Virus record (IMG/VR): IMGVR_UViG_3300038530_002083
Coordinates: 29,582 to 93,581 of that record
From: a virus
Lineage: Duplodnaviria; Caudoviricetes
Direction: 5' to 3' (one strand)
DNA length: 64,000 nucleotides
Shown piece after piece: positions 1-64,000 of the stretch. Under the pieces are notes generated by a model. It was given only the letters and a program-made list of their open reading frames with translations. It did no database searches and had not been told where the DNA came from. How positions within the stretch are numbered: the first letter of the stretch is position 1; each line of letters opens with the position of its first letter. Made by a program: the position numbers and the translations under genes.

Positions 1-1685
1 TTCGCTACAATCTTATCCGCACTAAGGGTGTTAGTTGTTATTCTATCACCATTAATACTATTAGCAACCATTTTATCCGTAGAAATACTTCCTGCTGCAA
101 GGTTTCCTGCTTGTATAGTAAGAGCAGCTATCTTTTCTGAGGTAATACTTTCTGCTACGATCTTAGATGCATCTAATGTATTAGTGAGTATCCTATCCCC
201 ATTAATAGTATTAGCTGTCATCTTATCAGTAGTAATAGCACCGGATACAATCTTAACAGCAGTAACACTATTAGAAGCTAACTCATCTGAAGTTATAGCA
301 CTAGCCGCTATTTGGTCAGCAGTTATAGTATTGGCTATTAATTTACTCCCTGTAATAGTATTACCTTGGATCAAATCCCCTGTAATAGTGAGAGCCGCAA
401 TCTCTCGTGAGGTAATACTATTAGCTAGTATCTTATCAGCCGTGATAGTATTTGCAGCTATCTTATCACCTGTAATAGCAAAAGCTGCTATCTTAGAACC
501 AACGATACTATTAGCTGCTAAAAGAGGAGTAGTAATAGCGTTATCGGATATCGAAGTAGTCTGTATAGGGAAAAGACTATTAACCTGATTAATACCTTTA
601 GCTGCTTTAATTTCTGCAATAGTGTTATTGATTAAAGAATTAACATCTTCTACAATGTATATCCCTTCATTAATCTCTTCACTATTCAATTCTAAACTAT
701 CTAAGTCTTGCTGAACTTGGTCTAACGTATCCGTAACATTAGGGATGATATTATCATTTAAGTTAGCTACATCAGACTCTACTGCACTTAACTCTGTTTG
801 AATTTGAGGAACTACAGTGTTGTTTAGAGTGTCTATATCTGCCTGTGCTTGGCTTAAACCATTTTGTAATCCTGTTAGGTCAAGATTATCTAAATCGTCT
901 TGTACGGCTTGTACAGAAGCTTCTAGCGCAGGTAAAGTAGTGTCATTAAGAGTTGCTAAGTCTTGATTGATTAGGTCTAACTCTTGTTGTAGTTCTGTAA
1001 GGTCAACTCCATTAAGGTTTTCAATTTCTAACTCTGCTTGTGTTAGTCTAGCCTCTAGTGCAGGAAGGGTAGTGTTATTAAGGGTATCTAGTGACCCCTC
1101 TAATTGAGAAATAGATTCATCTAGCTCCGGCAAGTCTACTTCATTTAGATTCGCTAAGTCTTGTTCTACTTGAGCTATTGTAGCATTAACTTGAGGTAAG
1201 ACAACATTGTTAAGGTTATCTAATTCTGCCTGTAATGCAGGAAGCTTCTCATTATTAACAACATCTAATTCTGTATTTACTAGAGTAATTTCTTTAGCAA
1301 ATCTTTTGTTAGTTTTAGCGTTATCTATAACAGCATTTACTTCAGCTACAATAGTAGTGTAAGGGTTCTCGAAATCCTCTCCTAAGATTTCATTAATCTT
1401 AAGTTCAATTTCACGTTGGATTCGTTCAGATGCGATTGCTTCTGATACTTGGTCTTCTAGTTCTTGTTCAAAAGAAGATTCTATATCAGGTAATAGTTGA
1501 TCTACTATTTGCTGAATAAAATCTTCACCTTGACCAGAAACAGTATCAAGGATTAACCCTTGAAAGTTGCCAAGCTTTATTTTATAATCTTGCCCATCAG
1601 TAACCCGTTTAACGTAGAAGACAAAGTTTTCTTCATCAGTTAACGTAGCTATCTCAGGAAAATCTGTAATCTCGAATTGTGCCAT
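1..1685 (-). CDS. Tail fibre / long fibrous virion protein (3' end outside window)
   Basis: ATG at 1685 with AAGGA RBS (MAQFEITDFPEIATL...); frame checked at both ends; ~25-aa coiled-coil repeats (LNxxxLPxL) then 10-aa ITADKIxANS-type repeats; downstream of baseplate genes. Not in ORF track because it runs off the edge. Confidence 0.8.
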   Translation of the reverse strand, partial: MAQFEITDFPEIATLTDEENFVFYVKRVTDGQDYKIKLGNFQGLILDTVSGQGEDFIQQIVDQLLPDIESSFEQELEDQVSEAIASERIQREIELKINEILGEDFENPYTTIVAEVNAVIDNAKTNKRFAKEITLVNTELDVVNNEKLPALQAELDNLNNVVLPQVNATIAQVEQDLANLNEVDLPELDESISQLEGSLDTLNNTTLPALEARLTQAELEIENLNGVDLTELQQELDLINQDLATLNDTTLPALEASVQAVQDDLDNLDLTGLQNGLSQAQADIDTLNNTVVPQIQTELSAVESDVANLNDNIIPNVTDTLDQVQQDLDSLELNSEEINEGIYIVEDVNSLINNTIAEIKAAKGINQVNSLFPIQTTSISDNAITTPLLAANSIVGSKIAAFAITGDKIAANTITADKILANSITSREIAALTITGDLIQGNTITGSKLIANTITADQIAASAITSDELASNSVTAVKIVSGAITTDKMTANTINGDRILTNTLDASKIVAESITSEKIAALTIQAGNLAAGSISTDKMVANSINGDRITTNTLSADKIVA

Positions 1686-1695
1686 TATGATTCCT

Positions 1696-1719
1696 TATAA
1701 AGAGGGGAATACCCTCTTA
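1696..1719 (-). terminator. Possible hairpin terminator between baseplate and fibre genes
   Basis: AAGAGGG/CCCTCTT inverted repeat with short U tract on - strand. Confidence 0.4.
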
Positions 1720-1737
1720 TGAGATACAGAAGGTATT

Positions 1738-2448
1738 CTATGCAACACGTACCCACATATACTCTGCGATATAAGGGCTAACATTGCTAGAAGAGTTAAT
1801 TCCACCAGAGGTTGTGTGGGTATGCGACCCTGAAGTAGAAGTGTCATTAGAGTTAGCCGCATGAGCTAAAGACTCTTGGAAGTGACCTTCTTCTCTATCT
1901 CCCGACCCTGTAACAAGCCTTCCTTCTATACTATCTTGATATCGAGCGAAGAAGCCTCCATTCTGGTCTGCCCCCCATCCATCTCTAGGTACGGTATGAG
2001 TATGTGACCCCGCAGAGTTAATAGTGATGTTGTTAGAGTGAGAGTGAGTCTTAGACCCTCCTGTCTTACCAGCAGCATTGTAGTCAGAATCGTTCTCATC
2101 TACACCTACAATCATCTTACCTTTGATGCGCTCCCATGTACCAAAACCAAAACGAGATGCAGGACTTTGAGAGGTAGCACTAATGTATACTGCACCTACA
2201 TGGAAGATTTGTTCAAGTAGTGCTGACCCTGCACTTACTGCTAAACTATCCAATTGATTTTGTAGATCAGTAAACATCTCGTGGTATTTGTCAAACATAT
2301 AGTTAACATGGGCACGAGCTAGAGGTTCATTACGTTTTAAACCGTCATTCTGAAATTCAGCGGTAGGGGCTACCTTGTTAGGGGCGTTAGTTGTAGGGTC
2401 TGTGACACTGTTATCTGCCCACTTTATTTCGTTAGTGTTAATTGCCAT
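1738..2448 (-). CDS. Baseplate/short tail-fibre protein (gp10-C-like His-rich tip)
   Basis: SPASRFGFGTWERI, GGSKTHSH, HTHT motifs and YMWVRVA C-terminus. Confidence 0.7.
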   Translation of the reverse strand: MAINTNEIKWADNSVTDPTTNAPNKVAPTAEFQNDGLKRNEPLARAHVNYMFDKYHEMFTDLQNQLDSLAVSAGSALLEQIFHVGAVYISATSQSPASRFGFGTWERIKGKMIVGVDENDSDYNAAGKTGGSKTHSHSNNITINSAGSHTHTVPRDGWGADQNGGFFARYQDSIEGRLVTGSGDREEGHFQESLAHAANSNDTSTSGSHTHTTSGGINSSSNVSPYIAEYMWVRVA

Positions 2449-2463
2449 TTTATTTATTTCCTA

Positions 2464-3147
2464 TTACTTTGTATACACTTCACAAGGGATTCCATATTCA
2501 GTTAGTGAACCGTCTAGTTCAGATAATGTACCTCGCCAAGCATTTTCTGAAAGCTCCGCACCTAAACCTCCTACAATAATATTGTTACCATTATTGTCTA
2601 CCACTTCATCTCCGTTATTATCTACTAGTATACCTGTCTCTCTAACTAACTCCGCAGGAATTAATGCTACGTCATCAGGGTCATGGTAAACTTGAATAGC
2701 TCCATGTGAAATAGGAGCAGCTTTCGTTAAAGTAGATGCTAAAGTGGAAGGGATTGTAGTACCATTAGTATATAGATTGCCTCCTACAGGATAGTGAGGG
2801 AAACTTTTAACTATGGTAGCATTAGTTATCAGAGATAATATTTCTAAGATATCATCAGGTGTTCCTTCAGAGGTATTTATCAATATCTGTAGTTGTATAG
2901 CTTCTCTATATGAAGTGTCTGACCTACCCCCACGTTTGATACCTACTATCTTACCTATGTAGTCAAGTTGAATACCAAAAGCGGTTTGGATAGACCTATT
3001 ATTAAGCAGGTCAAACAAAGAATCTTCTGTGGTCTGCACTCCCTTCATCCAGCCTTTTAAGAGAGCTTCGATATTAGGTTTATCTTTAAATTGCTCTAAT
3101 AAACGACTGAATGCTTGGTCTTCATGGTTCTTGACTACTGGTATCAT
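2464..3147 (-). CDS. Baseplate wedge protein (DUF2612-like)
   Basis: A-G-QLDYIGKIVG-R motif; follows baseplate J gene. Confidence 0.75.
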   Translation of the reverse strand: MIPVVKNHEDQAFSRLLEQFKDKPNIEALLKGWMKGVQTTEDSLFDLLNNRSIQTAFGIQLDYIGKIVGIKRGGRSDTSYREAIQLQILINTSEGTPDDILEILSLITNATIVKSFPHYPVGGNLYTNGTTIPSTLASTLTKAAPISHGAIQVYHDPDDVALIPAELVRETGILVDNNGDEVVDNNGNNIIVGGLGAELSENAWRGTLSELDGSLTEYGIPCEVYTK

Positions 3148-4589
3148 TGTTGTACCACCTGTATTCTAACTGCATCGAAATCAGCTTTAGTTCTTCCATC
3201 GATAGCAATACGGTCTGTAGAATATTGAACTTCGTCAGGAGTAGGAGAGGCAGGGTTAACTGATGTACCTACTTCTACTGTCATTTCTGCGATACCGTTG
3301 ACTGCATTGTAGATGTATCCAATAAAACGTTGCGGTATTACATCTTCATCTAAGGAAAGAAGATCGCCTACTTCTAGAACAGTGTCTTTAATAGTTTGGA
3401 TTCCATCGTCAGGGAAAGTCTCTTCGTCATAAGCATCAAAAGTTACTCTGACATTAATATAACGTAAGGTAGGTCTAGACCACTTAACTGCTTCATTGTT
3501 CCCTGCATAATCTTGAACTATAGTTGTTGTAGTTCCATACGTTTCTACTCCAAGAGGCATAGTTTCATAAATAGTCTGCCCAATAGTTTGTTCATCCCCA
3601 CCTTGAACTATACATTCGAAACTCTTATAAGGAAGACCATTAGTATTGACTGTACCACTCTTATTCTCAAATACTCGTACTTGAGATACACCAGTTATAT
3701 TAGAGAGTTTTGAGAACATAGCGGGGGCAGTAGCGTTCCCTGATATTTGGGTACTACCTGCGTGACGTATCCGTAATTCTTCGTCTGTCTCTTTTTCTCT
3801 ACCTACTGTGAGTTTGAAATAGTTATATACCTCTTGTATACCCCCTACAGGGCTTACTAGGGTGTTTAGTGTGCCTATCTCAGGGTCTATTTGCCCTACT
3901 CTCGTTGCGGTGACAACTACTGGGACTTCCACCTCTGTAACTTCTAAGTTAGGGTTAGGTACAACAGACATTGTATTCGATTTGTCGATTAACTCTATTT
4001 CAAGCTCTGTGCTGCTAGGGAATCCTAATCGAATACTAGTAGGAGCAGAACCTTGAATCTCGTTATATAAACCTACCACAATGGCAGAAGGTGACGTAGT
4101 GTTTTGGTAGGTTACGCTATAAGTAGTCCCATCGATAACTACAGAGAAAATACCTGTACTATTTGTAGGAGATACTACTACTTTAGTTGCATTAAGATTG
4201 CTTACATCTGCTGCAATAGAGTTAGTGTACTGATTACCTTGCGTATCAGAGAAAACCGTACCAGCAGGGATAGAGGAGCTTATAACGACACTAGATACAT
4301 GAATAATACCTGTAGAAAAACTCTCATTCAACCTTTTTAGCTTTGTAAGCGCTACAAGGTCATCTAAGTATTTACCCTCTGCTTTATCTATGTTAAAGTT
4401 GTCAGCTACCGCTTGTGCTAACTCTTCGATATCTGCTACTGAAGAAGCGAAAATATTAGTAATGATACTAAGAACTTGATCAGGAGAAGTGTCTAATTCT
4501 ATAGCTAAGTTACTAGCCATTTCTTCAAACATCTCAGACCTAATATCTGGGAAACGTCTAGCATCAAAACCTGTATTGGTTAATGACAT
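3144..4589 (-). CDS. Baseplate J-like wedge protein
   Basis: AEGKYLDDL, GREKETDEELRIR motifs. Confidence 0.85.
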   Translation of the reverse strand: MSLTNTGFDARRFPDIRSEMFEEMASNLAIELDTSPDQVLSIITNIFASSVADIEELAQAVADNFNIDKAEGKYLDDLVALTKLKRLNESFSTGIIHVSSVVISSSIPAGTVFSDTQGNQYTNSIAADVSNLNATKVVVSPTNSTGIFSVVIDGTTYSVTYQNTTSPSAIVVGLYNEIQGSAPTSIRLGFPSSTELEIELIDKSNTMSVVPNPNLEVTEVEVPVVVTATRVGQIDPEIGTLNTLVSPVGGIQEVYNYFKLTVGREKETDEELRIRHAGSTQISGNATAPAMFSKLSNITGVSQVRVFENKSGTVNTNGLPYKSFECIVQGGDEQTIGQTIYETMPLGVETYGTTTTIVQDYAGNNEAVKWSRPTLRYINVRVTFDAYDEETFPDDGIQTIKDTVLEVGDLLSLDEDVIPQRFIGYIYNAVNGIAEMTVEVGTSVNPASPTPDEVQYSTDRIAIDGRTKADFDAVRIQVVQQ

Positions 4590-4598
4590 ATTACATCC

Positions 4599-4964
4599 TT
4601 AAAAATTTATGTTCTGTTCTACTGTAACTATTTCTCCTGTCACGGTAGTTACATTAAAAGTTAAAGAGTAAACACCACTGGTAGATAAAGTAGAAGAGAA
4701 ACTATTTAAAGATACAACACCTTCGTCATTGTTAATCTCACTCTTAAATATAGTATCTGCCACCGCTTTAGCATTACCACTCTTCCTAAATATTCTTTGG
4801 AAATACGGTATTCCTTCGGACAAATCTAGATACCACTCACCTAGGTAAGTTCTAAGCTTGATCAGAAGACGTTGTGCTGTTAAATCTTGTTGTGTAGAGA
4901 TTAAAGATAATTTCCCTTCAGTGAGGTCAAAGTCTCCGTCTCTTTTTAAATATATATCTGACAT
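4599..4964 (-). CDS. Baseplate protein (gp25/W-like)
   Basis: QRLLIKLRTYLGEWYLD..GIPY motif, synteny. Confidence 0.7.
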   Translation of the reverse strand: MSDIYLKRDGDFDLTEGKLSLISTQQDLTAQRLLIKLRTYLGEWYLDLSEGIPYFQRIFRKSGNAKAVADTIFKSEINNDEGVVSLNSFSSTLSTSGVYSLTFNVTTVTGEIVTVEQNINF

Positions 4965-4972
4965 ATTACCCT

Positions 4973-5674
4973 CTACTTAATTGTATCAATAAGACTTTTG
5001 AGGGTTTCAAAAGCTGCCTTATTATCGATAGGAGTACCACCAACTGTTATCTTACTTATTTCGTCAGTTAAATCTGACAAGTAACTTACTATATCTACGG
5101 TACTATTACCTATGATAACTTTATTCGTATCCACTGAATAAGCTTCTCTATAGCTCTGTACGGAGCTTTTAGCGTCAATGACTACATTATCTTTTGTAGT
5201 TAGAGAAGTCTCCCCAGAGGGCGTTACAGACAGCTTAAAGTCCTTAAAAGTTACTTGGAAGTTATCTTTGTGAGCTTTTATAGAAGAACTAGTAGGGTGT
5301 ATACAAGGGATAGCTACCGCATCTGTAAGAGAAAACTTTCTAAACGTTTGAGGGGACTCATCTTTAGTACCGTCATGTAAAAATTTGTCAATGTCTTCTT
5401 GAGCGAACATTAACATAACAGGGTCGTCTACTTTCAAAGGGAAAGATACGATACCTTCAGAGCTAGAAGGAAACATAACAGGGACATTGGTTATCTCCTG
5501 TCTTTTGAATACCTCTCCGTTCTTGTACGCCTTGTGGTTAACTATCCTTACAGATACCCATTTGATATAATCTCCTTCAGTAACTACTTCTGTAATGTAG
5601 GCAGGGACACAAGTGTTTAGTGAGTTTTTAAATTTATTAATGAAAGAGTCTATTACTTCTGGTAAAGTTGTCAT
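4973..5674 (-). CDS. Baseplate spike (Gp138 N-terminal-like)
   Basis: VPVMFP..FPLKVDDPVMLMF..R.FSLTDAVAIP. Confidence 0.75.
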   Translation of the reverse strand: MTTLPEVIDSFINKFKNSLNTCVPAYITEVVTEGDYIKWVSVRIVNHKAYKNGEVFKRQEITNVPVMFPSSSEGIVSFPLKVDDPVMLMFAQEDIDKFLHDGTKDESPQTFRKFSLTDAVAIPCIHPTSSSIKAHKDNFQVTFKDFKLSVTPSGETSLTTKDNVVIDAKSSVQSYREAYSVDTNKVIIGNSTVDIVSYLSDLTDEISKITVGGTPIDNKAAFETLKSLIDTIK

Positions 5675-6699
5675 ACTTTTTCACACTCCACTTTAGTATC
5701 CCAAGCTGCGCCTCTATAGTCTAACTGATGTGATACAGAGATAATCTTATACAATCCATAATACTTAGTATGCTTATCGAGAGGGTCAGACGTAGGGACT
5801 ATATTAATAAACTTACCTTCTGCAATAGTTCCATTAAGAAATGTAGTTAACGTTATGCGACTCTTCTCTTTCGTGTTAGAGTCTCGTTTTACATCTTGTT
5901 CTCCATCCGATATCCCTTTTATTAAGGACATATCGAGTTCTACTACATCTCTTACTCTGTTTTCGAAAGCAGACTGTATATATAAGACCCCATTTACGAT
6001 ATACCACTGGTAGTTAAAGGCATCACATATTTCATCTGTTAAGTCTCTAAGATAACCTTCTCCTGTCCAACCTCCTCTAAAAGGTACAGTAGAGGGATGG
6101 ATCGGTAAGTCATCAAACCTGATAGAACTGTTAGTTGAAGCTATCCCATTCTTATTCCACACGCTAATTAGATAATCAAATACATCATTAGCTGTTACAG
6201 GAACTTCCTCTGTAGATTTAAGAGATTTATTCACTTTAATAGCAGTAGAAGGTGTATACCCATCTTGGCATATAAGTTCTACATAGCTATCATGCCTTTT
6301 AGTAACATGCTTAGATTGTTTTACTTGCCCTGAGAAGATAACAGGAAGATTATCATTAAGGTAATCATCTTCATAACCTGCTTTTAAGATAACTTTAAGA
6401 TTACTCATTGTCAAAGCTCTTACTGTCTCTTCTGACAAGTTATAAACTTTGATTGTACATCCTCTCGCGTTAGACCCTTTACTTTCCACATTACCATTTA
6501 CGGTAGCAGTTAGTTGGTTTTCTGTAACACTCTTACCTGTACCTTCCGCTGTCTGTACAGCCATAAAATTAATAGGACTATCAAACGTTAATGTGTTAGA
6601 GTCTGTGGCATTAAGAGAAGGGTATACAGGGTCTTGTAGTCTATATGTCTCAGGAAACCCTACAAGAAGTTCATAGTATCTAGAATAATTGTACTGCAT
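5671..6699 (-). CDS. Baseplate hub protein
   Basis: IKVYNLS..LKAGY..IFSGQV..DG; H..DYRG..W C-terminus. Confidence 0.7.
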   Translation of the reverse strand: MQYNYSRYYELLVGFPETYRLQDPVYPSLNATDSNTLTFDSPINFMAVQTAEGTGKSVTENQLTATVNGNVESKGSNARGCTIKVYNLSEETVRALTMSNLKVILKAGYEDDYLNDNLPVIFSGQVKQSKHVTKRHDSYVELICQDGYTPSTAIKVNKSLKSTEEVPVTANDVFDYLISVWNKNGIASTNSSIRFDDLPIHPSTVPFRGGWTGEGYLRDLTDEICDAFNYQWYIVNGVLYIQSAFENRVRDVVELDMSLIKGISDGEQDVKRDSNTKEKSRITLTTFLNGTIAEGKFINIVPTSDPLDKHTKYYGLYKIISVSHQLDYRGAAWDTKVECEKV

Positions 6700-7039
6700 T
6701 GTTTACTCCAAATAAAACAGCCTCTTCTTCAGACACCCATGCCAGTCTATAAGCCTTTCCTCTCCCTAAGTTAGAAAAAGACAAAGGGGAGTAGTCATTA
6801 CTTACCCTAAGGCAAACTAAGACCCCTTCGAAGTCTTCTAGTATATACCTGTTGGTTACAGCTTGGTTAGGTTCAAGTTTAACTCCACTAATAATCTCTA
6901 CTTGAGCAGAGGAGTCTAGTAAGGTTATATACCAACTGTCATTACGGGAGTTATACTTAAAAACTAGGACATAAGAAGAATTACCTAATGTAACGCGTTG
7001 TTCTGAATAAGGGGTACTTGAATTATTAATAAATAGCAT
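6680..7039 (-). CDS. Virion/baseplate protein
   Basis: F.YNSR.DSWY motif, synteny between Dit-like and hub genes. Confidence 0.6.
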   Translation of the reverse strand: MLFINNSSTPYSEQRVTLGNSSYVLVFKYNSRNDSWYITLLDSSAQVEIISGVKLEPNQAVTNRYILEDFEGVLVCLRVSNDYSPLSFSNLGRGKAYRLAWVSEEEAVLFGVNNAVQLF

Positions 7040-7041
7040 AA

Positions 7042-7662
7042 TTACTCATCTCCCACAATAGCCCTTCCAAAAGCTCCTGCCGCTTGAGCAAAGAAATTTG
7101 ACCCTACGAACTCTTGTCCAGCATTGATAAGAAGTGTAGTCTGTAGAGGCTTCTCTTCTGTACTATTATCGCCTTGTTTAGCTTTAGCTCTGGCTTGTTT
7201 CTCTGTCTCAGGGGCTTGAGGAGGAAAGGTTATATTTTTAGCTTTGTTAGTAATGATTATCTGCTTGAGGTCGATATTAACTGACCAAGAAGACCCCATA
7301 CCTGAACTCTTTAAAAGGTGAACATTCTCTATCACTACATTGTCATAGGTCTCAAGAGAGTCATCTACAGCTAAGGTAAATACAGCTTTAGTGTCCATTA
7401 GATTATGAAAAGCTTTAATACTATCTTCAGGACTTCTATAGTATTCTAGGCTGTAGTTTCTAACATCAGTTAATATACCTTTTAGATTAAACCTGATAGG
7501 TTCAGGGAAAGAATTATCGGTGACAGAGAACCCTTGTTCCACAGGAACGTCTGTCACACTATTTCTTTTAGTTATCCCTATTTCAGAGGTGCAGGTAAGT
7601 TCGTAATATTCTACGAGACCTCCTGCTTCTTTTTGATGTATAATATAAATTTCACTAGACAT
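7042..7662 (-). CDS. Tail tube initiator / Dit-like protein
   Basis: VTDVPVEQG..VTD motif directly after tape measure. Confidence 0.65.
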   Translation of the reverse strand: MSSEIYIIHQKEAGGLVEYYELTCTSEIGITKRNSVTDVPVEQGFSVTDNSFPEPIRFNLKGILTDVRNYSLEYYRSPEDSIKAFHNLMDTKAVFTLAVDDSLETYDNVVIENVHLLKSSGMGSSWSVNIDLKQIIITNKAKNITFPPQAPETEKQARAKAKQGDNSTEEKPLQTTLLINAGQEFVGSNFFAQAAGAFGRAIVGDE

Positions 7663-9620
7663 TAGAAAGCCCCTGATAGTATATAAGTGCTGTTAGATTT
7701 AGTAGTAACTTCATTGATCTTAGCTTCAAGACCTTCTTCCATTTTAACTTCTACTTTAAGAGGGTTAGGTATCTGATTACGATCAAAACTCTTAGCCCAA
7801 CTGTCGTTACTGTTAGAGGAATCGAACATCTTTCTTGCTGTCATAAATGCTTCAGTAGGACTACTAAGAGAGCTTAATAATTCACCACCTGTAATACTTG
7901 CTTTATTGAAGTCTATGTCTTTACCCATAGCGACTTCTAACATACCAACTTTACCGCTAGTAAACAGGGCAGCTATTTCATCAAACACACCTAGGATAGC
8001 TACAGCAGCAGCATAAACAGGGCGAAGAACTAATAATAAGAAAGACAACTGTGTGCCAATATTCTTAATACTATCCTCTCCGAAAGCCTCTGTCATACTA
8101 TCATGTAAATTCCCAAAGGTTTCAGCTAAGGTGGTGATTATAGGAATTACTACTTTAACTATACCTTCAATTAGATTGAAGACAGTTTTAAAGACCTTAC
8201 CTAACCCTTCAAGTGCTTCTTGATTTTCCCTAGCGAACGTAGTTAAGGTTTGGAATAAGTCTTTAAGTCCTTCAGAGAACCCACCGTCGAATATAGTCTT
8301 CTGTGCTTTCTCCATTTCGTTAAAGAACTGACCTTGTGCTACCCTTAGTGTATCTAGTTTAGTTTCTAGTCCCACAGCAGCTACAGCTTTCATTTCTTTA
8401 GCTACTTTAGGTAGAACATCAGCAGCAAGAAGTTCACCGTTTTCCATCATTTTAAACAGTTCAGCTTCACTCTTACCTATTGATCTAGCAAAGATTTGTA
8501 TAGCTCCGGGCAATGATTCGGCTAACTGTAATCTAAGTTCCTCTGAACTTATTTTTCCTTTGTTCATCATCTGCGTAATAGCATTCATAGAAAGCTTCAT
8601 ACGCTCTTTAGAGACACCTAATGTAGTCCCTAATTCAGATAGACCTTCAAATAGTTCTCTAGTCTCTGATTGGTCTAGTTTTCCTTTAGATGCGAATAAG
8701 AACTTAGTGTATGCATCAGAAGTATCTAGAAGAGATAACCCTAAACGAGAGGTCATCTTGTCCAAGAATTCTATTTCTTGTGATGCTTCTTGTGATGTCC
8801 CAGTAGCTGCCAACATTGCAGACTGCATAGCTTCAAACTTCTGACCTACCGTATTGATAGATTGTGCTGTAGCGAGGACAGCAAACAGTGAAGCATAAGA
8901 ACGTATCATGTGTCGAGTAGAGTCATTCAAACCTTGCATGGCTAGATTAGCTTTTCTAGTTTGCATTGTTGCTTGACGTTGCTTATAAGCATATTCAGAT
9001 ATAGTCTGATTTAATCTAGCAAACTCTGCCCTATTCCCTTTAGCTAACTCCGCTTGTTTTTTAAGTTGACGTACATCATCTTCACTTAACCCTGCTTTAC
9101 GCGCTCTCAGTTCAATCTGACGGACTCTAACATTATTATAGATGTCTTGGTCTCGTGCTGCCTCTTTTCGTCTCTGAGAGGCTTGGAAGGCGCTTTTAGG
9201 AGGCATATTGTTAAACTGTTTCTGTTTAACTACCTCTGCGGTTATTTGCTTCTCTGCATTAAGTTCTTTCTTCTTAGCAGCAGCACGTTTCTTGTCATTG
9301 GCTGTCTTAGCTTCAAAGTGAGCTTTATCTAACTCAATACGAGTCTTTTCAAGAGTAGCTATCTTTTTAGTAGCAGCTATAGACCTTTTATACTTACCAA
9401 CGTCAACCCCTTCTTTTTCAGCTTTAGTTAAGAGCTTCTGTATCTGAAGTTGTTTTCTCTTAAAAGCTAACTCTTTAGCTTGGGCATCACGTTGTTGTTT
9501 ATTGTGTACTTTAGCTGCTTTCTGTGATTGTTGTTGTAGCCTTAGTAGACTTTTTAATTTGTTTAAATCGTCTGCACTAAAACCTAAGTCAATTACAAAC
9601 TTTTCTACATTATTTGCCAT
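7662..9620 (-). CDS. Tail tape measure protein
   Basis: AITQMMNKGKISSEELRLQLAESLPGA tape-measure motif; helical Ala/Lys-rich. Confidence 0.9.
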   Translation of the reverse strand: MANNVEKFVIDLGFSADDLNKLKSLLRLQQQSQKAAKVHNKQQRDAQAKELAFKRKQLQIQKLLTKAEKEGVDVGKYKRSIAATKKIATLEKTRIELDKAHFEAKTANDKKRAAAKKKELNAEKQITAEVVKQKQFNNMPPKSAFQASQRRKEAARDQDIYNNVRVRQIELRARKAGLSEDDVRQLKKQAELAKGNRAEFARLNQTISEYAYKQRQATMQTRKANLAMQGLNDSTRHMIRSYASLFAVLATAQSINTVGQKFEAMQSAMLAATGTSQEASQEIEFLDKMTSRLGLSLLDTSDAYTKFLFASKGKLDQSETRELFEGLSELGTTLGVSKERMKLSMNAITQMMNKGKISSEELRLQLAESLPGAIQIFARSIGKSEAELFKMMENGELLAADVLPKVAKEMKAVAAVGLETKLDTLRVAQGQFFNEMEKAQKTIFDGGFSEGLKDLFQTLTTFARENQEALEGLGKVFKTVFNLIEGIVKVVIPIITTLAETFGNLHDSMTEAFGEDSIKNIGTQLSFLLLVLRPVYAAAVAILGVFDEIAALFTSGKVGMLEVAMGKDIDFNKASITGGELLSSLSSPTEAFMTARKMFDSSNSNDSWAKSFDRNQIPNPLKVEVKMEEGLEAKINEVTTKSNSTYILSGAF

Positions 9621-9630
9621 ACTTAATTAC

Positions 9631-10292
9631 CTACTTTTTCATATTTAATTCATGGTCTTTATGTGCAGCAAATTCCATATCTTCATACACTGTTATCCCT
9701 TCTAAGTGGTCAAAGAATTGATCCATTGTATAATATTGCAGAGTATCTAAATTCTCTTTATTGTATTTGCTCTGGTATACTCTATATAGTAATTGACGTT
9801 CTTGGTTAAAATGTTTATAGTGTTCTATTCTTTTGAGGACATTTCTTCGGTATGCCCCTGCTGAATCATTGCTACTACTTTCAGAAAACGCTGTTTCATA
9901 CCGTTTCCCGTAAAAAAACTCTCAAAGTTCTCCCGTAGTGCAAACTCTAACACTTCCATCATTTCACCGTAATTAGCAGAGAAATATTCATCAAGGTCAA
10001 TAGACTGTCCTTCTACTTCCATACCATCTAACAGAGTGAACACTAGATTAGACGCATCTGCTTTTTCTAGTTGTTGGCATACTACCAATGATAACTCTGA
10101 GAAAGTTTTAGGCGCACCGTGAATAATCTCATCATGCTTAAGACCATCTAATGTACCACCTACTACAGGGGCAATCACATTAAGTAATCTTCGTGCTACA
10201 GGGATACCTTGGGTGATTGCAGGAAGCAATCTAATTGATATTTGCTTATTATTCGATAACTTTGTTTCACTATATTTAGTTTTACCTAACAT
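9631..10292 (-). CDS. Tail assembly chaperone, -1 frameshifted form (GT-like)
   Basis: T TTT TTT (9918-9912) and G GGA AAC (9909-9903) in 0-frame register; the -1 frame is open from there to TAG at 9633-9631. Confidence 0.75.
9825..10292 (-). CDS. Tail assembly chaperone (G-like)
   Basis: Between tube and tape measure; FALRENFESFF followed by slippery sites. Confidence 0.8.
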   Translation of the reverse strand: MLGKTKYSETKLSNNKQISIRLLPAITQGIPVARRLLNVIAPVVGGTLDGLKHDEIIHGAPKTFSELSLVVCQQLEKADASNLVFTLLDGMEVEGQSIDLDEYFSANYGEMMEVLEFALRENFESFFTGNGMKQRFLKVVAMIQQGHTEEMSSKE

Positions 10293-10314
10293 ACCATTCT
10301 CCTTTATTTTTGAA

Positions 10315-10350
10315 TAAAAAAGGGCAAACAGAAATAAATCTATTTGCCCT
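10315..10350 (-). terminator. Rho-independent terminator after tail tube
   Basis: AGGGCAAA/TTTGCCCT stem followed by U run on - strand. Confidence 0.7.
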
Positions 10351-10370
10351 CAAGTTAATAATTAAAATTA

Positions 10371-10895
10371 TTAGTTAGTAATTGTTTTGAGATTTTCTGA
10401 GATTGTTTGGATAGCTGCCACTGCTTCGTTAATATTCGATACAGCTTCTTGCTTATTCAAACCAGAAGGAAGAGTTAGATAACTCATATCCTCTACAAAG
10501 AAAGACCAAACCTTAGCATTCTGTCCATCTCCTAGTGTAATATCCGCAGGAGTTTGAACATGACATCGTTTAGCTAGGGCGTATACACCACCACTAGGGT
10601 CTTCGATAGTCATACTAGCTCGATATAAATCACCATTAACATCTTCAGTATTCACAATAGCTGAAAAGATTTGGTTAGAAGGTGAGTTCTGTAGTAGAGT
10701 AATCTCTAGTGTACCTGTACGGTTAGCGGTTCGGGTGATACCTACATCACCTTTAGCGCCTACCACAGTCTCTGTACGAGGCACGTTACGTGTTAATGTG
10801 ATAAATGTTCCGTCTGCAAAACCTTTAATAGGAACTTTACCACCCCAGTTCACGTTAACCTTATCTGGGCTATATTCTCTGATATATTCTGACAT
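10371..10895 (-). CDS. Tail tube protein (DUF3277-like)
   Basis: YSPDKV..GFADGTFI..VGAKG..LLQNSPSN. Confidence 0.85.
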   Translation of the reverse strand: MSEYIREYSPDKVNVNWGGKVPIKGFADGTFITLTRNVPRTETVVGAKGDVGITRTANRTGTLEITLLQNSPSNQIFSAIVNTEDVNGDLYRASMTIEDPSGGVYALAKRCHVQTPADITLGDGQNAKVWSFFVEDMSYLTLPSGLNKQEAVSNINEAVAAIQTISENLKTITN

Positions 10896-10901
10896 CTTTT
10901 A

Positions 10902-12263
10902 TTATCCTAAGTTAAGAGTTAGTGAACCAGTTAGATCTACAAACAAGATACCTTGTGCTAGTTCAGCACTAAACGAAGCACCGTTGTATAGACCTTGTTG
11001 CTTGGCAGATAATGGCATATCACTTGCTTTAACAAAGTCTAGCTCATAATCGGCTCGTATAAAGTTACGAAGTACATAGATATCTAAGACATTACGTACT
11101 GAAGCTTTAATCAGGGCAATACCTTCATCTGTATAAGGGATCTTAGTTCCTTTCTGAGAAAGAAGTAGTGTCAACATTTCCGCGTCTAGATCTACTTGCA
11201 TATTATCACGACCACGTACATTTGAAATCCATTCACCAGAAGGTGTTAGGTTGTTACGTAGTGTAGTACCGTCTGTGGTAATACCTGTAGATACTGCACG
11301 TTCTCCGTAAGAAGTATTACGGTCTTCTAGATAACCTTTCTCTGTTGCAGTAAGCGCTCGACCTGTGTTAGGGTTCTGAGAGATAGATACTGGTAGATTA
11401 ACGTTAGCCCAAGCTACAGAACCTGCATCATGAGGTGCATTAACTGCTACATGAATACATTCTGGGAATACGGTATCTGCATTGTGGTGGAAGTATACTT
11501 TAGTACGGTCTCTTCCAGCATCTTTAATCTTACCTGCTACATCTGTTGCACTACCCGCTGTATAAGGAGTAAGAGCAGCAGCATTTTGTGTAGAAGTGAA
11601 ATACATCTTCAATCGTGCTTCAATATCAGCAGATGCTTCTAGTTGGAAAGTCTCTGTATGGTCATCTGCCAAGAAGAAGTAGTAGTCATCATCTTCATCA
11701 GATAGAGCAGAAATAAGGTCACTTGCTGATTCTGTGGTATTATAAACTTCAGATAATTCATCTGAAAGGTCAGACACCCAGAATTCACTAGAAGCAGAAG
11801 CTACATCAATAGATACAGTATCTGTAGAAGCCGATGCAACTACAAGACCACCAATATCAGCATCACCTTCAATAGCAGCAGCAATAGCAGTAGCTACCGC
11901 ACCTTCATCAGCTTCTCCTGTAATATTAATAGGTAGTGTGTAAGTAACTCCTGCATTAGAAGCGTTAAATACTAAAGATGCTTTAGTTGCTCCTGTTGCT
12001 ACAGTTAAGTCTAAGTCTGCTTCTCTACGTCCCACTTTAACTACAGCAGGGGCAGGATTTAAGGAGAAGAAACCTTGTACAGCTTTATAAGCATTTGAGC
12101 TAGTTGGTAGGTCTTCTGAAGCTGATTGGAGAGAGGTGTAAGCACGTACACGTTCTGGGAAGTATCGATGAGCAGAGGCGAATAGCGGAGTACCAAAGCC
12201 TTGTCTAGTAACATTCGTAGTAGCTAACGAGATGTTAATGTTAGTTAAATTTCTATAAGTCAT
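10902..12263 (-). CDS. Tail sheath protein (DUF3383-like)
   Basis: GFGTPL, KIPYTDEGIALI motifs; precedes tube. Confidence 0.88.
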   Translation of the reverse strand: MTYRNLTNINISLATTNVTRQGFGTPLFASAHRYFPERVRAYTSLQSASEDLPTSSNAYKAVQGFFSLNPAPAVVKVGRREADLDLTVATGATKASLVFNASNAGVTYTLPINITGEADEGAVATAIAAAIEGDADIGGLVVASASTDTVSIDVASASSEFWVSDLSDELSEVYNTTESASDLISALSDEDDDYYFFLADDHTETFQLEASADIEARLKMYFTSTQNAAALTPYTAGSATDVAGKIKDAGRDRTKVYFHHNADTVFPECIHVAVNAPHDAGSVAWANVNLPVSISQNPNTGRALTATEKGYLEDRNTSYGERAVSTGITTDGTTLRNNLTPSGEWISNVRGRDNMQVDLDAEMLTLLLSQKGTKIPYTDEGIALIKASVRNVLDIYVLRNFIRADYELDFVKASDMPLSAKQQGLYNGASFSAELAQGILFVDLTGSLTLNLG

Positions 12264-12271
12264 TATTGTTC

Positions 12272-12865
12272 CTAATCACTATGTTCAAACGTTGTTGTTA
12301 ATGTTAAAGGTTCTTCTTGTTGTTCATAATCCGTATAGAGCTTACCTTCAACTTCGCCAGAAGTGATAGTATAAAACTCAGAATCAGTTATGGTGGATAT
12401 TACCCAGAAGTCTATAGTGATAAATGCGAACTCTTGATAATCAGTAGTTAGCAGTTCGTCAGTATAGGATGGTTCAGATACGCCAGTTAATCCCGCATTA
12501 GGCATATACCTTTCGAGTAATTCTATACCCTTAGCTGTCCTTAATCTCGCCCCTAGCTCATCTGCGGTATCGAGAACGTTATCTCCGTATTTACCGTAGA
12601 ATGCTGCTCTTAGTCGTATCCTGCGATTAAAGTAGCTATTATATGTGTTAGTATCCTCACAGAACGAACTGTAAAGCTCTTTAGAGCCATAATTACCTCT
12701 ACCTATATATGAGGTAGTGCTGTATGGATAAAACGGCTTAGGGGGCTTCTGACGCTCAATATAGACACTAGGTATAGGGTTAGTTCCTTTAGCTACTGCT
12801 AATTTATCTCCCACTAAATCAGATATTAATTTAGACAGACCTTGTAGGTATTCTTGTAGTGTCAT
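12272..12865 (-). CDS. Tail terminator/neck protein
   Basis: Synteny; P.P.YPY motif. Confidence 0.55.
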   Translation of the reverse strand: MTLQEYLQGLSKLISDLVGDKLAVAKGTNPIPSVYIERQKPPKPFYPYSTTSYIGRGNYGSKELYSSFCEDTNTYNSYFNRRIRLRAAFYGKYGDNVLDTADELGARLRTAKGIELLERYMPNAGLTGVSEPSYTDELLTTDYQEFAFITIDFWVISTITDSEFYTITSGEVEGKLYTDYEQQEEPLTLTTTFEHSD

Positions 12866-13230
12866 ACTTGGTCTTTCCTTTTCATTATATATTTATAGTG
12901 GTCTGTAGCTAAACCGTAACCGTTCCAATCCTCTTCTTTGAAAATCTCATACCTAACATTCTTGTAAGAGATTTCATCACCTTCTTCTGTGCCATAGTGG
13001 TCTGCTATGTTAAGAGACGTTCGTGTTCTCAGCACCAACATATCATCAGTACGTACACCATCAGGGAGTATGATCTTTTGTTTAGCAGAGTTTAAAGGTT
13101 GAATATTACAATGTAAGTCTACAGGGTCTTGGAAGTCAGCTTGAACCCATTCATGGTTATTATTGAGATACCCTTCTTCTAGTGAGCGTCTAAATAAAGG
13201 GACTGTATGTGTACTTAGTAAATCAAACAT
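12862..13230 (-). CDS. Head closure protein
   Basis: CNIQP..LPDGVR..GDEI.Y....YEI. Confidence 0.6.
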   Translation of the reverse strand: MFDLLSTHTVPLFRRSLEEGYLNNNHEWVQADFQDPVDLHCNIQPLNSAKQKIILPDGVRTDDMLVLRTRTSLNIADHYGTEEGDEISYKNVRYEIFKEEDWNGYGLATDHYKYIMKRKDQV

Positions 13231-13723
13231 AATTGCTATCCACTATATAATCGCTAATAGAAGTCTTATATGCCCAAGCATCACGTAAGTAACCTTCATC
13301 CACTAAAGGTGCATTAAAACCTTTCTCTGCTATAGTATAAGGAGAGTTAGTAGGCATATCAGGATAACTAACTTTACCGAAGAAAGACTTACCCATAGAA
13401 GACATTATCTCTCCTACTTTATTAAGAGCGTAACTGTCACTGTAATCTCCTAACAAATGCTTACGTACTTCTATACCTGCCTTCTCTACGAAAGACCTGT
13501 CTTTCATTTTATTAAGAAGTATGTTACGTACAGTACGAGGGGGAAAATCTCCATCCCCTTCTTCATGCATTCTTGCTAAGTCTACATAGGTCATGTTAGC
13601 GTTAGGGTGTTCACCTTGTTCGATAAATACCCCTGTTTCAACCTTCTCTTTTGCTAACCTTTCCATCTTTTCAACTAGCTTTTCTAGGTTTCGGGTCTCT
13701 CTTGTAATACTGATGCTAAACAT
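13223..13723 (-). CDS. Neck / tail completion protein
   Basis: LARMHEEG..PPR..NSPYTIAEKGFNAPLVDEG.L. Confidence 0.65.
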   Translation of the reverse strand: MFSISITRETRNLEKLVEKMERLAKEKVETGVFIEQGEHPNANMTYVDLARMHEEGDGDFPPRTVRNILLNKMKDRSFVEKAGIEVRKHLLGDYSDSYALNKVGEIMSSMGKSFFGKVSYPDMPTNSPYTIAEKGFNAPLVDEGYLRDAWAYKTSISDYIVDSNYV

Positions 13724-14150
13724 TCCATAGTTTCCTCTCTTCTACTAATTTACGTTGGTATTGTAAATCATTCCATTGGTCTTGGAAGATAGGAAGAAAT
13801 GTATCAACATCATTCGCTACAGCATTCTTCTCTGACAATCTAGTACCCCCGATTATGATAGGTACTTGTTTAACGGAAGCTGTCTCGTTTTTAAATTCTG
13901 TTAATCGTGCTTTGAATCTTTCATAAAGCTTGGTATACTTGTATTCTACTTCATCTGTCTTGCTCTCGTCTGCTTGTACGGAAAAATGACTTAGCATAGT
14001 CTCCATAATCAAAACAGAGGCTTTATTAATATCACCGTCATACTTGACTAATGCAGATGTTATAGTATTATCACTTACGAAACGTGTGTTAGGATCACCA
14101 ATGTTGCTACGAACAACGCTAGTCGGATCTGAGTAATTAATATCTATCAT
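13716..14150 (-). CDS. Head-tail adaptor
   Basis: VR..IGD motif after major capsid gene. Confidence 0.6.
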   Translation of the reverse strand: MIDINYSDPTSVVRSNIGDPNTRFVSDNTITSALVKYDGDINKASVLIMETMLSHFSVQADESKTDEVEYKYTKLYERFKARLTEFKNETASVKQVPIIIGGTRLSEKNAVANDVDTFLPIFQDQWNDLQYQRKLVEERKLWNV

Positions 14151-14160
14151 GGCTTTCCTT

Positions 14161-14190
14161 AAACAACAATAGAAGGGGCAAAGCCCCTTC
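14161..14190 (-). terminator. Terminator after major capsid gene
   Basis: GAAGGGGC-TTT-GCCCCTTC then U-rich tail. Confidence 0.75.
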
Positions 14191-14208
14191 CTTTAAATAA
14201 CGGTACTA

Positions 14209-15294
14209 TTAAGCAACCGTCATTGTGACTTTCACAATGCTATTCGGGTTATGCAAGTACAAGCCTTGGTTAGATTCCCAGAACAGTTTAACACCAGAGA
14301 ACTCATCACGGAATTCCCAAGCATATTGTGATTGTGCGGTAGTGTTAGCATACTGCATAGTTTCAGCAGGAGCATACGCACGAGTGAACAAACCAGAAGC
14401 ATTGATAGGCATTACATAACCTTCATCTTCTGCAATTAGAGGAACACCACCTACACGAGCAGTATACTCTACGTAAAGGATGTCATCAGCACCACGGTAC
14501 TTACGGTACATAGAGCCATTAGTGTAGTTATCAAGACGCTTGATTAGAGGGTCTTGACCTAGGATACCTGAACGATCTACCATCGCTTGTTCTTCTTTAG
14601 GGTGCTTAATACGCTGCTTGAAGAACTCTTTACCACATAGACAGATGAAACCATCTACAGTCTGACCATCTAGAAGATTGTCTGCAATAAAGTTACGAAT
14701 TTCTTCACCGACTTCACGAGGGTAAGCGTTAGGATCACCAAAGTTGAAATCAAATGTAGGACGGTTAGCTGCATCATTAGATGTATACTCGTCGTAGAAA
14801 TCGTAAGACTGTACAGAACCGTTTGGAACGTAAAGTTTACCAGTAGTGATTGTTGATACAATCTGACGTTCTTCGAAAAGTGACCAAGATTTAGCGATAT
14901 CTGCTAGGTCTTTAGCTACGATACGATCAATAGTCTCCATCTCATCTTTAGTACCTTCTACGCGTCTACGTAGGATATCTGAAGGTTTGATGTGAGTTTG
15001 GATACCAAAGCTAGGAACTTTGAATAGGTGAGTTTTAGTCTCGCCTCGTTGGTCAAATGCATCACCACGTTCACTGTAAGACTTATCGTTGATATCTGCT
15101 ACGAAGCGTTCAGTTGCATCATGCTCAAAGGTGTTAGTTGAAAGGAACTCTGATTGGATAGAGCTACCGATTAGGTCACTCATAAGAGTAGGGATATTAG
15201 GCGATTTGCTGATCATCGGTGTAAGGTCGTGTACCTTGTTGATGTCACCCATATCACGTACTGCTTTAGTGATCTCAAAACCGTTAATTTTCAT
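14209..15294 (-). CDS. Major capsid protein (lambda E-like family)
   Basis: 361 aa; LCGKEFF...HP, F.RAYAPAE....NT, ESN motifs; high-expression codon bias. Confidence 0.9.
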   Translation of the reverse strand: MKINGFEITKAVRDMGDINKVHDLTPMISKSPNIPTLMSDLIGSSIQSEFLSTNTFEHDATERFVADINDKSYSERGDAFDQRGETKTHLFKVPSFGIQTHIKPSDILRRRVEGTKDEMETIDRIVAKDLADIAKSWSLFEERQIVSTITTGKLYVPNGSVQSYDFYDEYTSNDAANRPTFDFNFGDPNAYPREVGEEIRNFIADNLLDGQTVDGFICLCGKEFFKQRIKHPKEEQAMVDRSGILGQDPLIKRLDNYTNGSMYRKYRGADDILYVEYTARVGGVPLIAEDEGYVMPINASGLFTRAYAPAETMQYANTTAQSQYAWEFRDEFSGVKLFWESNQGLYLHNPNSIVKVTMTVA

Positions 15295-15321
15295 TATTTA
15301 TATTCTCCGTTAAAATTATTA

Positions 15322-15783
15322 TTATGCTGAAGCGCTGTAGAAAGAAGTTTCTAGTCGTTCAGTGGTAGCTTTAAGTTTAATACCTTGTTTACCAAGTTGA
15401 GCCTTAGCTGCATCTGTTTCTGTAGCATCAAGTGTACCAAAGTCTAGACCTACTTCTTTAACATTAGCTGCACCTTGGTATAGTACAACTACGTTACCAG
15501 TGGTCATATTCTTAGTATATGTATCACCTAGTGATTCAAAACCAACAACAATACCCAAACCGTAACCTAGAGGGCTAGTACCATCAAGAGTTGCTAGATT
15601 AGTAGCTTTCTCCCAGTGGTCAGTATCCCATACAACTACATCACCTAGTTTAACATCGGTAGCCGCAGCTTCTGTAAGAGTTTGGCGATGAGCAAAGTTA
15701 AAATCTAGAACTAAGCCAGCCATATCATCCATCAACACACCAGAAAGAACTTGTGCATCATTTTTAGTTGCAATAACAGTCAT
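15322..15783 (-). CDS. Head decoration protein
   Basis: Between scaffold and capsid; L.KQGIK C-terminus. Confidence 0.65.
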   Translation of the reverse strand: MTVIATKNDAQVLSGVLMDDMAGLVLDFNFAHRQTLTEAAATDVKLGDVVVWDTDHWEKATNLATLDGTSPLGYGLGIVVGFESLGDTYTKNMTTGNVVVLYQGAANVKEVGLDFGTLDATETDAAKAQLGKQGIKLKATTERLETSFYSASA

Positions 15784-15813
15784 TATTTATTTTCCTATTA
15801 GTTATTGTTAAAA

Positions 15814-16710
15814 TTATTCTTTAATACCAAGTGCTTCGTTATAAGCCTTTTGGATACTATCAGTACGGGTTTGTTTTTCGTCTTTAACTTCTGGTTCACC
15901 TTCAGCAGACTTCTCTACGAATAGGTCAGACTCTTCTACTTTCTTAGCTGAATCTTTCAGAGTTTGAACCATTAGGTCTGCCGACTCTTGATCCATAGCT
16001 AGAAGTGATTTAGTCATTGCCTCAATCTTATCTTCAGCTACTAAGCCTTCAATACGAGCTTTCATTGCTTGGGCTTCTGCGTCAGCTTGTGCTTTCTTAA
16101 GTGTGTCTAGTTCACCAGTAAGTTCTTGTACTTGGGCTTCTAGAGACTTACGTAGTTCAACTTCAGTAGTAAGCTTAGTTTCATTTGCTTCCAATTCAGC
16201 GAAGCGAGATTTTTCAATAGATACTTTATCCATCATTTCCTCATGTTTTTCTAAATTTTCTTGTAATTCAAGAATAGTTACATACTCTAATGCGGAGACT
16301 TGTGGACGTTCTCCTTCGTGCATCGATTTCATAATCTCAAAACTTGACAGCTTACTAGCAATGTAATCTGCGTGAGTCATTGGTTCTGAGGGTTCTTCTA
16401 GAGAATTCAAATAAGCTTCATGCTCAGTTTCATACCCTAGCATTGCGGTAAGCAATTCTGCATCGTCATAGTACATATCGAAGAATTTACGTAAGAATTC
16501 CTCCATAGATAGTGTGACTCTAATTTGTTCTAATTTCTTTTGAATGTCTAAGTTCTCTACTTCAGGTAGTTGTACTGTAGCGTTAGACTTCTTGATAAGA
16601 GTTGTAAAGCCATTAGCAGCCCCGCCTTGTTTCTTAGAGACTAGATGAACACTAGCTCCCTCTTCTTCAAAGTTAAAGTCTGTAATAACTCTCTTTGCTT
16701 TCTTAGTCAT
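15814..16710 (-). CDS. Head scaffolding protein
   Basis: VHLV...QGGAANG N-terminus, acidic coiled coil. Confidence 0.65.
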   Translation of the reverse strand: MTKKAKRVITDFNFEEEGASVHLVSKKQGGAANGFTTLIKKSNATVQLPEVENLDIQKKLEQIRVTLSMEEFLRKFFDMYYDDAELLTAMLGYETEHEAYLNSLEEPSEPMTHADYIASKLSSFEIMKSMHEGERPQVSALEYVTILELQENLEKHEEMMDKVSIEKSRFAELEANETKLTTEVELRKSLEAQVQELTGELDTLKKAQADAEAQAMKARIEGLVAEDKIEAMTKSLLAMDQESADLMVQTLKDSAKKVEESDLFVEKSAEGEPEVKDEKQTRTDSIQKAYNEALGIKE

Positions 16711-17206
16711 TTACATTGTATCCTCTTCCTGCACATTCGACACTGACACCTGTAAATTCTCCTGACAATACATCAGGCCATATAGTGTCATCTTCTTCAT
16801 TACTAGGTTCAGGAAAATGCATCCACATTAACCATGTACCTTTCTTGATTGTTACTCCACTTTCAGTTTTGAATGTACTAGGGTTGATAAAAGACTGTTC
16901 GATCTCTACTAAATCACTATCAACAGTGTATTCGTGGTAAAGACCTGCTTTGTCAGAGTGCTTGTTAAAGTTATTACAAGCTTTCTCTACTGTAATTTCG
17001 TCATAGTAGTCCCCATGGAGGTCAGATACATCGTCTAGGCTATCTTGAGGCTCTAATACAACAAATAGTGCCCTACGCTCCATCTCTTTTACAGACTTAA
17101 ATAGAGGTTCTTCTGACTCTACGTGTTGTTCGTGGTTGTCTTTAGAGCCTCCTGAATGGGTATCAAGGAACTCTTTAAATTTCTCTAATAATGTTTTACT
17201 ATCCAT
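16703..17206 (-). CDS. Prohead protease (XkdF-like)
   Basis: DLHGD..H..GTW..W..V.SGEFTGVSVE. Confidence 0.75.
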   Translation of the reverse strand: MDSKTLLEKFKEFLDTHSGGSKDNHEQHVESEEPLFKSVKEMERRALFVVLEPQDSLDDVSDLHGDYYDEITVEKACNNFNKHSDKAGLYHEYTVDSDLVEIEQSFINPSTFKTESGVTIKKGTWLMWMHFPEPSNEEDDTIWPDVLSGEFTGVSVECAGRGYNVND

Positions 17207-18735
17207 TATGCTGCATTCTCATTATTCCCGTCTGAACTTGCTCCACCAGACTGTGTATTACCTGTGCCAGATGTACCTTGTCCTTCACCAGCACCGCTAG
17301 TATCTTCAGTAAGTAGTTCTAAGAACTCTTCATCGGATAGTTCCTCTAGCATCGATATATCCCAACCCATACTTTCGTAAATAGGTAACAAGAACTTCTT
17401 AGTCTTAGGAAGTAATCCAACAGAACCGATACGTTGTATAGTCTTACTGATAGTTTCTAAATCAGGCTCGTCTAAGTCACCATATTCAAGTACAGGCATT
17501 TCTTCTTGGGTCAAAGATAAATCATTAATCTCTGCTAACTGCTTGAATAAATCATTTTCTAAGACAGATTTGATAAAGATTAAATGACGCTCCATATAAT
17601 GTGCATGGAGAGACTGTTTACCTGTAGCAAGTGCATAAGAACCAACACCGTCATTACCTAAGTTAAGGAATCCTGCGCCTAGGCTATCTAGTATCTGTTT
17701 CTTACGTTCTTGTATAAGCTCAGTGGTCTTGTAAGACTTACTACCACCCTCTACACCTTGTAGTGTTACATCGTAAGCGCGATGTCCTGAACCACTACCA
17801 TCAATGGTATCACTACCTAGTAGCATGTAGGTTTGATCACCTGCATGTACAGAAGCTGCACTTTGTTGCAATCTTGCTAGAGAAGCTGCTTCAGGAGAAC
17901 TAGAGTCTTCTGCTGCTTTATTAATAATATCTGTAGGAACTCGTAGTACAAGCACCCCTGCTAAGTCTTTGGATACCCCTGTAACCTCGTAGCTTGCAAT
18001 TAGACTTAGTTCTTTATAAGCCCTGTAACAGCCATTGAGAGGAGATACCCCTTGAGGGTTGTGGTTTTTATTATCCCAAGAGAATAACAAAAACTTGTTA
18101 CGAGGGAGCTTAATAGGGCTAGTTCCGTAGTTATTAGACCTTACATAATTTTGATAAGGATTAGCTAGGATTGACTGAGGCCATTGCTCTAAACCTTTAA
18201 GCTCTCTAGCATCTTCACCTAGTAACCAACCCTTGATACTCTTCTGAGAGCGAGGAGCTAATTTCTTAATCTTGTATTTGTAGGGGTAAGAATCACTAGT
18301 ATTCTTCTCATACACTTTCTCTAACCAAGAGAAGCCGTATTGTTGGTAGGTGATCATCGCAGTTACGACATCATACCAAGTTTGCCCTACTAGATTTTTT
18401 AAGTTCCAGTTTAAAGCTTTTGCATACTCTACAGACTTAGCGCTGTTAGGGTCTCCCGCCTTGACAGTAATGTTCATCAAAGCTTTAGTAAGGAAAACTT
18501 CATTAACAGTTAACCCTGCTGCTATTGTAGCATTCTGTCTCATCTCATCATATGTTTGTAAGCATCTAGGAAACTGTAGCTCCCTACGAGCTTCTTCTGT
18601 AATGATACCTCCGATAGCTTTAATATACGGAGTACCTACTTCACCTAACCTAAGTCTTTTTGATTCAGAATTAGGATTAGATTCAGCTTTTTTAATCTCT
18701 TTTATTTCGTCTGACATAATATCCTTAAATTCCAA
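17206..18735 (-). CDS. Portal protein
   Basis: 509 aa after terL; YGFS..EKVY, NPQGVSPL, GSYAL motifs (DUF935-like). Confidence 0.88.
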   Translation of the reverse strand: MEFKDIMSDEIKEIKKAESNPNSESKRLRLGEVGTPYIKAIGGIITEEARRELQFPRCLQTYDEMRQNATIAAGLTVNEVFLTKALMNITVKAGDPNSAKSVEYAKALNWNLKNLVGQTWYDVVTAMITYQQYGFSWLEKVYEKNTSDSYPYKYKIKKLAPRSQKSIKGWLLGEDARELKGLEQWPQSILANPYQNYVRSNNYGTSPIKLPRNKFLLFSWDNKNHNPQGVSPLNGCYRAYKELSLIASYEVTGVSKDLAGVLVLRVPTDIINKAAEDSSSPEAASLARLQQSAASVHAGDQTYMLLGSDTIDGSGSGHRAYDVTLQGVEGGSKSYKTTELIQERKKQILDSLGAGFLNLGNDGVGSYALATGKQSLHAHYMERHLIFIKSVLENDLFKQLAEINDLSLTQEEMPVLEYGDLDEPDLETISKTIQRIGSVGLLPKTKKFLLPIYESMGWDISMLEELSDEEFLELLTEDTSGAGEGQGTSGTGNTQSGGASSDGNNENAA

Positions 18736-21106
18736 GTTGACTCTTCAGAGTAGGTGAACTAATATCAGGTAACATTTGGACAGTAACTGCATTACGTGTA
18801 TTAAGGTAATTGAACCCAGTAGCGCAAGCGTCCATTGCATCGTCTTTATAAGAGGATGTAGATTTTTCTTCGGGATTAAAGACTTCTAGCTGTGACATTA
18901 ACCAATCATAAGTAGCAGGAGTGAATGAATCCCTGACAATGTAGACAAAACCATGTTCACATGCTGTTAAGAAGGGTTCAGCTTTCTCCCCCTTGCGAGA
19001 TGTATGTCCAGCGGGGTCTTTCTTAACCTTGTACCCATGTGATAGGAAGAACTTCACTTTATTCTGAAAAGATTCTTTACCTGCTGCCCCTGCATCTTGT
19101 GGTATAACTAATTCACAGTCTTTACCATCATGCATAGCTTGAGTCAGTATTATCTGATCACGTTGTCCTGAGTTCTTTCGAAAACAACCATGTATATCGC
19201 TATCATCGTCCCTAAACTCTCTAACGTAAGAGCCATACAAATAGAAGTTACCTGCTGAGTCTTTCGCTACACCTATACCTACAGTGAAGTCAGGGTAAGT
19301 TGTAGGTGTTTTTTCAGAAGCTGCTAAATCGTAAGACCTAACTCTAACGCACTTAAGAGGTAGAGATTGTACTGGCTTTAACCAATCTCGTTTAAAGTAA
19401 AGACCTGTGTTACCTGTATCTAACCAACAACCAAGTAATAGTTGTTTACGTTTAATATCAGGAAGTGAGTTTAGTTTGGTCTTGTACTTTGGGTCTAACT
19501 CTAATAACTTTTTGTTATCATCTAGAGTAGCAGGAATATAAGTATAACTCTGAGGTGTTGCTTCAGGGAAAGCTTCTATTAGGTCTTTCTTATTCCAAGA
19601 TGTGTACAACCTATCATTGTCAATAGTATAGTACGCTGTCCTTCCTGAAAGCTTCTTAATTGGATAACCTTCTTCATCTAAGAAGCGTTTAACAAAGTCA
19701 TACACCCAATGGTTTCTGTCAGGGTTAAGTGTGGCTCTAAAACCTTTTACTACCTGTGCCCTTGAACGGTTACGAGATAACAATGTATTGAACTGATACC
19801 ACGACCTGAACTGACACTCTTCAAAGTATATCTTCGCGTATTCTTGCCCGTAATGATCGTCTGCGTGAGCATCCCTTTCTAGATAACCGAAGAAGGTAAC
19901 TGCACCACTAGGAAAAGTGATAGCGTGGTCTTTCTCGTTTATCTTAGCTGCACCTAACATCTTACCATTACGTTTACCGTTATCAGTAAGAAGAGGCATA
20001 TAAAGCTTTTTAGCTTCTAACCACAGACCTTTATTAATTTCAGTTGTTGTACTACGGAAGAATATAGATACATAATCAGGGTCATGTATGCCTTGAAGAT
20101 TATCTATTAAAGCGGAGAATGTTTTACCACCCGAAGCGATTAAATATAAAAGTAATTAGGGTAATTTTCTGATTTTAATCTATAAACTAAACCTTGTCGA
20201 GATACATCTAACATCCTAGCAGCCTCTCTTACACCTGAATACTCGACTCCTTCAACACTAACCGGCTTTCTATTCTGTTTTTGTATCATCAAGTCTTTTT
20301 TGTTAGGGTCATTCATAGGGTTATTATCTGTGGAGAAATGAGTAGGATGGTTATCATGTGCTTTTTTGGAAGCAAATTTACCTAATCTACCGAATTCTCC
20401 TCCTAATCTCTGATTATAATGAGATTCAGAAGATGCTTCTATTTCAGTTACTAATTGATTTTCTCTTTTGTACGCACTCTCATAAGAGTCGAAAACCTCA
20501 AAAGAAAATGTAAAATTAGTAATATCTTTTTTCAAGTCGTTTCCGAAAGGCGTATCAGATTTAGTGTGTTCCACTATACGTCTTGAAAAATTATTAGTAA
20601 CACCTATATAGGTTTTTTGGTTTATATTATTTACTGCTTTATAGACTAAAATCATTATTACCTCAGTTTACTTACTGGTTTATATTTAATCGCTCCTGAC
20701 TATATCTTCACCTTCATCATTACATGCTAAGGGTTAGGCTTTTCCACGCAATAAACGTGTACTCCCTCTAAGGGATAGTCGATGAACCTTGATCATATCT
20801 TTACAAGACTTAGACCCTTGGCTGCTGATTGTACGAATTAAAAGAGTTATTGTCAAGCATTCATACTCTCTTTTCAGGAATATTGTAGCTAACTCTTTTC
20901 CGTGCTTTCCAGCAATTAACCTAATCTTTTTACTAAAGGATTTCTCCTAAAGTGGGCAATTATAAGACTCTATACTTACCCGCACCACCACCAAAGAATA
21001 CTAAGTCTTGTGTCGCTGCACAGAAATTATCTTGGTGGGGCTGAAGTTCTATTTTACTCTGAAAGTCAATAAAGGATTTCTCTATAGTTAAAGCTAAATC
21101 ATCCAT
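18725..21106 (-). CDS. terL: Terminase large subunit, spliced (exon 1 21106-20978, exon 2 20131-18725; ~511 aa)
   Basis: Joining exons restores Walker A VFFGGGAG|GGKTFS; Walker B-like IYFEE, ATLNP, YDLA and DDAMDA nuclease motifs; exon 2 is in frame with the 424-aa ORF. Confidence 0.9.
20132..20977 (-). mobile_element. Group I intron in terL (846 nt)
   Basis: Exon ends in U and intron in G; P1 GGGU/AA..UUGCCC with U.G pair; core motifs AAUUGCUGGAAA, AAUCAGCAGCCAAG, GGUUCAUCGACUA, GAAGAUAUAGUC (P7 GACUA/UAGUC). Confidence 0.92.
20140..20655 (-). CDS. Intron-encoded GIY-YIG homing endonuclease
   Basis: LVY..N.IN.KTYIG.T....R..EH; C-terminal NUMOD1-like YSGVREAARML. Confidence 0.85.
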   Translation of the reverse strand: MILVYKAVNNINQKTYIGVTNNFSRRIVEHTKSDTPFGNDLKKDITNFTFSFEVFDSYESAYKRENQLVTEIEASSESHYNQRLGGEFGRLGKFASKKAHDNHPTHFSTDNNPMNDPNKKDLMIQKQNRKPVSVEGVEYSGVREAARMLDVSRQGLVYRLKSENYPNYFYI

Positions 21107-21108
21107 AA

Positions 21109-30294: not shown

Positions 30295-30667
30295 AGAAAA
30301 TAGACCATCAGATACAACTTGTAACGATACACCTCTTGTATGGGGAGGAACACCAGATAGTGATAATTATCGTATGGAAGAATCCTCATGGGAGCTTAAC
30401 CCTGTATCAGATGAGGTTACACAAGCATACTATGATCAGATTCAAGCTAAAACTTGTCGAAAAGGGTTGATCTCTGTCTTAAAACACATGGCAGACAATA
30501 ATATCAATATTTCAGGTACTAGAGGTTACGTATATAGTAGTTCAGGACAAGCTAAAGTTGTGGAAAATTATAACCCATACCACCCTAACCATCTTACAAG
30601 AGGCATGGGTATTAGACATAAAATGATGGAAATTTATGAAAGGGAGATTATTGATGGCAAGCGCTAA
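30287..30667 (+). CDS. Hypothetical protein
   Basis: GAGGAG RBS, coupled. Confidence 0.6.
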   Translation: MFKENRPSDTTCNDTPLVWGGTPDSDNYRMEESSWELNPVSDEVTQAYYDQIQAKTCRKGLISVLKHMADNNINISGTRGYVYSSSGQAKVVENYNPYHPNHLTRGMGIRHKMMEIYEREIIDGKR

Positions 30668-31253
30668 TACAAAAAGGAAACCTAAAGAAGAAATAGAGGG
30701 TAACGAGTTATATAATACCCCTGAAATTGCTTTAGAATCTTTCTATGACCAGTACGGTTATGTATTTGATGATTATAAAAAGTATTATGACCCTTGTAAT
30801 GGTTTAGGGAAGATTTCAAATTTCCTAAAAAGCATTGGTAAAGAGTGTATTACTTCGGATATAGTAGATTACGGTTGTCAAGACTCTGTACAAGACTTCC
30901 TGACTTTAGATAGATTACCTGAAGGGGTTGACTGTGTGGTTATGAACCCACCATTTACATTAACTGAAGCTTTTATAGACAAGTTTTATGAGCTTGCGTC
31001 TAAAGAGGAGTCACCTATTACGCTTCTTATGTTTAATAGGATGACTACAATAGAATCTAACAGTAGAAGCCGAAAACTCAAATATGGAGAATGGCATATG
31101 GAAAATATGTTTCAGTTTGGTTTCAGGGTAAGCTGTACTAAAGGGGTAAATGAAGAACCTACGGCAAACTCTGTAGCATACGCTTGGTTTGAATTTATTA
31201 AGGATGACTTCGAGTACGATTACGCTCCATCACTACATTGGATAACAAAATGA
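30654..31253 (+). CDS. DNA amino-methyltransferase (N6-A/N4-C)
   Basis: YNTP, DPCNGLG (SAM binding), NPPF catalytic motif. Confidence 0.82.
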   Translation: MASANTKRKPKEEIEGNELYNTPEIALESFYDQYGYVFDDYKKYYDPCNGLGKISNFLKSIGKECITSDIVDYGCQDSVQDFLTLDRLPEGVDCVVMNPPFTLTEAFIDKFYELASKEESPITLLMFNRMTTIESNSRSRKLKYGEWHMENMFQFGFRVSCTKGVNEEPTANSVAYAWFEFIKDDFEYDYAPSLHWITK

Positions 31254-31523
31254 TAGAACAAGATTTTGAAGAGAAAGTGTACCAAATGAGAGATCGGTTA
31301 TCTGAAATAACAGGATGTCAGGTACAAGTAAAACCATTAGGTACAAAAAGATTGGTTAAGTTATTTAGGGTAGAAATAATTATCCCTATACCTAACCATC
31401 CTATAGGAAACTTAGTGGAATCCTTTGACTTATACCAGTGTATTAGAGGAAGAGTTTACTGGGATAGAGCAAGGGATATTAATGAAAATTTGTACATGAA
31501 AGATATTAATTAAGGAGAACATT

Positions 31524-31754
31524 ATGTCAACCTACCGTTTTACAAATGTTAGTGAACTATTGTCAGAGATTGATGAATTTCTATCAGACGCTATTGAAGA
31601 AGCTGTTGATGAAGTAGCAGAAGATAAAGATGAGATTATAGATAGTCTTGAAGAAGAGATCAGAGACCTTCGTGATCAATTATCTGACTTAGAGGATTTA
31701 AACAACGAATTATCTGAACAAGTTTGTTTCTATAAGGATTGGAAGGATGAATAA
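31524..31754 (+). CDS. Acidic coiled-coil hypothetical protein
   Basis: AAGGAG RBS. Confidence 0.6.
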   Translation: MSTYRFTNVSELLSEIDEFLSDAIEEAVDEVAEDKDEIIDSLEEEIRDLRDQLSDLEDLNNELSEQVCFYKDWKDE

Positions 31755-32038
31755 AAATAAAGCTAGGGTACTATTGAACAAACTTAGAGAACGCTTGGCA
31801 GAAGAATTCCCTTATGATAAACTCACAAAAGAAGAACAAGACTTGTTTGATTCTATAGATGAATTTGTTATGAACTTCGAGGATGAACTTTAATGGAAGG
31901 TATAATATGGTACGTAGTGGGGGTTATTTTTATTGCGTTTATATTAGGGAATATCGTAGGAGCTTTTTATATAGTTAAGGTTAAGTGGGATGATTTCTGT
32001 AAGTTCATGTTTAGTAGAAGTAGTAGAGAGGAGGATAC

Positions 32039-33307
32039 GTGAGTAATAATTCCGTAGAACAAGATTTAGCGTTAAAATATATTTTGTCAGGAGAAAATGT
32101 ACTGATTACAGGGTCGGGGGGTGTAGGGAAGAGTCATATCATCAAACAGATACTAGACCCTAACACTTTATTATGTGCGCCTACAGGGATAGCAGCGTTG
32201 AATATAGGAGGTGCTACTTGTCATAGAACTTTCGGACTACCATTAGGAGTCCCGACCATACAGGACTTTATGACAGCAAGCCGTAAAGTACAAGATTTGT
32301 TTAACCCTTTCTCACCTATTAAGCGAATTGTAATAGATGAGTGTAGTATGCTTCGTATGGATCAATTAGAACTTATCAATTCTAAGCTTCAGATGATCCG
32401 TGGTAACAAAAAACCTTACGGTGGTTTACAGCTTGTATTAGTAGGTGATTATTTTCAATTAGACTCTGTTATTACCTCTTATGAAGAGAAAGCGTACTAC
32501 AGTCAATACTCTTCTCCTTTTAATTTTAAGAGTGATATCTTTGATTTTAAAGTTGTAGAGCTTACCACTGTATTCCGTCAGGAGGATAAGAGACAAGTTG
32601 ATATGCTTAATAGTATTAGACGTAAGGACAAATACTACAAATATGCACTCGACGCTATTGTAGCTGAAGCTTTACCCTATGAGCCTTCTCCTGATGTAAC
32701 GGTTATGTGTTGTTACAAAGCAGATGTAAGGAAGTATAACAGACGTTACTTTAAGATGCTGGATACCCCTATCTTTGAGTTTAATGCTAAGATAGAGAAT
32801 GTATTAACAGAAGATAAATGGAATGATAGTGCTGTCCCTCATAAAATTGAGTTACGTGAAGGGTGTAAGGTGATGTTTAAAGCTAATGACTTACATGGTG
32901 AATACGTTAATGGAGAAAAAGGCACTGTCTCTTATGTAGATAACATTATGGTAAGAGTTATCAAGGATAGTGGACAGGAAGTAGATGTTCATTTAAACAC
33001 TTGGGATAAATACGAGTATAAGAATAAATTTGGTGTATTAGAGAAAGAGGTTATTAGCCGTTTTACTCAGATACCTTTAGAATTGTCCTATGCCCAGTCT
33101 ATACACTCTAGCCAAGGATTGACGCTTAACGAGGTAGCTATAGATTTCGGTAAAGGGACGTTTTCCCATGGGCAATCTTATGTTGCATTGAGTCGCTGTA
33201 AAGACCTCAGAAGGGTATCTTTTGTTAGACCACCTACATACGAAGATATTGTGGTACATAAAGACGTTAAAGAATTTTATAGGAGAATTAAAAATGAAAC
33301 TAAATGA
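32039..33307 (+). CDS. Pif1/RecD-like SF1B DNA helicase
   Basis: GSGGVGKS, APTGIAA, IDECSM, GDYFQL, HSSQGLT, YVALSR. Confidence 0.9.
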   Translation: MSNNSVEQDLALKYILSGENVLITGSGGVGKSHIIKQILDPNTLLCAPTGIAALNIGGATCHRTFGLPLGVPTIQDFMTASRKVQDLFNPFSPIKRIVIDECSMLRMDQLELINSKLQMIRGNKKPYGGLQLVLVGDYFQLDSVITSYEEKAYYSQYSSPFNFKSDIFDFKVVELTTVFRQEDKRQVDMLNSIRRKDKYYKYALDAIVAEALPYEPSPDVTVMCCYKADVRKYNRRYFKMLDTPIFEFNAKIENVLTEDKWNDSAVPHKIELREGCKVMFKANDLHGEYVNGEKGTVSYVDNIMVRVIKDSGQEVDVHLNTWDKYEYKNKFGVLEKEVISRFTQIPLELSYAQSIHSSQGLTLNEVAIDFGKGTFSHGQSYVALSRCKDLRRVSFVRPPTYEDIVVHKDVKEFYRRIKNETK

Positions 33308-33544
33308 GTGTGAGGGTTATGAAGATTGGATGGAAGGGCATATTACCGAAGTACCTTTTACTTATTATAATACACTACTAGAAATTACACTCTACATAGC
33401 TTGGGACGAAACAGGTGCAGATATCATTAGGGCTTCTACCTCCTCACAAGAGGTAATAACTGCACTAAAAGGTTATGCAGAAAGCCTTTAACGTTCACTT
33501 TTAACCTCTTGTATATTTTAGATGAACATAATAGGAGAATGAAC

Positions 33545-33802
33545 ATGGCTAAATTTAAAAAGACTGCTAATAAAAAAGCTACCCTTACCAAATACAGTAT
33601 GTTGCATTTTGGTCGATACAAGGGTAGAACTTGCGAAGAAGTGTGTTATGAAGACCCAGACTATATGATATGGTTATCGAGAGAATCTAGTACACAGTTT
33701 GATAATGATTTAATGATCCTAGTGGAAGAATGTCTTTCTTGGAAGAATAACTGGGATTTTGAGGAATATGAGAAGGATATGTTTTATGCGGATGTTAGCT
33801 AA
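33545..33802 (+). CDS. DUF3820/ExoX-C-terminal-like small protein
   Basis: FGRYKG....V...DPDY..WL. Confidence 0.6.
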   Translation: MAKFKKTANKKATLTKYSMLHFGRYKGRTCEEVCYEDPDYMIWLSRESSTQFDNDLMILVEECLSWKNNWDFEEYEKDMFYADVS

Positions 33803-34793
33803 ATTTATTCATGGTAGTCATCTATACCAACTAAATACACCTGAATCAGACCAAGACTTTAAAGGTATCTATATGCCAAGCCTTAAAGATATGGTATTAG
33901 GTAAGGTAAAAGATACTGTAGATTTTTCCACCAATAAAAGTAACGAGAAGAATAGTAGCGATGATACTGACTATGAAGTGTATAGCATTCAAAAGTTTGT
34001 ACAGTTGTTATCTAAAGGAGAAATGGTAACATTCGATATGTTATTTGCCCCAGAATCTGCTGTAACCTACTATGACGAGTTTGGTAACATGATCAGTAGC
34101 GAACTTGCAGAAGAGATCGGACATCCTGTTTACAGACTACGTAACGAGTTTTATGATTTATTCATACACAAAGATATGAAAGCTTATTTTGGGTACTGTC
34201 GTAGACAGGCTGCTAAATATGGTGTTAAAGGGAGTAGATTAGATAGCCTTTACTTAGTAAGGTCTGCTTATGATAGCTATTCCCGTAAAGATGATGATAG
34301 ACTAGAAAAAATTAAAAGTCTACTCCCTGTTAATGAGTTTCTTAAAAAAGAAGAAGACTATTATGAAGTCCTAAGTAAAAAACACCAATGGACTACACAC
34401 TTATCAGAGTTTATTGAAAGAGTGGCATCTGAGATTAGTAAGTATGGTAACAGAGCAAACTTAGCAAGAAATAATGAGGGTATTGAGTGGAAAGCTGTAT
34501 CTCATGCTTTTCGGGCAGGATTTCAGCTAGAGAGTGCGCTAATTAATGGACGTATGCAAGTAGTGTTACCTGACAAAGAACGTGAACTAATCTTGTCTAT
34601 TAAGAAAGGTGAACTAGACTGGATATCAGAGGTTAAACCTTCTTTAGAGGATTTAATGGATAGAGTAGAACTTGTAGCAGAAAATTCTACATTACCTAAT
34701 AAACCAGATATTGACAAAATAGAAGAAGTGTTGTTTAATCTTGTAGCGGATTATCATAAACACAATAAGGAGTTTAGCAATGTCACAAGTTGA
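33786..34793 (+). CDS. Pol-beta-family nucleotidyltransferase (RlaP-like)
   Basis: GSHLY.LNTPESDQDFKGIY; WKAVSHAFR. Confidence 0.85.
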   Translation: MRMLAKFIHGSHLYQLNTPESDQDFKGIYMPSLKDMVLGKVKDTVDFSTNKSNEKNSSDDTDYEVYSIQKFVQLLSKGEMVTFDMLFAPESAVTYYDEFGNMISSELAEEIGHPVYRLRNEFYDLFIHKDMKAYFGYCRRQAAKYGVKGSRLDSLYLVRSAYDSYSRKDDDRLEKIKSLLPVNEFLKKEEDYYEVLSKKHQWTTHLSEFIERVASEISKYGNRANLARNNEGIEWKAVSHAFRAGFQLESALINGRMQVVLPDKERELILSIKKGELDWISEVKPSLEDLMDRVELVAENSTLPNKPDIDKIEEVLFNLVADYHKHNKEFSNVTS

Positions 34794-35043
34794 CACAGAC
34801 TACCAAGACAGACACAGGGATATTCAACGTGAAATAGATTGGGAAAACGAAGATTGTCGTTTATTAAGTAACCTCGCTTGCGAGAAATCACCTTATACAT
34901 GGTCTTTATGTGGAACAGTCCTTATAGGTAAAGATAATGCAAGGATTAAAGATAATAGAGAGAAGTACCGTAAAGTTAGACGAGAGTATGACGATAGTGT
35001 TAAATATGATGGATATTGGGATGTGATGGAGACTATATTATGA
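34780..35043 (+). CDS. Hypothetical protein
   Basis: AAGGAG RBS. Confidence 0.55.
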   Translation: MSQVDTDYQDRHRDIQREIDWENEDCRLLSNLACEKSPYTWSLCGTVLIGKDNARIKDNREKYRKVRREYDDSVKYDGYWDVMETIL

Positions 35044-35510
35044 TAGAATCCTTCACAGATGATTACCGATTCTTATCTAATTTTTACTACTTAGACACTC
35101 CTATGAAGATGCGGTATGGTCTGTGTTTTAAAACTAATGAGCATTGGTATGTAGCTAATAAAAGTAAAAGTTTGAAATGGCAAAAACGTGTTGCTAGTCA
35201 TCCATTAAAAGGTTTAAAGGCTCTAGGAAGAACAGTTGATATTAGGGATGATTGGGAACAAATTAAAATATCAGTAATGGCTTACGGCCTTGCTCACAAA
35301 TTAAGCCCTACATATAACCCATCTTTGTATGAAAGATTACAGTCTACTTTCGGTTTACATATACAAGAGGGTAACTGGTGGGGAGATAAGTTCTGGGGAG
35401 TTTGTTTGAAAACAGGAGAAGGGAATAATATTCTCGGTAAACTTATCATGGAAGTACGAGACAATAAAGGCTTTAACTATCTAGATTACTATGGAGTTGA
35501 TATGTTATGA
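35040..35510 (+). CDS. NADAR (YbiA-like) family protein
   Basis: FLSNFY, EH.Y...K, DWE..K..VM, E.N.WGD.FWG, G.N.LG..IMEVR. Confidence 0.88.
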   Translation: MIESFTDDYRFLSNFYYLDTPMKMRYGLCFKTNEHWYVANKSKSLKWQKRVASHPLKGLKALGRTVDIRDDWEQIKISVMAYGLAHKLSPTYNPSLYERLQSTFGLHIQEGNWWGDKFWGVCLKTGEGNNILGKLIMEVRDNKGFNYLDYYGVDML

Positions 35511-35670
35511 AACAAGTTGAACTATGGTGCGAATCCTTGTACAAACAAGATCAATTAGTTGATACATTTGATACAAGAGAGGAAGCTGAAGATTACGCGG
35601 ATTACCTTATACGTATCCGTCAGGTAGACCCTTATGAATGTTTTACTGTTAGGGAAAGAAGAGAGATTAT

Positions 35671-36405
35671 ATGACACAGAAAACAATTGAAGACTTACTC
35701 TCCCTAGTAGGAGAGTATTCTTATGATGAGCTAACTGAAGCATTACGTCATAAAGTAGAGCAGGAAGATATACCTTACCATAAAGTAGAACAGAGTGGTA
35801 AATACCTTAAAACAGCTAAAATAAAGAAGATTAACGAAGGAAAAGACCTTACTCCTCGTAAATATGCCGACCTTGCAATGGGGATTCAATCTGCATTAAA
35901 TGTTTTAGATAATGACCTCCTCTACCAAGACGCTCTAAACGAAGCAGCGCTTATGTTAGGAAGAGACACACAATATGCCTTAGAAACTAAGAACTCTCCG
36001 TACAAGCACTCTAAGGCTGTCTTACGTGTACATAAAGATAACCCTACACTAAAAGAGCTTAAAACCACAGTCAAGCTTAGAGATATTGACCTTAACAGAA
36101 CTACAACCCTGTGGCAGTTTATTCATCTACTATCTCGCAATAAAGAATTGTATGATCAGTTTTTAGAATTACTTGACACAGTGAAAAGACAGGGAGAAGA
36201 TATAGAGAGTCTGAAAGCAGAGACTAGTTTACATGAGGTAGATATTACCACTCTAAAAGAACTAGTAGGTTTAGAAGACTTGCCAAATAAACATAAGGCA
36301 CTTATAATGTTAGGAAAAGGTATTAAGGCATCTCAAATTGCAGATAAACTTGGTGTGTCAGAGAGAACGGTACAGCGTTGGAGGAAAGATGAAAGTAGCA
36401 ACTAA
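35671..36405 (+). CDS. DNA-binding protein with C-terminal HTH
   Basis: SQIADKLGVSERTVQRW. Confidence 0.7.
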   Translation: MTQKTIEDLLSLVGEYSYDELTEALRHKVEQEDIPYHKVEQSGKYLKTAKIKKINEGKDLTPRKYADLAMGIQSALNVLDNDLLYQDALNEAALMLGRDTQYALETKNSPYKHSKAVLRVHKDNPTLKELKTTVKLRDIDLNRTTTLWQFIHLLSRNKELYDQFLELLDTVKRQGEDIESLKAETSLHEVDITTLKELVGLEDLPNKHKALIMLGKGIKASQIADKLGVSERTVQRWRKDESSN

Positions 36406-36572
36406 TTATGTTCCAGATGAAAGTAAATATTACTTAACGGAAAGGAAAGAGTATGAAGTTTATTTTGTAGGTGCAAGGGCTATAATTGTAAATGATAATA
36501 AGGAAGAAACCGTAATTATACTAAATGAATCAGGTTGCGCTCACTTAGATTATTATTGTTGGGATATTATAG

Positions 36573-37145
36573 ATGACTAATTATTACACAGGTATAGGTA
36601 GTAGGGAAACACCTAATGACATTCTAGATAGAATGACTAGACTTGGTTCATGGTTCTCTGAACTAGATTGGGTACTACGTTCAGGTGGTGCTGAAGGGGC
36701 AGACAGGGCTTTTGAGAGAGGTGTTAGGGTAGGTAAACAATGTGATATCTACATTCCTTGGAAAGGCTTTGCCAAACATTCAGATAATCCTATGATAGGC
36801 AGTGAATTTGATACATGGGAAGAAGCAGAGGCTATAGCAAAAAGTATACATCCTCTCGGTAGTATTTTTAATGATGATGGAACTCCTAAATGGGATAATA
36901 TGAAAAGAGGCGCTAAGTCATTACATGCAAGGAATGTATACCAAGTATTAGGGTCAGATTTAAAAACTCCATCTAAGTTTGTAGTGTACTATGCTAAAGA
37001 AACTAAGACAGGAGAAGTATCAGGAGGAACACGTACTGCGGTAATGTTAGCTAGACAACATAATATACCTTGTGTTAATATGCTATACGATGATTGGTTC
37101 GACCAATTACAAAAAGTTTGGAAGGAGGTTAATAGGAAATGCTAA
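36573..37145 (+). CDS. SLOG-superfamily (DprA/Smf-like) protein
   Basis: YTGIGSRETP, LRSGGAEGAD.AFE, SGGT.TA. Confidence 0.8.
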   Translation: MTNYYTGIGSRETPNDILDRMTRLGSWFSELDWVLRSGGAEGADRAFERGVRVGKQCDIYIPWKGFAKHSDNPMIGSEFDTWEEAEAIAKSIHPLGSIFNDDGTPKWDNMKRGAKSLHARNVYQVLGSDLKTPSKFVVYYAKETKTGEVSGGTRTAVMLARQHNIPCVNMLYDDWFDQLQKVWKEVNRKC

Positions 37146-37790
37146 TACAATACAATGATGAAGCTTATGTAAACACTGACCACATTACTTTTGTTAGTAA
37201 GGATGGGTATGGTAATGTTCTGTTCAAGGTAATAAATGACAACCAATACAGACCAGTTAAAGAGAAATATCTTGATAATTTTAATGCTAATTTAGGGGTG
37301 TTTCCCCCTTACCAAATTCAATCAAATGTTGTCTAGGAGAGTACAATGACTGAACAAGAAATTTTAGATTTAATCGCAGAAGAACTAAGATTAGAGGTAG
37401 AGGATAACTATTGGTCTGATAATAGTGACATAACCATAAAGCTGATGCTAGGTGATAGGATAGTAGACTGGTATACGCTGCATAATGTAGTTAATAAGGA
37501 TTAAAGATGCAGTTAGATGCCTTAATACTAAATTGCCCTATGTGTGACTCTTGGTATACTAAAGATACTGCACCTAGTAGTGATTATTGTGAACATAAAG
37601 GGAACTTCAGACAGTTGTACTTTTGTAATTGTAACGGAAAACAAACACAATTAAACGATGCACATGAATGCAATATAATAACACCGTATCAAGAGATGCA
37701 GTTACAGTTTCTACGAGAACAGAGAGATACGTTGTATAAAAGCATATACACGATCAACCGACAGATAGAAGACATCACAGGAGAAAGAGA

Positions 37791-38222
37791 ATGAAAGAAT
37801 TTAAGTTTAAAGCATGGCACACTTTGATAGGTACTATGCTTCAAGTGGGGGATGACTTTGGTACTACACACCCCTTAGATTGTGTGCAATACTTTAAGGA
37901 AGGTCAGTCGGTAATCTTATTACAGTACACAGGGGTTAAAGATAAGAATGGTATAGAAATATATGAAGGGGATATCGTAAAACAGACTCTAGGAAAACAT
38001 TACTGGTTGAATGAGGTTAAGTCGCTAGGGGGGCAGTTCGGTAATAACCTATATTTAGTTTGTTTTGAAGATAACCTGTCTGTAGATGAAGATACCAAAC
38101 ATTACACGTTTAAACCGCAAAAAGGTAGTGGGGCGAGATCCAGTTCATTGGGATTGACTAATGCAGAAGTTGTAGGTAATATATACGAGAACCCAGAACT
38201 ATTAGAAGGAGAATATGAATGA
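37791..38222 (+). CDS. YopX-family protein
   Basis: KFKAW..QYTGVKDKNGIEIYEGDIV..EVVGNIYENPELL. Confidence 0.85.
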   Translation: MKEFKFKAWHTLIGTMLQVGDDFGTTHPLDCVQYFKEGQSVILLQYTGVKDKNGIEIYEGDIVKQTLGKHYWLNEVKSLGGQFGNNLYLVCFEDNLSVDEDTKHYTFKPQKGSGARSSSLGLTNAEVVGNIYENPELLEGEYE

Positions 38223-38253
38223 AATTTAAAGACATTAAAGTAGCGGATGATAT

Positions 38254-38784
38254 ATGACTACAGTAGTGATCGACTTTAAAGAGGGGAAAGTATTAGCTGA
38301 CAGGCAAACTACACAGACGCACTATGAAAAATTTTCTATCTTCCACATGGTAACAGGTACTGAACCTAAGATTAATAAAGACTCTTTCAGTATAGAAGCT
38401 AATGATAAGATACATAAAGTAGGTGATGTGGTCTTAGTTGGGTCTGGGGATAGAGACGAGGTATTAAGATTAGTTAAAGAATATACGCACCGAAACCATA
38501 TACCAAAACCTAAGACAGATAATGTCACTCTCGCTGTAGTGAGAAAGAAAGGGGATGGACTATTTGTAGAATTATACGATGGTAAGAAAGGTAAATACTC
38601 TTGGAATTCTCCTGTATGGGATTTTAACATTATACAAGGGAATGAAAATACCATAACTTTCGGTTCAGGAGGAGATTACGCCTATGGTGCTATAAAAGCA
38701 GGTTTAACTTCAGAAGAGGCTATGGTAGCAGCAAGTAAATGTGATAAGTATACATCATTTGAGTATGATGTAGTAACTTTATAG
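38254..38784 (+). CDS. HslV/proteasome-like Ntn-hydrolase peptidase
   Basis: MTT N-terminus, AD.Q.T, GSGGDYAYGA, D.YT. Confidence 0.7.
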   Translation: MTTVVIDFKEGKVLADRQTTQTHYEKFSIFHMVTGTEPKINKDSFSIEANDKIHKVGDVVLVGSGDRDEVLRLVKEYTHRNHIPKPKTDNVTLAVVRKKGDGLFVELYDGKKGKYSWNSPVWDFNIIQGNENTITFGSGGDYAYGAIKAGLTSEEAMVAASKCDKYTSFEYDVVTL

Positions 38785-39470
38785 GAGGAATAATAATGAA
38801 CACAACTCTAGGAGTATTTTTATATAAAGAATCTGTGGTTTACTTAATAAGAAGAGTATTTCCTAATACTAACCACTACAATAATGGTGATGAATCTTTT
38901 ATTTACACTTCTCACGAAGGAGAGGGTTATAACGTGGCCTTCCCTAAAGATCTCTCTTATCTCATGCAAAAAGGACTTGAACCTCATCACCTTGCTTGTT
39001 GTATGACAAACCAGTTAGTTAACCTTATTATTGAAGGAGACAAAAATGAGTAAACAATACACAGTAAAAGAATTAAGAGAAGAACTGTCTAAGTTTAATG
39101 AGGATGATATTGTTATTATAAAAGGTACACGTAATGGTACATTCTCTCATTACATTGATAGTATCGAATATGGTAAACACAAAGCTACACAAGGTAAAGT
39201 GTGTATACATGGAAGGAGTTATTAACTGCGGGCACTAAATATAAATTACTTACAGGAAAATAGGAGGTAACAAATGATTGAACTATACATTCTTATATAT
39301 ATATAGCTTGTATGTTTATATGTTTAGGTTGGCACATAGAACAAGCAGACAGTCCTTTTGTAGAAGTAGATTGGTCTTACTGTTTAATAGCATTAGTTTG
39401 TACCGTTTTATCCCCGATATGGATTATGATCATATTAGGGGTAAAACTTCACGGAGAGAGGGGATTTTAA

Positions 39471-39728
39471 ATGGATATTAGTATCACAGAATTCTTTTCA
39501 CATACAATAACACATGAAATGAAAATGCCTGAAGAAGGACAACGTGTATTAGCTTTATATAAAGGAGAATGGATTGTATTAGAAGTGGGGGTAGAATCCC
39601 CTACATACGAAGAACCTTACTTCCCTCCATTTAAGTATTGGTTTGAACCATTCTTTAATATGTTAGACATAGAGTACGATGATGTAACAGAGTGGAGAGA
39701 GTTACCTGATAAGGGTATAAATAAATGA
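39471..39728 (+). CDS. DUF551-like protein
   Basis: MPEEGQRVL..VTEWRELP. Confidence 0.6.
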   Translation: MDISITEFFSHTITHEMKMPEEGQRVLALYKGEWIVLEVGVESPTYEEPYFPPFKYWFEPFFNMLDIEYDDVTEWRELPDKGINK

Positions 39729-40279
39729 ATGTATCCGATATGACACATGATGACATAGCAGACCATATAGCTCACTACCTTAAAGGTAAAGGCTATGAAC
39801 TCGCATTTAGTAATATGACTGACCCTATACAGTGGGAACAACCTGACGTAATGGGTATGAATCTATATGGTGAATCTATACTATGCGAAGTAAAAGTAAG
39901 TAGGTCAGATTTTAAAGCTGACGCTAATAAAGGTTTTAGAGAGGAAGGTAAAGGGACAGGAGATTATAGAGTATATGTAACTCCTAGAGGTTTACTCTCT
40001 CCCGAAGAAATACCTTATGGATGGATGCTATGGGAAATACATGGTAAGACAAAACCTATAGTTAAAATAATAAAAGGGAGGAAGAAAGTAAAAGAACCCC
40101 ACCCTGACTACTCTTGGTCTGCTACAGTACATAAATATTTAAACACTACAGAGGAAGAGTATAAGTATTTTGTACAAAAAGATAAGAATTACAGAACAGA
40201 GTACCAATGGCTACACAAAATAGTAAGACGCGCAGAAGAAGATGGTATAGATATGAACTTATACGCTAAAGGAGAATAA
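39725..40279 (+). CDS. PD-(D/E)xK nuclease-like protein (MmcB-like)
   Basis: EQPDV..EVKVSRSDFKAD..G.YR.Y. Confidence 0.65.
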   Translation: MNVSDMTHDDIADHIAHYLKGKGYELAFSNMTDPIQWEQPDVMGMNLYGESILCEVKVSRSDFKADANKGFREEGKGTGDYRVYVTPRGLLSPEEIPYGWMLWEIHGKTKPIVKIIKGRKKVKEPHPDYSWSATVHKYLNTTEEEYKYFVQKDKNYRTEYQWLHKIVRRAEEDGIDMNLYAKGE

Positions 40280-40539
40280 GCTAGAAAGAAGTACATACCC
40301 TCCTAAGAAACCCTTCCTTTCTATAAGAAGTCCTGTAACGAGTTTATAGGGCTTTTCTATCCCACCCTATACAACAGGGTATTTATCCCAAGAAATCCTC
40401 TCAGAGGCTTATACAGAGCCATATACAACACTATTCACCCTCTATAATCCTAAATACTTCCCTATCTTTCATAAATACCCCTAAAAACATAGTAAAACAT
40501 ACAAAATATACATTTCCCTTACAAAACAGTACCTTATAA

Positions 40540-40700
40540 AATATATACCCCTTTCCAAAATATCTATCCTATTGAAATATCTACCTTTTCCAAAATATCC
40601 TATTTCCAAATATTAGTATTTTCTTACTACTTTAGTCTACCCAAATATACCCCTTTTCCAAATAAACCTCTTCCAAACGGTATCCCCTATTCAAAATATG
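40540..40700 (+). repeat. Degenerate tandem C-rich repeats (~TATxCCyyTTCCAAA, about 7-8 copies)
   Basis: e.g. tatacccctttccaaaa, tatctaccttttccaaaa, tatcctatttccaaa, tataccccttttccaaa. Confidence 0.7.
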
Positions 40701-40931
40701 GCATATTGAGAAATATTCTCTATAAGGAGTATTCTCTAAAAAAGTAATCTCTTATGTTTGGGTGTTAAACCTACAAACTCCACCCCTACCAAAATTCCTG
40801 ATAAAAGTAAAATATCTATTAGCTATATCCTTAGACAAGAATGCTATATGAATGCATATGCGTTTAACATGCATATCTATCCACTATATAAACCTTGCAT
40901 AATTATCTAATATTAAAGCATATTTATTCAG

Positions 40932-41567
40932 TGTCGTTTTTTGTCGCATTCTATGACAGTTCATTACCTATATACCTATTTAGGAAAACTATATAGGAAA
41001 ACAATCTATAGAGAACTGTATACTCGTATACTACTATGGCACATACCTTGCTAAGAGTATCCCTTATAATAGTTGGCATACTATATGCTATAGCATAGAA
41101 CGTGCCATTAATAATAATATGCATATAACATACCAATGGTATACCCCCCTCTAAAACGCTCTGTATAGCCCTGTATTGAGTTTTAGGTGCTACCCCTAGT
41201 GTTTATACCTCTTTTAAGAGATCTCTATAAATCGGGTTTTGATAGGAGAACTATAACTAAAAGTTCTATACAAAACGACACTATATGGCACACCTTTTGC
41301 TAGAACTCTGTCATAGAATACTTATGCAAGAATACTGAATAAAGATTCACTACTATAGAATGTCGTTTTTTGTCGGGTAATCTCTACACTCATTCCCTAT
41401 ATAAATACTATAGGAAAAGAACACTCTAAATAGACGACAAAAAACGACAAACGTGTCGTAAGAGTATCTATAAAGAATACCCCTAATTAGAGGATGTCGT
41501 TTTTTGTCGCTTTTTGTAATAACTCTTTCTCTATATAACAATATAGGAAAAGAACACTCTAAATAGA
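40932..41567. repeat. TGTCG-T6-GTCG repeats and linked ~75-bp unit
   Basis: Exact TGTCGTTTTTTGTCG at 40932, 41361, 41495 (+) and 41435-41449 (-); 26-bp TATAGGAAAAGAACACTCTAAATAGA at 41409 and 41542. Confidence 0.85.
41037..41301. promoter_or_regulatory. Cluster of five sigma54-like -24/-12 boxes
   Basis: TGGYA-N7-TGC at 41037(+), 41074(+), 41107(-), 41135(-), 41286(+). Confidence 0.65.
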
Positions 41568-41906
41568 ATAAGCTATAAGAGGCGCTGTATAGCATTCTAA
41601 GAGGTTTTATTTATTATAAGTACATTGGTATGTATTTGTAGAGTTCTATTCGTAGAATAAGGTAGGGGACTGATTTGGTTAACACTTCGTGTGAGAAAAC
41701 CCTCAATATATAGCTAGGGTATCATAGGGTAATTTATATAAAGAAACCTCTTTTATATATTAATAATTAACCCACTAACACAAAATAGAAGCCATTTATA
41801 GAGAGGGTTTACAAGGGAATCTTTTATAAGAAGTCTCTAATTAGAGGTATCTTTTATAGAAATCTTTTAACTTCGTTAAATAGGGTACTCCTTATTGCAA
41901 GGCAAT

Positions 41907-41940
41907 AAAAAAGCCCCTTATACAGGGGCTTACTTTTTTT
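41907..41940. terminator. Bidirectional terminator ending the leftward early operon
   Basis: A run-AAGCCCCT-tatac-AGGGGCTT-T run. Confidence 0.8.
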
Positions 41941-41954
41941 CTGAAGTCTGTTTA

Positions 41955-43585
41955 TTACTTCTTGTGTATGAAATAAAGATCCTCCTTGTTTTGTGTTAGA
42001 TCTTCTAAAATTGTTCTTAAAAGTTTCAATTGTTTTGTTGCCTTTGTTATACCCATAACCCCCGTAACGATCTGGCTTCCTAAATCTTTCGCCTCCTTCT
42101 CTATCAGATATCTGATACTGGCACTTTTGTTAACTATAACAATTGTAGAATCTCCTTTATAAGATAGAAAAACAATATTATTAGTCGTTTGTTTGATTGA
42201 TACTGCGTCAGTAACTTGAATTTCATTGTTCATGGTAATAGTTCTCATTTGAAAGTTAGTAATAACGGGAAAAGCCCTTACCAATTAAGATAGAGGCTTA
42301 TTGTTTAGATTGCAAGGCTTTTTAATAAATAATTTTAAAACTATTATACTTTTGTTCTTTCACTACCTTGTTACACTCTTTTATAAGTCTCTTTCTTATT
42401 TGTTCTTGTGTACTGTCATTGTTAGCCAATACTTTAAAATAAATGTTGCTTGGTAGATAACCATGCTTTTCAAAAGATACGCAATGCATAGAGTGCTTGT
42501 TAATGTTATTTCTTGCTTGGCTAATAGTGATCATATTCATTGTAGTATATCCTTAATTCTAGCCTCTATACGCCATTGTGAGACGTTTTAAGAGGGTATT
42601 AATACAATGTGTTAAGTTTAGGGTAAAAACGCTGTACAGTGTTATACAGCGCCTTTTGTGAATGGTTAATTCAATAACTCAAGCCTATTATTAATTGCAT
42701 AGCTTTCTAGCAAACTTTTTGCCGCGTCTAAAGATCTAGGTGATGAATCGAAGCATAAATCCGCATCAAAGTTACCCACATATTTATAACAAGAAACAAT
42801 GAAACCACCTGCTACAGAATGAAGCGCATAGAAGTGACCGCCTAAAGTTTTTGTAGTTTGGTTAAGTGTAACTAGTCGCATAACATTACCTTTTAAAATT
42901 TGAGCCGTTGCACCATTGCCCCGACTTCAGAAGTTAAACAGTGTTTAACCACTTGATAACTCACATATTAGATAAACAATGAAATCCTGTCAACAAGTTT
43001 TTATAATTTATTTACAGTTACCCTTTTTAAACCGTCCTTGTCTGTTTTTACTTGGTATTCATTCCCGTCAATAACATGACTTCCATCAGGCAACCCTACA
43101 CATAAACGCTTTATTAAATCGACTCGCATACCCTCTTTTAACACTATATCGTGCTTAAGATATACAGCTAAATCATTCAACGCCGTTTCAAAAGTGATTC
43201 TATTAAAACCTCGATCCCTTTCTTCGTTAATCTTATTGATTGTTGCTTGATGAGTGAACTTTTTAAATGTATCTGTTAGGAACATTGTTTACGCCTCGTT
43301 ATACAAAAAGTTTAAAAGTTGTTTTTCACCTTGTCTATTAAATAAACAACTAGCAGTTCCGATAATATTACAATTATTGTCTGAATCGATAGATCTTCTT
43401 GTATAGTCAAAGCTTGACTTGTTCAACCTGTCAAAGCTTACTTGTAAAAAGTCATCGCCAACAAACAACCAAAAGAGATGGTCATATTTCAAACATTCTA
43501 TTTTATCAATTTTTAAAGTTTTTAAAAATGCCGTTAATTGTGCAGATGTTTTTATTTCTCGTACTTTTTCAGATAATAAGCTCAT
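41955..43585 (-). other. Cluster of small early genes (41955-42233, 42322-42540, 42666-42881, 43001-43285, 43289-43585)
   Basis: Short ORFs, mostly with their own RBS and sigma70 promoter. Confidence 0.7.
42965..42993 (-). promoter_or_regulatory. Strong early sigma70 promoter
   Basis: AAAACTTG-TTGACA-17-TAATAT; same type at 44364-44391, ~44816-44844, ~45708-45737. Confidence 0.75.
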
Positions 43586-43911
43586 ATTTTCACCATTGTT
43601 TTAATGTGACGTTTAAAGAATCTTAATTATAAGCTATCAACTTTTAATCTGTAAATAGCTTATTGTTAAAAACCTTCAAAAGTTATCGGATATTAATCGC
43701 CCATTTACCATTACTGTCTTTTTGAGATGGGGCTTTCTTATTGCTAGCTTTTGCCATGGTTCGCGCTTGTTTTCTTGTTTTAAAGTACATTTTCATTGGT
43801 TACACCTCATATCTGTTAAATTTGGATTGACGTTGCTTCCTAGCTTGCTTAATCTGTTTACGTTCACTTTTTGACAGTTTACTTTGATTGTCGCGATCAT
43901 AACTTTTTGAA

Positions 43912-44322
43912 TTATACATTTTCGTTTTCCTCTTCTAATTGTTCGATCTCTTCTTGAATTTCTTCGAGTTCATTTCCCAGAGATTCTATATTATTTTCAA
44001 TCTCTTCTTTTTGTTCGACTAAATCATTATATTCTTCTAATGATTCAAAATCAAAGCTATCAACAAAATCATTGTATCCGCAACGATAAGCAACGGGATC
44101 GTTCTCTTTTAATAGTTCACTAGGACAAGGCAGAGACACAAAAGAGACCTGATCAACCTCATCTTGATAAATTTCGTCTAACATTTCGTCATATTGATCG
44201 TGAATGTCGGGTTCAAAATTATCAATATCTTTTTCTATATCTAACAATTTTTCATTTTCAATATCAATTTTCAATGTTACGTCATTAAGTCTGTTTTCAA
44301 GGTCAAGTAATAAAGTATTCAT
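43912..44322 (-). CDS. Highly acidic early protein
   Basis: YDEMLDE..PSELLKE.DPVAYRCGYNDF core flanked by acidic coiled coils. Confidence 0.7.
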   Translation of the reverse strand: MNTLLLDLENRLNDVTLKIDIENEKLLDIEKDIDNFEPDIHDQYDEMLDEIYQDEVDQVSFVSLPCPSELLKENDPVAYRCGYNDFVDSFDFESLEEYNDLVEQKEEIENNIESLGNELEEIQEEIEQLEEENENV

Positions 44323-44404
44323 TTTTTCACCTTTTAAAAGTGGTTTTGTTAAAAGACACGTTAATTATATATGATGTTTTTAACGTGTCAACTGTTTTTA
44401 TTAA

Positions 44405-44761
44405 TTATTTTTCTTCAGTTTCTTTTTCTTCTAAGTATTCTACCCAATGATCCGTTACTTCAGACATTACTTGTTCGCCTAAAATGTAAACATACATATT
44501 TACAACTTTTTCACTTGATGAAAAATCAGTGTGAACTTCTCCAAAATTGTCTTGTTCATATTCGCGGATTGTTTCAATCGCTTCAAAAGGTGAAACATTG
44601 TGCTTTTTAAGCCATTCCTCACACTGATAGTAACCTACTATATAATAGCCTTCGTTAAAAGCGTGAAAATGCCAGTCATCCACATTATCAAGGTTTAAAA
44701 CCCCATCGTTTACCATATCTTCAATGTGTGAACGTAGTTCAGATTCGATTGAATGTTGCAT
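44405..44761 (-). CDS. Acidic early protein, Ocr-like DNA mimic candidate
   Basis: 118 aa, D/E-rich, EYLEE acidic tail resembling T7 gp0.3. Confidence 0.5.
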   Translation of the reverse strand: MQHSIESELRSHIEDMVNDGVLNLDNVDDWHFHAFNEGYYIVGYYQCEEWLKKHNVSPFEAIETIREYEQDNFGEVHTDFSSSEKVVNMYVYILGEQVMSEVTDHWVEYLEEKETEEK

Positions 44762-44856
44762 AACTTATTTACCTTTTTAAAATTTACTTGGTTAGTCATC
44801 TTGGTTGACAGTGATAGTATTAATCAAAGTTTTATCATTGTCAACAAGTTTTTTCA

Positions 44857-45150
44857 TTAATATTCGAAAAAGTTTTGTTTTTCCTCTTCAGTCATTAATT
44901 CTTCACAATATGCAAATAGATCACCATTGAGCCATAGTTGCCATTTATCTCCATTTTCATCTATAAAAAACGCATCATTTTCCACATTGTTCCAGCTTTC
45001 CCAATACCATTCATTGCACTCATCTCTCAATTCATCTATATCGATTTGCTCTACACCTTGCCAACCTTTATCAACCAAACGATTGATCATAATTTTAGGT
45101 ATATACTGACCATGGTGAGAATCACATAAAATTTGGATACCTTTTGACAT
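44857..45150 (-). CDS. Acidic early hypothetical protein
   Basis: D..HG.YIP..EWYWESW..W.L..GDLF. Confidence 0.65.
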   Translation of the reverse strand: MSKGIQILCDSHHGQYIPKIMINRLVDKGWQGVEQIDIDELRDECNEWYWESWNNVENDAFFIDENGDKWQLWLNGDLFAYCEELMTEEEKQNFFEY

Positions 45151-45258
45151 AACTTGTTTACCTTTTATAAATTAACTAAACTTAAATGAAGAGTGATAAC
45201 CATACCACAAATAAAACCAATGTAAAGCAGTATGTTTAAGAATTTTTCAAGTCTCATC

Positions 45259-45663
45259 TTAACACGCATCCCATTCAATGTGATCCCATTGGTCACAATA
45301 GAACAAACGAAAAGGTTTTAATACTTTCTTATCAACCAATAAATCTAATAATTGATCCAGTTGTTTAGTGTTTTTATTTTCCCAAAAACCCACACCATGC
45401 CCTAACATTTGTAAGGCTAGGTCATGCCCAGATTCTTCAGCACCATGGTCAAGTAGTTCCTCTAATAAATGATGATCAGCTAAACAAAACATATAAAACG
45501 TTCTACAAACACTTTCTATTTTACCTTTTGCATTATAGCTTACACTTTTATCAGTGTATTGATCGAGTTGTTCCTCTTGCCAGATAATTGCATTAGTAAA
45601 GCCTTTCACTAATTGTTGTAATGTAGTGGTATCGAATTTTTGACGCATTGAAAAGAAAACCAT
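45259..45663 (-). CDS. Early hypothetical protein
   Basis: GHDL.L...GHGVGFW motif. Confidence 0.65.
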   Translation of the reverse strand: MVFFSMRQKFDTTTLQQLVKGFTNAIIWQEEQLDQYTDKSVSYNAKGKIESVCRTFYMFCLADHHLLEELLDHGAEESGHDLALQMLGHGVGFWENKNTKQLDQLLDLLVDKKVLKPFRLFYCDQWDHIEWDAC

Positions 45664-45858
45664 AATTTTAAACCTTGTTGTTTGTTGTGTCTGTATTGAC
45701 GGTGTAAAGACTAGCAAAAGGTTTTATTAATTGTCAAACTTTTTCTTTATACTTTATAGTTCTAAGAATATTCATTTTTGTTCTTTACAATACACTATAT
45801 AACTGTATACTTAGCATTGTTCGAGGCAATAACGCCACAATATGAAAAGGTAAATAAT

Positions 45859-46107
45859 ATGAAAGATAGATTTTTTAGAGTTCATTTTGTTGGCTCTAAC
45901 GTCAACAACGGACACGATAAAATGGATTTACAAGTTAATGATCAATTAGATTTTCTGCACATTATGGATATAGTTGAAAGTAGTTATTTTAATTTTCAAG
46001 GTGGTGAGTGTAGCATTTATAAAGGTAATGACGGTTTTATTATAGAACTGGAATGCCACTTGCTACATGAGTATAAGATCGTTTTTGTAGAACTCGAAAA
46101 TTATTAA
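45859..46107 (+). CDS. Hypothetical protein, divergent
   Basis: AAAAGG RBS, followed by hairpin at ~46123-46150. Confidence 0.55.
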   Translation: MKDRFFRVHFVGSNVNNGHDKMDLQVNDQLDFLHIMDIVESSYFNFQGGECSIYKGNDGFIIELECHLLHEYKIVFVELENY

Positions 46108-47977
46108 TAAAAAAACTTTTAAAAAACCCTTGCATTATTGTGAGGGCTTTACTATAATAAACTTACAAATTGAGAAAAACAACGCCATAGGTACTGACGC
46201 GGTACGAAATAAACACCACCCCTGTCCGATATAAAATCACTTCATTCAAGTTCTATGCCAAACTGTCATCCTACCAGTTAATTTAAAGATTACAAATGTA
46301 ATTAATACCAGACGATATTTATAGCATAACTTTAGTAGAAATTTCTTGTTAATCAAATTTCTGTCTAGTCCTCAGTGAAAAATCTGTCTAGTTCTAATAA
46401 AGAAAAACCCCACCAATTAAAACACTGGCAGGGTCAAATTATTATCAAGTTGTAATCTTCTCTGTAACGTCCTATAACAGTATTTCTCTCTAGACTTGAG
46501 CCATCGTACTACTTCTAATAGATATCCTCTCAGGGACGTTTACAGAGAGTTATTTAGCATGTTTCATAGAACCCTTTATCTTCTAATGGTCTCTTAACCA
46601 CTTTAGGTGTGAAAGTTAAACCATGTCCATAACTTCTATAGTAGTATACCACTCCGTTAACACATACTTCTTCTAATCTGTGTGAATAGTCAGGCATACC
46701 TTGTTCAGGTGGTGGGATTTTTTCTGTCTTTTGTACCTCACAGTCTGTAATAAAAACTACACCTAAAACTAATAGCATTATTTTAATCATTATCTTCTCC
46801 TTCAATTAATTCTTTATACTGATTCAAAAATTGTTCTACACCTTCGAAATGTAGAGATGTACCAGTATACACACTGTTATAGTAAAGTCTAACAATTTCT
46901 TTTTCGGGTATATGTTCAAAAGAAGTAAACCTTGTTGTAGCGTACCCTACTATCAGAAATAATTCATCTTGAAAGGTGGTACATCTAGCTATTTTCACTT
47001 TGCTAGCTCCTCTATTAATGCATCTGCATGAGATACGGCTATTTTTGCCAACTCCTTAGCGCTACTTATCTCTAAATAATCATCAGAGGATATTAACCCT
47101 TGCATAGCTTCACCTGCAAAGTATTCTCGTTTGGTTAATCCCCCTACGGGTATTCTATCTTCTAAACAGCTTGAGTTTTTTACAATTTTGTATGTAGGGT
47201 ATATACTTTGTTTCACAATTCAACCTCCTTTGTAGATTTATTTACCACTAAGCGCACTTTACTACCGATGATGTACTTAACAGATTAGACTCGTTAGATT
47301 ATGTCGTATTGCTCATGCAGTTCGAGCATATATTTCACCATAGACTGTGAACCTTCATAGTCCTGACATAAATCCCAAGCCTCAGCCTTACTTATCGTCA
47401 GCTTGATGGGTTTTAAGTTCTTAGCCTTGCAAACGTAATACTCTCCGTTTTCATCCTCTATTACTATTTGTCCTTTTGAATCTTCAAAGCCAACTTTTAC
47501 CCTGCATGGCTCATTACACCAAGTATGCGTCCACTTCTCGCCCTCTTGCTCTTTCACGTAAGCTTCGAATTCTGCGCGGGTGCAGACTTGGTAGAAATAC
47601 GACGAATCAAAATGACAACCACCAGCGTAATATTCACCAACCTCACTCCCGCATTCGTCCCCCTTCGTGCAGTAAATAATAACTTGCTCATCGTATGGAG
47701 GAGGATTACCCACAATTGGGTTTGGCCATATTCCATCAAAATACTCCACCGCATCCGCAACGGTTTTTGTTTGTGGTAATCGACTATAAAAATCTTCCAA
47801 GTTAGCAATGTAGCTATAATCGGCTCTCAACCAATCCGCGAAGTAATCAACCGCCGCCTTTGCGTTATCATTCCATTTCACATCAATCATTTGTTTTGTT
47901 CTCCTAGACTAATAAATTTTAACTGCATTTTTAACATAGTAAGCTTACGTTTTCTTTCCCACTCAAATTCTCTCATT

Positions 47978-48274
47978 TTATTCATACTCCCATACTTTAC
48001 CTTGGAATGCAAATCTTTTAACTGTCTCTAAATTAAGCGTAGCTCTAGGACGTTTCTCGTGAGGAACATAAATACTAACAAGGTTAGGATGCACTTCTAC
48101 TGTATTGTCTCCTCCTACAGAATCTTTAGTAACATTAACTCTAGCACCTTTGTACTCGCGTAATGAACCATCTTTCTTTACAAAAGTAGCACTAAATATC
48201 TTACCTTTAGTAAATTCCTTAAACTCTTGATTAGTCATCTTACGAATATCTAATTGGGTATTCATTACTAACAA
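47978..48274 (-). CDS. WYL_2/SH3-fold-like small protein
   Basis: FSATFVKKDGSLR motif. Confidence 0.55.
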   Translation of the reverse strand: MLVMNTQLDIRKMTNQEFKEFTKGKIFSATFVKKDGSLREYKGARVNVTKDSVGGDNTVEVHPNLVSIYVPHEKRPRATLNLETVKRFAFQGKVWEYE

Positions 48275-49420
48275 TCTCCTAAACTAACTTCGCCATCAAC
48301 TATCTGAATAAAACTTTGATCTGGGAAATAATACCAAGACCCTGCATCGCTTATATACTCTTCGTTACTAAGGATTCCCGCTTTAAACTTAATATCATCT
48401 ATGTGTGTGCTATTAAGAATTATTTGTTTAGCTATGTCCATTTTATTCACAATCCTCAAACATTCTTTCAATCTGGCGTTCTAATTTTTCTGCTTCGTAC
48501 TTACTTTCAATATCGTAGAAAGAAATCGTAGATGAATCTATATCCCCTCCCATAGGTAGTTCATCCCAATGACGTTCTTCAATTTCAAAACCATCTGGTA
48601 TATCAACAGTAACTGTATAGGTAGTAATGATCATAATGTTTATCTCCTCTGTTTCGATACGATAAGTATTACAAAGATAGTTTACCTTGTAAAGGTTTTA
48701 TTTAATATTCCACGGACATACTAGGTCTTCTACGTCAACATCTATAACCTCTCCTTGATACAATAAGGCAATATTATCTCGTCCATAAGACCTTGCGTTA
48801 TTTCTAACTACCTCACATAGTGTATTTTTGTATAATACTTTTTTATATAAGACTTGCCCTGCATAATTAACTGTATAACCATCCCCCAGTTCTTCATCTA
48901 TAGTGTCAAGTATTGAGATATTTAACTCATCTTCTTCTTGCAAAGATAAGATATACTTTCTTACGGCCTTAGCAAGATTTAAACTAACCCACTCAAATTT
49001 TTCATCAGACTTACGTGCAGGTTGATAGCTAATTGCTACAAAAGTATCATCATAGAAATAAGCACGTATTCCTACCCACGTATCTGTACATAAATGATAT
49101 GATACCCAATAACACCTCAGTCGAACATTATTTTCTTTTTGAGAAATATAATAACTACCATCTATCCCAAGGTCTTCACCTATGTTATCCAAATTATACA
49201 GCATACATTCTTCATTTTCGGGAGACTTGTCTAGTGAGTCGATAATGTCTATAAGTTTCATGTCAGTAGAACCTTCTTTTGTTAAGTTGAATTAACAATA
49301 CCCTTTATATTATGTTTTGTCAAACCTTTTTTATAAATAAATTCAAAATAATTTCTAGCTCCTGTAAAGCCCTAGGAGAAGGGATAATTATAAGGAGTAC
49401 GATTGTATAAGGTAGATAAT

Positions 49421-49451
49421 AAAAAAAAAGCCCTCAGATTGCTCTGAGGGC
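49421..49451 (-). terminator. Rho-independent terminator
   Basis: GCCCTCAGA-ttgc-TCTGAGGGC with A9 (U9 on - strand). Confidence 0.8.
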
Positions 49452-50503
49452 GTTATACGAGGTTCTAATTGTCTTTATATATCTTGTACCCTTGGTATAA
49501 AGTTTCTCCTATAGAGAATAATACTAATATTACGCCGAAAGTAAGACACACTAACATTAAATAGAAAGCAGGATGAGATGTTACGTAGTGTACACCTTCC
49601 ATTATACACTTTTACGTAGTTTATCTGCTTGCTTCTCTAACCTTATATACATTTTCTGGCACTCATCAAGGAATAATTCATATTCCTTTTCGGTGACTTG
49701 TTCCTCATGGAAGTTAGACCAATCAAAAGTATCTAAATATGCAGCGGCTGTGGTTAATGCGTTTATTCTCGCCTGTCTTCTTTCGTCACTTAGCATCACT
49801 CTTGCTCCTTGCGTAGTTGGTCTTTAACTGATTCAACTTCATATGTCTCAAAACGCCACAAGCATTTTTCTCCCATTTTTATTGAGGGTGCTATAGAATT
49901 TAATAGGTAATCAATGCCTTCAAGCTTCTTCTCTGTGGCGAATTTGTTTAGTGCTTTCTTTACGTACCTTTTCCACCATTCTTTATCAGAAACCCCATGT
50001 TCGTCTTTTGGGCAAGTTTGCATCTCTGACAGCAAGGCTTTAAAAACAATATCGCTTTCCCATACAGCATTGTCTTTTTCTTTTTTCCACTTATGGAAAA
50101 GATTGCGTAATCGGGCAACTTCTTTTTCAGAACTATCCGCACGCTCATTAGCTTTTGCTAGTTGTTCACGAAGATTAGTTATTTCAGGATCTTCTACCAA
50201 TTCCCACATAGAAGAGATAAGATTTACTACAGAACCTTTCTCTCCCTCTTCCCATCCTGTATTTGTATCTGCTGTTAGGCATTCATAAGAACCAGCTTTT
50301 ATTCTTAAATAAACCCTTCCATCTAAGTCACTGTATAGATATTTACCATCTTTCATCTTAACTCCTCTTACTTAAAATAAAGTTGTGTACCTGTCTAATA
50401 CACAACAGTCATTATACATAGAAATAAAGCAAAAGCAATCCCTATAATAAACCCTTTATACCAACCTCTCCTATAACCCCTCCAATAAGGAGAGACCCTA
50501 TCT

Positions 50504-51628
50504 TCAATCATTTTCTTTAGCAGCGTCATACCCTGCTTTAAATGTCGTGAAATCAGTCTGTTCTGGGTCATAACCGTTATTAGAACAGTATTCTTCAAAC
50601 AATAACTCTACTTCTGATTTCTCTGGCACTAACTCAACTCGAACTTCGATAGATTCATCATAAAGGATGTCACCGAAGTCTGATTGAAAGCTTTCTAAAG
50701 GATACCATTCAACGTCGTACCACTCTAATTCTTTTCCATCAGCAAGTGCTAATAGACGGTCTTTAACACTAAGATTATCTGTAGTGTCAGTTTCAGTGGT
50801 ATCTTCTTCTACAGACTCATTAGATTCTTGTGATAATGTATCAAGATAATTAAGAAATTCCTCTGTAATATCTTTAATATTACCATCGCCGGAAGAATCG
50901 AAGGAACTTGATACATTCCAGTTTATTAACGTTCCATCTTCATTATCGACACCGTAGTAATCCCATTCTCTACTAGGTTCTTCTGAACCTGAATCCTTCA
51001 AGGAAACACCATTTTGTTTTTCAAACAGTAGTAGGAATCTATTAAGTCCTTCTGATGTAAAGCGCGAAGTTTCAATGTAATTACCTTTTTCAATTTTCAT
51101 AGTGGTTTCCTTCTTTTCTGATTTATCTTCCTCTTTATTATCTAAAGAACTAAGATAATTTCGGAATTCCTCTGATACATCCTTACCGCCATTATTTTTA
51201 TACCATAAGTCGTAGAACATAGTGTGTCCGTTATTATCTACACCATAATGCAGATAGTTTGTTTGATAGTGGTAATCAACTCCTTCTAGAATAAAATACC
51301 CTTGCTCTTTTAGAAGTCCTTCTAAGATAAGTAACTCCTCTAGAGTGAACCTTTTTGTATCAACATAGTCCATTTTTTCAAGTTTCATAGATTTATCGTT
51401 CTCTTCAGTATCCACTTTATAAGCTTTTAGATCGCTCCAATAAGTATAACCTGTTTCTTCAGTAGAATCTTCTCTAAATTCAGGACAACGACTTTCATCA
51501 TCCCAGTGAAGGGTTAACATTTCTCCTTCAGAAAAAACCTCATGGTCTCCTTTTTCTCCACAATATACAAACTTATCCCCTTCTCTATACTGATTACTAT
51601 TAGTCCCATCTTTCAATACATATGACAT
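50504..51628 (-). CDS. Modular acidic protein with internal duplication
   Basis: Two copies of MK.EK..Y..T.RFT.E.L...YGVDN..KD..EEF.NYL..L. Confidence 0.7.
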   Translation of the reverse strand: MSYVLKDGTNSNQYREGDKFVYCGEKGDHEVFSEGEMLTLHWDDESRCPEFREDSTEETGYTYWSDLKAYKVDTEENDKSMKLEKMDYVDTKRFTLEELLILEGLLKEQGYFILEGVDYHYQTNYLHYGVDNNGHTMFYDLWYKNNGGKDVSEEFRNYLSSLDNKEEDKSEKKETTMKIEKGNYIETSRFTSEGLNRFLLLFEKQNGVSLKDSGSEEPSREWDYYGVDNEDGTLINWNVSSSFDSSGDGNIKDITEEFLNYLDTLSQESNESVEEDTTETDTTDNLSVKDRLLALADGKELEWYDVEWYPLESFQSDFGDILYDESIEVRVELVPEKSEVELLFEEYCSNNGYDPEQTDFTTFKAGYDAAKEND

Positions 51629-51696
51629 GAAATCTCTCCTCTTGTGATTATTTTTTGTAACATTTGTTACTGTGATTAGAATATAACACTGATAAA

Positions 51697-52443
51697 CTAA
51701 AGCTGCAAGGTTTTTCTTAAATTATTTGCCTGTTCTTGTAGTTTACTAATCTGTTCTTGTAGATTGTCATATTCTAAACGTGCTTGTTTCTTAGATTCGT
51801 CTTCTCGTGACCAGATTAAGTTTGATTCTGTATAGTAACGACTGTCCAAAACATTCATAGGATACGGTAAAGTATACACATATTCTACTATATCTAGTCT
51901 ATCATCCCAAGCATCACCTTGCAAGTAAGAGAAAGCAACATTACCTTTCCATTCTACCACTAAAGCTATCCCATGTTCAGTTTTAACAGCATGTTTACCT
52001 GCTTCTAATTTAGGCATTTCATTATTATCTTGTTTCATGTCAATCTCCTTCTCATTTACATCTACTATTGTTGTGTATTTGTTTAATTCGTAATCGGTAA
52101 TACTAATTTTATTTTCGTAGTCATTAACCCAATACACTTTATAGCCTACAAGGTAATAGACCTTTTTATCATCTTTATACGTAAACAATGCACCTTCCAA
52201 GTTTTCTGTCAAAATTTGTAGGTAGTGAACTTGTTCTTCTGGACTCTCTGTAAAAGTAGATTCTAACTTCCCATAAGCTATATTACCTTCTGGTGTAGTA
52301 TATAGATAAGGTCTCTCTTTTTCATCGACCACCTTACCACAATCATACCAGCTAAAACCCATCTCAAATAACTTATTCTGAACCATCTCACTAATTTTAG
52401 GTGTCGGTACGTGTACTTTAATATGCTTAAATTGTTCATTCAT
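51697..52443 (-). CDS. Modular hypothetical protein
   Basis: Own promoter (52479-52507); C-terminal W.RE plus coiled coil. Confidence 0.7.
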   Translation of the reverse strand: MNEQFKHIKVHVPTPKISEMVQNKLFEMGFSWYDCGKVVDEKERPYLYTTPEGNIAYGKLESTFTESPEEQVHYLQILTENLEGALFTYKDDKKVYYLVGYKVYWVNDYENKISITDYELNKYTTIVDVNEKEIDMKQDNNEMPKLEAGKHAVKTEHGIALVVEWKGNVAFSYLQGDAWDDRLDIVEYVYTLPYPMNVLDSRYYTESNLIWSREDESKKQARLEYDNLQEQISKLQEQANNLRKTLQL

Positions 52444-52514
52444 AATTTATTTCCTCTTGAGGTTTCCAATGTTATTGAATCTTAATACGCTATGTTCCCT
52501 GTGTCAACAAGTTT

Positions 52515-52733
52515 TTATAATAAAGTCACTCTTTTATTTTTAGTAAACAAAGTACAAGATTCAATAACATCAGGGATTTCTTGATCCCACTTAAATACAG
52601 CGCCGTTAATTCTAACCACTTGATTCTTACACCAACGTTTTAATTCACTGTTAGTAGCCTTAGTTCCTGCACGTTCTCTAGAACAGAAATGACACACTTG
52701 GTTTAGGTTTAGTAATAGCTCCCATGTGTTCAT
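52515..52733 (-). CDS. S4-like RNA-binding domain protein (tentative)
   Basis: TNSELKRW..Q.VRING resembles the S4 motif. Confidence 0.45.
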   Translation of the reverse strand: MNTWELLLNLNQVCHFCSRERAGTKATNSELKRWCKNQVVRINGAVFKWDQEIPDVIESCTLFTKNKRVTLL

Positions 52734-53270
52734 CTTCTACCCCTCATACCAATGATCCCTCTTTCGAGTATTATAATCATACACAACAGGGACAACACTA
52801 GTATTAAACTCTATCGCAGCTTTACAAGCATTCTCAAGTTTTAAGAAGTAGTAAAAACTACCACATTGTTCATGCTCCTGTTTATCTTTAAGACTAAACT
52901 GGTCAGGTCTACGTAATTCATTGGACACTCTGTACATTAAGTCTTGCATACATCCTCCTAATTGTTTCTGTAAAGCTCTGTGAGAAGAGTTCTCTTAAAA
53001 ATAATACCATTGATATATCTATTTAGAAAACTCTTTAGAATGGCTTACAGGGGTTTATTAATATGATAATAATTGAATCTAGCTCCATTCTCACAGATTA
53101 TTTCACCTCCTGTTGTGTATGATTTAAGTTCAGACCCTATTTTTATGCAAGATGCCTGCAAGTAAGTCTCTATAGGGAAGACAGATTGGTTTTCCTTATA
53201 CCAAAGGGTGCTACTGACTCCTATAATTATCCCTAACAACAAAATACCCATATCATTTACGAAATCCATA

Positions 53271-53768
53271 TTATTTCCCTCCCATAAGACTATTTAGTTC
53301 CTTTTGCATCTTGGCAATACCTTCTTCTAACTCTTTGATACGTTTCTGTTCAGCAGTTTCTTCCTCACGTTCCCATAGTATTTCACCCATGTATGTAACT
53401 TTCATAATGTCCCTAGGATTATGACCATAATAGGTTAAATCCTCATTGAAAGAATCTAAAGTGACCTTTGTAAAATGGAATGAAGACATAGACAAACAAT
53501 TGTCGGAGTATAATAACCCCTTGTCTAGGATAACCCGTTTCCATCCATTACGATAAGTAACAACCATACCGTCTTTTAGGTCTGATTTAGTGAAAGAATT
53601 TGCAAGACAAAGGGTATCTTTGTCTAACCATGATTGAGTTTCTTTCAACCATACTTTACCGTACTTATCTAGCCCCTCTACGGTTACTACAAATTCTCCG
53701 TTAGAAAAAGCCTCTCCATTAATCTTTTTAACTTTATCACCTTCTTTATATTTACATTGATTAGTCAT
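53271..53768 (-). CDS. Hypothetical protein
   Basis: FTKSDLKDGMVV.YRNG..DIMKV..LWERE; promoter 53801-53829 TTGACA-17-TAATAT. Confidence 0.7.
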   Translation of the reverse strand: MTNQCKYKEGDKVKKINGEAFSNGEFVVTVEGLDKYGKVWLKETQSWLDKDTLCLANSFTKSDLKDGMVVTYRNGWKRVILDKGLLYSDNCLSMSSFHFTKVTLDSFNEDLTYYGHNPRDIMKVTYMGEILWEREEETAEQKRIKELEEGIAKMQKELNSLMGGK

Positions 53769-53842
53769 AATATTATTCTCCTGTGTTGTTAATGGTTGTA
53801 ATATTAATAGGGGGTTTATCGTGTGTCAAGGTTATTTTTAAT

Positions 53843-54397
53843 TTATTTACCGTGGTGTTCTGAATAGCCAGCGCCTTGTTCATTTAATTTTTTAATCATT
53901 TTATCTCTGTAATTTATAGCAAGTTGCAAAGCTTCGTCATACCCATACTTATTTACACTGAAAGACTTTCTTTTAATTTTTCCATCTAAGTCACACCAAA
54001 AAGCCAACCACCTGCAATATTTACCATCTTCATAACTTACACCTGTGTACCCTGATGTATTACTTTTAATCATGTTTTTGTTTCTAGACTGTATTTCTGG
54101 AAGAACCCATCTACAATTTTCTGGAGAGTATCCCTTTTTTGGGTCAATCCTATCTACAGAGTGTGATTTAGAAGGTCTTTCCCCCATATCTATGTAGAAA
54201 TTTACTAAACCCATCGCGTAATCTTCTCTCCATCTTTTACAGACATATACTCCTTTATCTCCATAATATTCGTACCCTTTCCCTTTAACGTTATGACATC
54301 TGCTTATCATATTGTACCACAGAAAATATAAAGGGTATTTGTCTAATCGCGAGACTTTTAGAATTTCCTTAGCTTTTTGGTATTTTGGCTCTTTCAT
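53843..54397 (-). CDS. HNH homing endonuclease with AP2 domain
   Basis: W.NM.SRC, DMGERP, SVDRID...GYSPENCRW..Q.RN, NTSGYTGV..A...R. Confidence 0.85.
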   Translation of the reverse strand: MKEPKYQKAKEILKVSRLDKYPLYFLWYNMISRCHNVKGKGYEYYGDKGVYVCKRWREDYAMGLVNFYIDMGERPSKSHSVDRIDPKKGYSPENCRWVLPEIQSRNKNMIKSNTSGYTGVSYEDGKYCRWLAFWCDLDGKIKRKSFSVNKYGYDEALQLAINYRDKMIKKLNEQGAGYSEHHGK

Positions 54398-54829
54398 TAT
54401 AGTACCTTTAGTAAATTTTAAACGGATCTGTATCAAGACCAATAGGGTGATACTAGCAAAAATTACCCTGTAAAAGGATTCTACTAAAAGTATCACTATC
54501 ATGGTAGCATCATACGATTACAATAATAAAATTGTTACTAACGAATATACTCTTTATCAGTGGTTATTTGCTAAGGGTTAATTCTTAGAAGGAAACTATC
54601 ACCTTGGGATAGAGCCTACTAACTCGTAGGATTACATCACCGCTGTCACTGTTTATCTCATACTTTGCCTTACATTGGCTGGTATTACGTATGATGGAGC
54701 GTCTGGTCAAAGACGAAGTACATTCGCGTTGTTATAGAGAGTATTTGTTACACCCTTTTATTTGTAGCTTGTATTGCGGTTTAGGGTTGAATAAAACCGC
54801 ACATTCCTCTACAACAACTAATTTCTTAC

Positions 54830-54858
54830 ATTAAAACATGATTATTTACATTTGTCAA
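54830..54858 (-). promoter_or_regulatory. sigma70 promoter driving hairpin-rich leader
   Basis: TTGACA-17-TTTAAT with extended TG. Confidence 0.6.
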
Positions 54859-55037
54859 GATTTATCACAGATAATAATATTCTCATCTGATATGATGAAA
54901 TCGTAGTAACTAGACAAGAACTTAATAATATGCCATAGTTCTAGTTCATCTGTAGGAGGACTAGCTAAGAATCTTTCTAAGTAATATTGTTTGCTTTCAG
55001 TGTTATCGATTATTTTCAAATTATTTTACCTTTTGTG

Positions 55038-55066
55038 TTGACAAAGTATTTAGGACATATTAATAT
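55038..55066 (+). promoter_or_regulatory. sigma70 promoter of rightward operon
   Basis: TTGACA-17-TAATAT. Confidence 0.7.
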
Positions 55067-55129
55067 TCTAACACAAGTTGAGGGAAAGTAAAGCCGCGTA
55101 GACATCTAGACATCCATAAGGAGATTTAT

Positions 55130-58100
55130 ATGACCAAGGTTTATCGATTAGAAACAAAAGCAGGTACATTAGAGGAAGGCACTAACGGAGCTTATAGAGG
55201 AGAGTATGTAAAAGAAAATTATATACATTTAGCTGACATGCTCTTAGGAGAGGTTTGGTGTTCTTCTTATACACACCCTACACCTAACTATGACCCCTTT
55301 TTACGTAATGTAATGCTAACAAACTGTTGCCGTTTTGCTTTTATTAGCATGGAGAGTTTAAAAGATTGGTTCTATATTGATGAAGCTAAAGTAGAAGAAG
55401 TACGTCAATTAGGTGTAGCTAAGATTTCTGTATATGAAGCTGAAGAAGAATACTTGCATATCGGTAAACAACAAGTTATAGTATACGTAGACCGCATGAC
55501 TTTAGTAGAAGAATTAGAATTATAGGAGAAATAAATTATGAATTTATTTTGCAAACATAAATGGGAAGTGCTACACTCTGAAGTAACAAAAAGTAAGTGG
55601 GAGGTGTTTAGTGAAGGTATGGCTTCGTGTAAGAATGCACCTTGGCAGGTGACAGATACCACAAGAAAACACATACAAATCTGTGCTTGCACTAAGTGTG
55701 GTAAGATTAAGAAGTTTGTAACTGAAAATTAAAAGAGGAATATAATGGAAAAAGTAACACGTTCAGAGTTTGACTTACTATTACACTGTGGTGGTGACTG
55801 TGTATCTAAACAAAGTAACACTAACTTAAGAGGAAGGCATTTAGTTCTTATGTTGAACGGTAATAAAATAAGAGTATTACTATTAGAAGAGAACACAAAT
55901 GGTTATTTTATCTACGAGGAAGATTCAACCCTATATAAAGGTTTGTCTTTCTTAGAACAATGTTAAGGGAGAAATTATGAATAATATGACAGTAGATGGT
56001 TTAAAAAAAGTAGTAGAGTCTTTACCTGACAGTTATTTTGGTCTTGGTATTTCTTCAGTACACTCGTGGAGAGGTTCTTATGATGAACCTGCTTTTACAC
56101 TAGAACCTAATGTTAGTAAGCAAACTATGTTAAATGTTATTGATAGCTGCCTTTCTTACGTGTTTGAGGGGTGGAAAGGTGGGGAGTTCAAATACTATGA
56201 TTATAGCCCTGTGAACTTTGACACTGAAGGGAATTACACCGAAGGAGGTTATTTATTAAAGGCTTTAGCAAGAAACCCCGACAATATATTTTTACTTAGT
56301 ATAGTTTTAGGGATAGAAGAATGAAACAAAAACTTGACACAACATATTATTTTGAAGGAGAATAGGTTATGGTATATATTGCATTAGTTTTATCACTTTG
56401 GTTGTTGTTTCTAGGTATTAAGATGGAGACAACTAACACTAAATCGAAAATTATTTTAGAAATGCCTTGCTATGTGTTTTCTTTTATAGTAGGGTTGTGG
56501 TTCTGTAAACAAGTTGGGATTATTTGAGGGAGGTATTATGAACACTTACCAAAAAGAGATTTTATTTGAATCACGTAAGAAGAATATGTTTATTGCATAC
56601 TTATTGGGGTGCTTCTTGGGAGGCATCGGTATGCACAGGTTTTATTTGAAGGACTTTCTAGGAGGGAGTGCATACATTGTACTGTTGTTTTTGTCTATGT
56701 TTATCCCTATTATAGGGGCTGTACACTTAGTTTATTTATTTGTTGATTTTTTCTTGACATACAGAATGGTTAATGTATATAATCTGGGTGTACGTAAAGA
56801 AATTGAAGCTATTTCAGGAGAATAGATATGGGAATGTTCAACACAGTAATATTCAATTGCCCTAAATGTGGAGAGAGTTTCGAGGAACAATCTAAAACAG
56901 GGTGTTGCAGTTTAAAAACTTTCCATCAGAGTAACGTTCCTGTAGCGGATGTTAGCGGATTAGTAGACAGAGATGGTCTAGTTTACTGCTCAGAATGTAG
57001 TCACCCTTTTAGGTTAAATTACCCTAGACGTTTTAGTTTGCATCTTAGTAGTGCAGAGGATAACTACGATTACGATTAAACTATTTACAATTGACATTTA
57101 TAATGTTATTATGTAAGAAATCAATCAGAGAAAGGAAAAGGTTATGTGTTTATTATTAATTTTACTAGGTATTATGTTGGTTAGAAACAGTGTAGTATGT
57201 AATGTAAGAACTGAACTACTTAACAGCGATTACAGTAACTATAAGCTTTTACCTAGTTACGTACCAGTGGACTATGCAGACTACTCAATCATACTCAAAT
57301 CGTTATGTGGCAGAGGAAGAAACTAATGACTAAACCAAAACACAAGATTTACCACGAGTTTAACTTCTACATTGCATTAGCTAGTGTTATAGGTGTATTT
57401 TTTACTTCAGATAATACACTACAATGGGTACTGTTAGCTATGTTTGTTTCAAACACTGCTCTAGCACAAGCTGTGTGTAATAGAAATAACATTAAAGATT
57501 TATACAAGGAGAAAGAGGATGAAAAAGGTTAATATAACCTTATCTTGGATGTCACCTTATGATGCACCGCTTCCAGTAGATGATAAGTTTGGAGACATTC
57601 GCGGAGTGGGTGTCACAGAAAACGGGATTCGAGTAGAATTTTATACCGGAGAAGATTCAGGTGTGTATTTACACAAAAATGCACTCTACGTACATGAGAG
57701 TAATTTGGAGGATGATTAATGACTGAGCAAGAATTGATTAAAATGATGTATAACATGCTTATCGAGTTAAAAGGAGAATTAGAACACTACGAACCTGAAT
57801 GGAATTATCCTGCATTGAATAAGTTACTTACTGAGGTGGAGCAGACCTATGACTAAACAAGAACTACTAGCACAGAAAGCCCTGTACGAGTCTCACGTAG
57901 CTTTTAAAGAAGGGGAGCTACGTTCATTCAAAGATAAGTTAAAGTCTATTGAGAGTGCCTTACAGGAGCTAGAAAAAGGAGACCAGATGGATATGTTTGA
58001 AAAAGATTGGGGTTTTGATTATGAAGGCAGATAGTGTACATTTCTTAGAACATCCTATACGTTTAATCACTAATGATGGTGGTAGGTATACGAACGCAAG

Positions 58101-58362
58101 ATTGATAGCTACGTCTTCTCATAATATAAGTCAAGATAAAAATAGTATTATGTGTGTCATTTGTACTGATTGTTTTAATATCCTTACTATGAGTATGTCT
58201 TCCATGAATCACTACTGGTCAAAAGGAGAAGAGTATGAAGGAGACCTTGCCAGTGTTTTTACTGTAACGCTAAATGATTTTATTGATTCTGTGGAAGAGA
58301 ATATAAAAGAACTAAAACTTTGGGTTAAAGAGCATCAAAGTAATACAGATATATTACTGTAG
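55130..58362 (+). other. Run of small rightward hypothetical genes
   Basis: Packed ORFs with RBSs, several Cys-rich or membrane-spanning. Confidence 0.7.
56538..56825 (+). CDS. TM2-domain membrane protein
   Basis: K...IAYLL..FLGGIGMHRFYL. Confidence 0.8.
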   Translation: MNTYQKEILFESRKKNMFIAYLLGCFLGGIGMHRFYLKDFLGGSAYIVLLFLSMFIPIIGAVHLVYLFVDFFLTYRMVNVYNLGVRKEIEAISGE

Positions 58363-58373
58363 TGAGGTGAAGT

Positions 58374-60383
58374 GTGGCAAGAATTACTAAAAGTAAAAAG
58401 AGTAAAAAAGTTGAAGAAGAAAAAGATGCAGGAGACCGTATATCTCAACAATTCCCTTGTATAGCTGATGAGTTATTAGATGAATATGACCACTTAAAAG
58501 GGTGTGGTAGTTCTGACGCATTATCTGTTTATCAGCATATAGACGAAGATGGTGAAGTTTATTATGATGCATATTGTTGGTCATGTAACCAAGTTTATGA
58601 TCATGAAATGATAACTAAAACCTCTATTGCAGGAGATTTAGGTCTAGAGTCTAATGGTAAAGTAAGCGGTAATGTTAAATTAACTAAAGCCTCTAAAGCA
58701 GAGCCTTTAACCAAAGAACAAGCTCAAACCTTAATGAAACAGATTGGGTATAAAGCTAAAGGTTATAGAGGGATTAAAGATGAATTCGTTAAATACTACG
58801 GTTGTCTTACTAAACTAGACCAAAAAGGGGAAGTGGAAGCCAGATATTACCCAGAGACTACCGATGGTAAGGTTTCAGGGTATACAATACGTAAACATCC
58901 TAAGAATTTCAGACAACCTCGTTTAGGTAAAACTGGTATGTCTAGCGACCTATATGGGCAAGTACGCTGGCGAAAAGGTGGCGGTAAGTATGTCATGGTT
59001 TGTGGAGGACAAGAAGATTGCCATGCTGCACTACAGATGTTTGTAGAGTACAATCGTTCTAGAGGGCAAGATGATTATGATCCATTCCCTATTGTATCTC
59101 CTACGACAGGAGAAGGTAGTGCTTATAAACAGCTTGCAGCGCAATATGACTGGCTTGACTCTTACGATGGTATATACCTAGCACTAGACTCAGATAAAGC
59201 AGGGAGAGAAGCTGTAGAGCGTTGTATTGAGGTGCTTCCAGCAGAGAAAGTGCATATTGTTACTTGGTCAGGAAAAGACCCTAATGATATGTTGCAGAAA
59301 GGAAAGCAGAAGCAGTTTATTAGAGATTTCTATAATGCTAAACCTTACTTTAATGATGGGATCAAAACATCCGCAGGGTTGTATGATGCAGTTATAGAAG
59401 AACTGAATAAAGAGCGTCTTACATTACCACCTTATATGAGTAAAATGCAAAAAATGATGGGAGGAGGAGTATTACCTGCAACGATCACTAACATTATTGC
59501 TGATACATCGGTAGGTAAATCTAGCCACGTTAATAATTGTATCTATCATTGGGTAATGACAGCATCAGAAACAGTAACGATTATTTCCTTAGAAGCTACA
59601 GAAGGACAGCTAGGAGAAGACCTGTTCTCATTACATTTAGGTGTAAACCTACGTTGGATGAGCGATGAAGATAAAGACGCTTTCTTTGAAAAAGAGGAAA
59701 CTAAAGAGAAGCTATTTGACCTTATGTTCTTACCTGACGGACAACCTCGATTCTTGATCATCGATGAGAGGGACGCTGATATAGAGAAGTGTGAGAAGCG
59801 TATGGAGAAAGCATTTAAGCAGTATGGTTCTCGTATATTTGTATTTGATGTTCTCACTGATGCTTTACGAGGGGTAGCTAGTGAACTCCAAGAGAGTCAC
59901 ATGGTGTGGCAAAAGATGTTCATTAAAAACGATATTCGTATTATTAATGTGCTTCATACACGTAAACCCCCTAAAGGAAAAGATGGTAAGAGTGTGCCAA
60001 TATCAGAGTATGACGCATTAGGTAGTAGTACATTTGTACAGTCCGGCGCATATAATATCTTGCTAGAACGAGATAAAGAGTCTGATGATCTACGAGCTAA
60101 AAATACTACCAGAGTACGTATGCCTAAATGTCGTAAAGGTATTACAGGTAAAGCAGGTGATTGGTACTTCGACTTTGATACTAGACAGTGTTATGACTAT
60201 GAAGAACATTTTGGAGAACCTTTTGAAGAGGGGGATACCAAAACTTCATCACCTAACACCAGTAAGAAGAAGTTCACTAAACCAAACTCTAAAAAAGTAG
60301 AAGAGGTTGAAGAAGATAAACCACCTTTTGACCCAGATACTTCGGAAGGAGATGATGATAATCCATTTACAGGAGAAGATTAA
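58374..60383 (+). CDS. Primase-helicase (T7 gp4-like)
   Basis: Zn motif C..CGSSDA..CWSC, TOPRIM DSDKAG, helicase GKSS, SLE, H4-like GS..F.Q. Confidence 0.88.
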   Translation: MARITKSKKSKKVEEEKDAGDRISQQFPCIADELLDEYDHLKGCGSSDALSVYQHIDEDGEVYYDAYCWSCNQVYDHEMITKTSIAGDLGLESNGKVSGNVKLTKASKAEPLTKEQAQTLMKQIGYKAKGYRGIKDEFVKYYGCLTKLDQKGEVEARYYPETTDGKVSGYTIRKHPKNFRQPRLGKTGMSSDLYGQVRWRKGGGKYVMVCGGQEDCHAALQMFVEYNRSRGQDDYDPFPIVSPTTGEGSAYKQLAAQYDWLDSYDGIYLALDSDKAGREAVERCIEVLPAEKVHIVTWSGKDPNDMLQKGKQKQFIRDFYNAKPYFNDGIKTSAGLYDAVIEELNKERLTLPPYMSKMQKMMGGGVLPATITNIIADTSVGKSSHVNNCIYHWVMTASETVTIISLEATEGQLGEDLFSLHLGVNLRWMSDEDKDAFFEKEETKEKLFDLMFLPDGQPRFLIIDERDADIEKCEKRMEKAFKQYGSRIFVFDVLTDALRGVASELQESHMVWQKMFIKNDIRIINVLHTRKPPKGKDGKSVPISEYDALGSSTFVQSGAYNILLERDKESDDLRAKNTTRVRMPKCRKGITGKAGDWYFDFDTRQCYDYEEHFGEPFEEGDTKTSSPNTSKKKFTKPNSKKVEEVEEDKPPFDPDTSEGDDDNPFTGED

Positions 60384-62845
60384 TGGAGTATAAAAATAGA
60401 CTACTAGCCTCTGATATAGAGGCTGTAGGTTTCTATGACGATGTACATAAGAAGAGTGATATCCATTGTCTTTGCTCTATTGATATTGAGACAGAAGAGG
60501 TTCTTCTATTTCATAATCATCCTAAGTTTGACAATGTGGAAGTAAAAGACCCTTACGATGGTAAAACATATATTATCCCTCCTCGTAAAGGTACACTAGA
60601 TGAAGGTATTGCTTTTTGGGAGAAAGCGGTAAATAACGGGAGTAAACTCATCATACACAATGCTTATGGGTATGATAAGCATGTAGTTGATAAAATATGG
60701 CCTAGTAATGCAATAAAACGTAAACACTACCATGATACGTTTGTTCAGAGTAAGGTACAATGGTTTGAACGTCCAACACCTAAAGGGGCTAAAAGTCCTC
60801 ACGGATTGAAAGCTTATGGTATTAAGTGTGGGGTAAATAAACCAGAAGTTACAGATTGGAAAACTATTGATGCTTTCAAGATGCATCGTGTAATTGAAGA
60901 CTGTAAGATTCAGGCTAGTACATACTTGATGCTAGAGAAAGAAGCGTCTATACTTAAGGATAAGTTTGATATAGACTTTGCGTTAGCTCTCGATATAGAG
61001 GGGCAATATGCGATAGAATGCTTTAATCAAGAAAAGACAGGTGTTAAGGTCGATATAGAACATGCGCAGGAGTGTATTAAAGACCTTGACAATAAACTTG
61101 AAGCATTACGGGCAGAAATCGAACCACAGTTACCTCCTACAATCAAAGGAGCTACGCAAAAGATAAGTCGTAAAGAGATGTCAGAGTTATTCGGTTTTGA
61201 TTCTAGTAAAGTTAAAGAGAAGTATGTAGACAGAAACCAAAATGGAGAGGTAGTATCTGTAATAGAGAAACCTTTCCATAAACCTACAATTAACTATACC
61301 AAGAAGATACCTCATAAGTGTTGGAAGGCTAAACATCCTAAATTAGGGACAATACCTGCATTCGATACTAAATCCGAAGTAACTCAGGTAATAAAACGAA
61401 AACATGGAAATACTAAAGGGTGGGATATTTACAAGGAAGAGTGGGATGAGTATATTCTTAATGACCATACTTGTAACCATTTTGACCTTAACCCTGAAGA
61501 TACTGATATTGTATCAGGTGCGTTCACTCGTATTAAGATAGAACCGTCAAAACTTACTCAACATGAGGTGGTAAAAGGTTTCTTGATTAAGCTTGGGTGG
61601 AAAGACGCTGATGAATGGAATCTTAAAAAAGATGTACATGGTTCTTATATCAAAGCTGAAGAAGATATGGAGCTAAGATGGCCTAAAAAGGCACACCCTG
61701 ACAACCAACTCATTAAAGTGGTAAAGAAAGGGGAATTGTTAGTAACAAGTCCTAAGCTGACAGATGATGATTACGAACAACTGCCAGAAGGTTTAGGTAA
61801 GAAGATCGCAGAGTATAACACATACAAACATAGACGTAATTTCTTAGAGAACATTAAAGACCCTGAGAATAAAGGAATCTTGAGTTATGTGAGAGAAGAT
61901 GGTAGGATACCTGCGGGGGTTAATAACTTCGCTACACGTAGTGGTAGAGGCGCACAGCGTATATGGGTTAATGCTCCATCAGAGTCTGCTTTGTATGGTA
62001 AAGAAATAAGAAAATTATTAATACCAGAAGAAGGTAAGGTCTTTCTAGGTATTGATATGAAGTCTGCTCAGTTGTCTATCGCTGCTTACTACGCTAATAA
62101 TTGGGAGTATTACAACAATGTCGCATCAGGTATTGAGTTTGATGAAGATGGTAAGTATGTAGGAGAAACTGCTCACTGTGTCAACACCCGTATGCTAGGT
62201 ATGGTTACAGAAGAGGAATGGAAAGAAGCGGTAAGGACACAAAATAGTGAACTTATTGAAAAACTAAGCTTAAAGAGGAAGAAAAGCAAAGGAGGCTCTT
62301 TTTCGATCATCTTCGGAGCAAGTGGCAGTAAAGTAGGTAAAACTGTAGGAATCTCTGAAAAGGAGGGAGCTAAAGCAAAAGACAAATTCCTCGAACAAAT
62401 GGGTCTGGATACAGTAATTGAGGTATTGCGTTACTATGAGAGTGTTTATAAATATGGGGGAGGTTTCTATCTACCTTTAGCTTTCGGGTACTGGTTATGG
62501 AATAATAGTTCGCATAAAAGTTTCAATACTATTGACCAAGGTTTTGAAGCGTTAGCGCAGAAACTTGCTGTAATTAAGTTAGCTAAGGATGTTAAAAAGT
62601 TAGGGTTAACAGATCATATTAAAAAGGTTCTAGACGTACATGACGAATATTTACTAGAAATATCAAAAGGTTATGAGGATATAGCAGGAGACTTAGCGCA
62701 AAACTCTTATACATGGGCTGCCAAACAGATATTTTTATATCATAAAAAGCATCCATACCATTTTGCGAATGAATCTCCTCCAGAATTTTCTATTGACCTT
62801 AACGGTGGATATAAGATTGGAGATAGTTATTATGATTGCCACTAA
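60383..62845 (+). CDS. Family A DNA polymerase with 3'-5' exonuclease
   Basis: Exo DIE, HN..GYD; TRSGR; motif A DMKSAQL; motif B R...K...F...FG; motif C VHDE. Confidence 0.92.
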   Translation: MEYKNRLLASDIEAVGFYDDVHKKSDIHCLCSIDIETEEVLLFHNHPKFDNVEVKDPYDGKTYIIPPRKGTLDEGIAFWEKAVNNGSKLIIHNAYGYDKHVVDKIWPSNAIKRKHYHDTFVQSKVQWFERPTPKGAKSPHGLKAYGIKCGVNKPEVTDWKTIDAFKMHRVIEDCKIQASTYLMLEKEASILKDKFDIDFALALDIEGQYAIECFNQEKTGVKVDIEHAQECIKDLDNKLEALRAEIEPQLPPTIKGATQKISRKEMSELFGFDSSKVKEKYVDRNQNGEVVSVIEKPFHKPTINYTKKIPHKCWKAKHPKLGTIPAFDTKSEVTQVIKRKHGNTKGWDIYKEEWDEYILNDHTCNHFDLNPEDTDIVSGAFTRIKIEPSKLTQHEVVKGFLIKLGWKDADEWNLKKDVHGSYIKAEEDMELRWPKKAHPDNQLIKVVKKGELLVTSPKLTDDDYEQLPEGLGKKIAEYNTYKHRRNFLENIKDPENKGILSYVREDGRIPAGVNNFATRSGRGAQRIWVNAPSESALYGKEIRKLLIPEEGKVFLGIDMKSAQLSIAAYYANNWEYYNNVASGIEFDEDGKYVGETAHCVNTRMLGMVTEEEWKEAVRTQNSELIEKLSLKRKKSKGGSFSIIFGASGSKVGKTVGISEKEGAKAKDKFLEQMGLDTVIEVLRYYESVYKYGGGFYLPLAFGYWLWNNSSHKSFNTIDQGFEALAQKLAVIKLAKDVKKLGLTDHIKKVLDVHDEYLLEISKGYEDIAGDLAQNSYTWAAKQIFLYHKKHPYHFANESPPEFSIDLNGGYKIGDSYYDCH

Positions 62846-63428
62846 TGAAAAAGATATATGGAAAGATGTTGAAGATTTCGAATGTCTTTATCAAGTAAGT
62901 AATTTAGGTAAAGTTAAATCTTTAAAGAAAAGTATGATACTGTCACCGTCGAAACACACATCTAAGTATTTAAAGCAGATATTGTTTAAAGATAAAAAAC
63001 AAAAAGGTTTTTATTTACACAGACTAGTGGCACAACATTTTTGCTACAATGACGACCCTAAAAACAAGACTCAGGTTAATCATATTAATGGTAATCATAA
63101 AGATAACAGAGCTTGTAATTTAGAGTGGTGTACCCCGTCAGAGAATATAAAACATGGAGTACGCTCTGGCAAGATTAACAATTCAAGAAAAGGTAATAAA
63201 GTAAAATGGTTTACTGAAAATGAAGCAGCTAATATTGCACTATTAGAACTAAAAGGTTATTCTATTAACAATATAGCAGAGTATCTAGGAAGAAGTAGAA
63301 CATCTATATCTTCTTTTATGAATGGAAGAGGGAATAAGAGAGTGACAGAATTCTACGAGTTAGTGAAGGAGGAAATAAAAAGTTTAGATAATTTAAAAAT
63401 AACCATTTACAACAAAGCGTTATTATGA
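62832..63428 (+). CDS. NUMOD4-HNH homing endonuclease
   Basis: WKDV..Y.VSNLGKVKS, HRLVA..F, VNHING...DNR..NLEW.T..EN..H. Confidence 0.88.
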   Translation: MIATNEKDIWKDVEDFECLYQVSNLGKVKSLKKSMILSPSKHTSKYLKQILFKDKKQKGFYLHRLVAQHFCYNDDPKNKTQVNHINGNHKDNRACNLEWCTPSENIKHGVRSGKINNSRKGNKVKWFTENEAANIALLELKGYSINNIAEYLGRSRTSISSFMNGRGNKRVTEFYELVKEEIKSLDNLKITIYNKALL

Positions 63429-63467
63429 GATAATATACTTATACACTAGAGAAAAGGAGAAGTAAAT

Positions 63468-63695
63468 ATGTTTAATCGTTTAGTACATTTTCTAAAATCC
63501 CTTGGACAAGACTCTACAGAGGTTGTTCAGAAGTCAGTACAGCTTATTGCAGAGAACTCTACAGTAGCTAACCTGACAAACCATCGTCCTTCAGGTTTTG
63601 ACGGAGACGCAATCCTACGAGGACATAATAAAATTGGTGACTTTATTCACCGAGGTATTAGCATCCAGCAACGTAAAATTAAGGAGAATCAATAA
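63468..63695 (+). CDS. Hypothetical protein
   Basis: AAGGAG RBS. Confidence 0.6.
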   Translation: MFNRLVHFLKSLGQDSTEVVQKSVQLIAENSTVANLTNHRPSGFDGDAILRGHNKIGDFIHRGISIQQRKIKENQ

Positions 63696-63928
63696 TGCCA
63701 TACCAAGACGAAGACCTTACAGATTTTTATACTGTAGTTGTTACAGGTAATGTAGCAGGTTATCCTCAAAAAGTAACATTTATTAACTGTACAAAAGTAA
63801 CTCGTGAAGCTAATAAGCTAAAACTTGTAGTTAAAAATGGAGCTACAAACTATTTAACACCGAAAGATCATGAGTTAGTTCAAGTACAAAAACAAGAAGG
63901 CTATATTCAACCAGAGGAGAAAAAATAG
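63695..63928 (+). CDS. Hypothetical protein
   Basis: AAGGAG RBS, coupled. Confidence 0.6.
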   Translation: MPYQDEDLTDFYTVVVTGNVAGYPQKVTFINCTKVTREANKLKLVVKNGATNYLTPKDHELVQVQKQEGYIQPEEKK

Positions 63929-64000
63929 TGGATAAAGGTTATCGCCAAAAGTGTTTTGATTCAGTGTTTTTATCACACAAGTGGGGAGATTCCACGAATA

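Follow-up and report, generated by a model that had tools for sequence, protein, structure and literature searches.

The locus described here raises the question of what a phage does with five sigma-54-type boxes that point both ways in DNA carrying no credible gene downstream of them. Sigma-54 stands alone among bacterial sigma factors in that its polymerase binds DNA and remains silent until an ATP-driven activator fires it, and Alteromonas, the flagellated gammaproteobacterium to which the host of the cultured relative of this phage belongs, is expected to have rpoN. The use of sigma-54 by phages has been almost unstudied: no paper describing hubs of the kind reported below was found in the literature, and the only published phage promoter of the sigma-54 type that we found is P015 of the Pseudomonas phage YuA, recognized as sigma-54-like by promoter trap and ONT-cappable-seq (PMC10914365). 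A preliminary description of the locus had proposed a decoy for sigma-54, a transcription barrier or a T5-like injection stop, all of which are considered below.

The stretch of DNA analysed (the window, 64,000 nucleotides) corresponds to positions 29582-93581 of a viral record 93,581 bp long. Both ends of the record have a 99-bp overlap in common (93,482 + 99; 'direct terminal repeat' in IMG/VR), most simply explained as an assembly overlap in a genome that is complete. Nothing was found to support the earlier placing of the box-bearing block near a predicted genome end, and the near-match at 46260 (-), which had been assigned to the other predicted end, is devoid of the GC element and stands at chance level. 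The cultured relative is Alteromonas phage V22, the host of which is Alteromonas mediterranea PT11. In the paper on this myovirus (vB_AmeM_PT11-V22) GOV_bin_2917 is given as its only known relative (PMC7289586). Neither blastn against cultured phages nor protein-anchored scans of IMG/VR revealed a relative of the block besides V22, and a metagenome scan yielded one Tara scaffold, which stops short of the block. Block conservation therefore refers throughout to two genomes, that of the window's phage and V22, the sole carriers in the collections searched.

The boxes sit in the middle of a gene-free block with the following elements:

40280-41954: gene-free block of 1.67 kb between convergent arms, the largest non-coding gap of the genome
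40364-40380 (+): small hairpin, conserved, with a T-rich tail behind it, candidate terminator of the plus arm
40420-40700 (+): nearly G-free zone with 2.8% G and 26% C and about nine same-strand words of the CCAAAATAT type
40932-40946 (+): TGTCG-T6-GTCG copy 1, about 105 bp upstream of box 1, heading a 57-nt repeat unit
41361-41375 (+): TGTCG-T6-GTCG copy 2
41435-41449 (-): TGTCG-T6-GTCG copy 3, inverted, pairing with copy 2 as a perfect inverted repeat of 15 bp
41495-41509 (+): TGTCG-T6-GTCG copy 4
41911-41931: bidirectional intrinsic-terminator hairpin that ends the minus arm, conserved in V22

According to the list of open reading frames the plus arm stops at 40279 and the minus arm at 41955, so that the junction is convergent. 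The plus arm carries DNA-metabolism genes (a Dda-like helicase, a nucleotidyltransferase, an HTH protein and DprA), and the minus arm to the right of the block consists of small genes. V22 has a syntenic, unannotated gap of 1.6 kb, and the gap ranks first in size in both genomes. The flanking accessory genes mostly differ between the two phages. A 'proteasome-like protein' borders the gap of V22; its counterpart in the window (38254-38784, 66% identity) is separated from the block by about 1.5 kb of extra small genes reaching 39725-40279, owing to which the left neighbours of the block are not conserved. The statement that no credible gene follows the boxes has held: the three ORFs of the block (50, 61 and 80 aa) are not conserved in V22, the record of which annotates nothing there. 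The ORF at 40758-40910 was rejected as a gene since a stop codon breaks its V22 version. No tRNA genes were found in the block, a search of it against Rfam gave sub-threshold matches only, and sigma-70-like promoters are scarcer in it than in shuffled sequences (5 versus 11.2).

Two of the block elements bear on the boxes by their position. Nowhere in the genome is strand skew stronger than in the 280-nt zone at 40420-40700, into which boxes 3 and 4 point; the zone is kept in V22 (3.8% G) and holds the top skew rank in both genomes. The CCAAAATAT 'iterons' within it are loose words and not sharp repeats. The TGTCG-T6-GTCG sequence occurs in four exact copies, all in the block and none elsewhere in the genome, and three of them head the 57-nt repeat unit. 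Copy 3 is on the minus strand part of a terminator-like hairpin, and the direct repeat that precedes box 1 by 105 bp is a candidate enhancer. In V22 a TGTCA-N6-TGTCA direct repeat resembling a Pho box lies 80-130 bp upstream of the plus-strand boxes; the block-specific repeats of the two genomes differ. The gene at 35671-36405 (+) encodes a protein of 244 amino acids with a C-terminal HTH weakly like those of small terminases and repressors, and this protein is a candidate reader of the block-specific repeats.

All five boxes that had been described were found, in both directions and within 265 bp:

41037-41052 (+): box 1, perfect TGGCAC-N5-TTGCW; an insertion in the window's genome, with no V22 counterpart
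41074-41089 (+): box 2, left half of a face-to-face pair; V22 orthologue at L001 6716 (+), core 9/9, spacer 2/7
41092-41107 (-): box 3, right half of the pair, pointing left; V22 orthologue at L001 6749 (-), core 9/9, spacer 3/7
41120-41135 (-): box 4, weaker (TGGTAT...TGCA), pointing left, 28 nt from box 3 and likewise in V22
41286-41301 (+): box 5, perfect consensus, pointing right and followed by a short V22-conserved stretch
41074-41107: the face-to-face pair formed by boxes 2 and 3, 34 bp, with the -12 elements 4 bp apart around a central TATA

GG and GC are exactly 10 bp apart in each of them, and the two perfect boxes (41037+ and 41286+) are the only zero-mismatch occurrences of TGGCAC-N5-TTGCW in the whole 93,581-bp genome. 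When one mismatch to this consensus was allowed, three of the four sites of the genome fell inside the cluster. Shuffled sequences led us to expect 0.57 matches to the looser pattern TGGYAY-N6-TGCW in the 64-kb window; eight were found, five of them within the 265-bp span, in which about 0.002 loose boxes would be expected by chance. The preliminary figure of about 0.01 expected sites was thus conservative. A similar motif density elsewhere in the genome was not found, and one-mismatch sites occur at near-chance density (26 outside the cluster versus about 18 expected). The other loose matches of the window were located in the structural-gene arm, at 11013-11028 (+), which is one mismatch from the consensus, 15424-15439 (-) and 24209-24224 (+). 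A sixth, degenerate box near 41626 was discarded; it has the wrong spacing and is missing from the list of one-mismatch sites.

Comparison with V22 separates the core of the boxes from the DNA around it. In the four boxes with V22 orthologues 33 of the 36 core positions are identical, as against 8 of the 28 spacer positions, which is the chance level. The distances between boxes (33 and 28 nt) are kept as well, so that the boxes passed the check on spacing in relatives set out in the preliminary description. V22 has an additional box further right, beyond the four orthologues. Outside short patches the sequence downstream of the boxes is poorly conserved and interrupted by many indels. The box array is thus real, non-random and conserved, and selection acts on the box core only.

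The face-to-face pair is not confined to these two phages. Its frame of 20 fixed bases was found at 57 loci in IMG/VR, of G+C content from 32 to 61%, where about 0.05 would be expected; the size of the collection was put near 5 x 10^10 bases from the 91 matches to a control pattern with 15 fixed bases. The excess in viral contigs is therefore more than 1000-fold over chance, and one phage genus with such a conserved sigma-54-type hub has a cultured member. In contrast, 596 Gb of bacterial and archaeal genomes gave two matches versus about 0.5 by chance, which is chance level. The cellular matches are L065 3086-3119 (Paraliobacillus ryukyuensis) and L066 121-154, on a contig binned as Thorarchaeota; this 5-kb contig of an archaeal MAG may be a mis-binned phage fragment.

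The positions left free by the search pattern are informative as to which protein may read the pair. Among the 118 half-sites of 59 viral pairs they were occupied by C/T (0.97), G/A (0.99), T (0.64) and T (0.61), as in the sigma-54 consensus with Y-R after TGGCA, T before TGC and T before TGG; the ChIP-defined sigma-54 sites of Salmonella served as the comparison set (PMC3844500). Together with the match of the cores, both perfect sites of the genome included, these preferences support the sigma-54-type identity that had been proposed for the boxes well at the level of sequence, and we consider this identity probable. Bacterial sigma-54 promoters (glnAp2, pspA; those of Salmonella, PMC3844500) have the same two-part core TGGCAY-R...TTGCW and share the weaker flanking preferences too. 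The array of the phage differs from them in having no downstream gene, no activator gene and no recognizable enhancer, and in being packed both ways into 265 bp with two sites overlapping face to face.

The two halves of the pair do not form a hairpin of any regularity. Complementarity between their spacers is 31%, the chance level, the fold in the window is weak and the V22 copy folds differently. The hairpin or cruciform reading was rejected on these grounds, and the dyad is better understood as two protein-read half-sites. The halves are not equivalent, since one TGGCAC half is combined with one TGGCAT half in 41 of 53 distinct pairs (IMG/VR loci L005-L061), far more commonly than independent halves would give. 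Leaderless genes starting from an ATG or GTG inside the pair were also considered and dismissed, the median ORF being 13-15 codons long.

Thirteen carrier genomes are complete or nearly so, and in 12 of them the good boxes are gathered in a single cluster, referred to here as the hub; where gene calls are clean the hub occupies one of the three largest non-coding gaps. The genes flanking it are divergent in six genomes, convergent in four (those of the window's phage and V22 among them) and tandem in two, so that the hub is not bound to one type of junction. With the boxes masked, a 9-mer present at least three times was found in 33% of hubs and in 5% of control windows. The 42.5 kb of DNA near pairs contained 29 perfect DnaA boxes (TTATCCACA), as compared with 6 in 391 kb of other sequence. 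At least four uncultured phage families, unrelated to one another, have arrays of these boxes within 400 bp of a pair (L007 9082-9141, L029 4055-4169, L038 341-382, L056 2620-2693, and relatives), some of them at 11-bp steps. No DnaA box with up to one mismatch was found in the block of the window. Extreme skew beside the hub did not prove to be a general trait: apart from the two Myoalteroviruses, two genomes showed it, and these in part. The PeSL cassette boundaries of T4-type phages resemble the hub as repeated regulatory modules in non-coding DNA, but they occur many times per genome and carry a stem-loop; a boundary of this type was rejected for the single hub, with its non-complementary spacers and weak, unconserved fold.

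The gene content of the carriers was searched for a reader of the sites. Profile searches of the phage's own genome, in which PF00158, PF04552, PF04542 and PF00940 are absent, revealed no sigma-54 DNA-binding domain, enhancer-binding AAA+ domain, sigma-70 region 2 or T7-type RNA polymerase. PF00158 (activator) and PF00940 (T7-type RNA polymerase, 0/40) are likewise absent from 40 carrier records, with CRP-804 detected as the positive control. All-against-all comparison of the 13 carrier genomes did not show a DNA-binding protein family in common at the BLAST level, which makes a host factor the simplest universal reader, and the spread of the 57 loci over such a range of G+C also argues for a universal host reader. 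The only protein widely shared among the 13 genomes is a family-A DNA polymerase (11/13); the next most common are a large terminase, in seven genomes, and a protein of unknown function, in five. The polymerase was detected in 22 of the 40 carrier records and in 6 of 44 random viral contigs of at least 10 kb (Fisher p = 7e-5), with the proviso that the carrier lineages in this comparison are not independent; its enrichment may simply mark virulent phages. Two cultured relatives of one carrier lineage by their family-A polymerase, pelagiphage HTVC104P and roseophage CRP-804, are both without a hub. The phage of the window encodes a family-A polymerase and a primase-helicase.

Our best reading, held tentatively, is that host sigma-54 polymerase docks at an origin or control block of the phage. 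Binding by sigma-54, firing and a link with replication are what we infer here from the sites, their conservation, their recurrence among phages and their genomic context. In this model the five boxes would be docking sites for the host sigma-54 RNA polymerase holoenzyme and would together constitute the single hub of the phage, in the centre of a conserved, repeat-rich control block; the replication origin most likely coincides with this block or lies inside it. The polymerase would wait there as a silent closed complex until fired by an activator not encoded by the phage in recognizable form. The activator might be an enhancer-binding protein of the host or a phage factor that has escaped recognition. 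Leftward RNAs started at boxes 3 and 4 would cross the zone at 40420-40700 and would be G-rich and free of C, a composition prone to persistent RNA-DNA hybrids. In the other direction, RNAs started at boxes 1, 2 and 5 would run through the TGTCG-repeat units as far as the hairpin at 41911-41931, a terminator that would keep rightward hub transcripts inside the block. These non-coding RNAs would activate or prime DNA synthesis by the family-A polymerase and the primase-helicase of the phage, and host polymerase would thereby do what phages such as T7 do with an RNA polymerase of their own.

Transcription-dependent origins are known from several systems: the primary origin of T7 has promoters and an AT-rich region, oriF and oriG of T4 combine a promoter with an R-loop, activation of the lambda origin depends on transcription, and ColE1 uses RNA II with Pol I. 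The hub resembles them in having promoter-type sites aimed at a compositionally special non-coding zone, at one locus per genome, in a phage that possesses a family-A polymerase and a primase-helicase. It differs from them in its promoter class, sigma-54 requiring an ATP-driven activator, in its position at a convergent junction and in being known from sequence. The repeats, the DnaA boxes, the family-A polymerase and the single hub fit together with a replication origin or control region. Several observations speak against an origin: a convergent junction is an atypical position for one, the block of the window has no DnaA boxes, its 'iterons' are loose and a skewed zone is rare at other hubs. 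The model does not account for the TGGCAC/TGGCAT asymmetry, and an activator was found neither in the phage's own genome nor in the 40 carrier records. A wider form of it is possible but doubtful. It would state that many virulent phages with their own family-A polymerase, and with neither an RNA polymerase nor a sigma factor, share an undescribed face-to-face sigma-54 origin or control hub, often placed by DnaA boxes or phage iterons, in which the normally silent, enhancer-dependent polymerase can be switched on to start replication or early transcription in both directions, independently of sigma-70 and once triggered by some activator outside the recognized set.

The rival that deserves most attention holds that the half-sites bind a dimeric protein other than sigma-54, phage-encoded or not, with a part in packaging, recombination or a cassette boundary, and that the likeness to sigma-54 is coincidence or mimicry. 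The strict dyad geometry with its fixed centre and the near absence of the pair from cellular genomes are what such a protein would lead one to expect, and the C/T asymmetry of the halves suggests a composite site. Differences of the block repeats from those of V22 are likewise expected for phage-specific binding proteins, and the HTH protein encoded at 35671-36405 shares 26% identity with its V22 counterpart, a low value next to the 66-73% of neighbouring genes. This explanation has, however, to supply a reader for 13 carriers that have no DNA-binding family in common and for loci of such diverse base composition. It also has to meet the free positions, which reproduce the sigma-54 consensus in detail, and the fact that the best consensus matches in this genome are the unpaired boxes at 41037+ and 41286+. 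We consider it unlikely. If sigma-54 reads the sites, phage replication or expression is coupled to host physiology in a widespread and unrecognised manner; if it does not, a very widespread DNA reader must exist that mimics the specificity of sigma-54. Either answer can be tested by routine experiments.

Docking of sigma-54 polymerase could also serve ends other than an origin. If the sites never fire, they might act as a sponge that, as phage DNA accumulates, titrates the cell's pool of about a hundred sigma-54 molecules and silences sigma-54 regulons such as flagella, Psp, Rtc and some cas genes, or the closed complex might be a roadblock that insulates the converging arms. Neither an activator gene nor a downstream gene was found, the block lies between convergent arms, and many non-promoter sigma-54 sites with proposed repressive roles exist in Salmonella (PMC3844500). 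As a sponge the arrangement would be wasteful, however, since overlapping face-to-face sites accommodate one polymerase only, and the sites are confined to a single hub instead of being spread over the genome; both properties point to a local, cis-acting role. The transcription barrier fits the convergent junction of this phage but not the hubs located between divergent genes in about half of the other carriers, where a roadblock is pointless, and terminators already bound the block. Neither form of this proposal was upheld, and we regard it as distinctly improbable.

An equally improbable option, to our mind, is that the boxes are sigma-54 promoters of non-coding RNAs with a regulatory function, some of them running antisense into the arm ends, and that these RNAs would link phage expression to a host signal through an enhancer-binding protein and have no role in replication. 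Phage YuA offers a precedent in P015, a host sigma-54-type promoter used by a phage that has no sigma-54 of its own (PMC10914365), though it is a single promoter ahead of genes and the hub is a gene-free array with a dyad pair found in many unrelated phages. The stretch conserved with V22 after box 5 would suit such RNAs; the terminator at 41911-41931 would define rightward transcripts of 620-870 nt, and both the TGTCG repeat and the Pho-box-like repeat of V22 lie at enhancer-like distances from the boxes. Against this, no Rfam match exceeded the threshold, the downstream DNA is poorly conserved and rich in indels, no candidate structure is supported by the two sequences available, and the associations with DnaA boxes and the family-A polymerase are left unexplained.

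A physical genome end or T5-like injection stop, at which a host protein would clamp the entering DNA, is very improbable: the block does resemble the iss region of T5 as a large, untranslated, repeat-rich stretch with sites for a host DNA-binding factor, and pairs in other phage families have DnaA boxes beside them, but the palindrome-rich T5 region has DnaA boxes and no sigma-54 boxes (Davison, bioRxiv 10.1101/866236), the reverse of the block, the 99-bp overlap is most simply due to assembly, neither a terminal repeat nor two-step entry is known for Myoalterovirus, and end-proximal enrichment did not appear, the pairs showing no significant excess near contig ends relative to a control motif (p = 0.10).

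New in the present analysis are a cultured model phage with its host, the test of core against spacer conservation, the association with DnaA boxes, the contrasts in family-A polymerase and T7-type RNA polymerase with their controls, the asymmetry of the half-sites and the G-free zone. Outside the window, about 5.2 kb before its start, a minus-strand gene (genome 24010-24351) specifies a CheY-like receiver domain that stands on its own (PF00072, E = 2.6e-19). V22 also encodes a CheY-like receiver domain, and a tie of this protein to host two-component or sigma-54 activators is conceivable.
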